DNA of 64,000 bases from Negaprion brevirostris (lineage: Eukaryota), in contig JARDVH010000097.1 of the NCBI GenBank assembly GCA_030324005.1, positions 53,626,075-53,690,074 on the forward strand, in the 5' to 3' direction. The stretch's first letter is position 1. Each line of letters opens with the position of its first letter. Positions 1 to 64,000 of this stretch are shown here, one piece after another. The position numbers and the translations under genes are program-made. The notes under the pieces were generated by a model. It was not told the origin of the DNA and searched no databases. It saw only the letters and a program-made list of their open reading frames with translations.

Positions 1-235
1 GAACCTCTACAGGCCTTGTCAGCTTACAGTACTGAAGGATTTTGCGAGGTCAACAAAGGTTGTGTAGAGCTCGCAATTCTGCTCCTGACACTTCTCCTGA
101 AGTTGGTGCACAGCACGTCAGTACTCCCATGACCTTTGCAGAAGCCACACTGTGACTCTGGAAGCAGGCCCAGCTGAGTGACCAGACGACTTAGCAGGAC
201 TCTTGCAAGGAATTGAGGAATTTCCAAGAACATCC
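1..235 (-). mobile_element. RTE-clade LINE reverse transcriptase remnant
   Basis: Translates to LARVLLSRL...LLPESQCGF and, in a shifted frame, QLQEKCQEQNCELYTTFVDLAKSF, typical of RTE-clade RT; disrupted. Confidence 0.75.
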
Positions 236-1493
236 TCAAAGTGCTAGGATTTTTAGGATTGAGCAGATTCTCAGGAAAATTGTATAAAACTTTCCTAGCA
301 TAGTAGCACCATTGACAGATGTTAAAAGAAACATGAAATTTTGGTGGACAGAAAAATGCCAGGAAGCATGTGAGAATTTAAAAAGCAGTGTTAACCACAG
401 CACTTGTTTTAGCCACATCAAACTTTTTGAAATGCTTCAAAGTCACCAGCAACATCTGTGTTGGAGCTGTGTTGTTACAGGAGAATGACTGTGGAATTGA
501 AAGGCCAAATTGGTTATTTTTCAAAAAACTCAATATCCACCAGAAAAAACATTCAACAATTGAAAGTTATGGAGTTTCACAATGGCCTTACAACATTTTA
601 ATGTTCATAAACAATGCATTGGAAACAATTGTGTATACCATTAACAACACTTTTGACATTTCTGGAAAGATTTAAAGACAAGAACACCAGATTGTTTTGG
701 AGGAGTCTCGTTATGAGCAATTATTTTACAGATTGTACATGTTGTGGGTTGTGAAAATGTTATCGCAAATGCTTTATCACAAAATTGATAGGGAAAAGTG
801 AAGCAATTTTTCATAGTTCATTTTTCCTTAAGGGGAGAGATGTTGCAAAGTTGAATACAGTAATTCTAGATTGGTGTTTGTAAAATGCTACACAGAAAGC
901 ATTGGCATAGTCTCTTTAAAAAGGTGGTTCTTTTGAAGTTTAAAAAAATGCAAGTACATAGAGTGCCCAAAATGAAACATTCATATTGAAAGGCCAAGCA
1001 GTCACCAAGGCAACAGGCTTTTGAAGTCAGCCAATCAATTTCAATTAGGCACTTAGATACCAAGAACCTATTAAATTTTAAAGGTTATGGCAAGCTAGGA
1101 CCAATCCCATTGTGGGGGGTATTGATATGTCATCACATAAAAATAAGGCGGCAGTGGGACAAAAGCAGAGAGCAACTGCCAGAGTAACAGCTCTTTGCTA
1201 TTGAGATGGTGCTTTCTCAAGACAAATGAAGCTAAGATACCAAAGAATCAAAAGGCCCAGAAAAAGACAAATTTTTTTTTGTTAATAAATGGGGATTGTA
1301 TTTATCGAACAGCATTACATTGGAAGTGTTTTATTCAGTTTGTTAATAGTTAACATAATTGTTACTTGTTGATTTTAATTTTAACCACTAAATGCTGTAC
1401 CACTTCACACCCACTTTTATAGATTGTAGGATGAGGTACTCTGGTTAAGTGTTAGTTCTCGGAGTGGGGCAAACAACCTCTTGCTTTATAACA
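236..1493 (+). mobile_element. Ty3/Gypsy LTR retrotransposon remnant (RT/RNase H, polypurine tract, 3' LTR)
   Basis: IVAPLTD...WTEKCQEA.ENLKAVLTTALVL...VGAVLLQE...KKLNIHQKKHSTIE; purine tract aaggggagaga at 830-840 followed directly by a TGTT...AACA segment (841-1493) with an internal AATAAA. Confidence 0.75.
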
Positions 1494-1784
1494 AGGAGCG
1501 GACTCTAGAGACCTAAAGTCCACTTGCATTCTTATGTAACACATTAATTAAAGTTTGAATCAGAAGACCATTTATTTTTACTTTACCCAATGATTACTTT
1601 TAGTTCATACCAGAATTAAAATGCAGTGGTTGGAAAGCTGTGCAAAATGTTGCCTGGCAGAAATCTGAAATAAATATTTCAAGAAAATATACCAAATCTT
1701 TAAAAATGCCAATAAATTAGCCATATTAACATAAGCATCTTAACTTTATGTTGCTCCAATTGAGAATTATAAAAACGAAAACAG

Positions 1785-2557
1785 AGGAATATTTTGTATA
1801 GACGGTTTATTTAGTTCAGTACATACAAGGTTAACTTTGAATGGTTTCAACACTGCATTGTTTTCAGGTGCATAGATCGTTTTGCTGTATGAAGATTTAC
1901 TAACTTATCAAAACAACTAGTAATGCAGGAATCCACATGAAAAACAAAATAACTTTTATGTCAGGTAAATATCAAGTTTTATTTCTATTTTCAATAGTTC
2001 AGATTCTGTAATTTTGTAACAAATTTTATTTCCTAAATAAACCGAAGTATCCATTTCCATTGCACCATAAATATTTAAAAAAAATTAACTTAAATACTTT
2101 CCACCAACTGTACACAAAACATATTTCAAAAATATTTTATTGTTTTTAGAATTTACATTCTTACAAAAGTAACATTTTCATTCCTCAAGTGCATTCACTC
2201 ATTTGCAGCACTCACACAGTAATACACACCTGAACTGCACATGCAGTTGAACATACAAATACCAAAATGTATTCAATAACTTCTGCTGAGATCCCCGCCT
2301 CAAATAATAAAATATAAAACAAAAGGGGAGGTTCAAATTTGACATGTTCCTCGAAGGTAGCATGTACTATTGCTGCTTTGCATGTTTCCCAATGATTTCA
2401 ACGTAGCAAGAGGTAGTATCACTTCAGTGTCATACGATAGTCACCCTCATACAAAAGGATACATCAAATCCAACCATTCATCTTGTATCGGTTTCTTGTA
2501 ATACTCAAGTTTGTAATAGTGAACAAAAAAAATCATTTTTCTTCATCAGAGGAAGAC
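1785..2557 (-). other. PCF11: PCF11 3' UTR with tandem AATAAA signals
   Basis: AU-rich region with no recognisable repeat. Minus-strand AATAAA at 2136-2141, 2025-2030, 1978-1983 and 1806-1811; the last has TGTATGTA upstream and a U-rich tract downstream. The 3' end is inferred. Confidence 0.65.
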
Positions 2558-2767
2558 CTAGACTGTTTCCATTTTCACAGATGCAGCATCTTTTTCAGTT
2601 TTATTATCTGTCAACACACAAGTCCCTTCATTCTCTGCATCTTTACAGCTGTTAGTGGGATCTGAGGTCTTGCAACTACTATCCAACTGTTCCTGTTTAA
2701 TAACTGAATGTAGAGGATTTTCGATAGGAGCTTCACTTGGAGATGGAGTTGTATCCGTAAATGAAGC
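2558..2767 (-). CDS. PCF11: PCF11 exon 16, terminal coding part
   Basis: ttttcag|ASFTDTTPSPSEAPIENPLHSVIKQE...SVKMETV, then TAG (2558-2560); 210 nt. Confidence 0.92.
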   Translation of the reverse strand, partial: ASFTDTTPSPSEAPIENPLHSVIKQEQLDSSCKTSDPTNSCKDAENEGTCVLTDNKTEKDAASVKMETV

Positions 2768-5700
2768 CTGAAAAAGGAAAGCAATGAAAAAAAGTTAGTA
2801 TGAAGATTTGATAAACCAATGATAAAATTTAGCTGAATCTTATACACTTAAAAGTAATTACAATACTATACATCATCCCACTAAACAGCTACAAAATGTT
2901 TTTGAAAAATTGCACAAAATCCAAGCTTATTTTGCTGTAAAACAATTGTACTATGGTACATGAATATTTCAATATGTTGATATTCAATAACTAGATCTAG
3001 TAAAAAGATTAACACTGGTTTATACTCACATTTTTGTAATCTTCATAACACGCTGGATGATATGTCTAAAAGAAAAACATTATATCAGCTCACATTTCAA
3101 AGATAAAAGTAATTAGTGATTGTTTCTGCGCCATTACATAGATTTAGAATTATTTTGTTTTGTTAAAATAAATCAAGTAGAAGTAACATTAGAACCATAG
3201 CTTAGCATTTGAAATTAACACAGATGAACCGAATTTTACTGCAAAGGTAATGACATGATAATGACACTTTTTCTGCGCAAATCACTCGGATTAATTAAAA
3301 GGTCAATCTCCAGAACCTGCTGGCCATTTCACTGCTCCACCATTTACTTTACATGAATAAGATCTTGCTTCAGTCCTCCGTTACCTTTGAGAACTTGCAA
3401 GATATGTACTGGCACATATTTGCCTTGTAACAACCAGGCCCAGGACTAATAAAGGGAACAATGGAGCCACCTAGTAACAAGGGCGATTCTGCCAGCAGCC
3501 CACATTCAAACAGGTTGATGAGATGTGTCCTTTTCCCAGTAATGAGATTAGCAGATATCTAGACAAGATCAGATGTAAAAACCCTATCATCAGGAAGTAG
3601 CTTACCGAGATGACCAATTGATCAGGGGGAGGCATGCAGATGCTAATTTTTGAGACTCCGGAAATGCTTACTCTCACAAATGAGTAAGCATTCATGAGAC
3701 TTCTCACACCATTTCAAAAAAAAAACAATATACACCAACACAAACTGGTGCTTCACGGCAAGATGCCCTCACAGATAACATCAGCACGGTTCGTTACAAT
3801 ACTTTCGTCATTAAACTCACCAAAACGTTACAAATTTTATTCACTCCACAAGAATGTTTAAGCTTTCTGGCCTAGAGATTAAACAATTTTAACTGTGGAG
3901 TCTTTATTTTTTGAAAGAAAATTTTTTTCCTCTGTCCTTGCCCCTCCCCTCAATCCAATCTTTCCTCTCTTTTCTGACTTAATTCATTTGCCTTTAATAC
4001 ACCCTCACTGGTTTCTTTTTCTTCTCAATCCTTATATCTTGGATGTACTTTCATCTCCCCCATTCACGGAGCTCCCAGAGCCCTGTTGTACTTGTCAAAC
4101 AGTTATCAGCTTGCATTTCCAGCAACTTTTGATACAAAAAGAAATTTGATCTGAAACATGCCAAGAAAAGTTCAAGATTGTATGATGCAAGATGTCCTCC
4201 TCCACAAGCTCTGGTCTAATGTTATCAGTTGCAGGTTTCACATAGCTAACACATATCAATTGCCTTGGATAGCAAGCTAATCAAACCTACTTAAAACAAA
4301 TTGGAAACTTTAATGCAGCTACAGTAGGACAGAAGATATTCATTTAAGATTTTAACTATCTTGCATATCTATACACTATTTTTCTGGTCATTTATATTGG
4401 CTAATATGTCTGCCTACACTCAAGTATTTCATGGGCAATGAAGCATCTTGAAACAATTGAAACTTGTAAACAACAAAACAAAAATGCAATTTTTCTTTAC
4501 AATTGCCCATTATTTACCACAATAATCTACTGTATTAATCAGTAAGAGTGAGAACAAGACCCCAGCTAAAGTATTATTTCAAATGGCAACCGTGCCAATA
4601 TTTGTACACAATAATGGCTCATTTTTATACATACTATTGAGCAAGATATTGAATAATTGGGCTTTCTGTACTTACTCTATTATCCACACGAACTGCATTT
4701 TTCAGATGCCACTCCTCCTCATCCTCATCCCAGTACTGCTCAAAAGCCTCTTGGCAGATTTCACAGACCTGCCAGATAAGAGCACAATGTGTTTAATAAA
4801 CTTGGGCTAAGTATTTACTTTTTTTTATTAAAAAGTTCAATAATGTTATTTTACTAGAAATACAATGCAGCATGATTTAGGATACAGTAAACTTCCAAAT
4901 GCTTCTCAATATTGAAAAGAAAGACTCAAATGGGACTGCAATTGTCTTCTTATATTCGTCATTAAAGGGATGGATTGGTAATCTGGACCTCTGTGAATAA
5001 CATGTGATTCATACAAAAGCACTTTTAAATCCTCTTAATATTTCCTAATACACCTTTGGTGACCATCCCTTAATGTGGTCAAAGATATGTGAATGCATAC
5101 CTAATAAAAACAGTCCAGGAGGTTTCTCATTACACCACCAGTATTAAATATGTATTGGAGAATGATGTTTTTTCCTTTCTGTCTTGATTACACCACACTC
5201 AGCCTGCAATACTTCAGATGAAGCTGACAAGCTAGGGGAATCTAACGCATACCTGAATGGTTGCAAATTAAAGGGAGAACAAGGGAGAAAGGGAATAGCT
5301 GGATAAGACAAAAGCAGAGACCCAGTGTAGCCAAGGATAAAAGCTGTTGTTTCTTAAAGAAGCAGTGGCGGAACTGGAAAAAGCAAAAAATGTGGTCGAG
5401 AAAGATGGCAGCCAAGTCAAAGAGAATATAAATCAAAATGTCAACAATCTTGTGTTTGGAATTCCAGACATGCATGTAGATATATTTTGTTGTGGAAGGT
5501 GGTGGCTGTGGCAGTCTGTGCCCCTCCTTACCCTGCAGGAAATATTTAATGTGCTCCCCAACCTTCATGTGTGCGTCACCTCTCCAATTAATACAGTGCT
5601 CAAGGACTATGCTTGTATCTCTCTTACCATCTTACCCTACCAAGCATAAAATAAACAAAAATCCTCAACTTACTAAACCTCTCCTTTCTTGCTTTAAATG

Positions 5701-8700
5701 CCCCTCTTATAATCCGATGTCAAGATATAACCCTCTAGAATCTCAAAACATCAGATTTGAGACTACTCATAAGTTGAAGCCTGAGGAATCTTGGGAGACA
5801 TGTGGTCCAATCTATTGGCAGAGGCAACTATGTTTTAAGTATTCCTAGAAATTTGATCATATGACAGTCAATGGAAAATGACAAATACCAATGCTATTGC
5901 ATTTACTGTAGATGAACACCAAGCCCAAACGTCTGTTTAGTAATGAGATATATAATTTAAAAACCAAACACAGAAAAGATTTAGTAACGCTTAAACTACA
6001 ATTCCTATGTTTCTACATCAACTGCAAAGAGAAATACTAATTAAATTATAACTTTTTTAATAACTAACAATACACAGCAAGTTATTAAAATAAAATCAAA
6101 CTATTCAATTCATTGACTTGCATAACCACTGTTGCAGCCAAGCTTCTGCTCTCCAATTCTCATAAAGCTTGTAAAGCAGTACACGTCAGTTATACCTCCT
6201 TCCTCCAGTTTATCTTTCTCCCTCTCCTAAGAGGAACCAATCACCATTTCCAGTAGAAGGGAGGACTAGGGAACCTAAAAAGATGTAGAGTAAAATGGCC
6301 ACTGCAGATCTGTCTATGCCATCTGCAAATCTGCCAGACATCTAGGTAAAACTAGGATATTTGATAGTGGGGAGCAAGATCCAGCAGGAGTCAGCACTAG
6401 AGTTTACAGACTCAATTTTCTGGGATACTGTTCTACAACACTTAATGTCAGGTTTAATTTTCAAATAAATAACAATTCTGGGACAGCCTGTTTTGCTCTT
6501 TTTTTTCTGTCATTTATATGCCGATCTTGGGCTAGAACATTCCCTCTAATTTAGCAAATACTTTAGATAAGGCACAATGGCATATCCAACTTTTCTGTGC
6601 TTAGTATAGGGCTGGAGTGTTTCACTAGGCAACCCGGTGGCCGAATAGTTGAGTGCACACAGTACCAATTTGACAATGAGTCTAACTAACTATCTGCAGC
6701 CCTTTAAATATATTGGGCTCAAAACAAAGGCATGAGCTCTGAAAGGTCACGCTAATCGACATTCAATACGATGTACGGAAGAGTGGTCTCATAAAAGTAC
6801 CTATCAAGAAAAGATGGAGAACAAACAACTTGGATAGAAAAGCAATAGATTAATTTTAGTACCTCCAAATCATTAAGTTTTAAACTCTTATTCCTGCCAC
6901 TTACTGTAATCCATATCTGGAAAATACTTATTCTAGTATTCAATATTGTAAATAAAATGGCTACCCGAACAAAAAAGACAAAATTTGATGACTTTCATAC
7001 GAATTTAAGCAAAATGTATTATTCAAGGAATCTGCTAGAACTGTCGTAAAATGCAATCAGATCCACTTCCATAACAAATCTACCTCATGTACTCCAGCAG
7101 GTCCAGCAGGAACACTTTGGAATTCCTTTTCCTTTGCAGCTTCTTGTGTTCTTTGCACAACTTCCTCATGGACCTTCTCAAAGAACTGACTCTTTGCACG
7201 TTCTTCCAGGTCAGCAATTTCCTCAAACTCTATCCAGTCCTGAGGACATGCAAGCATTACATGTTTCAAAAATCAAACGTTTGAACTTCTCAACATTTCT
7301 GCCATTTTACAAAATCTCAAACCATTTGTTACAGTTCAATGTTTACAACCTTCTTCAAGGAAACCTCTTCAAATAAACACACTGATAATTTTGATCAGTA
7401 TTCAATTTTAAGTCCCAAAGGCAGCTTGATTTAAGGCAAATACACCAGCTACATGATCTGATCTTGGGAATATTCAAAACACCACATTGCTGTAAAAACA
7501 ATTTTCAGTGGGCAGAATTGCAAGTTTTGCATTGAAAGATGGATTAAATATAGCCAGGTTCAAATACATTATAGTCCCATACACACAGGGCAGTAAGAGA
7601 TTTCCACTATTTCCTAACGTTTTTAAAATTTCACCTAAAATCAACGCTTACGAAAAATTGAAAATTTGATCGAATAGAGAAATATTTCCTTCAAGTCAAG
7701 AAGCTGTTGAGATCATTCCATTAGAGCTCAATGACTAGGCTGTCTGAACAAGACGTGGAGAGGAATGAAGGACTGCAACCAACCCAATCTCCATAACAGA
7801 ATTAAAACTTGCAGTATTTTAGGTTCCATTAAAAATCATAGGGCCACTGACTTAGCCTTCACGAAAAATCAGCTAGCACTCTAAAGCAGCTTTCAAGTAA
7901 AACTGGGAGGTACCCTGTGGCAGCAGATCAACTGCATCAGTCCCACCATAAGAAAATTAACCCTGGCTTCCACCCTGCCACAGATCAAATACCTAATACC
8001 TGATCCTACAACCTTTCACTATTTAAGGTTGCACTGGTACTCATTTCCCATTTTCACCAAGAGGCCCCAAAGCCCACCAGTAGCGCTCTCCACCANNNNA
8101 CTGAACAATAAAATTGGGGACACTACCATTGAACCCCTTAACCCAAGGGGAATTACAGCCCGTTTACTTCCCCAATGTCAATCCAATATTTTATTTTGTA
8201 TCTTTTATGTTCTAATTTCTATTTTTACCATCTCATCACAGCAGCCTTCACACTGATTGGATCGAATTATCCTCCCTTACCCAACGTTATTCGGGCTGAA
8301 TAGATTACATGGCCCTGACTCCTGTTCATTCAAGGTCACAGATCAACTAGCTCCAAAATCTTGTGCTGGAAAAATTTCATACTTTCAAAAAAAACTTACA
8401 GTTAAACTATAGTACCACTTTCTGTAAGTGACTTTCTTAGTGATGTCCTTTTCCATTCTATTCATTCGATAATGCCAGTCTAAATGGTCTGCATAAACAT
8501 CAGTTTGCGATGCTGTGAACCTCATTCCACACGAGTAACATTGAATGCCTGTGTATAGTCGGCTGATAACGCCATCATATCTCCTGTTCAAGAGAAATCA
8601 ATAGTATAATATTTAATAATCAGCAAATGTAATGTTCAATAATTATATAAAACATCTTGTTCAGTAATAGAAATGAAACATTTTAAGGCCTTTCACAGAG

Positions 8701-11700
8701 TCACAAAATGCCCATCACAATTATTTAGTAAGTGGAGACTTAATAAACAACAAGTTCTTCTCAACAAATTGCTCTGTTCAACACACACTGTACTTGCACG
8801 GAATCAAAAATTTCATATAAAAGATTGTATGCGCTTCCTTCAGATGCTCCAGTTTCCTCCCAGTCTGAAAGATGTGCTGGTTAGATGCACTGGCCACACT
8901 AAATTCTCCCTCAGTGTACCCAAACAGGCGCCAGAGTCTGGCAAGTAGGGGATTTTCACTAACTTTATTTAGAGCGTTAATGTAAACCTACTTGTGACCC
9001 AATAAATAAACTTCAAACATCCTCCACCATTTCTAACTCTTGGGCATGGAAAGACGTAAAGTAGATGGCTAATTGATCTTTGAATGCAGTTAATGCTCTC
9101 ATACTAGTGAAGAGGTTGATTTCCCATGTGTTTTTGAAAAATACAGTAGGATTCTTCAGTTTACATTATGTCTAAAGGAGAACCATATTAGTGTGTACAA
9201 GGAGTTGAATTACATTTAGTGAATGCATTTCAACCAATCTAGAGGTTCTGACATCAATCAACTGTGCACATCCAAGTCTTCCTACACTGATTGAACTTGA
9301 AAGTAAACCAAACCAGCTCCTCAATCGTCAACATTGTGGATGCATAATTTTCCTGCCAAAGAAAGTTAATCCTACAAAGGATGTCTCTCCAGCCAGACGA
9401 AAAATTTGAGAGCATTTTACAGATTACTCACTAGTGGCAGATGTCAAAGACAACTTTCTCAATAATTTTATCAACGACTTGGAAGAGGGGGCTGAAGAGT
9501 GGGTTAGTAAATTTGCAGATGACACCAAGATCGGTGGAGTAGTGGATGAGGTGGAGGGCTCTTGCAGGCTGCAAAGAGACATTGATAGGATGCAGAGCTG
9601 GACCGAAAACTGGCAGATGGAGTTTAACCCTGATAAGTGAGAGGTGATTCGTTTTGTTAGGACAAACTTGAGTGCTGATTACAGGGTCAAAGGCAGGCTT
9701 CTAAGGAGTGTGGAGGAACAAAGATCTTGGGGTTCATATCCACAGAACTCTGAAGGTTGCCACTCAAGTGGATAGAGTCATGAAAGCGGCTTATAGCGCG
9801 TTAGTGTTTATTAACAGGGGGTTTGAGTTTAAGAACCGTGAGGTTATGCTGCAACTATACCGGATGTTGATGAGACCACATTTGGGGAATATTGCGTTCA
9901 GTTCCGGTCACCTCAGCATAAGGAGGATGTAGAAGCATAGGAAAGAGAGTNNNNNNNNNNNNNNNNNNNNNNNNNNNNNNNNNNNNNNNNNNNNNNNNNN
10001 NNNNNNNNNNNNNNNNNNNNNNNNNNNNNNNNNNNNNNNNNNNNNNNNNNTGGAAGCATTGGAGAGAGTGCAGAGGAGATTTACCAGGATGCTGCCTGGT
10101 TTGGAGGGTAGGTCTTATGAGGAAAGGATGAGGGAGCTGGGGCTTTTCTCTTTGGAGTGGAGGAGGATGAGGGGTGACTTAATAGAAGTTTATAAGACGA
10201 TGAGAGGGATTGATAGAACGGACGTGCAGAGACTATTTCGTTGGGTGAACGTAGCTGTTACTAGGGGGCATAACTACAAGGTTCATTGTGGGAGATATAG
10301 GAAGGATGTCTGAGGTTGATTCTTCACTCAGAGTGGTTGGGGTGTGGAATAGACTGCCTGCTGTGATAATGGAGTCAGACACTTTAGGAACTTTCAAGCA
10401 GTTATTGGATAGGCACATGGAGCATACTGGAATTATAGGGAGTGGGATAGCTTGACCTTGGGATTGGACATAGTTCAGCACAACACTGAGGGCCAAAGGG
10501 CCTGTACTGTGCTGTAATGTTCTATGCTCTAACAATAAAAACATCTTCCTCAAATCTTCAACTAAATATACAAATCATTATTCCTAATACAGAGGGTATA
10601 CAGAAACTGCCTCATTGCAGTTTTGAAGTACCCAGTGATGCAATTAAGGTGTGGAAACACAAACATTATACAAAATGAACTAGAGAGAAATACTCTGCAA
10701 ATTGGCCCATGATACTGACCAGCACAAAACCTTTGTTTATTCCAGGTACTGCAATTTCTTACAGCAAGTAAACATACCTGGTTGACTAGCGTTTTTTGTA
10801 CAATTGTGTTTGATTCTATGGCATGCAGTTGCACTCGGAACCTTGTGTTTCTTTGCAATTGCATCAAGTAAAGTTACTTATTTTTAAAGCACAGCTTTAA
10901 ACAAAATCAAAATTCAAAGTAGTCTCAACTCAAAATAGGCTATGCAGTTGTCAAAGTAATTTGATGTCAGCAGCTAGCACAGCCACCTTTCGAGAGAACG
11001 TTTCAAAATCTGAACATCTTAAAAAAAAAAGGTCTGGCATCAATTAAACTAAGTGAATTGATCAAAATAATGCAGGCCTTGACTAATGTATATAAAAATC
11101 CATTCACTTCAATCAAGGGAGTTTAAAGGAACAATCAGCACAACTGTACGAAAACAGGAGTCAGGCTAATTAAATAGCTTTTTCAAAAAACTGGCAAAGG
11201 TCTGACAAGCTGAGTGCCATTCAGTCCTGAGAGATTCCAAGCAGTTAGCACTAATTGCTGTGAACTTAAAAGTTCAAAAACTTAAGTTTAATAATTTAAC
11301 CAATCACAAAGAAAATTATTTGGAAATAAATAGGTAAATCTTTTCCTAGTATGTGCTAATAATGCTGCCCCCAGAAAAATAAGATTTGTTTCCAGAACAA
11401 CCCCAGATTTGCCCTGTGGACAAGCACACAGCACATAACCAATGTCACTAATCGCAAAGAACCATTTTTATTTGCTGGTGGAGGGACCATTCCCTCCCAT
11501 TCTATTCAATTATCTTCAGTAAACAAATGAAGAAAATAAAATGTGAAGTATCATTGATTTAAAGGAGTCAATGTTAACAAAAAGTTAAAGTATACTTGGA
11601 TCAGTCTAGGCCTGATCAGATTGTCTCAACTTGATAGAAACTGCTTTCAAGATTTACATTCTTTATGAATGCAGAGTTCAAAGTCAGGAATTAGAAATTA

Positions 11701-14700
11701 CTTACTGCTTCAATTCATCAATTTGAAAGCCAGTAAGATCTGGAATGCTTTCCTCATTTTCTTCCTCCTCATCATCTTCAATTATATTTTGGGCTTGAGG
11801 ATCACCTTCTGGAAACATTTCAGACTCTAAATTGGTTAAAACAAAACAATGAAGTTGTACTTTCAATTTAGGTTTTCTGAAGAAAATGACAGACTGAATG
11901 AATCATTTAAAAAAAATTTGTGAAAAAAAACTTACGTGTTGGTACAGACTCTACTGGATTTGGTTTCAGAATTCCAGTAGAAAGCAGCTTGGAGAACAGC
12001 TCATTAACATCCAGCTGCCCCAAATGATTATCCAAAGGTGCAAAAGATGATCCTGTAACATTATAATATTTGATTACACAACAGATAAAAATAAGTCATA
12101 ACTTTAACTGAATTAGCTCAAAAAGCCAACTTGGCAGCAAACAAAATTTAGAAAGACCTAAGCAGGTGGATGTTATAATACCATATGAATTTATTAGCAC
12201 AAGAAAGTTATTTGCTATTTCAAATCCAAGGCTTCACGCTATAAAGCTAAATGTTAGGCAGTTCTTGAATAATACACTAGTTTAATGCAAAACATTTACA
12301 GAATCACTTTTTCAAAGTGAACATCTTGCTCACCATTATTGACAAAATTACATAAATAGTGCTACCAGAAGACCTATCATAAGTTACAATTTGCACATTT
12401 TTTAAAGCCCATGGACTCTATGGCTATAAAGTATTAAAACATTATTTCCATCTACACTTCCATCCCAAATCAGCTCTGCCTGTTTCTTCCTTGAATGGAG
12501 GTACAACCAGTCACCATCCACCAACACTACTCTGCCTGGTTGAACTTACTCATGGATTGAAGATCTATCAATTCAGGGGTTAGAACCAAGCCACTGCAGA
12601 GCTGCAAACTTAGTGATGCAACTAGGGATGCACAAAAGGCCACACTTAAAAGAATGCCGAGATCTCAGAGAATTGCAAAGGGAGAGGTGAAAAAAATTGG
12701 GAACAGTAATGCCAGACAAGAATTTGACAACAAGGATGAGCATTTTCAAGCTGCACTGCCACATCAGGAGTCTGTATGACTCTTCTTCAGAGTTAAAAGG
12801 AGGGAGAAATTATAAATTTTGTTTTAAGAGGGGGCAGAGCAAAGTAGAACACCGGGAATAGGTGCAGCTTGGAGAGATTTGGCAAATATGCCAAGGTACA
12901 AAACAAAGGGAGTGTTAATGGTAATGTTAAGGACTGACCATGGAATCAGATAGCAGAACAAGGGTCAGCACTCAAAAGCAAAACTTAAGTGACAGATGGT
13001 CTGTGATAGATAGAGGGTAGGGAGCACTGGGACAAAATAACTGGAATTGCAATAGTTGAGTTTGGATGAGGGTTTCAGCAGATTAGTGGGGACAGGGAGG
13101 AGATAGTTGCAAACTAACAACAGTGGCCAGAAAAAGTGAGTCAGCGGCAAGGAAATGGGACTTTGTCCTGGAGACCAAAGATAATGCTCTTCCCTACCAA
13201 TATTTAATTGAAGGAAACTTCTGACATATCAGAGAAGCATGACAACAATGACAGCAGCAGAGTCAAAGTGAGGATTTGGAGGAATGTAAGAATAGACCTT
13301 TGGAAGACTTTGTAGGTAATGGCACAGGAGAGGGAAGAGATGCCATTGCAGGTGATTTTTTTATTTACGTACAACTAAATACGTATGAATAAAACTAGTC
13401 AAGAGCTACTGGACAACAGAACAAAGGTATTGAAGCAAGATGGTGCAGTCAACCTTTAAAGGCTGCAGACAATACAGCAGGATGAGAGGGGTAGTTTACA
13501 TGTGATTCACAGTTTTGTGAAAGCAAGTTTCAGTACAATGACAGGAAGAAACGTGAATGGAGGGGTTCAAATTGGAGTCATGAGAAAGGTATATAAATTT
13601 TAGATGATGCGAGAGGAAAAGGAGTTTTGGGTATAGTTTTGCAATTAAGACCTGGCTACAACTTATGGTACATGAAAGAAAGAATAGCACAGTGGCACAA
13701 TGATTAGCATTGCCACCTTACAGCTCTAGGAACCTGGTTCAATTCTAGCCTCGGATGACTGCTTGGGTGGAGTCTGCACAATTCTCCCCGTGTCTGCATG
13801 GGTTTCCTCTAGGTGCTCCAAATTCCTCGCACAGTCTGAAGATGTGCAGGTTGGTGGACTGGCCATGTTAAATTCCTCCTTAATTGCCCCACCATGTGTA
13901 GGCTACATGGATTAGCCATGGAAAATGTGTTGAGTTACGCGGATAGGACAGAGGAGACAGCCTAGGTAAAATACTCTGTCAGAGAGTCAGTGCAAACCTG
14001 ATGGATCAAATGGCCTCTCATACACTCAGGATTCTAATCTAAAAAGTAAATGATAAGAAATTCATCTGTCCAATTTATTGCAGAATATACATACCTTGCT
14101 GGATTTGTGTAACTGGAACAGAAGATTGAGGGGGTATGTACTGTTGGCCTTGACTAAAAGGAGTCTGATTTTGAGAAAAACCAGTCATGGCATTAACCTA
14201 GGAAATAAAAAAGAAATTCATGAAAATCATCATGATCATGAAAATATCCAAAGATTACATTTCAAATTTATGCTGTTTCACGTATCAAAGAGGCTGATGA
14301 GAATCTTCCCCACACTTCAATATTCTAATTTTTTTCTCCTGAAGGCACTAGATACAATTTTACAGGCCACTAGCAGTTCTTCAATGCCTCATTAAAAAAA
14401 ATATATACACATTAGTCTCAATATTAAATTTCAGCATTGTTTTGACTATGCAGAGTCTGTGCAGAGCGCTTTCTTACACAGATCATAGGAGGAATCAGAT
14501 GTACAAAACAGTGCATGGTCAAGTGCCACTAAAACAGTCATCTCAATGGCATCTAAACGCTTACCCAATGACAAACCAATTCCCATGATTGCTGTTGGGA
14601 TCTTCAGATCCTCATAACACAAAAGTATATCTCTACCCATCCATTATAGATAATTTTTTGACTGAAGATTTTACCTCATAAAAAAGAATTAAAATATTGA

Positions 14701-17700
14701 TACTTACTGACTGCAGTTGACGTATGCCTTCAGGTAACGATGTGGGCAGGTTATTGTTGTAAAACGTTCCACATGCTGGATCATATTGATCATTATTGTG
14801 AGGTCCTGCCAACCGAGGCAGTGGTGTCTGACCATCAAAACAAGGACCTGCAGGCCCAAAGACTGGGTTGGCCAGTGTTGTTGCTCCATGTACAGCAGAT
14901 TCATTGTAATGAGATCCTTGAGGCATGTTAAATCTGGGTCCAGATTGTCCATCAAATACTCTTCCCTGATACTGTGAACTTGGAGGATGGCCATTAAACA
15001 AATGACCAGCAACACTGCATCTAGGATCAGGATGCATCGAAGCCCCTTCAAATTGTGGTCCACGAGAACCATCAAAATATGCACCAGGCTGTGCAGGAAT
15101 AATGTCAAACCGAGTTCCAGTAGGACCATCAAAACGAATGGCAGACTGGCCTGGATGGGTGCCTGAGCCATCAAAGTGTGTGCCAGGTTGCCCCATTTGT
15201 GGGCCATCAAATCGCGCAGCACATTGTGCTGGGCGGCCACCAGGGCCATCAAAATGTGCATTGGGCTGTCCTGGATGTGGACCATCAAATCGTGTGACAG
15301 GCTGCCCTAGTCGAGAACTTGGGCTGTCAAAACGCATACTGGGGGGACCAGGCTGAGGACCCTCAAAACGCATGCATGGTTGCCCTAGACCATCTGGACC
15401 ATCAAAGCGTGTGCCAGACGGACGAGGGTGTGGGCCATCAAAGTGCATGGCAGTTTGCCCAGAGTGTGGATCAAAGCGAGGATGCCCTAGATGATTTCCA
15501 GGATTGTCTAACTGTGTGCCTGGCTGGCCTGCGTGCGGGCCAAAGCGCGTGCCAGGGTGGCCGCCTGGATTGTCAAAGTGACTACATGACTGCCCAGGAT
15601 GCGAACCATCAATCCGAGTGCCAGGCTGTGGGCCATCAAAGTGTACTCCAGGCTGCCCAGGGTGACCACCTGGACTATCAAAGCACGTTCCAGGCTGTCC
15701 TGGGTGAGGGCCATTAAAGCGTGTCCCAGGCAGTCCTGGGTGCGGGCCATCAAAGCGCAGTCCAGGTTGCCCTGGGCGAGGACCATCAAAACGCGGTCCA
15801 GGAGGCACCATACGAGGTCCATCAAAACGTGGCCCAGGCTGTCTTGGGCGAGAACTGTCAAACCGCAGTGCAGGCTGCCCAGGCCGAGGGCCACATGGAC
15901 CATCAAAGCGTACACTAGGCTGCCCTAGGTGTAAAGTCCCTGGGCAATCAAAGCACGCACCAGGCTGTCCTCGGTGTGGGCCATCAAAGCATGCAACAGG
16001 TTGTCCAGCATGGGAACCACTCAGACTATCAAAGTGTCCAGTAAGTTGCCTGGGAATACCCTCGATCCAATGACGAGGCTGCTCAGGGGCACTATCCATT
16101 GGCTGAATAACTTGTTCAGGGGGTTCCTGCAACCTCATCCTAGATCCAGCAATGCATCCATCACAGCTTGGAGAGCCATTTCGGCTACGAAGCCATACCC
16201 GGTCTGATTCAATGGAATCATCAGTTCTCAATTTTTCCAGATTTCTTGCAGACCCAGATTTTCCTTGCCCTGTTCTGTCCGTAACTTCTCGAAATCTCTG
16301 AGGCATTTCAAGTCCCCCAGATCTTAACCTTGAACTTTCAACTAGTCCACTGCTTCTCTGTGGTGCATCATAAGCAGGTCTTTCCTCTGTATGACGGTCA
16401 CAATGAGATCTTGGCTCTTCTCTTTTTATGTCTGAAAAAGAAAGTACATTCATTATTGTTTTGGAGAGATTTAAACACTAGCTCTTAGGGCAGAGCAGGC
16501 TTCAGAGACTGATGCAAAATATTCATTATAAAACACCATTTGCTGATCTACTTATAATCAATGATTTTATTGAAACCAGAAAATAATTAATTCTATGCAT
16601 TTTAATGACAATTTATTTTAATACCACCTTTGTCTCCTGCCACAGCAGCCTCTGTACCACTAGAAATTAATGGACTTGCTTCCCATTCAATATTGAGGAA
16701 ATTGAAGATATTTCTTTTAAAGTTATGAGTTACATATTACATTTCAAAAACCATTCCAGAAATACATCGCAATATGATTCTACTGCAAATCACAAACTCA
16801 ACTTGAGGGATCAATGCACATATCAGGGATTCTGGTGATAATTATCCAATATTTGTAGCTTTAGTGATAGTTGATGTGGTATTCAATAAACTCCTCCCAA
16901 TACTTTTATTTAATAAAGACAGATGAGCAGTAGTCGACACAATAGCTGGCTTCAATGCCCATTTGCTTTGAGATTGGCAGACAGGGTAGGTGAGAACAGG
17001 GACAAGATCTTCCCAGTATTTTCACATACAATTACTGTCCAGTAACCCATGCTGGAAAATGCTTATGCACAGACATTGAGTATGTTAAGACAGGAAATGG
17101 AGAGTAGGATTAAATGGGTCTTTTTAAAAACCAGCAAAGCAGGGACAGGTGCAGTCCCACAGGGATCAGCGCTCAGACCTCAGCTATTCGCAATATACGT
17201 CAATGATTTTAATGAGGCAACCAAAAGTAACATTTCCAAGTTTACTGACTACACAGAAGTCGGTAGGAATAGNNNNNNNNNNNNNNNNNNNNNNNNNNNN
17301 NNNNNNNNNNNNNNNNNNNNNNNNNNNNNNNNNNNNNNNNNNNNNNNNNNNNNNNNNNNNNNNNNNNNNNNNAGGAATAGGAGTGTTGACGAAGATGTTA
17401 AGAGGCTTCAACGTGATTTAGAGAAGCTGAACGAGTTGGCAAATACATGGCAGCTGCAGTATAATGTGGATAAGCATGAAGTTATCCACTTACAACATAA
17501 AAGCAGAACATTACTTAACTGGTGCTAGATTGGGAAATGCTACTGTACTAAAGGATCTGGGTGTCCTTGGGTCCAGCCACTGAAAGCAAGCATGTAAGTA
17601 CAGTAAGCAGTTAGGAAGGCAAATGATACGTTGGCCTTCATCACAGTAAGAGTACAGGTGCAAGGATACTTCCTGAAGGTATACATATTCTTGGTGAGGG

Positions 17701-20700
17701 TACTGTGTGCAGTGATGGTTTCTTTAGCCAAGGAAGGATATACTTGCCATAAAGGGAGTGCAGCGAAAGTTCACCAGACTGATTCCTGGGATGGCAGGAT
17801 TGTCATACACAGGAAGGTTATGCTGACTGCGTCTGTAGTCACTGGAGTTTAAAGTGAGGGATATTGAATTTAAACATAAAATTCTGACAGGGCTGGACAG
17901 ATTGGATGTAGGAATATTGTTTCCTCTGACTGGTGGAGGTTGGAAGTCCCAGGATGCGCAGTAAAGCCTGAGAAGAGGAGGTTACCTCTTTACTCAGGGT
18001 GATGAACCTGTGGAATTCTCTACCACAGAAAGCTGTGGAGACAGCTTTTTGAATAACATTTAAAAAGGAAATAGATAAGATTTCTAGATTCTAAAACGTG
18101 TCAAGGGGTACGGGAGAGCACAGAATTTTGTTGAAATGCAGGATCAGCCATGATCATATTGAATACTGGAGAAGGCGCGAAGAGACAAATGGCTTATTCC
18201 TTCTATTTTCAAGATGATGCTTCATCTGTGAAATAGCCTGCAAATATTCACTAGCCTAATATATAGAGAATGGTCTTAAATTACTGCAGAGCTATAAGTA
18301 TTCAACGAAGCAAATGTCAATGCCACAAGCAAAAACTAAAAATCCTTGTGTGATTTTTCTCCTGTAAAACCCAATGCAAGTGGCAAACTATAAATAACTT
18401 CCAGAAAGATGGGCAAATCTGAAGGATTGCAGCTATGAAAACAGTACCAGGAAACCAGGATGGATGTATCTTGCCTTTTGAGTGTAAAGCATTTGCAATG
18501 ATTCAATGGGAAAATTGCTTATAGTTCAAGATTACGCTACATTACAAGGCCCAAGTCAATTCTGTGCGTAACTGATCCCAGCAAGGGTTGCTGTAGTACA
18601 TTAGCAGCCTTGAAATGGATGGAGAATCACCATGTCAATCCAGTTCTCGTTCTCACTCTCACTCGCTAGCCAAATAACATTTTAATCCTCAAGCGCAGGT
18701 GTCAGATATGAAAAGAAAGAATACTTGGTTGAGTTGCCTCCACGAGCCAATGACTGCTGACAACCATTGCCTANNNNNNNNNNTTATGTTGTGTGAAAAA
18801 TATAGCAGTTGCCACTTAAGTTATTGCCATTTGAACAAACCACCATCTGCAACTTGAGTTACAGCTTCAGTAAGTTAGAAAATAGGTAGAAGTTTTTTTT
18901 GAAATCCTGGTTGACCTGACCTTGAATAATTAAGAGATGCAAGCACAGATACTTCCGTATGTCAATAGGAAACTGCCTAGTCTTGTCCATTGCCAAAAGG
19001 AATATTCATAAACTTCAGAAGAAATGCTTGGTTTTGACATTGTGACCCAGGAAAGAGAATAAATTTAACAGGCAAATTGGAAGAGCTTTCAATTACTTTT
19101 CTAAATTTACCTTGTCCATCTCTTGGACCAAATTCTTGAAGATCTCTTTCAACCATGGGCTGATGTTTTGACCCCTGCCGCTGATCTTTGTGTTCATTTC
19201 TTGACTCTGTCCAATTATTACACAATTTCCCGTGATTAGAATCTGTTTTGTACCGATCTTCAGGAATGGGAGAACTTCTCACTTGTTTAATCGGCAACTT
19301 TTCATCTCCATGCTTTTTGCTATCACGTATGTTACTTTGGTTTCTCTCCTCATCTATCAACGGACTCATATGTTGACGAAGTGGTGATACATGGTCACGT
19401 TTGTCATGCAATTGTCTATTATCACCAACAGGAGATCGTCTTGAAGGTTTTATGTCACCCAATTTTCTTCTGTCTGAGTGTCTTCCTTCACTGTAATGTC
19501 CACGTCCACTCTCACTTGCCTCTCTTTTTTCTCCAAGTTTTCTTTCCTGACCAGAACCTCTTGTATCATGTCTTTCAATTAGTGAATATGAAGTGCTGCT
19601 CATTGTTGGAGACTTGCTGCCTTGGTCACCATCTTCTCTTACACTAAGCAGGAGATCATCCGATATATCTTTATTATGAGCCTCTCTTGTTTTCCAACGA
19701 GATTCTGTTTCATGTGATTTTTCTAACTGAACCCTGGTTCTTTTTAATTTAGACATGTGCTCAAGATAGCTTAGTTCTGCTTCAGATAATAGTGCAGCTT
19801 TACCTTGGGTTCTAGCTAATGGAGATTCTCCTTTCAGTTCAGTTTTAAAACCTCTGGGGGTAACATGGGATGCTTGCCAGTCACCAGATCTACTCTTTTC
19901 CTCTTGATACTGGAACAGCTGATTGATTTGATGAGCAACAACAAGGAACTCATCATAACTTATTTCTGCAGCTGCTAGTCGTTGATTCGCCTACAAAAAC
20001 AAAAAGGTTATAAACTTGAATACGTAAAATGCAAGGGCTAATTAAAATCAACAGCTTTTAGCATGCCTAACAATAGTTTCAATAAACATAACAGCAACTG
20101 AATTTGGTCGAAAGAGCACTTGTATGGATATCAATTACAAAATTGCACTGTGATGTCTCCATCACAATTTCCAATTGCTCAGAAAAGCTATACTCATTAA
20201 AATCAGTCCTCTAGTTTGGAGGTGTGCACTGAGGTGTACCACAGTGCTACCACTGCCTATAAATTTATAGCAGAAGTCATCACTAAAAGAAACGAAGGGA
20301 AAGGGGAAACTGAGAATGGTCAAGAGCTTGTCAGCAAATCATGGAATATTCTCAAATATAAATATTCAAGTAACCAGTCAGGAATCTATTCAGTAATTTA
20401 CAAGAGTTGTCAGCAATAAACAACTATTTTCTGTCCATGTTAATTGAATGAATTATCACGCAATACATAAATGGCTTTCTTCATTTGATTAAAAGGTTAA
20501 CTTTGATGCATAAACAAAAGGTTTCTTTGGCCTGTCAACTACTCTTCCCATGTGATACCAAAGCAAATGTCTGCATTAACTAACTCTTTGAATTTACAGA
20601 CATGTCTTCAAGTTCTGACAAGCCATTATTAATTTCAAGCACGAGAAGGAAATTAACTTGGGATTCTATTCCTTTCGCAGAATAATGAACATAATCTTAG

Positions 20701-23700
20701 GTGACATTTCCCAACTCTGCCATAATGTATTATAGTCCACTGTCCTAAATCTTTAATTAGATTTTCATATTTCTTATACACAAATATAAACATCTGGTTT
20801 CTTGTATCCAAGTGATAAAAATCATGGTTTTGTAATATCTTATTTTCTTTCACTATGTGAGTTCGTTCCCAAGTTGGGAGTCTTTACGGATGTTAACAAT
20901 CTACCAACTTAGTTCCATAACCGTTAAATGTTATTTCCTAAAGTCTACCAATCTCAGTTCTGAAGCTTTCAACTGACCTAGCCACAACACCTTTCTGGGC
21001 AACTGAATTTCAAATTTCTACTAAACCTCTGTGTGAGCAGATCCCTTCTTGATGTTGCCTTCAATAGCCTAGCTCTTATTTTAAGATTATGACCTTTGTT
21101 CTGAATGGTCCCACCAGAAGAATGTACCTATTGTAGCTCATCATTTACAAAATACTTGATCCATCTTTCTTGGGTCCAAAATGGATGACCTCATACTTTC
21201 AACTCTATCTGCTAATTTGCCACTCATTTTGTCACAAGTTCTGACAACTTGTTATCCTATACCATGTCATCCAATAAGCAAACATGAATCTATGGCTCTG
21301 CGTTCCATTATTGAGTCTTTTAACAATTTTTGAAAGGCAAATCAGAAATCCTCCTGATGAAAGGCAGTGTTTCATCTATTCTTTGAACCAGGTCCCTTTA
21401 AGTAAATGATACACAGAATTTCCAACTCCTCAGCTCCCACCATTTTATTGACAAACCCTAGACTTTCCACTGGATATCATTCAAGGCTACCCATAAAGCA
21501 GTTTTCAAACATTCAACAAGTCAACAAGAACAGATAGTTTTCCCATGAAAGCTGCCTGTCACTACCAATGACTGCAAAAACACTTGCATTATGTTGGCTC
21601 AGATCAGGTGTGGTGTCGACATGCTGCGCTTGGTTGGAGTCATTGGGTTGCATTTCAGCTTCATTTGAAGCAATTTTTTAAAGCGGCATCTGGGCCTTTT
21701 GGCTAAGATGCAAATTAGATCAAGCCTNNNNNNNNNNNNNNNNNNNNNNNNNNNNNNNNNNNNNNNNNNNNNNNNNNNNNNNNNNNNNNNNNNNNNNNNN
21801 NNNNNNNNNNNNNNNNNNNNNNNNNNNTGTCCCAACTTGTTGGGACTCTGAATTGGCTTTAATTTGACTTGATTGGATTGGAATAAAGTTTGAAAAAAAA
21901 AACACTTGCATTATGTCACTGGGCCCAACAATACCTCTGGTTGAGGAGTGGGATTGCTTTGGGACCAAAAATGTGTATTCGAAGGCAGAGGACAAAGTTG
22001 AGATTCTTGATGAATACTTTGCAACTCTCTTACCAAGGGGGAAGATACTGCCAGGTCAGTAAAAATGGAAGTAGTTGAGATTCTTGATGGGCTAAAAAAA
22101 TTGATGAAGGACACAATAGAAAGGCCAGTTGTACATTTTTAAATTCATTTTACAAGACCTGAGTGTTGCTGGCTAGGCCAGCATTTACTACCCATCCCTA
22201 ATTGTCCTTGAGAAGATGTTGATGAGCTGTCTTCTTGAACAGCTGCAGTCACCTGTGATATAGATAATCATAGTGCATACCAGGATTTTAACTTAAACAG
22301 TGAAGGAACGGTGATATATTTCCAAGTTAGATTGGTGAGTGGCTTGGAAGAGAACTTCCAGGTGGGGGTGTTCCATGTGTCTGTTGCCCTTATCCTTCCA
22401 GATGGTAGTGGTTGTCAGTTTGGAGGTGCTGTTTAAGGAACCTCAACTGGGCACGTCTGGATGAATTAAGGAAGGCCAGCGTGGATTGTTTAAAATAGAT
22501 AAATGGTATCCAACTAACTCTCAATTTTTTGATGAGCCCTTTCCCTAGAGAACATTACGTTGCCTACTCCTTGGATTATGCTCAAAGACACAAATACCCA
22601 GTCCTGTTCTGACAAATTCCTCTAAAGTAGTCGAAATGCACTCTTCAGGGTGCTGCTGCATTTCTGATTATTTTTGAATTGTGCTTGCTCCCAGTAATGC
22701 GATGGGATGGTTAAACTACTATTTGCACGTCTCCCATTGGTGAACTCGTCTAAAGGCGTTAATAAAATCATTTTTTGTGTGTCCTTCAAAACTCTTTGAT
22801 TAGACACCATTGGCATTTCAAGTGAATGGTCACAAACCCAAAATATTTCATAAGCATTTCAATCACTGTTACTTCTATGGCAAAAACTTTCACTAAAGAA
22901 AATGTTCCAAGTCTGAGCAGGAAAGCAGCCTTTGCTGCAGAATATTACTAAAACAAGAATTAAAATCAGGGTGTATTGCTTGAGAAGGTGCAAGCAGGTT
23001 CAACTGTGAATTTCAAAAGAATTGGACAAACACCTGAAGGGAAAAAATAGTTGAGCCTTTGCAAAAGGGCCGATGAGTGAGACTAGCAGAAATGCTTCTG
23101 CAGAACCAGCACAGATATGATGGGCTGAATGGTTTCCTTCTGTGCTATAACTATTAAATGTATATGACAATAGTTATGTGGATATGTAGATCTTTGAAGT
23201 CTTTTAGCTTTGTTAGAGGGTAAGTGGTTTTCAACTTCTGATTCAACCCAGAAATGCACACAGATGTAACACAAGTAAAACTTTGAATTTCCTTGATCTA
23301 ATAGAACTTCCTACAGGGTCCGTGCAAGGAGTAGTTTTTACATGTCACTCTTCAAACATTCCTAATAAATGCTTCCACAGAAGGCTTCAAACCCTTAGCC
23401 TGGGAGACAGTGCATTCCCCCATATCTTACATATGCATGATCTGCTAAATATGTTAACTTTTCCTGAAAGCCAAGCTTATAACTATCATCTCCAGTTAAA
23501 AAAGCAATTAGGAGGGGTTCCTGCTTCACTATTTCTTTTCCTGGAATGGTTGTTCTCGGAAAGAAACTTACTTTTTGTCGAATTAACTTGCTTGAGTGTG
23601 GCATCAGGCAGGGTATCTGCTGGACAGTGTTGAATGGTCATGCTACAAATTGCTGTACAAGCTCTGCTAATATCCATCTAGACTCCAAACAAGTCTATAT

Positions 23701-26700
23701 AAGTGTAAAAATATGTTTTCTGAAAGGTTGTCAAGGAACATTGTGCCAATGTGATTTCCCAGCTTCTCCCACTGTATCAGCGCTCCCCCCACCCCTTCTA
23801 ACTGATGAACAATCCTGTGAGGCAGTTGAACGCAAGAAAGTAGTTTTAACAAGTTAAATGATTAAGAAAAATTGAGGTAAAGCAATTTAATTTATAATGA
23901 AACACAATTAATAAATTTCCACTTACTTTTTTCAGTAAATCTCTTTTGCTGGCAGATGTCAATTCTTTTGGGATTTGTAAGTTTGCATCAACACTCATCC
24001 TTTGCTGTCTTGGTGTTCGAGGAGACAGAATACCTTTACTTCCAGGATACACATCCTTCTGCTGATGAGGAAATTTTGTATTTGTCGGAGTCTCTTGTTT
24101 CTGCTTTAAGCTACAAAGCAAACATTTATAATAAAGTATTATATATCAGTTTTTTTTAAACTTTACCATCTTGTAACTTACTGGTTGCAATGATTCCTTG
24201 TGGACTCAAAGTAAATCCCCATCAAAATTAAACTGTTTTTTCCTTGAATGTGTTCAACCGAATGGATATCTGAAATAATTTTCCTTCCTTTAGAAACCGA
24301 TTCATCAGCTATGTACTTACAGCTTCTTCAATTACTTCAGTGGCTCGTTAGCAACTGACAGTATGATTACTTTACAATATGCGGTAGCAGCCATAAAAAT
24401 ATCAGAAGCCTCAACTCCTCAAATGGAAAAAAGTTCACAACCTTGCAACACATATCTCAGTTGTATCGTTGAAAAGATATGAAGAAAGAAGATACTGTGC
24501 CTCAAAGATTATTGCTACAATTAGTAGTTTCATTTCTACATGAATGGCAGTAGGAACATTAGTTACAATAAAAGCAAAATACGACAGATGCTAGAAATCT
24601 AAAATATATATATAAAAACAAAAAACAGTGCTGGTAATTTCTAGAATTTTCTGTATAAGCTAAATTATGTTTGCCGATTATCCAAAATGTGTGGGGGTTG
24701 TGGGGATGTAGGAAACAGAGCTCACGCAGATTAAGTGCAGTATGACTGTGATGACGACAGTTATCATTTAATTTGGACAATTATGAGGTGCCAAAACCAG
24801 AGCAATCAAGTTTATATTCCACACAAAAATGTTAACATATATCAAAATCACAGCATGTAACAAAGGGGCTACTGATACATTACTCACTAAAATACACAGG
24901 GCAAACATTTTTGGATGTAAAATTGATGGAATTAAATTAGAACTTTTAGGAAGATAGTACTGTATACAATATTTTGATTTGCAGATAAATGTGGCTGTGA
25001 AGTAGTAACTATTCCCAGAGATTGGNNNNNNNNNNTAACTTGGAAATCAAAAAATTGCAGGGTTATAGTAATAGTGGAATGGGATAATTGGGAAAATCAT
25101 TTAAAGGACATCACAGCTATGACGAGCATAATATTCTCTATGTTCTTCCGTAAGATTCAGATAGGGAGAGTCTGAAATGCACAGTGTTAGTCTGGAAAAA
25201 TGGGCCCAGTGAAGACCCCACAATACTTAATAAATTGTCTCACCTAATTATTTCTGACCAATGAAACATACACAAGTATGAACAGAAGCAAATCAAGCGC
25301 TAAAGTGGAAATGTGGACAGTTTTCGATTTAATTATTCTGTGCAATGATGGTTAACAGTGTGGAATAGGTTAACCGTCTGATAGAAGATATCTTCTACAA
25401 GTTCAAAAAAGAACTTGCTATTTTATGGCAAAATGTGATTGATGGTTGCAAGGAAAATAAGTAGCAATCACATGGTCTGCAATGAACTTTCTGATATGGT
25501 ACATTCCCTTAACTTACCTTTTAGCTTCCTCCCAACCAGATTTCCATCTTTTTGCAGATGGCTGGTCATGCCAGTTTTCTGCATTTTCCTTTGGCTCAGG
25601 AGAACGCCTTGGGGAATTCCTGTTTTCAGGACGTGCAACCTGGGATTCCTGACATCTATCATCCCGCGGTCTCTTCAATTTCCGTGGATCTCTTGCTTCT
25701 GGTTTGGCATTACCTTTTTTCCTAGCATCTCGACGTTCCCAGTTATTAGCATTCTGTTTATACTCATCAGACAGGGGTCTCTTTACTGATTTTTCTTTGT
25801 CCTGTGTTTTGGCAAGTGGTGAAAGACTTGTACGCCTCCTTTTTGGTGAGGATCGCCCTCTTTGTCTGGTAGAACGTGATACAGGTGACCGTGATATTGG
25901 CGAGCGTGATCTTGGGGACCGTGATCTTGACGATCTAGAATGTGATCGAAAATTAAATCCTCCAGATTTAGAAACATCCTTTCCAATCTCTTTTCCATCC
26001 TTTTCATTTTTCAATAGAACCCCATTGATCGCTTTATTTCTTGTCACTGAAGGTTTACGTTCACTCCCTTTACTTTGATCATCCTCTACTTTTTTTTCAG
26101 TATTTATCTTCTTCTCTTTTATTTCTACTTTATCAGTCTTATCTTGAGAAGACTTGCGCAATCTTGGATCTCTTTTACTGACTTCTACTTTTACCTTCTC
26201 AGTATCTACTTTCTTAGCATTTTTGATAGGTAACTTATTTTTCACTGGCGATACCATTTTAGATTTTCCTTCAGAAGCTCTAGATTCCTTTCTCAATTTC
26301 TCACAGATCTTATCCTTGTCTTGTTTTGATGTACCAATTTGACTTTCCGTCCGATCAGAAGATCCTCCAGCTGGACTACTCCTTTTGCTTGCTGATGTTT
26401 TCTCTAATTTCTCTGTTTGCAATGGGCCTTCTTTTTTAGCAGAATCTTTTGAATGACATGACTGTTGACTGAGCCTATTTATCCGAGGGTCTCGGTTTGA
26501 CACTTTAGTATCACTGACATGTGTTGCCTGAAAGTTTTCTAACTCCGCTGATTCTTGCTGCAAGGGTCTAACCGTTGCAGGAGTTGGCTTTGCTGGTCCC
26601 ATTGAAAGCATAGGAGAAACCTTTGTGATTGGCACATGTAGTTTGGAATGTCCAAGAGTTACCGCCGAATCAGGAATAGGATGTTGGGAAGCAAGTGAGG

Positions 26701-29700
26701 CAATCTGAAAGGGGGGAAAAAAAACACAATAATAGAAGTAAAATGCTAGGAATATCTGTACGCTGTATACAAACACAGATCAGAACTATTTAACACAAAC
26801 CTGGAACACAAGCATTTGTATTAAATTTGTATGGAGACGTTTCCTCATGTGCACACCAATATATATTTTTATTAAATCTAAAGCAACTTCTTCAATAAAG
26901 AAGTTTTTACACTGGTCACAAGTTAACACCAGAACACAAAGTGGGAAAGACATTAACATTTGAAAAACAAAGAAAACTTTGGATGTAATCATCCTTCAGT
27001 TAGCACTGATGTCTCACTGCAATGACCCAAGCGGGGAATCAAACCCAGGTCCCTGACGTGGAGTCTGCACGGGTTTTCTCCGGCTGCTTTAGTTTCCACG
27101 CACAGTCCAAAAGATGTGCTGGTTAGGTGCATTGGTCATGCTAAATTCTTCCTCAGTGTACCTGAACAGGCACCAGAGCGTGGCAACTAGGGACTTTCCC
27201 AGTAACTTAATTGCTTTACTGTAAGCCTACTTGTGACATTAATAAACTTTAAACAGAACTCCAAAACTAAAATGTTATTTCTTTTTCTTAGAGATGTTGA
27301 ATGATCTGTATGTTTTTGGCAGCTTATTTTAGCATTTGCAGTTTTAAAAAAATGTTGGTTACTGTAATTAACTTCTTTGTTCTTTTGAATAGATTCAGTC
27401 CTCATACAATATGAATCAGTGACAATCTCAAGCAAGACATCAACACAGGCCCAGATCTTTGCACTCAAGGTTTCCTCTCCCCATTATCCTTGCTCTAATC
27501 ACACCAGGACTAACATGTAGTTGTTGGCCAACAGCAGTATTCTTTGCCTTGTCTTTCCCCATCCTACCACTTGCTGCTGAATTTATAACATAAACAACAT
27601 AAGAGCAGATTATGGAGTATAAATATAATGCAAACTTGCTCAATGATCAATCTGGTCAGGAACCACTTAGCAAGTCTTTCACAAGGCATGTTTAAGTTTC
27701 TACAAGCAGACTTCTATTGAATCATTTACATTTAGAATGCACTTAGAGTGTAAGAGAGAATTAAGCTTTGAAAATTCTTTCAGGTAGCTCTTTTGCAGAT
27801 GCCATCTGAGAAATCCTATTTATACTAAAAGGAGTTATAGCACAAGAGACAAGCCCTTTCCCTAGAGAACATTACATTGCCTACTTCATGGATTATGCTC
27901 AATGAAGACAAATACCCAGTCCTGTTCTGACAAATTCCTTTGTAGTAGAAATGGCACTCTTCAAGGTTGCATTTCTGATTATTTCTGAATTGTGCCTGCT
28001 CCCAATGGGGGTGGTTAAACTACTATTTGCATGTCTCCCATTAGTGAACTCTTGTCTAAAGGCATTAATAAAATCGTTTTTGTGTCCTTCAAAACTCTTT
28101 CATTAGACATCATTGGCATTTCAACTGAATGGTCACAAACCCAAAATATTACATAAGCATTTCAATCATTGCTACTTCTATGGCAAAAGCTTTCACTAAA
28201 GAAAATGTTCAAGTCTGAGCAGGAAAGAAGCCTTTGCTGCAGATTATTACCAAAACAAGAATCAGGTTGAATTGTATAAGCACTTCCAACTGAATCAAGA
28301 ACAAAAATACCTACCATCAAGTCAAATTAGCCTAGTTGTAATGGACTAGCAACCCAACCTCAATGAGATTGAGCATTCCTAATTCCAGTGGCAAGCTGCA
28401 AAACTGAATTCAATATGCATCAGCGAAAGTTATGCAAGCAGGGTTGTCATTTAAGAATTTCAACTGGCTTATTAATGGCCATCATGAAAGGACATATATC
28501 ACCACTATTGAACAATGTGATTAACCCACTCATAATACCCTCTGAAGTGCCAGTTTAAGTTGTATAAGCAAACTGCTATCATGAAAATTAAGGGAGAGTA
28601 TGACTGCAGCCGTGTCAACTTGCCAAAAGTGGCCATAACCTTCGTAACCATTCCAGAACAGTTACAAGCATCTGCCTGACAAATGTGTTGAATTGCCCAG
28701 GTATGTCCTGCCCAGAAAACACCAGTCAGATCCAATTCAATTAATTAGTGGCCCAATAGTTTGCTCTCCAGCAAAAATGTGTTAATAGTGCCATCAAATG
28801 GCATGCACTTGATGGGAATATAGCATCAAGGATCTTTAGTAAAACTGAAGTGGGAAATTGGTGGGGGTCAGGGCAGAAATTCTCCACTGGGAGTCGTACC
28901 TAGCACAAAGATGGTTGTAAGAGGGCAATCATCTCAGTCTCAGACATCAATCCAGGAGCTCAAGAAAAGTTTGAGGCTCAACTAGCTTCTTGTCATCAAT
29001 GTCAGAAATAGGGATGATAGCGAACAATTGGGTATTCAGTACCACTTGTAACTGGCCAGAGACCAAAGCAGTCTGTGGCCACATGCAGCAACATCTCAAT
29101 ATTCAGGCTTAGGCTGATGTGTGGCAGGAATGTTATCCCGTCACTTAAATGTCAAGCAATGATCATTTACAATAAAAGAATCTAACCATCTTCCCACGAG
29201 ACTAAATTACGTTTTGATCAAAATCCTGGGTTCTTACTAGTGACAAGAAACAGAATGGTCCAACTAACCATGTAAGAATTGTGTTCAGAGATTGGGAATT
29301 CTGTGGAAAGTAACTCATCTCTGACTTCCCAAAGCTTGCCTGTCCACTGTCTACATGGCATAAGTTAGGAGTGTAATGGAAAACTATCCACTTGCCTGGA
29401 TGAGCACAGCTCCAACACTTAAGCTCAACAACACACAGCACCCTATCAACCTTAAATATTCACCTCCTCCAAAGCCAGCAGTGGCAACGATGTATACCAT
29501 GTATAAAATGCACTGCAACAATTTGCCAAGGTCCTTGTGACTACACCTTCCAAATCCTCAACTTCTATCACCTAAAATGACAAGGGGAGTGAGTAGACAC
29601 ACCAGAACACCAGCAGCAGCAAGTTCTCCAAGTCATACGCATCATCCTGTTGGAACTGTAGTTATATTTTCTGTTGTAAGGCCAAAATTTCAAAAACCCA

Positions 29701-32700
29701 TAACATGGTAGGCACCCCCACGCCAGATGAACTGCAGCAATTCAAGGTCACCTAACACCTTAAGGGCAATTAAGGATGGGTAATAAATGTCAGCTCTCTC
29801 AACAGTCATCCTGAAAAATAAAACGTAATCTGTTTATTGCTGCTCTTCATTGCTATTGAGCCCATTTAGAAGGCAACTCGCAACCAATATTCTTAATATT
29901 CTTGTACTAATATCTTCCTAGTCTTAAGAAACAAAATTTAGACTTATTTCTCAATTCTTCTGATCTGACAGTTTGTGATCTGAGATCATGTGTATGAAGG
30001 TTTGAAACATAATTAGCTACATCTCCTTCATGCCAGACTTGGTATTATTTAGTAGCAACACTTTTAACCAAATTGATGCAATTATTACAATTACATTGAT
30101 GAACAGGAGTTTTTATATCTACCTGCTCAAAAGATCCCTAATCCAATAGTGATTGAACTGCAGTATTAACACTTCAAACAATTTTTGCTGGTGCATTTTG
30201 AACTCAAAACTGTGCCTCATCAGTTAAGCTATCATAACCTCACAAATACCTTGCCGAAATAGTGCAAAGGGGAGGCTGACTGGATGTGGAGATTGGAAGG
30301 GGCACAGATGAGGCAGACAAGATCAAGATCCAGTGGGGCTACTTGTTGGATCTTAAATTGGGGCAGCATGACATAAGAGCTAGCACTGCATCCTCATAGC
30401 GCCAGGTACCCTAGTTTGATCCTAGCCTTGGGTGACTGTTGCGTTTGCATATTTTCTGCGTGTTTGCTCAAGCTGCACTGTTTTCCTCCCACAGTCCAAA
30501 CATGTGCTGATTAAGTAGTTTGGTCATATTAAAATGCCCCTCAGGTGTCCAGTGATGTGTAGATTAGGTGGATTAGCCATGGTAAATGTGCAGGGTTACG
30601 GGAGGGAGAGTGCAAGATGCCTTTTGGCAAGTTGGTGCTAACTCAGTGGGCCAAATGGCCACCTTCTGAACACAGATTCCATTCAATGCCACACAGGAAG
30701 ACCAGCCACCTGGACGAGGAACCAGAAGGCAGCAACCAGGGAACTATTTTAAATGCATCAGCAACCTTCCAACAGGAAATAGGAAAATAAAGAAAAATCA
30801 AAAATAAACCCAAATCTTGAAAGGCTTTTTTATTATGTAAAATCAATTGCTTTGGAGTCTTCCTTGCATTGAAGGTCCAATGCAGAAGTCATGAAGTAAT
30901 TCAAATATCTGGATTTGAGAAACTTTTATTTGACTTCAACTCCACTACAATATCAGTTTGGGACATTACCAGAAACCATCCTGACACTTGCAGCACCCAA
31001 TAAACCTTAACTGGAATAAATAAAATTGCTGGAAATACTCAGCAAATCTGGCAGCATCTGTGGAGAAAGAAACAGAGGTTACATTCCAAATTGAATATGA
31101 CTTCTGCAGAACTGAAAGGAGGTAGAAATATGGTGGGTGGGTTTTAAGTACAATTGTCAAGTGCTTTTAAAGGTTGTAGATGGAAATGGTGCAAGGAAAT
31201 ATACAAATAATGCCAATGTTTCTTCTGTGTTTCCTTTATGTTACTAATCTTAATTGTTCAACTGATTGTGGGAGCAGAATTGAGTAAACACCCACTCCAC
31301 AAAGATGGATCGTTTCCCAGACCATCCTTGCACAATGAAGGTATATTCGCAATCTGTATTTTTATCTATATTCTTGAATATTTTACTTTGCTCCCTCTTT
31401 ACCTAAAGTCTGTGGTGTTTGGAGATGGAACCCCATTCATCAGTGAACTTATGAAGGGGAAAGTTTTACCTAACAAATTAGTTGATGTGATGCTCCATGC
31501 GTGCAAATTATAACTCGAAATGTAGTCAATGCACATTTCAACATTATACAACTCCAATCATAATGGACCAGATAAAGCGGAATTGCCAGCATTGGACTGG
31601 GGTCTCACAACACTAGGTTAAAATCCAACAGGTTTATTTGGTAGCACTCGCTTGAAGGAGCAGTGCTACGAAAGCTCGTACTACCAAATAAACCTCTGGA
31701 CTTTAACCTGGTGTTATGAGACTACTTACGGGACATGGTGAAAACTGTTTTATCAGCCAGTCATCAATTGGCCATTATGTGGTTCAACACCAAGTGAAAA
31801 AAAGCCTTTAATTTGTAAACTTTGGTGCCATGCAGATTTAAACTAGTAGTCATGAACTCAATTATCCATACTCTATAGCACCTACTTGTGCCATTACATA
31901 GGTTTCACCATATTTACAATACTGCTACACTGGTACCTGCATTATTGGATAAGCTAGTATAGCAATATTGTAAATATGGTGAAACCTAATGCTTAGGTTT
32001 AAGTGAATAAATACCACTCTGCCAGCGTGATCTTTCATTGTTAAAGTTAAGTTCAAAGTTTATTTATTAGTCACAAGCAGATGTATTACACTGCACTAAA
32101 GTTACTGTGAAAATCTCCTAGTCCCCACACTCTGGTGCCTGTTTGGATATACTAAGGGAGACTTTTGCATGGCCAATGCACCTAACCTGCACATCTTTGG
32201 ACTGAGGGAGGAAAGTGGAGTAACCCATGGAGACACAGGGAGAATGTGCAAACTTCACACAAAGTGACCCAAGCCGGGAATTGAACCCAGGACCCTGATG
32301 CCGTGAGGCAGCAGTGCTAATCACTGTGCCATCCTAGAAAAGGCGCCAACGAGAATTAAACTCAAATCGCTAAATTCACAGGCTAGAGTGATCATCATTA
32401 CACCACAGAACTTGTTGCTCAGTTCCACAAAGCTCCTAGTGATTGAGTTTGTTTGTTTGTTTCAGTCAGGAAGACTGATCAGTGACTTAGCAACCCAGGC
32501 CAAAGATAAATGTCTTCCAGAACTGGTTTCTGATCGGTGATCAATAACTGCTGTTGGAAAATAGACTGAAAGACTATTGAGTTTTTTTTTAAATGATGTC
32601 CTCCACTATTTAATAACATGCCCACACATATTGTCTTGAGCTTAGTTGAAGAATGCTCATTTTACATAGGTCTGCCAGCACTTCTATAAATCTATAATTT

Positions 32701-35700
32701 CAAGCCAGCGGAAATTAGAAACGGAACTTAATAGTTGCAGCCAAATCAGCAAAGCAACCCTGATGTTGCTTCTTGAGGTACTCATTTCAGTGTCAGATTT
32801 TGCTCCTCTCATTGGTTAGATTCTATGGAATTTGCACACAAGAACTTACCAACAGTAATGCGTAACTCCATCCCATTAGGCCTCAATGCTTTAACCACTA
32901 CAGAAATTGCCTCCAACAAAATGACATTTAGGTGATTAGTACTTTGAACTTACCAGCTGTGCCTTTGTCTGCTCTAATTCCAGCTCCAATTTCTTCTGTT
33001 GCAACTCAAGTAATTGTTTTTGTTTTGCTAACAGCTGCTGTCTTATAAACTGCTCTTGCTCCTGTGTTACGTTTTTCTGTGAGTCAGCAATGTTTTGTTT
33101 AGCTGAGTTTACAGGAGCAACTGTGGAACTTGAGGTGGTAGGTTCTTCAAGCTACGAGTAAGGAAAAAGTGAAGTTACGACCAGGATATTCCATAATTCT
33201 TCAAGGAAACTGCTACAAAATGAAATGCCAAAAAAGAGAAGCACCACAACATTTTGCAAATTGTCTTTATTTACACATGTAATTTAATTTTGGGAACCAC
33301 ATTAATTCAACCTGGATGAATAATGCAAGACGTATATGTTCCTTATGTTAGAGGTGAGATTCCTGTAATACTTACCGATCTGTTTAAAAACTTGGGATTT
33401 ACATGAATGCTTGAACTATTCACATTTGGTGGCAAAGGCTTAATAGGCCATGCAGGATCTAGTTTGTTGACTTTGACGTCTAAGGCATAAAGTTTCGTCA
33501 GTTGAAACATTTCATCCCATGTGGAACGCAACTTAAACAAACTTTTTCTAGTGCTCTCATCCACCTAAGAACAAAACATTAATCCAGCTTTATGTAATGC
33601 TTAATGTCTTTTATACATTCTTATAAACATACAAATATACACATCCTGAAAAGGTACATTATTCATTAGGAAGTACACTAATTTAAAACTTGCTTTGACA
33701 AATTTCAAAATCAGTCAAAAAAAACATTTTTTGCTACATTCCAAGTGATTAGCTCTTCTATTCCATCATTTGGTGGTTACACTTAAAATTGGGATGGGCA
33801 CCTGATACCTAAACAATTGCCTCCATCATTGTTTTTAAATGATCCACGTACACTTTCAAAGTAGCTGTCACCAACTGATTTTGGCTTTCATAACCAACCT
33901 TTCAGTTAGAGCACATTACCCAAAGTATAGTTTCCTTTTGGTCAAAGAGAGGAATGTCTAGGATACAACACTGCACAGTACAAATAGCATAACTTGAAAT
34001 GTTTATTTAACAAGTTAAATTTGTACAGCCAGGAGTACAATCCAGCATATTATGACACAATGTCACTCACTAGGGCTATTTACAATTGTTTTTAAATTCA
34101 ACTTGTCAAGTGATCAGATTATGACTAAACATAATAACTTGAAAGAGAGCAGCAGAGAACTGGATGGTGTGATAGGTTTAAACCCTGGTCCTTTGTCTCT
34201 GGGATCAGAGTTCAAATCCAGTCCAGTAGGACTGAAGTTTCTACTGCCTACAAGAAACCTGTGAAGTTGGGGCAGTCTCAATTCTACAAAATTTGTTCAG
34301 CAGGAAATGACAACCCCACTTGAGGCCCTAGAATAACTGGGGAGTGAAATGAGAAAACTATACTGGTGCAGGAGAAAGTTGAGGCAAAATATATTGCTGT
34401 GTGGAGCAAGAGGCTTTATTGCATCAGTTATGCAATATATGCCTGTAGAGTCCTGGATTCTTACACTAGGTCACAAAAACTGGGAAGGATTTAATTCTCT
34501 TGTTGCATCACTTTGATAAGCACAAGGGAAAAATAATCTTTGAAATAGGAATGATGATGGTAAGTGGTTGAATGAAAATTGCAAAAATGCACATGGTAAT
34601 TTCAGGAAGAACTGCAATCCCTCTTCAACACACGTAACTATGTGTAGAGATGCAGAATTGGCTGATGTTTCAAATCCGTGACCTTTCAAAACGTTCTTTT
34701 CCCTTGAATTATTTGGTAGTTCTTCTGTCAAGATTCTGTCTATGGTGGCACAGTGGTTAGCACTGCTGCCTTAGTGTCAGGGACGCGGGTTTGGTTCCTG
34801 GCTTGGGTCATTGTGTGGATTCTCCTCATGTCTGCGTGGGTTTCCTCCAAATGGTCCAGTTTCCTCTCTGCGCGGGTTAGGTGGATTGGCTAAGCTAAAT
34901 TCCCCTTACTGTCCAGAGGACTAACTAGGGTAAATATATGGGGACAGGGCCTGGGTGAGTTGTGATCGGTACAGACTCAGGGGGCTGAATGGCCTCCTTC
35001 TGCACTGTAGGATTCTATGGATCTATGAATATATTCCCACTGCACTGTTGTATGTGATGCTTACTGCGAAGTATTCAATATTTTAAGTACAAACCAACAA
35101 CATTATAATGCATTTATGCAGATTTTTCATATTAGTTGCAGTTAGAAAATATTGCATTTTACTTGGAAAAGACTATAAAAATTTGACTAAAATCTGACAT
35201 GTCCAACTAAATAATTAAAATAAATTGGATTTTGAGATTTATGTAGTCAAAAACCAATTAAAAACAAAAATCTAACACTACATGCATGTTGCACTTGAAG
35301 CTCACAAATTTTCAATGTTATGATTAACACTGAACCTAGCTAGTTGCTGCTCAAATGTTGCACTATGGAATTGCAGAAGTTGACATTCACTATTCCAACA
35401 CATGCTCATTTTAGTCATTTGTCTTTGTCAGTTGTAGGCAATGGTATCAACTTAACATTGAGGATCTTCTCGACATCATCTTCCCATAGTCCAAACGTTA
35501 GGTTAAGGGGATTAGCCACGGTAAATGCACAGGGTTATTAGGACAGGGTGGAGCGGAGGGCCTCGGTGGGATAGTGTTTTGGAGGGTCAGTGCAGACTTG
35601 GGCCAAATGGCCTCTCTCTGCATTGTAGGGATGCCCTGTTTTGCCCATTGTCCTCAAGAAGCAAATCCTTTGCACCTATGAAAACACGTGGAACTCAGCA

Positions 35701-38700
35701 TTCCTATAGGACATTAGGTATGTTTAACATAATTTTGGAACGGTCTGTTTACCTCTCAAATGTGAAATGCAGGTGCAACAAACAAAATTAAGTTTAGATC
35801 CCATGCACCAATAGAAATTGGTGGTGCTACACTTAACCGAAAGCTTAGTTTAGTAGCTTTCTATGTAAAGCAATGGAAAATCTAGTGTTTCCAAATACTG
35901 CCTAGTCAAGTTAAAGAAACTTAATCTTTCACTTTTAATCAATCCCAAAACATATCCAGAAGCGAAAAGCTTGATCTGTTACCAAAAGAAACCATTTACC
36001 CAAGTAGAATTTATCAAAAAGTCAGAACCTTAAGTGAAACTCAAGTAGTAACTGTTGTGCTGTATCCTTCAAACTAATTCATCTAATGGGGCAAATGAAA
36101 ATTTGCATTGGTACAATCCATTCTATGAAGGTTCAGTGGGGCCTGTTTCACAAAACTACATAATATTCAACTTAAACTAGGGGCCACAAGATTTCAATTG
36201 CTAATGATTATTCAGTCAATTTCATAGCTGATCAAAAATGCAACAATGAACAATCAGCAAAATCGCTGTCCAAGATTAACTCAATTCTATCCAATGTAAA
36301 ACCCATGTTAGCATGTTTTAACCTTTGAAATACTGCAGCACAAACTATAGTGATACTTGGGTGGGTGGAAGGGAAAAAAAAGCAGTAAAATAAATTTCCT
36401 TCAGACTCGTATTGTTTACATTGGAACAATTTAGACAACAATAATGTTAGAACACACTATTTTCTATCCAGCACTAGTCAGTACAGAAAGACTGAAAACA
36501 ATCACTGTTGAATCCCACCTACATCACAACTCCACAGATCAATTTGCATATGTCCCATAAGTTGCAATATCCAGTCATCAAAACATTCAAATACAATGTT
36601 TACAAAAATACATCCGCAGATTTAATCTAGTGACGAAAGTATAGATACCTTTTCAAAAACACTAGAAAATATAGGACTTAAGTTTTGAGCAAACAGTGAA
36701 ATATAGCTTCCTCCAACATTCTTCACAATGGAATCCATGAGGTACATTACTGGAAGCTTCTCTGAAGCTGGGGCCTGCAGCAATAGGAAAACTCAGAACA
36801 TTAGGAAAACAAAAACAGACAGGACAAGGCATTACTTTTTAAAATCGCAATGAAACATCAAATATTTTATGGGAGGATTTGTTTGCAGTTAATTGCAAAC
36901 TGTCCTCAAATCCTGCAGTTCCTTAAAAAAAAGTCCAACTCAGTTACTTGACAGTGGCTATGCAAACTTCAATTTGGTAACTGAGAAATATTTAAGAGAA
37001 TCTGTAAATCACATAAGTATTGATGACTGAAAGCTATCTCTACAATAAGCAGTTAAGTTTATGGTTTACTTCCACCTGTGGTGCTTCAAACCAAATCTTC
37101 CATGTTCTTAGGGCATCAGGAAGTTAGGGCTGAAGATTCACAATGCAATTTGCCAGCCATTCTTCATTTGAATTACAGCAGGAATGAGATGATGGCTAAT
37201 CAGAAAAAAATTACTTTTCTAGATAAAACCAAATCCAACTAAAACCTGTCTTTAAATTTATATCATTTGAAATATGTGCTTTCTCACCCAAGGGATTGTG
37301 CTCAAGTTACTATGGTCTTAATCATCTTTGCAATTATTTGCAAAGCAGCCAATTTCTCAAACAATATATTCTATGATTAATTGAATGTTAAATCGACATT
37401 GCATCCAAAAACACAAAGCAATTCTATTTTAGTTTCCTATTTTAACCACTACAAGGACGTAGTCACCTTAAGATGGCAATAAACACACGACTTCACTTGA
37501 ATTTAAATTTCAATACTTCAACATTTTCAATTAATTTTGAATGTGATATCAATTATATAAAAATTGAATGTCACAAAAAGATGACAGTATTATCAGTAGC
37601 AAGGAAATTCAATATTTCAACTTGCTCCGTTCTTTAATGCACCCATTTGTTATCCACTTTCAAAGATGTGATTAATTTCCCTTTGAATTTCTCCCCCTTA
37701 AAACTGAATTTAGAATTCCATCCAAAAGGCAAACACAAATGTTGGATATCCCTTTGATCTTTTGCACATTTTCTCTGTCATGAAGAAAAGGAAATCAGCC
37801 ATAACGCAATAGGCTGATTCATTAACCTTGTGTTGGCATGAGTTACAATCACATGGAGCATCATTGCCATCACCAATCTTGTCCCCATCCAAAATTCACA
37901 TTTTCCACCACGTTCTGGGTGTCTTTCCTATTTAGTGGAAAAATGAACAGTAACTGGAGCATAACTACCCTTGGCCACCTTATCAGCATTGGCCAGAGGT
38001 CAAATCTGGAACCTTAACTGCTCTTGATTTCCATCAAGTTCTGAAGGATTATGGTCCACTACCAGAAGTAGAAGCCCATGGTGTGGAGAATGGAACGCCA
38101 GCAGACACTCTATTGTGTGCAGATCTGAATTAGTACACATTTCCCTTCTACATAAAATAAAAAAGATGTCTAATTATTTGAACTTGTAAAAAAATGCAGC
38201 TCGACATTAAAATGTTTAATCAATTTTATAAGCATGCCATCACAATACTTCACTGAAAGATGACTACCTGCAACACAAATACAGAAAGTATATGACATCC
38301 AGCCCAAGGATTAGGCAGAACACTCTGCAAAATAACCTTATAAGCTATGCACCAAAACATTTTCCATAAAGATTATACACCAGGCTTACACAACTTGCAC
38401 ATGTAAATTTTGATTAGCTGCAAAATATTGCAAATATCCAAAAAAATCAACATATGCTTCACTAATTGGGCTATTTATAAAATAAACATCAGTGCACATT
38501 TCAAAGGTACAGTGGGCTAGATAATTGTCATGTAATAGCAACTGAACATTGCGAATTAAACACATTTGGATCTGTTGGAATCAAAGAAGTGGTAGTTGAA
38601 TATTTCAGATGTGAATTTACTGCACTGTTCTCTGCACAACAGAGGTACATGAATGCAGGTCAGCCTACAGATTCACATTCAGGGAACAGTTGTGTAACTG

Positions 38701-41700
38701 TATAGATGAGCTTTCAATTTGTTGGCTGTCAAGTGAATTTTGGAAGCTGACCATCTGATGTTGACCTCAGTCCAAAATAGTATTGTTTATTGAGAGGGCC
38801 TGCAGGATAATAATGAAGGTTAACAGTCCAGACCCATATTTTTTGACATCTTGCATTTTTCAGTCTTGTTTACAAAAGGTAATGTTGGTGATGCTCCAGG
38901 CTAGCCTATGTTCATTCCAACTCAACAATTAAGTTTTTAAATGCAATGCAGTTTGTCACCTCCAGCTCAATGCANNNNNNNNNNNNNNNNNNNNNNNNNN
39001 NNNNTGTGACTCATTATTTCAAAGGTCATCAGATTTACACCTGCAGGTGAAAGTTGAACACATTACAGCACGAGAAGAAAAAACATGGAACCAGAATGTA
39101 TATTATCTCAATTTACCATCTCTTTACCCAAAAAGCAATCTTGCCACAAAATACTCCATTTAATATCTTCTCCACTGCAGACCATGGCTTTCTTGAAGAC
39201 AGCATGTGGCATTGCAAATGTGGAGTGGGCAAAGGCTGTGACAACAGACCAATGGGATTCTGTAGCATAATAGAAATTGCTTTTTTGACCAGGCACATGA
39301 GCCACTTCCAACATCTTTTCTAATCCCATCTGCTTCTCAATTAAATTACTCTTAGTACTTATTGATTACAAATTAAATTCAATTTATATGGTGTCTAGAA
39401 GTAGATGTTCAACCTTAAGGCTTGACCATGCAATTTAAACACCGTAATGACCACATCTTGGGTTGTAAATATAAAACATACAGTAATATGATGCAATTGT
39501 AGCAAATATTTACTGAGCATGCTGACGATCCCTAAACTAGTTTAACACTGATCCTGGCAATCAGAGTTCATTCAGGCCAAGTCCAATTTCAGCTTTGAAA
39601 AGTTTATTTTAGAACTTGCATTGATGAGGCTATTGTGGTGTTGACTGTTAGTGAACAAAACACAAAATTACCTTCTGTTCAAGTCAAAAGTCTAGTTGCA
39701 ATACAGTAACCTGAAAAAATTGGCATTATCTGTTTAAAACATCATACAGCCAGTCACATGTAACTTTCCCGACCAAATTTACTTTGGAATGGTTGGTCTC
39801 TGAAGTAGAGATCAGAGGCATGACTGGTTGCAAATACAATGCATCTCAAAGATGTTTACAACTAGCAAGCACCCAACATAACTGTCACCAATTCTTCCTT
39901 TGGTAAATTTCAAAAAAGTCCTTATTGATGGAAATATTTTTAAAATATAATTCCTAAACAGGCAATGCCTGGTTAATAAAACTCATGTTTCACTGATTCC
40001 TTTATACGCTGAAATCTTATCATTGAAAATAATTTTCACCATATCCATGAAGCGCACACATTTAAGGTGAGATGACACCAGATAATGCCTGAAATGTGAA
40101 TCAGGCACCATTGCAGTTTGGCATTTGCAAACAAAGTCCCATTTAATGCATGAATTTATGTATCATCACAGTCAGATTCCAAGATCTTGGCCATTCTGGT
40201 ATAAGCTGCAAGCGATCCACAATAAGAATCTGTTTAGTCAACAGAAAGCTTTTATTTTGAATTCATTCTTGGGATGAGGGCACTGCAGGCTAGACCAGCA
40301 TCTGTTGCCTATGAATAATTGCCCTCAAGAAAGTGGAAGTGAGCCACCTTCTTAAACCATTGCAATCCATGTGGTCTAGGTACACCCACAGTGCTGTTAG
40401 AAAGGGGAATGCCAATTTCAGCAATTGTTTACTGTCCTTTCATCTCCAAGATTGCTGGAACTATAGAAGTTCAAGATTACATCAGTCAGCACCAGTCTAT
40501 GAAGAGTCAAACGGGAGAAGAAATCCAAGCGCATGTAGAGCAGGAATATGTATGTGTCCAAAAAGATGGGCTGTCTCATACCTCCTGCACCAAGAGGATT
40601 GTGTTTATTCAGAAGAGGCTGACAATATTCTTCTCAATTAATAAAAGCAGAAATGTTGTTCATTAACATTAAAATTAAGGTAGCAAATTATTTGTTAATA
40701 TATTGAAGAATATTTTATTTAAGGTTTTACATTAAGAAATTGCCACGTGGTTTACCTTTTGAGTTGGATCCTAGTCCAATGATATACTGAAGGAACTACT
40801 GTACTATTTATACAGGTTATTTTCTTAGCGACATGATCAAAAAACAGGAATATCACAAGTATCTATTCCATGAATTAGAATTAACTGAAAATGTAAGTGA
40901 AATTTGCACATAAGCTATAGGCACCATAGAATAGCGATGGGTAAAATTAACTTTAGGGAATTGATCAAATGCTTTCATTTTCAACACTAAACCAGGAATG
41001 AAAGTTGGATCACTTAAGGAAAAAAACTAATGTCAAGATCATTAAGCCATTGCCAGGTAAAAAAAAGGCCACCGGTGTAAATTCATATCACCAGGACCAG
41101 AAATATCACATCAGTGAAGGAGTTTGCAACAGCACAAGCACTAGTTGCAGCACCCAACTTGGATCAGCAACCTTTGCTTAAAAATCAAGAACACTTACAA
41201 ACACAGATCAACAAAACTGAATACTTGTGGGTCAAGGTATCATAATGAAATTATAAAGATCAGCACATTCAGAGTTTGCCAAATGTGCTTAGTGCAACGA
41301 AGAAACTGACTGAACCTAAGGTCAATTCGCTCAACTGTTTGAGATTAGTTCTAGTGCTGGATTTGCACTACAAGTGTTTACTGGTGAAAATCTGTTGGAT
41401 TGAAGCACCATTAATGGCAGCTTGCTCCAAGAATCAATCAAGAATGCTTGATCTTGATCAAAACCACTGCTTCAAAAGCTACAAATTCCAAATTTATGAC
41501 AGCTACCACTCCAAATTTACTCAATCATAAATGCTTCAATGAAAGCAAAGACTTTTGTTAAGAAAGAAAAATCTCAAGTGAGTGCAAATAAAAATGGTAG
41601 CTAAAATGTCCAATTTTGCACAACCTATGGAACAAATTCCAATTGAACTGGAATAAGTGAATCTGAAAAATTCTGAAGGAGTGGCGCATTATTAAAAGTA

Positions 41701-43226
41701 CACTTCCTTCTAGCCTGGATTCCATATGCTTCAAGTTAGCCAGGAGGCAAATATTGCAGGAGGCAAATATTGCAGGAAATGTATGTCAAAACTGACCTCA
41801 GCAGGATTTTGAAGGGGAGGGTTCTGTATTTTGCTTATTTTTAGTATGTCAAAAGAATGACTATCTAGAATGCTCAGAACCTGAAACAAAACCCATGTGA
41901 AAATATGTTAAAAGCTGAATATCAGTTCAGTCCATGCTGTGACTTTTCAAATCCATCGAATGTCATCCTTCTTAAAATATATACAAATCCTCATCGCCCC
42001 ATAAGCATTCAGTTTTGTGATAAATTTGCTCTTGAAAGAAAATCAATGAAACGCTATAATGAAAACTTCGTAGTCTGTGAAAGAAATAAGACAAAAGAAC
42101 GTATTTCATTTTCTTTATTAACATTTTTTTCAAAGAACCAGTTAAACAGTGTACCACCATTGAGAGCACGTTAAATAAACGCATTAGCTAATTTAAATAA
42201 TAAACTTAAATTCGCTCCGGCCCAGTTACAAAGTCAAACCCCCAACTATATTATTGTTTATATTCAATTAATCGCAATTTACGTTAGGAATATATTCAAA
42301 CTAAGAGGTAAGCAAGAAAATGTGAGCTATTTAACGACGAATAGAACGGATCGCAAAAGATTTAAAGTGGGGCAGCAATTTGCATTAGTCTCTCCGAGGA
42401 CTATATAATTTAAACTACATAAGTGTAAGTGAAGACTAGAAATAACCTGCCTTAAACACGCGAGGCTTAAGAGGGTTAGTAAACTAAGTGATTAGAACAC
42501 CCAACATGGCGTCTCTTGTGGTCTGGGTGTGGGTGCAGTTTTTCTCGCACAATGTCGAATCTCAACTGCAACAAGCCGCTGGGCAGTGAGGGGAGGGAGG
42601 ACGGAGTAGCTCCGGGGCGGGGATTCAGAAACCTCACTACGCCGCAAACAACACGCCTGGGCTTCGCTCCACACCTAAAATCTAAAAACGGCCCTCGGCT
42701 AACATCTCTGAGGGAGATTTAGTTAAAAAAACCTTTAAAAAAATTACAGCGGTCAGGCTTTTTATATCATAACAGGATATCAGGGAAGTGGCCAACGTGC
42801 TGGTCGGCCGGCGCCTGATCGGTTGGGAGGAAGCTCGGCCTTTGTGCGCCAGCCCCGGGCCACGCCGCCATCTTGATTTAACATTATAACACCGACACAG
42901 AGGGTGTGGAGCAGAAGGGGGGGGGGGGGGTGGATAAGAGACTTGGCGGATCACTGAGCCGACCATCAAACAAAGACTTGATATTTTAAAAAAACTTCGA
43001 ATTCTTTTCAATTTCTTTTAAAAAAATAAAACAAAAAAAAACTGATTTTAAAAACCTTGGTAATTTGTGCTTCGATTAACTTGACGATTTCCGGCGAGTA
43101 CTTCAGGTTCTCTTCAGCCAGGATGGTTAGATTGTTGATGTGGGGTTTGCTGTTGAAAGTCAAGTCTTCGAGCGACGACTGGTACTCTTTACAGGCATCC
43201 GCCTTTGCCGTGTCTTCCGCCATCAT
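2558..43226 (-). CDS. PCF11: PCF11, pre-mRNA cleavage complex II subunit; full spliced CDS of 16 exons (43056-43226, 36649-36774, 33376-33564, 32954-33151, 25518-26704, 23927-24110, 19111-19990, 14708-16431, 14095-14197, 11936-12052, 11706-11826, 8400-8583, 7084-7239, 4676-4768, 3030-3065, 2558-2767), 5679 nt, ~1892 aa
   Basis: Diagnostic peptides: YQSSLEDLTFNSKPHIN (CID), KLPVMYLMDSIVKNVG, F(D/E)GP repeat array, LYTGIQCYSCGMRF..DHLDWH, DWIEFEEIADLEERAKSQFFEK, CEICQE.FEQYWDE..EEWHLKNA, YHP.CYEDY. Every intron is GT-AG, and the exon phases chain into one open frame ending in TAG. Confidence 0.97.
3030..3065 (-). CDS. PCF11: PCF11 exon 15 (36-nt micro-exon, HxxC half of second zinc finger)
   Basis: ttttag|TYHPACYEDYKN|gtgagt. 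Confidence 0.93.
4676..4768 (-). CDS. PCF11: PCF11 exon 14 (second zinc finger, CxxC half)
   Basis: ggcag|VCEICQEAFEQYWDEDEEEWHLKNAVRVDNR|gtaagt; 93 nt; absent from the ORF track. Confidence 0.96.
7084..7239 (-). CDS. PCF11: PCF11 exon 13
   Basis: ctcag|DWIEFEEIADLEERAKSQFFEKVHEEVVQRTQEAAKEKEFQSVPAGPAGVHE|gtagat; 156 nt. Confidence 0.97.
8400..8583 (-). CDS. PCF11: PCF11 exon 12 (C2H2-type zinc finger, start of Clp1-binding region)
   Basis: aacag|RYDGVISRLYTGIQCYSCGMRFTASQTDVYADHLDWHYRMNR...RKWYYSLT|gtaagt; 184 nt. Confidence 0.97.
8845..9018 (+). mobile_element. V-SINE 3' part with 'taataaataaacttc' tail
   Basis: gctccagtttcctcccagtctgaaagatgtgctggttag... matches copies at 27.1, 32.1, 51.2 and 53.0 kb. 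Confidence 0.75.
9461..10531 (+). mobile_element. CR1 LINE, 5'-truncated
   Basis: FINDLEEG..SKFADDTKIGGVV, ERVQRRFTRMLPGL, RGDLIEVYK; tail ggcctgtactgtgctgtaatgttctatgctcta; stops and frameshifts. Confidence 0.92.
11706..11826 (-). CDS. PCF11: PCF11 exon 11 (acidic stretch)
   Basis: tttag|..SEMFPEGDPQAQNIIEDDEEEENEESIPDLTGFQIDELK|gtaagt; 121 nt. Confidence 0.92.
11936..12052 (-). CDS. PCF11: PCF11 exon 10
   Basis: tacag|..SSFAPLDNHLGQLDVNELFSKLLSTGILKPNPVESVPT|gtaagt; 117 nt. Confidence 0.94.
13140..13640 (-). mobile_element. L2-like LINE remnant (with a Penelope-like fragment just to its left)
   Basis: Degenerate SCHCTETCFHKTVN resembles the L2 RT motif HSTETAL.KV.ND; highly decayed, boundaries approximate. 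Confidence 0.45.
13686..14040 (+). mobile_element. HE1-type V-SINE (tRNA head, V-domain, CR1-like tail)
   Basis: gcacagtggcacaatgattagcattgcc...ctccccgtgtctgcatgggtttcctc...aatggcctc...ggattcta. Confidence 0.85.
14095..14197 (-). CDS. PCF11: PCF11 exon 9
   Basis: cctag|VNAMTGFSQNQTPFSQGQQYIPPQSSVPVTQIQQ, then G|gtatgt; 103 nt; phase 0 to 1 fits both neighbours. Confidence 0.88.
14708..16431 (-). CDS. PCF11: PCF11 exon 8 (F(D/E)GP repeat array)
   Basis: ttttcag|(D)IKREEPRS... ~30 xF(D/E/N)(G/S)P units ...IRQLQS|gtaagt; 1724 nt. Confidence 0.93.
17100..18210 (+). mobile_element. CR1 LINE remnant
   Basis: AVPQGSALRPQLFAIYVND...SKFTDYTEVG...LQRDLEKL; CR1-type 3' end gatcagccatgatcatattgaat. 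Confidence 0.88.
19111..19990 (-). CDS. PCF11: PCF11 exon 7, long form (possible alternative in-phase donor at 19804)
   Basis: tgtag|ANQRLAAAEISYDEFLVVAHQINQLFQYQE...LLSEAELSYLEHMSKLKRTRVQ...GPRDGQ, then G|gtaaat; open for 880 nt; phase 1 matches the exon 8 acceptor. The 5' part is secure; the choice of donor is inferred. Confidence 0.82.
21576..21916 (+). mobile_element. Poly(A)-tailed retroposon containing U2 snRNA-derived segments, flanked by a 19-bp TSD
   Basis: TSD aaaaacacttgcattatgt at 21576-21594 and 21898-21916; AATAAA plus an A-run before the right TSD; U2-like blocks at 21595-21617 and 21686-21709; 100-N internal gap. Confidence 0.75.
21940..23155 (+). mobile_element. Fragmented CR1 LINE, interrupted by a minus-strand LINE/SINE tail (~22140-22445) and by the 22535-22970 duplicated segment
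   Basis: EAEDKVEILDEYFA.. at ~21980, degenerate SQHGF..TNL..FFDE motif at ~22460-22534, CR1 tail gatgggctgaatggtttccttctgtgcta at ~23120. Confidence 0.65.
22535..22970 (+). repeat. Copy A of a ~420-bp direct duplication (copy B at 27852-28266)
   Basis: Colinear match from agccctttccctagagaacattac to aaaacaagaat, with scattered substitutions and small indels. Confidence 0.95.
23927..24110 (-). CDS. PCF11: PCF11 exon 6
   Basis: tgtag|...KGILSPRTPRQQRMSVDANLQIPKELTSASKRDLLKK|gtaagt; 184 nt, restores phase 0. Confidence 0.93.
25518..26704 (-). CDS. PCF11: PCF11 exon 5 (K/R/S-rich charged region, RDPR motifs, RS stretch)
   Basis: tttcag|IASLASQ...NRDPRINR...KRDPRLRK...RSRSPRSRSP...AKRWKSGWEEAK|gtaagt; 1187 nt, ends phase 2. 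Confidence 0.93.
26997..27253 (+). mobile_element. V-SINE with an internal micro-inversion in its tRNA head
   Basis: Head start ttagcactgatgtctcac, inverted block 27023-27058, then V-domain and taataaactttaaac tail. Confidence 0.75.
27852..28266 (+). repeat. Copy B of the ~420-bp direct duplication
   Basis: Same sequence as 22535-22970. Confidence 0.95.
28790..29810 (+). mobile_element. Decayed CR1/L2-group LINE 3' portion
   Basis: Degenerate RT-region sequence ending caccttaagggcaattaaggatgggtaataaatg; the reverse complement of this tail recurs at ~22170, ~40290 and ~45040. Confidence 0.65.
30375..30680 (+). mobile_element. HE1-type V-SINE, diverged
   Basis: tagcactgcatcctcatagcgccagg...ttcctcccacagtccaaa...gggccaaatggccaccttctg. 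Confidence 0.78.
31602..31722. repeat. Palindrome formed from two head-to-head Penelope-like terminal fragments
   Basis: gtctcacaacactaggttaaaatccaacaggtttatttggtagcac pairs with gtactaccaaataaacctctggactttaacctggtgttatgagac. Confidence 0.8.
31899..31988. repeat. 90-nt hairpin / mini inverted-repeat element with 33-bp arms
   Basis: 31899-31931 is the reverse complement of 31956-31988 at 31 of 33 positions; TA at both ends. Confidence 0.9.
32045..32330 (-). mobile_element. V-SINE, near full length, 'taataaataaacttt' tail type
   Basis: Reverse complement reads tggcacagtgattagcactgctgcctcacggcatcagggtcctgggttcaattccc, then V-domain and tail. Confidence 0.88.
32954..33151 (-). CDS. PCF11: PCF11 exon 4 (Q/L-rich coiled coil)
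   Basis: gtag|LEEPTTSS...QEQFIRQQLLAKQKQLLELQQKKLELELEQTKAQL|gtaagt; 198 nt. Confidence 0.94.
33376..33564 (-). CDS. PCF11: PCF11 exon 3 (end of CID)
   Basis: ttag|VDESTRKSLFKLRSTWDE...PAWPIKPLPPNVNSSSIHVNPKFLNRS|gtaagt; 189 nt. Confidence 0.96.
34150..34470 (+). mobile_element. Ancient tRNA-derived SINE resembling LF-SINE
   Basis: gaactggatggtgtgatagg...gagttcaaatccagtccag (A/B-box-like), then cctgtgaagttggggcagtctca and gttgaggca blocks in LF-SINE order (comparison from memory). Confidence 0.5.
34743..35030 (+). mobile_element. HE1-type V-SINE
   Basis: tggtggcacagtggttagcactgctgcc...gggtttcctcc...gaatggcctccttctgcactgtaggattctatggatctatg. Confidence 0.9.
36649..36774 (-). CDS. PCF11: PCF11 exon 2 (CID, DSI motif)
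   Basis: ctgcag|APASEKLPVMYLMDSIVKNVGGSYISLFAQNLSPIFSSVFEK|gtatct; 126 nt; absent from the ORF track. Confidence 0.96.
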
Positions 43227-43850
43227 TGCTTTTTAATTTTAAACCTGCGTTCGCTGACAGCTCTTAACTAGCGAAAGGACGGTATTTTCCCCCGATTACA
43301 AGTATTTACGCTCTAAATTTACACATGGTGTAGAAATCCTTCCTCAAAAAACAACAGGAGACAACGCTAAACTGCCCTCAACAGCTCAACACTTCTGTCC
43401 TCTCTCCTCTCCTGATACAAAATGGCGGCCGCAGCGGGTTAAACTATTCATGAGCCGTCACAATGGAGGGTGATCATATCCGAGAACCCCCATTGGCTGC
43501 CATCCTGACCAGCACAATCCTGCCTCGCGTCCCATTTGTTGCCTCAGCGGCGTTCAGCGCGAGCATTGTGACGATTCACAAAGTACGACAGCTGATTGGG
43601 TGTCGCCTGTTGTCCTTCAGCTTGCCGCCGTATTCCTCGCTCGTTGATTGGCCGTCTGGCGCATGGTGGGTGGAGCGCACGCTGATGAGATGGAGCGCTG
43701 CCGTTGACGTCATGGGCCACGTGGATTCCCGGCAAGGCCGGATGTGGACAGGACATGTGACAGGCCCCGATGTTCACACGGTGGCTGCTGGAGGCGGGGT
43801 GGTGAGAGGGATGTTGTTTGTTGCTCACACGGTTATGGAAGACATTTTGT
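42480..43850. promoter_or_regulatory. CpG island / PCF11 promoter and 5' UTR
   Basis: Clear CpG enrichment against the rest of the window. YY1 motifs at 43418-43429 (CAAAATGGCGGC) and 42864-42875 (GCCGCCATCTTG); minus-strand CCAAT boxes at 43492, 43595 and 43647; palindromic CRE TGACGTCA at 43705-43712; E-box CACGTG at 43718-43723. Confidence 0.8.
43056..43226 (-). CDS. PCF11: PCF11 coding exon 1 (start of CTD-interacting domain)
   Basis: MMAEDTAKADACKEYQSSLEDLTFNSKPHINNLTILAEENLKYSPEIVKLIEAQITK; donor AAG|gttttt; 171 nt, phase 0. Confidence 0.95.
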
Positions 43851-45024
43851 AATCTCACTCGATGTGTTTCAACACCGTATAGATTAGATTTCATAAAAAA
43901 AAGACTTTTATCATCACGTCATACGATATTTTAAATTTTATTTTAAAGATCTATTTTCCCTTTTCCTTCCCTGTTTTTATTGAAAATGCCCCCAAAGGAA
44001 GCTATTGATGTAATACAAGCATAACAACCATTACTGGAAATTCCCAGATGACACGATGTGAGTTTACTGGATAAAATACAGTCACCATTAATGACGTACC
44101 CAGTATTTTTCCTGCTTCATACTTTAAAATATAAACATTGATGGCATATTTTGAAATTTCTTAACTTTACCATGGAAGATATTGGAAACGTATTTACATT
44201 TAATATTTGTATTTAAAACAGGATATTATCATAATTGTTTTTTTAACAAAAAGTTGTGCTTAAAAATACAAACATAGCATCTCACAACACCTGAGTTTAC
44301 TTACATTGTTGGGATGTTTTCCATGGTACAAGCATATTATAAATGAAATTTGTTCCATTGTGAGGCATCTGGTGCCACTGAGTTTCCTGCAGATGATCAG
44401 ATTTGCAGTAAAATGCCACCGGATATATATACTTCGTTGAATGTTTTTAAGGCAAGGGTAGATAAATTTTTGAACAGTAAAGGAATTAAAGGTTATGGTG
44501 AGCGGGTGGGTAAGTGGAGCTGAGTCCACAAAAAGACTCAAAGGGCCTATCCTGTTCCTAGTTCTTATATGTAACCTATTAATAAGTGATAGGGAAGAAA
44601 GAAGGTACTTTGATGGTTATCAGGAACAACATTAAGGCATAATACTTGAAAACAGGACCACAACGTTCAGGTAAAACTGCAAAATCAATGAATGATGGAC
44701 AGGCCATGGTGTTTGCATGACTGAAAACCATCTTACCTGCCGGGTTCTGCTCTCTAACGCCAACCTTCCAGGAAGGACAAATTCAAAGATATTCAGAAAC
44801 TCTCCTTTAAGTGCAGCAGCTTTGGCATAATGCCTGGGAGGACCACCAAGTACCAATCACTCAGAACGGAGACAACTTGATCATGAAACTGCATCATGCT
44901 TTAATACCCAACACCTTATTGATGAGGCTGAGTAATAGGGAAAGAAAGATGAGTAATCCAGTTTAGATCACAAGGAGATACTATTGTCACACCTCTTGTA
45001 AGTATTAATTGGGGAGTGTGACCC

Positions 45025-45395
45025 TCACATGGGCATCACTGGCTGGCCAGCATTTAATGCTCTTCCCTAGTTACCTTTGAAACTGAGTGGCTTGCTGGGC
45101 CATTTTAGAGGGCAGTTGAAAGTCAATCACATTGCTGTGGCTCTGGAGTTACACATAGGCTAGACCAGCTAAGGACAGCAGATTTATTTCCCTAAAGGAC
45201 ATTAGTAAACCAACTGGGTTTTTCCAAAAAATCAATAATGTTTTCATGGTCAGCAGTAGATTCTTAATTCCAGATATTTTGTATTGAATTCAAGTTCCAC
45301 CATCTGCCGTAGACAGATTTGAACCCAAGTCCCCAGAACATTAGCTGAGTTTCTGGATTAATAGTCCAGCGATAATACTACTAGGCCATCACTTT
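45025..45395 (-). mobile_element. tRNA-derived SINE sharing the 28.8-29.8 kb LINE tail
   Basis: Reverse complement begins gtgatggcctagtagtattatcgctggactattaatccag...gggttcaaatct (A/B boxes) and ends in the ...aaatgctggccagcc tail. Confidence 0.7.
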
Positions 45396-45439
45396 CCCTA
45401 ACATGAAGACTCATCTTGGGATAGCAAAACACAGGAGAC

Positions 45440-46900
45440 AATTCAGCACATCAAGTCTGCTGACTTTTTCAAAGAACAAACTGTTCATCCCACTATATTT
45501 GCTCATTCCCCTTTCCCATAACCCTACAATTTATTCCTCCTGCCAAGTATTTATTTAGTTACCTTTTGAATACTACTATCGATTTCACGTCCACCATACT
45601 ATCAGCCAATGCATTGCAAATTTTAATCACCCATTGTGTAAAAGTTTTTTCTCATGTTCCTCTTCTTCTGCAAGTCATTTTAAATCAGTGTCCTTGGTTA
45701 CTGACCAGACATTCAAAAATTTCTCCTCATTTACTCTATACGAATCCTGAAAAATTTAAAACACCTCTATCAAACTCTTGTTTTAGATTTTTCTGTTCTA
45801 AGGACAACATCCAGTTTCTCCAGTCTACCAATGTAACTTCAATCTCTTGTCCTTTGAACCAGAATAGTAGATCTCTTCTGTACCCTCTCCAAACCCTTCA
45901 CATCTTTCCTAAAATATGGTTCCTAAAATATGGTTGCTAGAATTGCGCACAATATGTGAAGTATTTGACCACTTGAGCTTGCTCAACCATTCAATAAGAT
46001 CATGGTTGAACTTTATATCAACCGTGTTGTGTGTTCCTGTCCATTTTTCTTGATTCCCCCAATGCTGAAAAATCGATATCAGTCTTGAATATACCCATCA
46101 ACTAAGCATCCACAACTCCTTGCAGTCGATATTTATAAAGATCACACTGTTCAGTAAAGACATTTCTCACCTTAGTCCTAAATAACCAAGACCTTACCCT
46201 GAGACTGATTGCTGGCTCAAGGAAAACTTCCACTTAGCAATTAACTTGTTTTTCCTCTGAGAATTTTACATGCTTCAATGGCACGACCTCTAATTCTTCT
46301 AAACTTTGGAAAATATAGGGACATATTGCTCAATCTCTGCCCACAGGACAGCTCTCTCATTCTGTGAGCCAATCCAGTTAATCCTATTGCAACCAGTTTG
46401 AGCCAAGTGTATCCTTCTTTTGATAAGGAAATCAAAAGTGGGCACAGCACTTCAGATGTGATCACACCAAAGTCCATGTATAATTGCAGCTAGGCTTCCT
46501 TAATATTACATTCTAATCTTGCAACAAAGGCTAATATGCTGTCTGTTTTTTCTCATTGTTCTATCTGTATTTTGATTTCCTATGATTTGTATAAAGACCC
46601 AAAATCCCTCCGACTCAGCATTTATTGATCTCTCAGTTTTTTAGTAGTATTCTGCTTTTCCATTTTTCCTACTAGAATGGATGGTTTCACATTTTCCCTT
46701 TTTAGAATCAATCTAGCACCTTGCTAGCTGGGGTCAAGTTAATGTTTAGCATAAATTCCACATTTTTGTACTCTCGTGCCTCTACAGTATTTATAAAGCC
46801 CAGGATCCCATGTATTTTACAAATTGCTTTGTTACCCTGTCCTGCCATCTTCAACGATTCCTGCACAAACACCACAGCGCTCTTCGTTTCTGCACTTTTT
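45440..46900 (-). mobile_element. Cluster of decayed CR1 3' fragments
   Basis: Minus-strand translation RRIRGRAIEACKILRG resembles CR1 RRLRGDLIEVYKI; CR1-type tails at ~45450 and ~45990. Confidence 0.6.
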
Positions 46901-47606
46901 TAAATGCCACTAAACCCAAGAAAATTCACAGTGGACTAAATTGTAACCTATAGTTAAAAAAGGAATATGTTACGTTTAATTGGTAAATTGCTGATGCAAA
47001 CAACTTCAGTGCAGCGTATGCATACAATGGGAGTTGTTTTAACTTCTTGTGGAAACAAAATTGGGAGAGGTGGACTAACAGGCAGTTGGTCCAATATTGG
47101 CTCATTTCCACTACTGCCAAAATTTAAAATTATTCCCTTTCATCTTTGCTGGTTATTTTAATATTTTTAAGCTTTTGTTTAGAACTGGGACAAACAATGT
47201 AACGTCAAACCAGTTATTAAAATAAGCTGACAGTCAAATAAAACTAACGTTTGTGAGATTCCCACAAATCAGGTTACATGTCATAAAATCACAAGTTGGA
47301 TAAACATTAGGCAACCCCAGATATGACAGCTATTTGTAAGATGGTTCATTGTGAATCAGTTTTCTGAATCTCTTCCACTTTATTTATTATGTTATGTACC
47401 ATTATAAGGTCATCTTTCATTCATTTTCTTCTAAGATTACGTTTTGTTTTCAATCTTGCCTCAATTCAGTTCTTTGTCACGAAAAATCAGTGTCTTGGCT
47501 GACCCCTGATTGCCCACAGGGCTTGATGTTTGTCTTGCCTTTAAGTGACTCAGACAGTGCCACCAACTTCATCCATCAGCATAAGTCAAGTTCAGTAGGT
47601 TTGTAC

Positions 47607-48581
47607 TGCTGAAAAGAAAGACACGTTGCTGAAGCTTGTTGTCTTGCACTCATTGGGACAAATGTAAGAATGTCAAATTTAAAACAGTCACAAAAATTTA
47701 TACTATAGGAAAAAGGATGCCAATTGGTAGGCAAGTTGACTCTGATTGGCTGAGACATTGGATTGAGAAAACAAAAGAGATCCATAGGCTTCCCAAGCTC
47801 CTGGAGAAAATATTCTTCTTGCAGAGATCAGATCCCTCCTAGCTAATATAAATAAGCTACATTATGAACGCAATTGATTTTCTTAAATTGGTCGTTAATG
47901 TAGCTATTAGTACACCCAGGATTGTTCAGCAAATGTTGGTCAATAGTGAATCAGATCTAACAGTATTCTAACATTTTGAAGCACATTTTGGTTGTTCATA
48001 GTCTGTACATTACTTATCACAAACAACTGAAGAATACAAAGAAAGTGCACATCAAAGCTGTCTGGCAGAACAAAGATGATCCTGGTCAGACCACTGTTCA
48101 TGGTGTATTACGCAAATTCTCAAATAGTTCAGAGGCCACCACTTTCAGACCTGAAAAGCGCTTGGTCTATCTCAAATTACCTGAGAAAGACAAAGTATCT
48201 AAAATTTCGAACAAATGGTCACGCTCATCCTATTCTGTGGCTGTGATTGCTATTTTCTACTGACGGATGTTGTCATCATTCCAAAAAGATGTTCTGCCTA
48301 CCACACAACTGAACAATGTCAGTACAATAAAACCATAGAGAGTTGTACTGGAGAGGCAAAGCCTTGTATAATTTTTGAATTACCTGGAAGTTTTGGGAAC
48401 CTATTGTTCCCCACTGTATTCTTCATGACAGTGTCTCAGCCAATCAGAATCAACTTGCCAACCAATTAGCACCCTTGTTCACCTGTAGCATAAATTGTGA
48501 TTGCTTGAAATTTGGCATTCTAGTGCTTGTCCTGATAATTGCAAGACGCAAAGCTTCAGCAACAAATCTCTCTTTTCAGCA
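47607..48581 (+). mobile_element. Penelope-like element remnant with inverted terminal (pLTR-like) repeats
   Basis: 47607-47760 is the reverse complement of 48429-48581; internal ATTFRPEKRLVYLKLP...QKDVLPTTQ resembles Penelope RT/GIY-YIG linker sequence; a third partial copy lies at ~50655-50712. Confidence 0.7.
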
Positions 48582-50934
48582 AATTTCAAATTCTGTGCAT
48601 CCAAGCAAACTGTTCAGTAGGTTTATTTTTAAAAGATACTCAATCTTCATGTATAAATTCATGTTTTTAATTTGCAGATAAATATGAATTTACAAAAGAA
48701 TTTCCATTCTTAATAAATGTATTATCTCTGATGCTAAAGCAATTGGACATGCTGAAAGTGCAGTGGACATAAGTTTATTATAACTGAAGCTACAGAATAT
48801 TTCTATCATTTATTTAAGAACAGAAGAATACAAAAATGCATTTTCACACTGTGGATCTTGAAACTTATAGAAAGAAGATGAGTGCATTGAAGACACATGC
48901 CAACTGAAATATTATTTCTTGATACTATTATTCCCTTATTAGCATTTTGAAACCAACATTCAGATTTTGTAGCCAAAGACCATTTGTATTTGGAGGATTG
49001 CAGGTGTTTTAAATATTAAAATAAAACAGTTGTTAAAAGTTATAATTGTCTCATTTGCTATCAACAGTATAGAGTTCAGAGTAGGCATAATAACATAAAA
49101 TGCTGCTGGTATTAATAGAGGATATATTTAATTTGCTATGGGTAACTCATAATAGGAACACAAGCAGATTCTAGCTGCCCAGCAACGTGACTGACTCTTA
49201 ACAGCCCTCTAAAATGGCCTAGCAATCAAGTTCAGATTCACCACCGCCTTCTGAAAAATAATTAGGAATTGGCAATAAATACTGGCTTTACCATCAACTG
49301 CCACATTCTTTGAATTAATGAAAAAATTATTGTAATATTCAAAATAGTAAACTCTAATTTTGCAGCATAGAGGTCATTAATTCAAATGAAAGATTGAGTG
49401 ATATTTCTGTTAACACAGGTTGAACTGAGCCAATGCTAGAGTTATGCTCCCCATGTTAAAGGCGTTTTCATTCTATTTTAAGATTAAGGATACAAAGGAC
49501 ATTGATTGATTAAACAGTATATCTGAGGAGTATAAACAGAGATTTAGCTCCTTGTTAGTACATTGGTTATTGTCCCTGCCAGCCATGCGGGAGACTGGGG
49601 TTCACTAACTGAGTGAAGTTGCAGTCTAAGTAATTAGTGGTGGAAAAAAGTGACATGTTGTATCACCTTAATTTAGTTTGGTAATTTGCCCATTTGTTTT
49701 GCACAAAAAAGAGTATGAATAGAGATTGGTGTCCTTTTAAGGTTCTAGTCATTCATTAATTTGTTTTCAGTTTACAGAAAAGAGTACAAAAAGATTTCAC
49801 AGACATTGGGTGTTGTTTAGGGAAGAAGTAGACATATGTAACATTGCATTCTGTAAGTAAATCTAGTATTAAATAAAGGATTGGTGTCTGGTTTCTGAAT
49901 TCACCATTTGGCTTCAGAATGAATTAATACTCCAACATCAGTTCATGCATGATGTTTCATATGAAGAAGCTCTGTAAACTTGAAGTATTCACAGGGGTGG
50001 TTGTACCTAATTTGTTGAATCCAAATCTTGAAGTTCTTGAATTAATATGCTTTAATTCAAAATTTGTTCTATTGCCCATGTTTGTTCATGGTGACTCTCA
50101 ATATCGTTAATCTTGACCAATCTGAAATAGTCTGATCCATTAAGTTCCAAAATATTTTCAATTTTTAGCACAGCTCCATGTAAAATGCTCTTATACCTTT
50201 GAAGGATAATGATACTGGAAAACCTCTGCTCCTTTCCTGTTCCTTAAGATTTCTTCCTTTCATATCTGTGGTTTTCTTCTGCCCTTCTGCATCTCTTGTG
50301 TCCTTGCATTTTCTCACCTGTGAATCTTCCCTGTATACATCCTTCTCTTCCCATCCCATGTTTGCCTCATCTCTTTTTCTTTTGGTTCTTGTGTCTGCCT
50401 CTTACTTCCTTTCTGCCATTCCTGAGTTTGTTCACTATCCTTTTCAGGTTCATTTTTTTCCGGTTTGTTGATGCCTCCTATCCTGTTTTTTTTTCCCCTC
50501 TTTTCTCATTTGTGCTCTGCTTTTCTGTACCTCATCTCTAAAATTTCTCTGGCCTGCTTCTGTGCCTTTTCCACTTTTGTCTTGCTTTTCTTCCTTCATA
50601 GCTTTTCCATCGTATAATAAATTGTTATGACTGTTTGAAATTTGATATTCTTCCATTTGTCCTGAAGAATGCAAGATGAAAAGCTTCAGCAACATGTATC
50701 TCTTTTCAGCAGTGATAATATTAATTTCCCAACTGCAGATGTTGGACCCATGGTCTACTAATTCCCTAATTTTTTTCTCTCACCATTTTTAAATAGCAGA
50801 GTGATATGCATAATCTTCTAATCTAAAGAAATAGTTTCTGCATTTCTAAACCAAATGACCTTCATAATATAATTAAGGCAGCTGCAGTGATCTCACCTAC
50901 TTCTTTTAAAACCATCTGGTTTTTGAGAGCTTTC

Positions 50935-51068
50935 CAGCTCTGACAAAAGGTCACCCAGATTCAAAACATTGGCTTTATTCTCTCTCCACAGATGCTGTCA
51001 GACCTGCTCAGTTTCTCCAGCATTTACTATTTTTGTTTCAGATTCCAGCATCTGCAGCATTTTGCCTT
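50935..51068 (+). mobile_element. Penelope-type terminal fragment (reverse copy at ~31015-31125)
   Basis: ctctctccacagatgctgtcagacctgctcagtttctccagca; its reverse complement is at 31027-31070. Confidence 0.6.
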
Positions 51069-51149
51069 TAGTAAAGTAGATTGGAGGTTCTGTCTGTGTG
51101 ATGTTTCAGGATAATGTCAGGCCAACAGTGTTATGCTTAATTAGAAACC

Positions 51150-51322
51150 ACTCTGGTTTCCTCCAACAGTTGAAAGACGTGCCGGTTAGGTGCATTGGCT
51201 ATGCTAAATTCTCCCTCAGTTACACGAACAGGTGCCGGAGTGTGGCGACTAGGGAATTATCATAGGAACTTAATTGCAGTGTTAATGTAAGCCTACTTAT
51301 GACACTAATAAACTTTTAAACT
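51150..51322 (+). mobile_element. V-SINE 3' half
   Basis: ggtttcctccaacagttgaaagacgtgccggttagg...gacactaataaacttttaaactt. Confidence 0.8.
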
Positions 51323-52483
51323 TTTGGTGCTGGCAAGATGTTGATAACTGTTCCATCTCACATCAAGAACTGAGTTCAGGTGAATTGCATGTCTGTCTCG
51401 AGCCTGAAGGCCTTAAAGATGGGATACACCAACCAGTGGAATGCCTTGGCAAGCAACATGTGCCAACTTATCCTACAATAAGTTGGGTAAAGATAAGGCT
51501 AATAGTTCTGAAGCATGGCAAATGGCATGTCAGAGATGAATTAGATATTGGATTATTAGGCTTTTAAAGTAGAGGAAGATATTTTAGAATTGTGCATTGT
51601 TGTGAAAGGAACTCAGTAGCAAGCCAAATTAGAGCTGCTGTTTACCATTATAAAAGGCTTAAGAGGGTGAAGATTGTTCTTATGTCCAAAGGGAAAGGAA
51701 AGAAATGAGACTGTTCAGTGTGACATTATCTGCCAAGTTAGAGATGCAGTATGTTCTGGTTTGATGCCAGATCATAGTGCCTCCTGGGTTCAGGTGCTAT
51801 CTGTATAGCCATACTTTTGCACAATTAAAACACAATTGACATGACATGCAGTGAAGTTATTCAAGAGTGAAATGAAAGCCATTTCTCTTATCTGTTGCTC
51901 CCCAGTCTGCTATGGAAGAGTGAAGACCAAACTGTCTTTTTGAAGGCTACATAGTAGCTTCTGAGTTGTTCAACTGCTTACACCATTTTACAGCTTTAAC
52001 ATCAAGGATTGCATCAATAGGAATACAGAACAGTTTCTCTTCAGTACAGGCTGAGGAGCTAGGAGAATTATAGTGTTATCAATGATATAAATACAACATG
52101 ACAAGTTTACATACATTTTTCCATCACATGAGCAGAACCAGGAATTTGTAACCAGAGCACTTTGACACAGAAGATGGAATTTCTGCTGGAGTTCTGATAT
52201 CTGGTTGGAACTCAAGCAGAAATTCAACAGTTACAGGACATCCATTAACATCTGATGTTTCAGCTTAAGTTATGATGGTAGATAGGTGGATCCTTATACA
52301 AATTCTATCCCAGATTTACAAAGAAGCAGTCAATTGCCAAAGGTGATGCACATGGAGAGATCAAATGCAGTCTTCAGGTGAAATGTAGTTGGAGGATGGG
52401 TGACAATTCAATAAGCCTATAAAGGCATTTTGCTTTTCACTTTTCATTATAACAATTTTGTCTGCACTGATAATGGAAACTAT

Positions 52484-52585
52484 GGGTGGGATTCTCTGAT
52501 CTCGTTTGCCACTGCCCGTGAGAATGTAGAATTTGGTGCTCAGTTAGAACTCCATTCAATGCAGTGGCACCGGAGAATCCCAGCC
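52484..52585. mobile_element. Short palindromic MITE (possibly PIF/Harbinger-like)
   Basis: Termini gggtgggattctc / gagaatcccagcc, plus an inner inverted pair tgccactgc / gcagtggca. Confidence 0.6.
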
Positions 52586-52990
52586 ATGGACGAGGTCACA
52601 GGTTTCCAGCATACCTCCATCCTTTAATTAACACTTACTGCCAGTGATGATGTTGCTGTGCCTTCACTGGGCTGTGATGCAGTTTCGGCCAGACAAGATC
52701 AAACTGTGAAATAGACTAGAACTTCATGTGGCAGGGACTTGCCCCTGCATGTACTGCAAAGAGTTATGTGAATGCGTAAATGAGGTAGTACTTCACCAAG
52801 AGATAATGTCACCAGTCACTGCACCAGCCAGGTGATGTTTTGGTGTGGTACCAGTCCAAAAAACTAATGGCCTTATTTGAATCGGCATTGTCCTGGCACA
52901 CCTCAACAAGGCAGTGGAAAGAGAAATCCATCCAATGGTGTTGATAGAGGAGAACTTGACAAAATTTGCAAAAAGTACAATCTTCACTGA

Positions 52991-53272
52991 ACTTTAAAGT
53001 TTTAAAGTTTATTTATTAGTCACAAGTAAACTTAACATTAACACTACAATGAACTTACTGTGAAATTCCCCTAGTCGCCATTTTCCGGCACCTGTTTGGG
53101 ACAATACACCCAACCAGCATGTCTTTCAGACTGTGGGAGGAAACCGGAGCATCCAGAGGAAACCCACGCGGACACAGGGAGAACGTGCAAACTCCACATA
53201 GACAGTGACCCAAGCTAGGAATCAAACTCGGGTCCCTGGCGCTGTGAAGCAGCAGTGCTAACTACTGTGTTG
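52991..53272 (-). mobile_element. V-SINE, near full length
   Basis: Reverse complement: cacagtagttagcactgctgcttcacagcgccagggacccgagtttgattcc, V-domain, then actaataaataaactttaaaacttt tail. Confidence 0.9.
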
Positions 53273-54183
53273 CCCAATTTGATGCCAATAATGGATTCTG
53301 GCTGCTACTGAAAAGGAATCAAAACACTAACTTTTGTAACACTTTTTGGACTGTCAGCTGTTTGGCATCATTTCCGCCCAGAAACTTTCTGAAGGATGAT
53401 ATGTAATATACTGGAAGTCATGGAAGGCATCAAAAATTACATTTAAGACATTTTGATTTATAGCTTAATGAAAGATGAATGTAACAAATGGTCAGAGCTG
53501 TTCACTAATGCTGCAAGAGTTTGGCTTGACACTCAATGCCAGATGTTAGATTTCTAGGCCCACAATAAAATTCCTCAATCATGTTATATAAACAACTGGA
53601 ATTACCAAAAACTCACAGAAAACTGATGCAACAAAGTAATTTTCACCCCTGAGAAATAAATAGAACTGCAAAGGTTTATGGGCATAGTCAACCAATTAGA
53701 TAAATTTTTACCTCATTTAGCTGAGATAAATGAACCCCTCAGACATCCTTTACAACAGGACCAGGCTTGGTGTTGAACTGAGCATCAGCAGCAATCGTTT
53801 GAATAAATTAAAGTGATGTTAACATTCTCAGAGGTCCTAGTTCTGAAGATCCTGAACTTCCCAAAATTGTGGCAGCTGATGCATCTGCAACAAGCCAAGG
53901 AGTACTGCTATTCCATGCACAAAGTGATGGCAAAATAAGATCTGTTCATTGTGCACCCAGGTCATTAACTGAGGCTGAACTGTTCTATGCTGTGATAGAA
54001 AAGAAAGGTCTTGCAGTGACTTGGGACAGGTGAAGGTCAGGCCCTGGGCCTGCAGTTTAAGATTGAGATGAACCATAAGCAGTTCATTACCTTGTTAAAC
54101 TTAGAGGAAATTGCAAAGATGCACCCAGAATCTAGTGATATCCATTAAGACATATGTGATGTGATACTATCACAGAGTATGAC

Positions 54184-54615
54184 TGGAATTCTCCTAAAAA
54201 AATTGTGTGCGTCAAATTTGCATGAAGACTGGAATAATACACACTTTTTTTTCAGAATCTCTCATATTGTGTGCACTGCAGAGGCCACCAGTGTGAATAT
54301 CATTAAATCCCAGTGGGCGGGGCCTATTCCTGCTGGAGAAGCTGAAATCAGCACATTGCGGGACACGGTGCATGCGCTAATCTGTCAGTACTGAGATTGG
54401 CACATGCGTAGTGGCACCACACTGGTGGCCTCCTGATCACTGGCCAGCCCCACTATCCCCGCATTGCCAGCCCTCCACCCTCGCATTGCCAGTCCTCCAT
54501 TCCCTCACGGCCCGTTCACTTGCCCCCTGACCATTCTCGGGCCCAACCTTGAATCCCCCACCCCAGCTCCCCACAATCTCCAGCATCCCCCACCAATTCC
54601 CTCCTCCCCCAACAG
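54184..54615 (+). mobile_element. Non-autonomous DNA-transposon-like insertion (related termini at 62747-63428)
   Basis: Starts ctggaattctcc, GC-rich interior, runs into a gap. Confidence 0.4.
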
Positions 54616-55289
54616 NNNNNNNNNNNNNNNNNNNNNNNNNNNNNNNNNNNNNNNNNNNNNNNNNNNNNNNNNNNNNNNNNNNNNNNNNNNNNNNNNNNNN
54701 NNNNNNNNNNNNNNNNNNNNNNNNNNNNNNNNNNNNNNNNNNNNNNNNNNNNNNNNNNNNNNNNNNNNNNNNNNNNNNNNNNNNNNNNNNNNNNNNNNNN
54801 NNNNNNNNNNNNNNNNNNNNNNNNNNNNNNNNNNNNNNNNNNNNNNNNNNNNNNNNNNNNNNNNNNNNNNNNNNNNNNNNNNNNNNNNNNNNNNNNNNNN
54901 NNNNNNNNNNNNNNNNNNNNNNNNNNNNNNNNNNNNNNNNNNNNNNNTAGCCCGTTGTGGGGGAGTCTTTAGAGCCCTTTCGGGACAGACCGATTGTAGG
55001 TCCTGACTCTGCTTCTCTGTCGATGTAAAAAGAAAATAAAGCTGTGCCGACATTGAACTTCACCCTGAGTCCGTAGTGGTCATTTCGCCCACTCGCGCTA
55101 ACACACACTATAAAAGACTGACTAAAGGAAAATGATGACTTTGGGCTCGCTCTGCTCAGTTATCACTCTGCACCATTGCAGAATAGTTTTGCCCCATGTG
55201 AGCCTTTGATGGACTGCAGGATAAGAACGCAACCTCCTTTCCTTCCCCAGAAATTGATACTAAATGTCATGTTAGAAGATCAGGGCATG

Positions 55290-58020
55290 GATGGATATGT
55301 GGACTGGGATATTATAGCAATTACTGAAATATGACTAAGGGACGGACAGGACTGGCAGCTCAGTGTTCCAGGATACAGATGCTATTGGAAAGATAGATCA
55401 GGAGGTAAGAGAGGAGGGGGAATTACAATTTTGGTTAGGGAAAACATCATGGCAGTACTGAGAGGGGACATATCTGAGGGTTCGGCTGCTGAGTCTTTAT
55501 GGGTAGAACTGAGAAATAAGAAGGGGGAAATCACTTTGTACTATAGGCCCCCAAATAGTCAATGGGAAGTTGAGGAGCAAATATATAAGGAGATTACAGA
55601 TAGCTCCAAGAAAAATAAGGTGGTAATAGTAGGAGATTTTAACTTTGACTGGGACAGCCATAGTATTAAAGGCTTAGATGGAGAGAAATTTGTTGTATAT
55701 TCCGGAGGAATTTCTCATTCAGTATGCGGATGGCCCAACTAGAAAGGGGGCAAAACTTGACCTCCTCTTGGGAAATAAGGAAGGGGAAGTGACAGAAATG
55801 TTAGTGAGGGGTCACTTTGGGACTAATGACCATAATACTATTACTTTTAAGATAGTTAAGGAGAAAGATAGGTCTAGTCCAAAAGTTAAAATTCTAAATT
55901 GGGGCAAGGCCAATTTTGATGGTACCATGCAGGAACTTTCAAAAGTTAATTGGGGGAGTCTGTGGCAAGGCAAAAGGATGTCTGGTAAGTGGGAGGCTTT
56001 CAAAAGTGTGTTAATCAGGGTTCAGGGTAAGCACATTCTTCGTAGAGTGAAGGACAACCTGGTTGAAGCAGGGAACTCTGGATGACTTAGGATATTGAGG
56101 CCCTGGTCAAGAAAAGGAAGGAGGCACATGACATGCACAGCCAACTGGGATCCAGTGAATCCCTTGAAGCATATAGGGGGTGTAGAAGTAGAGCTAAGAG
56201 AGAAATCAGGAGGGCAAAAAGGGGACACAAGACTGTTTCGACAGATAAGGCAGAGGAGAATCCAAAGGGCTTCTACAAATACATAAAGGGCAAAAGAGTA
56301 ACAAGGGACAAAGTAGGGTCTCTTAAGGATCAATAAGATCATCTATGTGCGGATCCACAAAAGTTGGGTGAGATCCTAAATGAATATTTCTCATCAGCAT
56401 TTACTGTTGAGAAAAGCACGGATGTTAGGGAACTTCGGGAAATAAATAGTGATGTCTTGAGGAGTGCACAATTACAGAGAAGGAATTGCTGGAAGTCTTA
56501 AATCGCATCAAAGTCAATAAATCTCTGGGACCTGATGAAGTATATCCCAGGACATTGTAGGAGGCTAGGGAGGAAATTCTGGGTCACCTAGCAGAGATAT
56601 TTGAAACGTCGATAGTCACTGGCAAGGTACCTGAAGATTGGAAGGTGGCAAATGTTGTACCTTTGTTTAAAAAGGGCTCCAGGGAAAAGCCTGGGAACTA
56701 CAGGCCAGTGATCCTCACTTCTGTGGTGGGTAAGTTGTTGAAAGATATTTTGAGAGACAAGATCTACAGGTGTTTAGACACAAGGACTGATTAGGGACAG
56801 TCAGCATGGCTTTGTGAATGGAAAACCATGTCTCACAAATTTGATTGAGTTTTTTGAAGGAGTAAGCAAGAAAGTAGATAAGGGCAATGCAGTTGATGTT
56901 GTATATATGGACTTTAGCAAGCCTTTGACAAGGTACCACATGATAGGTTGTTGCATTTGGAATCAATGGGTGCTATCCTGGTTGGCAGTTGGTGACTAGT
57001 GGAGTGCCGCAGGGATCAGTGCTGGGGCCTCAACTGTTTACCATTTACATAGACGATCTGGNNNNNNNNNNNNNNNNNNNNNNNNNNNNNNNNNNNNNNN
57101 NNNNNNNNNNNNNNNNNNNNNNNNNNNNNNNNNNNNNNNNNNNNNNNNNNNNNNNNNNNNNNNNNNNNNNNNNNNNNNNNNNNNNNNNNNNNNNNNNNNN
57201 NNNNNNNNNNNNNNNNNNNNNNNNNNNNNNNNNNNNNNNNNNNNNNNNNNNNNNNNNNNNNNNNNNNNNNNNNNNNNNNNNNNNNNNNNNNNNNNNNNNN
57301 NNNNNNNNNNNNNNNNNNNNNNNNNNNNNNNNNNNNNNNNNNNNNNNNNNNNNNNNNNNNNNNNNNNNNNNNNNNNNNNNNNNNNNNNNNNNNNNNNNNN
57401 NNNNNNNNNNNNNNNNNNNNNNNNNNNNNNNNNNNNNNNNNNNNNNNNNNNNNNNNNNNNNNNNNNNNNNNNNNNNNNNNNCTACACTTGGAATACTGTG
57501 TACAGTTCTGGTCACCCTATTATAGAAAGGATATTATTAAACTAGAAAGAGTGCAGAAGCGATTTACTAGGATGCTACCAGGACTTGATGGTTTGAGTTA
57601 TAAGGAGAGACTGGGTAGACGGGGACTTTTTTCTCTGGAGCAAAGGAGGCTGAGGGGTGATCTTATAGAGGTTTATAAAATAATGAGGGCATAGATCAGC
57701 TAGATAGTTAATACAAAGGTAGGGAAAATTGGAGGGCATAAGTTTAAGATGAGAGGGGAGAGATAAAAAGGGTCCAGAGGGACAATTTTTTCACACAGAG
57801 GGTGATGAGTGTCTGGAACAAGCTGCCAGACATAGTAGTAGAGGCAGGCACAATTTTATCTTCTAAAAAGTGTTTAGACAGTTACATGAGTAAGATGGGT
57901 GTAGAGGAATATGGGCCAAATGTAGGCAATTGGGACTAGCCTAAGGGTTTAAAATAAAGTGCAGCATGGACAAGTTGGGCCGAAGGGTCTGTTTCCATGC
58001 TGTAAACCTCTATCATTCTA
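55290..58020 (+). mobile_element. CR1 LINE ORF2 (APE endonuclease and RT), disrupted, with 3' tail
   Basis: [73 protein letters not shown]; tail gggccgaagggtctgtttccatgctgtaaacctctatcattcta. Confidence 0.95.
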
Positions 58021-58779
58021 AGATGATGGTCCTGATATAAAGAGGGAGGAAATTTATAGAGCAAGTCATGCCTGTACTTTCAATCAGAGACACAAGGATA
58101 CCCCACTCTTAAAAGAGGAGAGATGGTATGTATTAGAGACCTGCAGCAAAAAGGTACTGTATTAGAGAAGCTACAGCAACTGAGATCATACCTGGTCCAG
58201 ACATGGTCTGGCATTATTCAAAGGAACAGAAATGCCCTGATTTTAAGAATAGAAAACCATTAGCAGGATGCACTGTGTACCTGGAACCTCAGGTGAACAT
58301 CACAGTTATGGAACCTCAAATGAGGTAAACCAGATGTGACAACCCCCAAAAATTGGTCTTGGAGCAGGTTCCCAGCTATCTCAGAAGGAGCTCTGCTCTC
58401 ATCCAGGAGGACTGGTGAAACCATCAAGGAGAATATCCCTTTAAAAGCTGAAACTTTCTGGGTGGGGGAGGTGTAGAAAGATGTGAATATAATAATATGG
58501 GGATAAAGGCTTGAAAGATGTGCGGTAACTCCAATAGCTACTGAGCATATGTGTAAGGAGCTGTGTCATAGTGATGCAACTCACTGAGAAAAGATGAGTC
58601 AGCAGCATCTTCGAGAGGAGCTGTAGCTATGTCCAGATATTCTATCATCTTATAAATAATTAATGATGTTAATAAAGATATTTTGAATGAAAGACCATTG
58701 CCTCCAGCAAGATCTCTTCGAGAGTAAGAAATCAAAGAATCTTGAGAAAAAGCCACACTAACAGAATGGATAGAAGTAA

Positions 58780-59029
58780 AATGTCTCCATGGTCATATGT
58801 TTGAGGCTGTTATTGCATCGTTGATTTTGGTTTTTGCCTGGGATTCCAGAACTTGTCATTTCAGACAATGGCCCAGAGTTTATTATGAATACTTCAGGAA
58901 GTTCACTGAGTTTTGCGGGATTTGCTCACATGATATCTTGTCAAGATACCCACAAGCTAGCTAATCTTGACACTGAAAGAGGAGTGCAGCTTGTAAAGAC
59001 TCTATTGAAAAAGATCATGACATTAACCT
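58780..59029 (+). mobile_element. Gypsy integrase core fragment
   Basis: GIPELVISDNGPEF...ERGVQLVKTLLKK (D,D-35-E region). Confidence 0.75.
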
Positions 59030-60080
59030 GATTTGATTTGATTTATTCTTGCCACATGAATTAGAACACAGTGAAAAGTATTGTTTCTTGTGTGCTATGC
59101 AGACAAAGCATACCTTTCATAGAGAAAGAAACGAGAGAGTGCAGAATGTAATGTTACAGTTATAGCTCGGGTGTAAAGTAAGATCAACTTAATGCAAGGT
59201 AGGTGTATTCAAAAGTCTGATGGCAGTAGGGAAGAAGCTGTTCTTGAGTCGGTTGGCATGTGACCTCAGACTTTTGTATCTTTTTCCGATGGAAGACGGA
59301 AAAGAGAATGTCCAGGGTGCGTGGGGTCCTTAATTAAGCTGGCTGCTTTGCTGAGGCAGCAGGAAGTGTAGACAGATGGGAGGCTGGTTTGCATGATGGA
59401 TTGTGCTATGTTCACGACATTTTATAGTTTCTTGCTGTCTTGGGCAGAACAGGAGCCATACCAAGCTGTGATACAACCAGAAAGAACGCTTTCTATGGTG
59501 CATCTGTAAACGTTAGTGAGAGTCATAACTGATACGCCAAATTTCCTTAGTCTTCTGAGAAAATAGAGGCGTTGATGGGCTTTGTTAACTATAGTGTCGG
59601 CATGGGGGGACACAGGTTTTGGTGATCTGGACACCTAAAAACTTGAAGCTCTCAACCCTTTCTACTTCGTCCCTGTTGATGTGGACAATGGCATGCTCTC
59701 CTCTATGCTTCCTGAAGTCAGTGACGATCTCCTTTGTTTTGTTGACATTGAGGGAGAGATTATTGTCGCCGCACCAGTTCACCAGGTTCTCTATCTCATC
59801 CTTGTACTCTGTCCCATCATTGTTTGAGATCCAACCCACTGTGATGGTGTCATCAGCAAACTTGAAAATCAAGTTGGAGGGGAATTTGGCTACACAGTCA
59901 TAGGTGTATCAGGAGTATAGAAGGGAGCTGAGAACACAGCCTTTTGGGACACCGGTGTTGAGGAGGATGATGGAGGAGGTATTGTTGCCTATCTTTACTG
60001 ATTGTGTCTGTGGGTTTGGAAGTTCAGGATCTAGTTGCAGAGGGAAGAGCTGAGGCTCAGGCCATGAAGTTTGGAGATGA
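59030..60080 (-). mobile_element. Rex1/Babar-type (L2 group) LINE, 5'-truncated
   Basis: IFKFADDTITVGWISNND..LSLNVNKTKEIVTDFRK, KAHQRLYFLRRLRKFG, YRCTIESVLSGCITAWYG; short (tcaaa)n tail at 59030-59045. Confidence 0.88.
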
Positions 60081-61899
60081 GATGAGCTGACACAGCTAAG
60101 TTACTGTTCTATCCTGCTCCAGAATAGTGTGGCTCTGTGCGAGTTTTTAATGGGAAAGAAACTGAAGACTCAACTTTCTACTCTTCCACACACCCTTATG
60201 TGGTGTCTGACAGCGGCAGATGTGTGCCATCAATACCATGGTATTTCTGTCTCTATTAAAAATTGATGTAGAGTTTTCAACTGGAATCACAGGCCTAAAT
60301 TTTCTGTTTTTATACTCAAATTTTCTAATCATCAAAATTAAAGGCTGCAATATTGAAAGCTGGCAAGCACAGAAGTGAAAAGCTCTGACCATATAGCCTG
60401 TCAATGTGCTTTCTGTCTATATTCAAGCTGCTTGCCCTAGATATTGTATGCAGAGGGCAATATCATAGTTTATAGGGAATAAGAGTTTTCCAGTGAAAGC
60501 TGCTTAATGTGGTAGCCATGAGTAAAACAAATCTCAACATAATCTGAATTGTAAAAATAATATGTACTTCTTTCTTCAAATTAAACAAAATCCCAAAAGA
60601 AAATACAAAGATCAACATCACTCATTTTTACCAAATTAGGAAAAGCAAAAGCTTGCATTAAGCAAACTATGTGCTTTACGTTTCATAATGGTTTATCTTG
60701 ATTCAAATCTTCAATGTCATTTCAACATGAACCACAACATTGGCAAGCATTTTCCATCTTCATTTTTAAATTTTCAAAAATGAAGATCATCAAAAGTCAA
60801 AGAAACATTAAAAGGGACTGTGACTTGAACTTTTATATCAAATTGCATGAAACGTTACTACTCAAATAGTTAATTCCAGGGTGATTTAATGAAATATGTA
60901 TTACAGGTATCAGATGTGCAGATAATGATCAATTGCAAAACCCAATGTCAGATCTGCAGTCTGCCTCATGGCAGATTGGAAAGCCAGATCTCAGAATTGG
61001 TATTGAAACATGCATTATACAGAGCACCCAGAGGTATGCATCATTAACTCCCACATTTAAGATGTTGAAGAGAAGCCTGGGCAAGAAGCATTTTTAAGTA
61101 CTTCAATTAATTGCTGCAATGTAAAGAAATATCTGTTTGATAATGTCTCACAAAGAATTCAAATCTGGGGAATGGATGCCAAAAGCATTGCTTTCAAATA
61201 CAAGGCAGCATTACCCAAACTTTCATTTCTACACATTAATATCAGTAATTTTTGGACTTGTAAGCCAATTACTTTGTGAAATTGATAGCAGCTTTCCTGA
61301 ATTATTGACATTTCACTTGCTGCAGCCATCAGAAATAGCTCATACCAAACCACATGAATTGAAGCTCTATGTGAATGTGTTTGGACATGGTCAATTGCAT
61401 TGAAACCCAAATCCTCAGTCGGGATTCTTATGAAGCTGCTTTCACTCCACCCATGTGGCTTCACTGGAAGTGTGGACGAAACCTTAAATAGGATTTTGCC
61501 ACACTTTCAGTGAAATTCCAGGGTTACTCCTGGCTGTGAATATAAAAATCTGATCAAGAACTTTCAATAAAAGTTCCCTTCAGATCTTAGACTTCCTTAT
61601 GCAGTGCACTGGCTTTCCAAAGAACAAGTGATTTTTGAATCGCTTTATTCTGTGAAAGTATTGACAGAAAGAAAGAGCAAGGCTGGCTGTGCCGAAGATC
61701 TTAGGATTTTGGAATTTTCCTTTCTAGCAGCCTTATTGCCTTTGGATCTGAAATGGCAAAGAAATATTGAAGCTGTTCCCAAAGCTTATTCAAAATGTTT
61801 GCCTCAGATTTAAAATTGTCACCTCATGTTTCAATTCTTTGAATTGAATTGATAGGGAGGGCCCAGGCTTTGCCCCTGGCCCTCCCTATCACTCTAATC

Positions 61900-62190
61900 T
61901 CCTGCAACAATCCCCTGAACTCCCTGTCTGCTTTCCCTTAACCTCTTATGCATCTCCCTCAGCTTATCATTGATAGCTGTTCCTTCAGCCACATTGGCCT
62001 CATGCTCTTGAATTACTCTAAACCCCATCACCTCAACACTTCTCTGTCCCCCTTAAAAGCATCTTTTTAACCACAATTTTGGCCACTCTTTCTAATATCT
62101 CTTTGGCTTGGTCATCATTTTATTTTGTGTGAAACAGCCTGGAATGCTTTTCTGCACTAAAGACACAAAAGAAACATAAGTTTCCTTTAT
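61900..62190 (+). mobile_element. L2-type LINE 3' end, decayed
   Basis: gctgttccttcagccac...tggcctcatgctcttgaatt.. pattern typical of L2 tails. Confidence 0.45.
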
Positions 62191-62746
62191 CTTTAGCAAT
62201 CTGAAAAAAAAGGATACTTCAATTTTGATGAGTGGTCTGATGTGAAAAGACTTATCTGATTTCGCAGATCTAATTTTTCTTCTGCTCTTTAGTATGTAAA
62301 ATCAAAATACTGGTCTACTCTGACTAACGCCCATTATCAAGGTTGTTACGTTGATGCAGAATGAATGATAAACCAGACTGGAAGAAAATAGTAAGAAACA
62401 AAGCCTATTGAAAGTGGTATTGATCACATGCTTTTCTGTACCTTGTGCAACACTAACATGTTTTATTGAGACTATCACAATTAAAGAAAATAATCTAGAA
62501 TTATTACTATGAGTGGTGTTACTTCATTATTTAATCAAATAAATTAATGTAATTTTGTTTTGTTGTTAATTCTTATTGATCTATATCTTGCAATTCTTGG
62601 AAATGAATAATATTCTATTATCTTGACCAAAGATTGTTTAACAAGAATATGTATGCTATATTACTGTAAAAATACTGATGGTTGTATGTATGCCGAGTCA
62701 TTTTTAAACTTAAGACATTTTTAAGGTCTCAGACTAAACGGCTGTC

Positions 62747-63428
62747 GGGTGGAATTTTCTGATTTTTGGCTAAGTGTCAACATGGGCGGGAAAATAGGGG
62801 TGTAGCTCACCAGCTGCAATGTTGACTTTTTTTACCATATGTTTTGACACTTAGTCAAAAAAAAACAAGGGGCAGGTCCCACAACGTCACACTGGTGGGA
62901 CAGGCTCTGAATGAGGCAGCACCCCAATGTAAAAAATAATAAAAACAGGAAAAAACAAGGACCACTCAGAAACAGAACCTCCCCTCCAATCTGGACAGTG
63001 AACCTCCTCCTTGCCCCCCCACCATGGAATTCTCCCTGCCCATGGACACAGAACTCCCATGGAAATGGAAGCCCTGGCCAGGGGCTTTGCCCAGGCAGTG
63101 CCAAAGGTAATGTTTGGGTAGTGCCTTTACTCACCTGTGTGCCTCCAACAGTTCTGTTCCCAGGTACAATTCTTGCGGACCTTTTGTGATTCGCATCAGC
63201 ATGCCCTCATGCCAGCATGAATGGACAGTCCAACGCGGGGGAATAATTAGGCTTAAATGCCTGATCAGCAGTGTAAATTATACGTAAATGGGGATCCACA
63301 TTATGTCAATAGTGGGGGCAATCAAGTGGGGAAATCCCATTGGTGCAGAAGCTGTTTTGGGTCTTCTGGTTGATTCTCTGCCTCCTTCGTCACTCCTGAA
63401 ACCCCAAGACAGTGGCGGAAAATTGCCT
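62747..63428. mobile_element. Non-autonomous DNA transposon-like element
   Basis: Imperfect inverted termini gggtggaattttc ... ggaaaattgcc, similar in style to those at 52484 and 54184. Confidence 0.45.
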
Positions 63429-64000
63429 GCATAGTTTTCCTTATTAACAGTGGCACTCCTAAACACAGCCTGGTCTTTATAGAGGAGATAGCAGTGGACA
63501 TCCATTTTGACATTGTTCCCTAGCCTCAATTTACATCATGAAATGATTACAGCTTTATGTCATTTATGATTTTATTTGTTCTGCCTTTTGAAGTTTGGCC
63601 ACCATTGAGTTACAAACTCGCCATGGAGACGCTGGCAGAGCTGTAGTATAAGTTGTCCCTGATCTGTCAAGATCTATGAAGTGCTGTATGAGGTATTAAT
63701 TGTATGCTCTGTAGTAATCTAGGAAGTTGAATGAACCTTGCATTTTGCCCTGTGCTTCTGTCTACAGTTGCCACAGAGAGCGATCTGTGACTGAACCTTG
63801 CCTTGTTGCTGTTGCTCCGTTGAATAATACATGATTCATTTGTTTGATACATTTGTGTGCTACAAATTGGTTTATATTGCAGATATCCCCTGTGGTAGTT
63901 GAGCATGAATTGGAGAAATTAAAATTGAGGGTAGTCATGACCTTGGCATAAACAGCTTAGGTGGCTTGGCAGTTGTCTACCATTTTGTTTGCAACAGATA

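Follow-up and report, generated by a model that had tools for sequence, protein, structure and literature searches.

What is a sequence of about 300 bp that lies between exact 19-bp direct repeats, ends in AATAAA and an A-run, and contains fragments of the 5' end of U2 snRNA, and how could such a sequence have been copied? The sequence lies in a window of 64,000 nucleotides from Negaprion brevirostris (contig JARDVH010000097.1, positions 53,626,075 to 53,690,074), which is the whole stretch of DNA that was analysed here, and the initial annotation took it for a retroposon built from U2 fragments. It is inserted antisense within an intron of PCF11, between the frames 25514-26704, a PCF11 exon (97% identical to a Mustelus protein and 90% to a Scyliorhinus protein), and 18977-19990, which we read as the next large PCF11 exon. 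The minus-strand stretches 14633-16477, 18977-19990 and 25514-26779 appear to be the large exons of the gene, including a long exon of RFDGP-type repeats, the 25514 frame being the one confirmed by homology. Another very abundant repeat, with several diverged copies in the window, occupies 22160-22440, just downstream of the element. The features of the locus are as follows.

21576..21594, + strand: 5' target site duplication (TSD), 19 bp; present once at the empty site of X1, X2 and X8
21595..21617, + strand: truncated U2 head, U2 nt 18-40, with the A23C allele at 21600
21607, 21612, 21615, 21628, 21637, 21645 and 21650 (21607..21650), + strand: clustered A>G differences from the family majority, candidate ADAR edits
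21621..21649, + strand: fold-back arm (family nt 44-72), antisense to the U2 head and predicted to pair with it
21658..21671, + strand: predicted small hairpin (family nt 81-94) with a T6 run after it
21686..21709, + strand: further piece of U2 (nt 4-27, 22/24), predicted to form a stem-loop
21717..21727, + strand: beginning of a duplicated pair of hairpin modules (first module), each opening with U2 nt 23-30
21728..21827, no strand: assembly gap; 97 nt in gap-free copies, comprising the rest of module 3 and module 4
21828..21892, + strand: young-subfamily 3' end, with a palindromic hairpin, a (RATTG)n-like stretch and AATAAA at 21882-21887
21893..21897, + strand: poly(A) tail, 5 A beyond the TSD
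21898..21916, + strand: 3' TSD, 19 bp
25514..26704, - strand: exon of the host gene PCF11, 97% to a Mustelus protein

The annotation made from the letters of the window held for most of its structural claims. The 19-bp repeat is present without mismatch at 21576-21594 and 21898-21916 (the last T of the 5' copy could alternatively be U2 nt 17), and the AATAAA is followed by ten A, five of which are part of the TSD. Aligned with the genome's own U2 gene (L061), the two blocks that had been compared with the vertebrate U2 5' sequence matched it to the same extent, 21595-21617 at 19 of 23 positions (U2 nt 18-40) and 21686-21709 at 22 of 24 (U2 nt 4-27), and both alignments outscored 2,000 of 2,000 shuffles; the recurrence of AGATCAAG was located at 21717-21724. 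The two sides of the gap proved contiguous, 97 nt being missing at the window's 100 Ns as judged from 10 of 12 gap-free copies, and 96 and 89 nt as judged from the other two. The two modules that the gap interrupts, 3 and 4, are related to each other (p ≤ 0.0005).

An empty orthologous site was found in contigs of three other runs (X1, X2 and X8), in which position 21575 runs directly into 21898 and the repeat occurs once; these joins skip 322 nt, and the 19 letters fit either side. The TSD is therefore real, and the filled and empty sites together indicate that the insertion is real and recent. The flanks of the empty sites differ from the window at 13 of ~570, 18 of ~550 and 42 of ~580 bases, respectively, while run X4 has the filled 5' junction with zero differences and may come from the same source as the window, hence it is not independent. 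Positions 21595-21897 are thus a recent, 5'-truncated copy of a poly(A) retroposon family of ~310 nt, and its sequence at 21828..21892, identical in at least 13 other places, belongs to a young subfamily. Rfam returned no U2 match on the window copy, which is truncated and gapped; full copies did give U2 matches.

The family is large. At least 2,391 places in the genome match a 31-mer from the 3' end and at least 1,773 match the junction of head and body, both pattern counts being lower bounds, with 0 matches to either in reversed controls. Each half of the window copy, on either side of the gap, gave more than 1,000 candidate matches, and near-identical words were present in runs of at least nine organisms. 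Since one fixed head-body junction recurs in so many places, the element is a replicating unit and not a set of separate chimeras, and we are practically certain that a U2-headed retroposon family exists. TSDs of 8-24 nt, all starting with A, were detected in 21 of the 61 copies that had both ends (0-1 in ten shuffles of flank pairs), and A-tails were seen at 93 SINE 3' ends. Starts at U2 nt 1-8 were found in 41 of the 61 copies, a proportion inflated by the choice of part of this set for an intact head.

Full copies are non-coding, begin at U2 nt 1 and retain nt 1-40, after which come the antisense arm, the small hairpin, U2 nt 4-27, two related hairpin modules, the palindromic hairpin and AATAAA with its A-run. 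The earlier description of the sequence beyond U2 nt 40 as unrelated was mistaken, in that family nt 44-70 form an arm that is antisense to the head and folds back on it, and the 3' third shows a weak alignment with U2 nt 40-107. One real copy folded with z = -6.25; covariation was weak, with double changes at 6 of 81 predicted pairs. The fold-back arm is predicted to cover the part of the U2 head that we take to be the branch-point recognition sequence. Family nt 223-292 can be aligned with U2 40-107 in colinear order (p about 0.01), and a sister family, which matches both the body and U2 at p ≤ 0.0005, forms a bridge between them; for these reasons the body is probably a decayed mosaic of U2 sequence. 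The sister family (L189:1471-1720, L221, L231, L252 and L286:6-146) is also short and U2-derived, retains more of the 3' half of U2, has a hairpin module in common with the SINE, and includes two copies that end on U2 nt 39. At another locus (L213:1400-1620), an inverted U2 piece comes after stacked U2 5' pieces, an arrangement that may show how the fold-back arm originated. We rejected a classical Pol III SINE with A and B boxes from tRNA, 5S or 7SL, as the head is U2: no tRNA head was found in 6 loci, and in 8 loci Rfam gave no match to tRNA, 5S or 7SL on the element and U4 or U1 pieces gave no match either. The element contains oligo-T runs (T4 and T6), and Rfam identified no ribozyme in the family loci examined.

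We then considered where copies insert. At insertions of the retrotransposons Keno and Utopia, U2 resumes from nt 39 (PMC4640811). A pattern of five A followed by U2 39-55 occurred in 23 places, compared with 3 in the control, and by inspection these comprised 8 clear SINE ends and 1 probable one, 6 ends of a Tx1 LINE, 2 sister-family ends, 1 A-run inside a U2 gene, 1 unclear case behind a gap, 1 plain U2 piece and 3 chance-like matches. At least 8 SINE copies therefore end exactly on U2 nt 39, where a random hit on that base is expected ~1e-4 times if 100 U2 copies are assumed; these copies were found with a pattern designed to find them. Targeting of U2 by the SINE is real but rare, at ~0.4% of the family. 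Most copies are dispersed, and 93 ordinary SINE 3' flanks had no U2-like preference. At L217/L261, a LINE 3' UTR, an A-run, U2 39-55 and a complete SINE follow one another, so that both elements are stacked at one U2 site.

The LINE that ends at the same site belongs to a single Tx1-type family, which accounts for 29 of the 30 best zf-RVT loci and whose homologues are unnamed shark proteins. Beyond the 6 pattern places, one further copy (L110) ends on U2 nt 39, and full-length 5' ends bear U2 heads at 10 loci among 64 places with U2 31-47. One copy (L258) has a U2 1-57 head, a 458-aa ORF1 with a ZCCHC3-type RNA-binding domain and CCHC, the first part of ORF2 and, beyond a gap, the 3' end typical of the family, the whole lying within a 21-nt TSD; the 5' and 3' ends of this LINE are linked only across assembly gaps. 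At the start of ORF2, a 76-aa fragment looks like an APE endonuclease by eye, with no Pfam match, and no full-length ORF2 was recovered among the copies, which were truncated or gapped. We call this LINE Keno-type by its target, not Keno by phylogeny. Strict U2 specificity was not seen, as of the 22 LINE 3' ends visible at zf-RVT loci none lies in U2, and the LINE is mostly dispersed, that is, its specificity is relaxed. A23C is the allele found in a tandem U2 array, in the heads of young SINE copies and in 5 of 9 LINE heads. The SINE adjoins the LINE at 3 of 29 LINE loci, against about 0.5% expected; no LINE was nearby at 30 SINE loci taken in genome order. The initial annotation had suggested L1/Tx1-type mobilisation, and the same genome does contain a Tx1-type partner that uses the Keno site; we think it very probable that this LINE is the partner of the SINE.

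One-event chimeras of LINE and SINE were looked for and rejected: L084 has no outer TSD by eye, and L100 is a sequential insertion. At L202:1500-1800, an N100 gap joins a LINE 5' UTR to a SINE 3' end, which may be a chimera or a scaffolding misjoin. A shark protein annotated as PRDM7-like (P0006) contains a stretch 79% identical to the RNA-binding part of Tx1 ORF1, as either a gene-model artefact or an exaptation.

Two other accounts of the SINE and its helper deserve consideration. The Keno-type LINE might serve only the U2-site copies, with mobilisation of the dispersed ones left to some other L1-clade element that accepts any poly(A) RNA. L1/Tx1 enzymes in general leave A-rich TSDs of 8-24 nt, L113 holds a further element, with a 1,273-aa ORF and zf-RVT, and the SINE and the LINE have no tail in common beyond AATAAAGT and A, so that another L1-clade enzyme could serve the dispersed sites. 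Against this, the Tx1 family is itself mostly dispersed and dominates the zf-RVT loci as described above, and the two elements have insertion points in common, as at L100, where the SINE sits at the 3' junction of the LINE; we consider a division of labour between two LINEs improbable. The annotation had left open whether the element was an snRNA-headed SINE or a non-autonomous Keno derivative, and of these the SINE fits. That the element is instead an internally deleted Keno/Tx1 (5' UTR plus 3' UTR) is very improbable in our view, although SINE and LINE are both U2-headed, both end in AATAAAGT and A and use the same site, and the body has a weak alignment with one LINE 5' UTR (p = 0.006, partly via the U2 piece they have in common). 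A derivation of the body from the LINE 3' UTR was rejected for lack of similarity (p = 0.34), and U2 itself explains the body through the antisense arm, the second piece, the resemblance of 223-292 to U2 40-107 and the sister-family bridge.

A SINE that is probably moved by this Tx1 LINE must still be transcribed, and several fossil copies bear on where. One (L245) consists of U2 13-50, the SINE, an A-tail, U2 39-48 and a second A-tail within an outer TSD that has one mismatch, which suggests a retrocopy of a SINE-bearing U2 gene whose transcript was polyadenylated just past the insertion. Three others (L219, L221 and L229) similarly end at U2 53-55 followed by A, and a further three (L222, L224 and L232) read on to U2 +229-235, which is also where plain retrocopies of pre-U2 stop. 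Although L224 and L232 lie on different contigs with different flanks, both have T65C, T156C, G157A and T161A, the last of which occurs in 0 of 11 other full-length U2 stretches. Sequence from upstream of U2 is also retained: at L334, a region 89% identical to that of the U2 gene L061 is fused directly to U2 1-40 and SINE 41-54, after which the copy breaks into a Tx1 fragment, and at L110, L121 and L122 the spacer of a 492-bp tandem U2 array precedes the head. Stacked U2 pieces were found on 23 SINE loci, with ends at nt 47-58, and on 10 LINE loci, with ends at nt 47-57, among the 64 places with U2 31-47; the ends lie 9-20 nt past the cut, which is the TSD range, and the pattern could detect only ends at nt 47 or later. 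No intact source with promoter, full SINE and the remainder of U2 was found in the genome. Contigs of three probable RNA runs (X15, X16 and X18) cover the element, giving no start, strand or level, and may reflect host introns. On this evidence, source copies probably sat inside U2 genes and used the U2 promoter.

The U2 loci of this genome are themselves varied. At L066-L068 (G000, C157:37354999-37356174), a U2 variant with the A23C allele is arrayed in tandem in units of 492 bp, and diverged units of such an array in L106, L109 and L110 contain LINE and SINE insertions. Three high-scoring U2 genes of a different type (L062, L063 and L064) have one extra A near nt 29 and 76% identity in the 3' part; two are on small contigs, and they are other variants or foreign DNA. 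Dispersed U2 retrocopies at L069-L072, L075 and L246 extend ~38 nt beyond the mature 3' end and are copies of pre-U2 RNA; some have TSDs.

Residence in U2 genes has a competitor, in which flanking host promoters or an internal one transcribe the family and jumps of the reverse transcriptase onto free U2 snRNA add the extra U2 pieces; the junctions on nt 39 would then mark insertions into scattered U2 pseudogenes that led no further. Such template switching is Kojima's reading for the crocodilian SINEU-2 (PMC4494074). In the shark, the diversity of the stacked junctions and their joining by microhomology favour it, as do short U2 retrocopies that end at nt 52-63 with no element attached and a 5'-truncated LINE that carries U2 1-10 (L049). 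It leaves unexplained the spacer or promoter sequence on L110, L121, L122 and L334, which mature U2 does not contain, the outer TSD and additional poly(A) tail seen at L245, the variants of U2 that L224 and L232 have in common, and the inheritance of the same U2 1-55 junction by 4 LINE copies. As a full account of the family we therefore consider it unlikely; template switching can produce part of the source-gene observations, and the two routes may both operate.

The window copy may also record what happened to its RNA. Compared with the family majority, its nt 18-73 carry A23C and seven A>G changes, and nothing private was found elsewhere in the copy. The change at 21615 (nt 38) is a subfamily allele and that at 21628 (nt 51) is probably an old CpG state; with both set aside, 5 of 13 A are changed, which at the unbiased rate of 0.027 gives p = 1.5e-5, or ~0.04 such copies expected among 2,400. 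In four other runs, G at three of the A>G sites made up <7% of summed contig depth. Among 25 copies retrieved with the window copy as query, 4 of the 7 that had at least two changes in common with it carried extra A>G at sites unchanged in the window, compared with 0 of the 18 others (p = 0.003), and the patterns were non-nested. ADAR prefers duplex RNA, and on balance we favour the view that the changes in the window copy arose by ADAR editing of a duplex before reverse transcription, an event that would affect a minority of the family's RNAs. A family-wide ADAR signature was rejected. A first test gave a strong signal in a set enriched by the window-copy query, whereas in an unbiased set of 61 head segments, picked regardless of head, A>G stood at 19/712 against T>C at 23/1216 (p = 0.26); an A>G excess is therefore not a general property of the family. 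Clustering of A>G in the unbiased set gave p = 0.04.

To bring these observations together, we suggest that sources likely reside in U2 genes at nt 38/39, are likely transcribed from the U2 promoter and are likely copied by the Keno-type Tx1 LINE, an outline that we judge probable. The LINE endonuclease would cut U2 DNA at nt 38/39 and, far more often, A-rich sites elsewhere. A SINE copy that landed in a U2 gene would be transcribed from U2 +1, and because this promoter is external, the SINE would need no internal one. Its RNA would be polyadenylated after its own AATAAA or sometimes only within the downstream U2 sequence, or would alternatively run on to the U2 3' end. The duplicated target, from U2 nt 39 to about nt 47-58, would then appear as an extra U2 piece stacked on daughter copies, while the fold-back arm would mask the U2 head and the resulting duplex would occasionally be edited by ADAR. 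More tentatively, and with rather more doubt than confidence, we propose that these steps form a closed cycle of a shark SINE and its Tx1 helper on U2 genes, with insertion at nt 38/39, use of the U2 promoter, polyadenylation in the broken U2 gene, a new U2 piece in each round, a hidden branch-point sequence, and ADAR edits that are sometimes written into the genome, as in the window copy.

If the closed cycle is true, it would be the first transcription route shown for any SINEU, the snRNA-headed SINEs of crocodilians, and the window would preserve, in DNA, the trace of an edited retroposon RNA. Intermediates retained in the genome point to a particular promoter, insertion site and helper, which makes the question of SINEU transcription testable. 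Young insertions can also serve as presence/absence markers, the one in the window being absent in relatives whose flanks are only 2-7% different. New here are the empty orthologous site, the nested copy L245, the U2 variants of L224 and L232, and the A>G cluster with its unbiased control.

R2 elements have non-autonomous SIDE derivatives. R2 is co-transcribed with 28S rRNA (PMC4494074, Discussion), and our model for the shark SINE likewise borrows the promoter of a multicopy target gene; unlike R2, that target is a Pol II snRNA gene rather than Pol I rDNA, Rfam detects no ribozyme, and off-target copies number in the thousands. Keno (Tx1 clade) and Utopia resemble the shark elements in the 3' junction on U2 nt 39, and they resemble the partner LINE in having two ORFs of Tx1 type (PMC4640811, PMC6136364); the shark SINE differs from these LINEs in being non-coding, and the relaxed specificity of its mostly dispersed partner is as in crocodilian Utopia (PMC4640811, PMC6136364). 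U2 processed pseudogenes and snRNA-LINE chimeras, too, carry U2 5' pieces with TSDs (PMC4494074, Discussion), and such retrocopies are also present in this shark genome, but the SINE differs from them in joining head to body at a single fixed point, in at least 1,773 places.

The shark element works like SINEU, with all tested SINEU features found, crocodilian SINEU-1, -2 and -3 being compared by description. Like them, it is shorter than 500 nt, with a U2-derived head, poly(A) and internal oligo-T, it has no tail shared with a LINE and repeatedly gains U2 pieces at its 5' end (here at the 23 stacked SINE loci), and its Tx1 partner itself has an snRNA head (PMC4494074). A target in common with the Tx1 family is likewise seen, both ending on U2 nt 39. 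Kojima 2015, which defined SINEU, did not find it in hosts other than crocodilians, and its Discussion leaves SINEU transcription as an open question (PMC4494074); a 2018 follow-up has it as still not demonstrated (PMC5786205). A paper on chondrichthyan SINEs makes no mention of SINEU or Tx1 (PMC5499810), and no shark SINEU was found in the literature searched; an entry for it may exist in Repbase or Dfam. The family widens SINEU to include sharks, where it probably arose independently. The shark and crocodilian elements differ in their target, which is U2 nt 38/39 in the shark and Mariner-N4 in crocodilian SINEU (PMC4494074). They differ as well in the shark head, which folds back on an antisense copy of itself, and in the fossil shark copies, which point to sources inside U2 genes.
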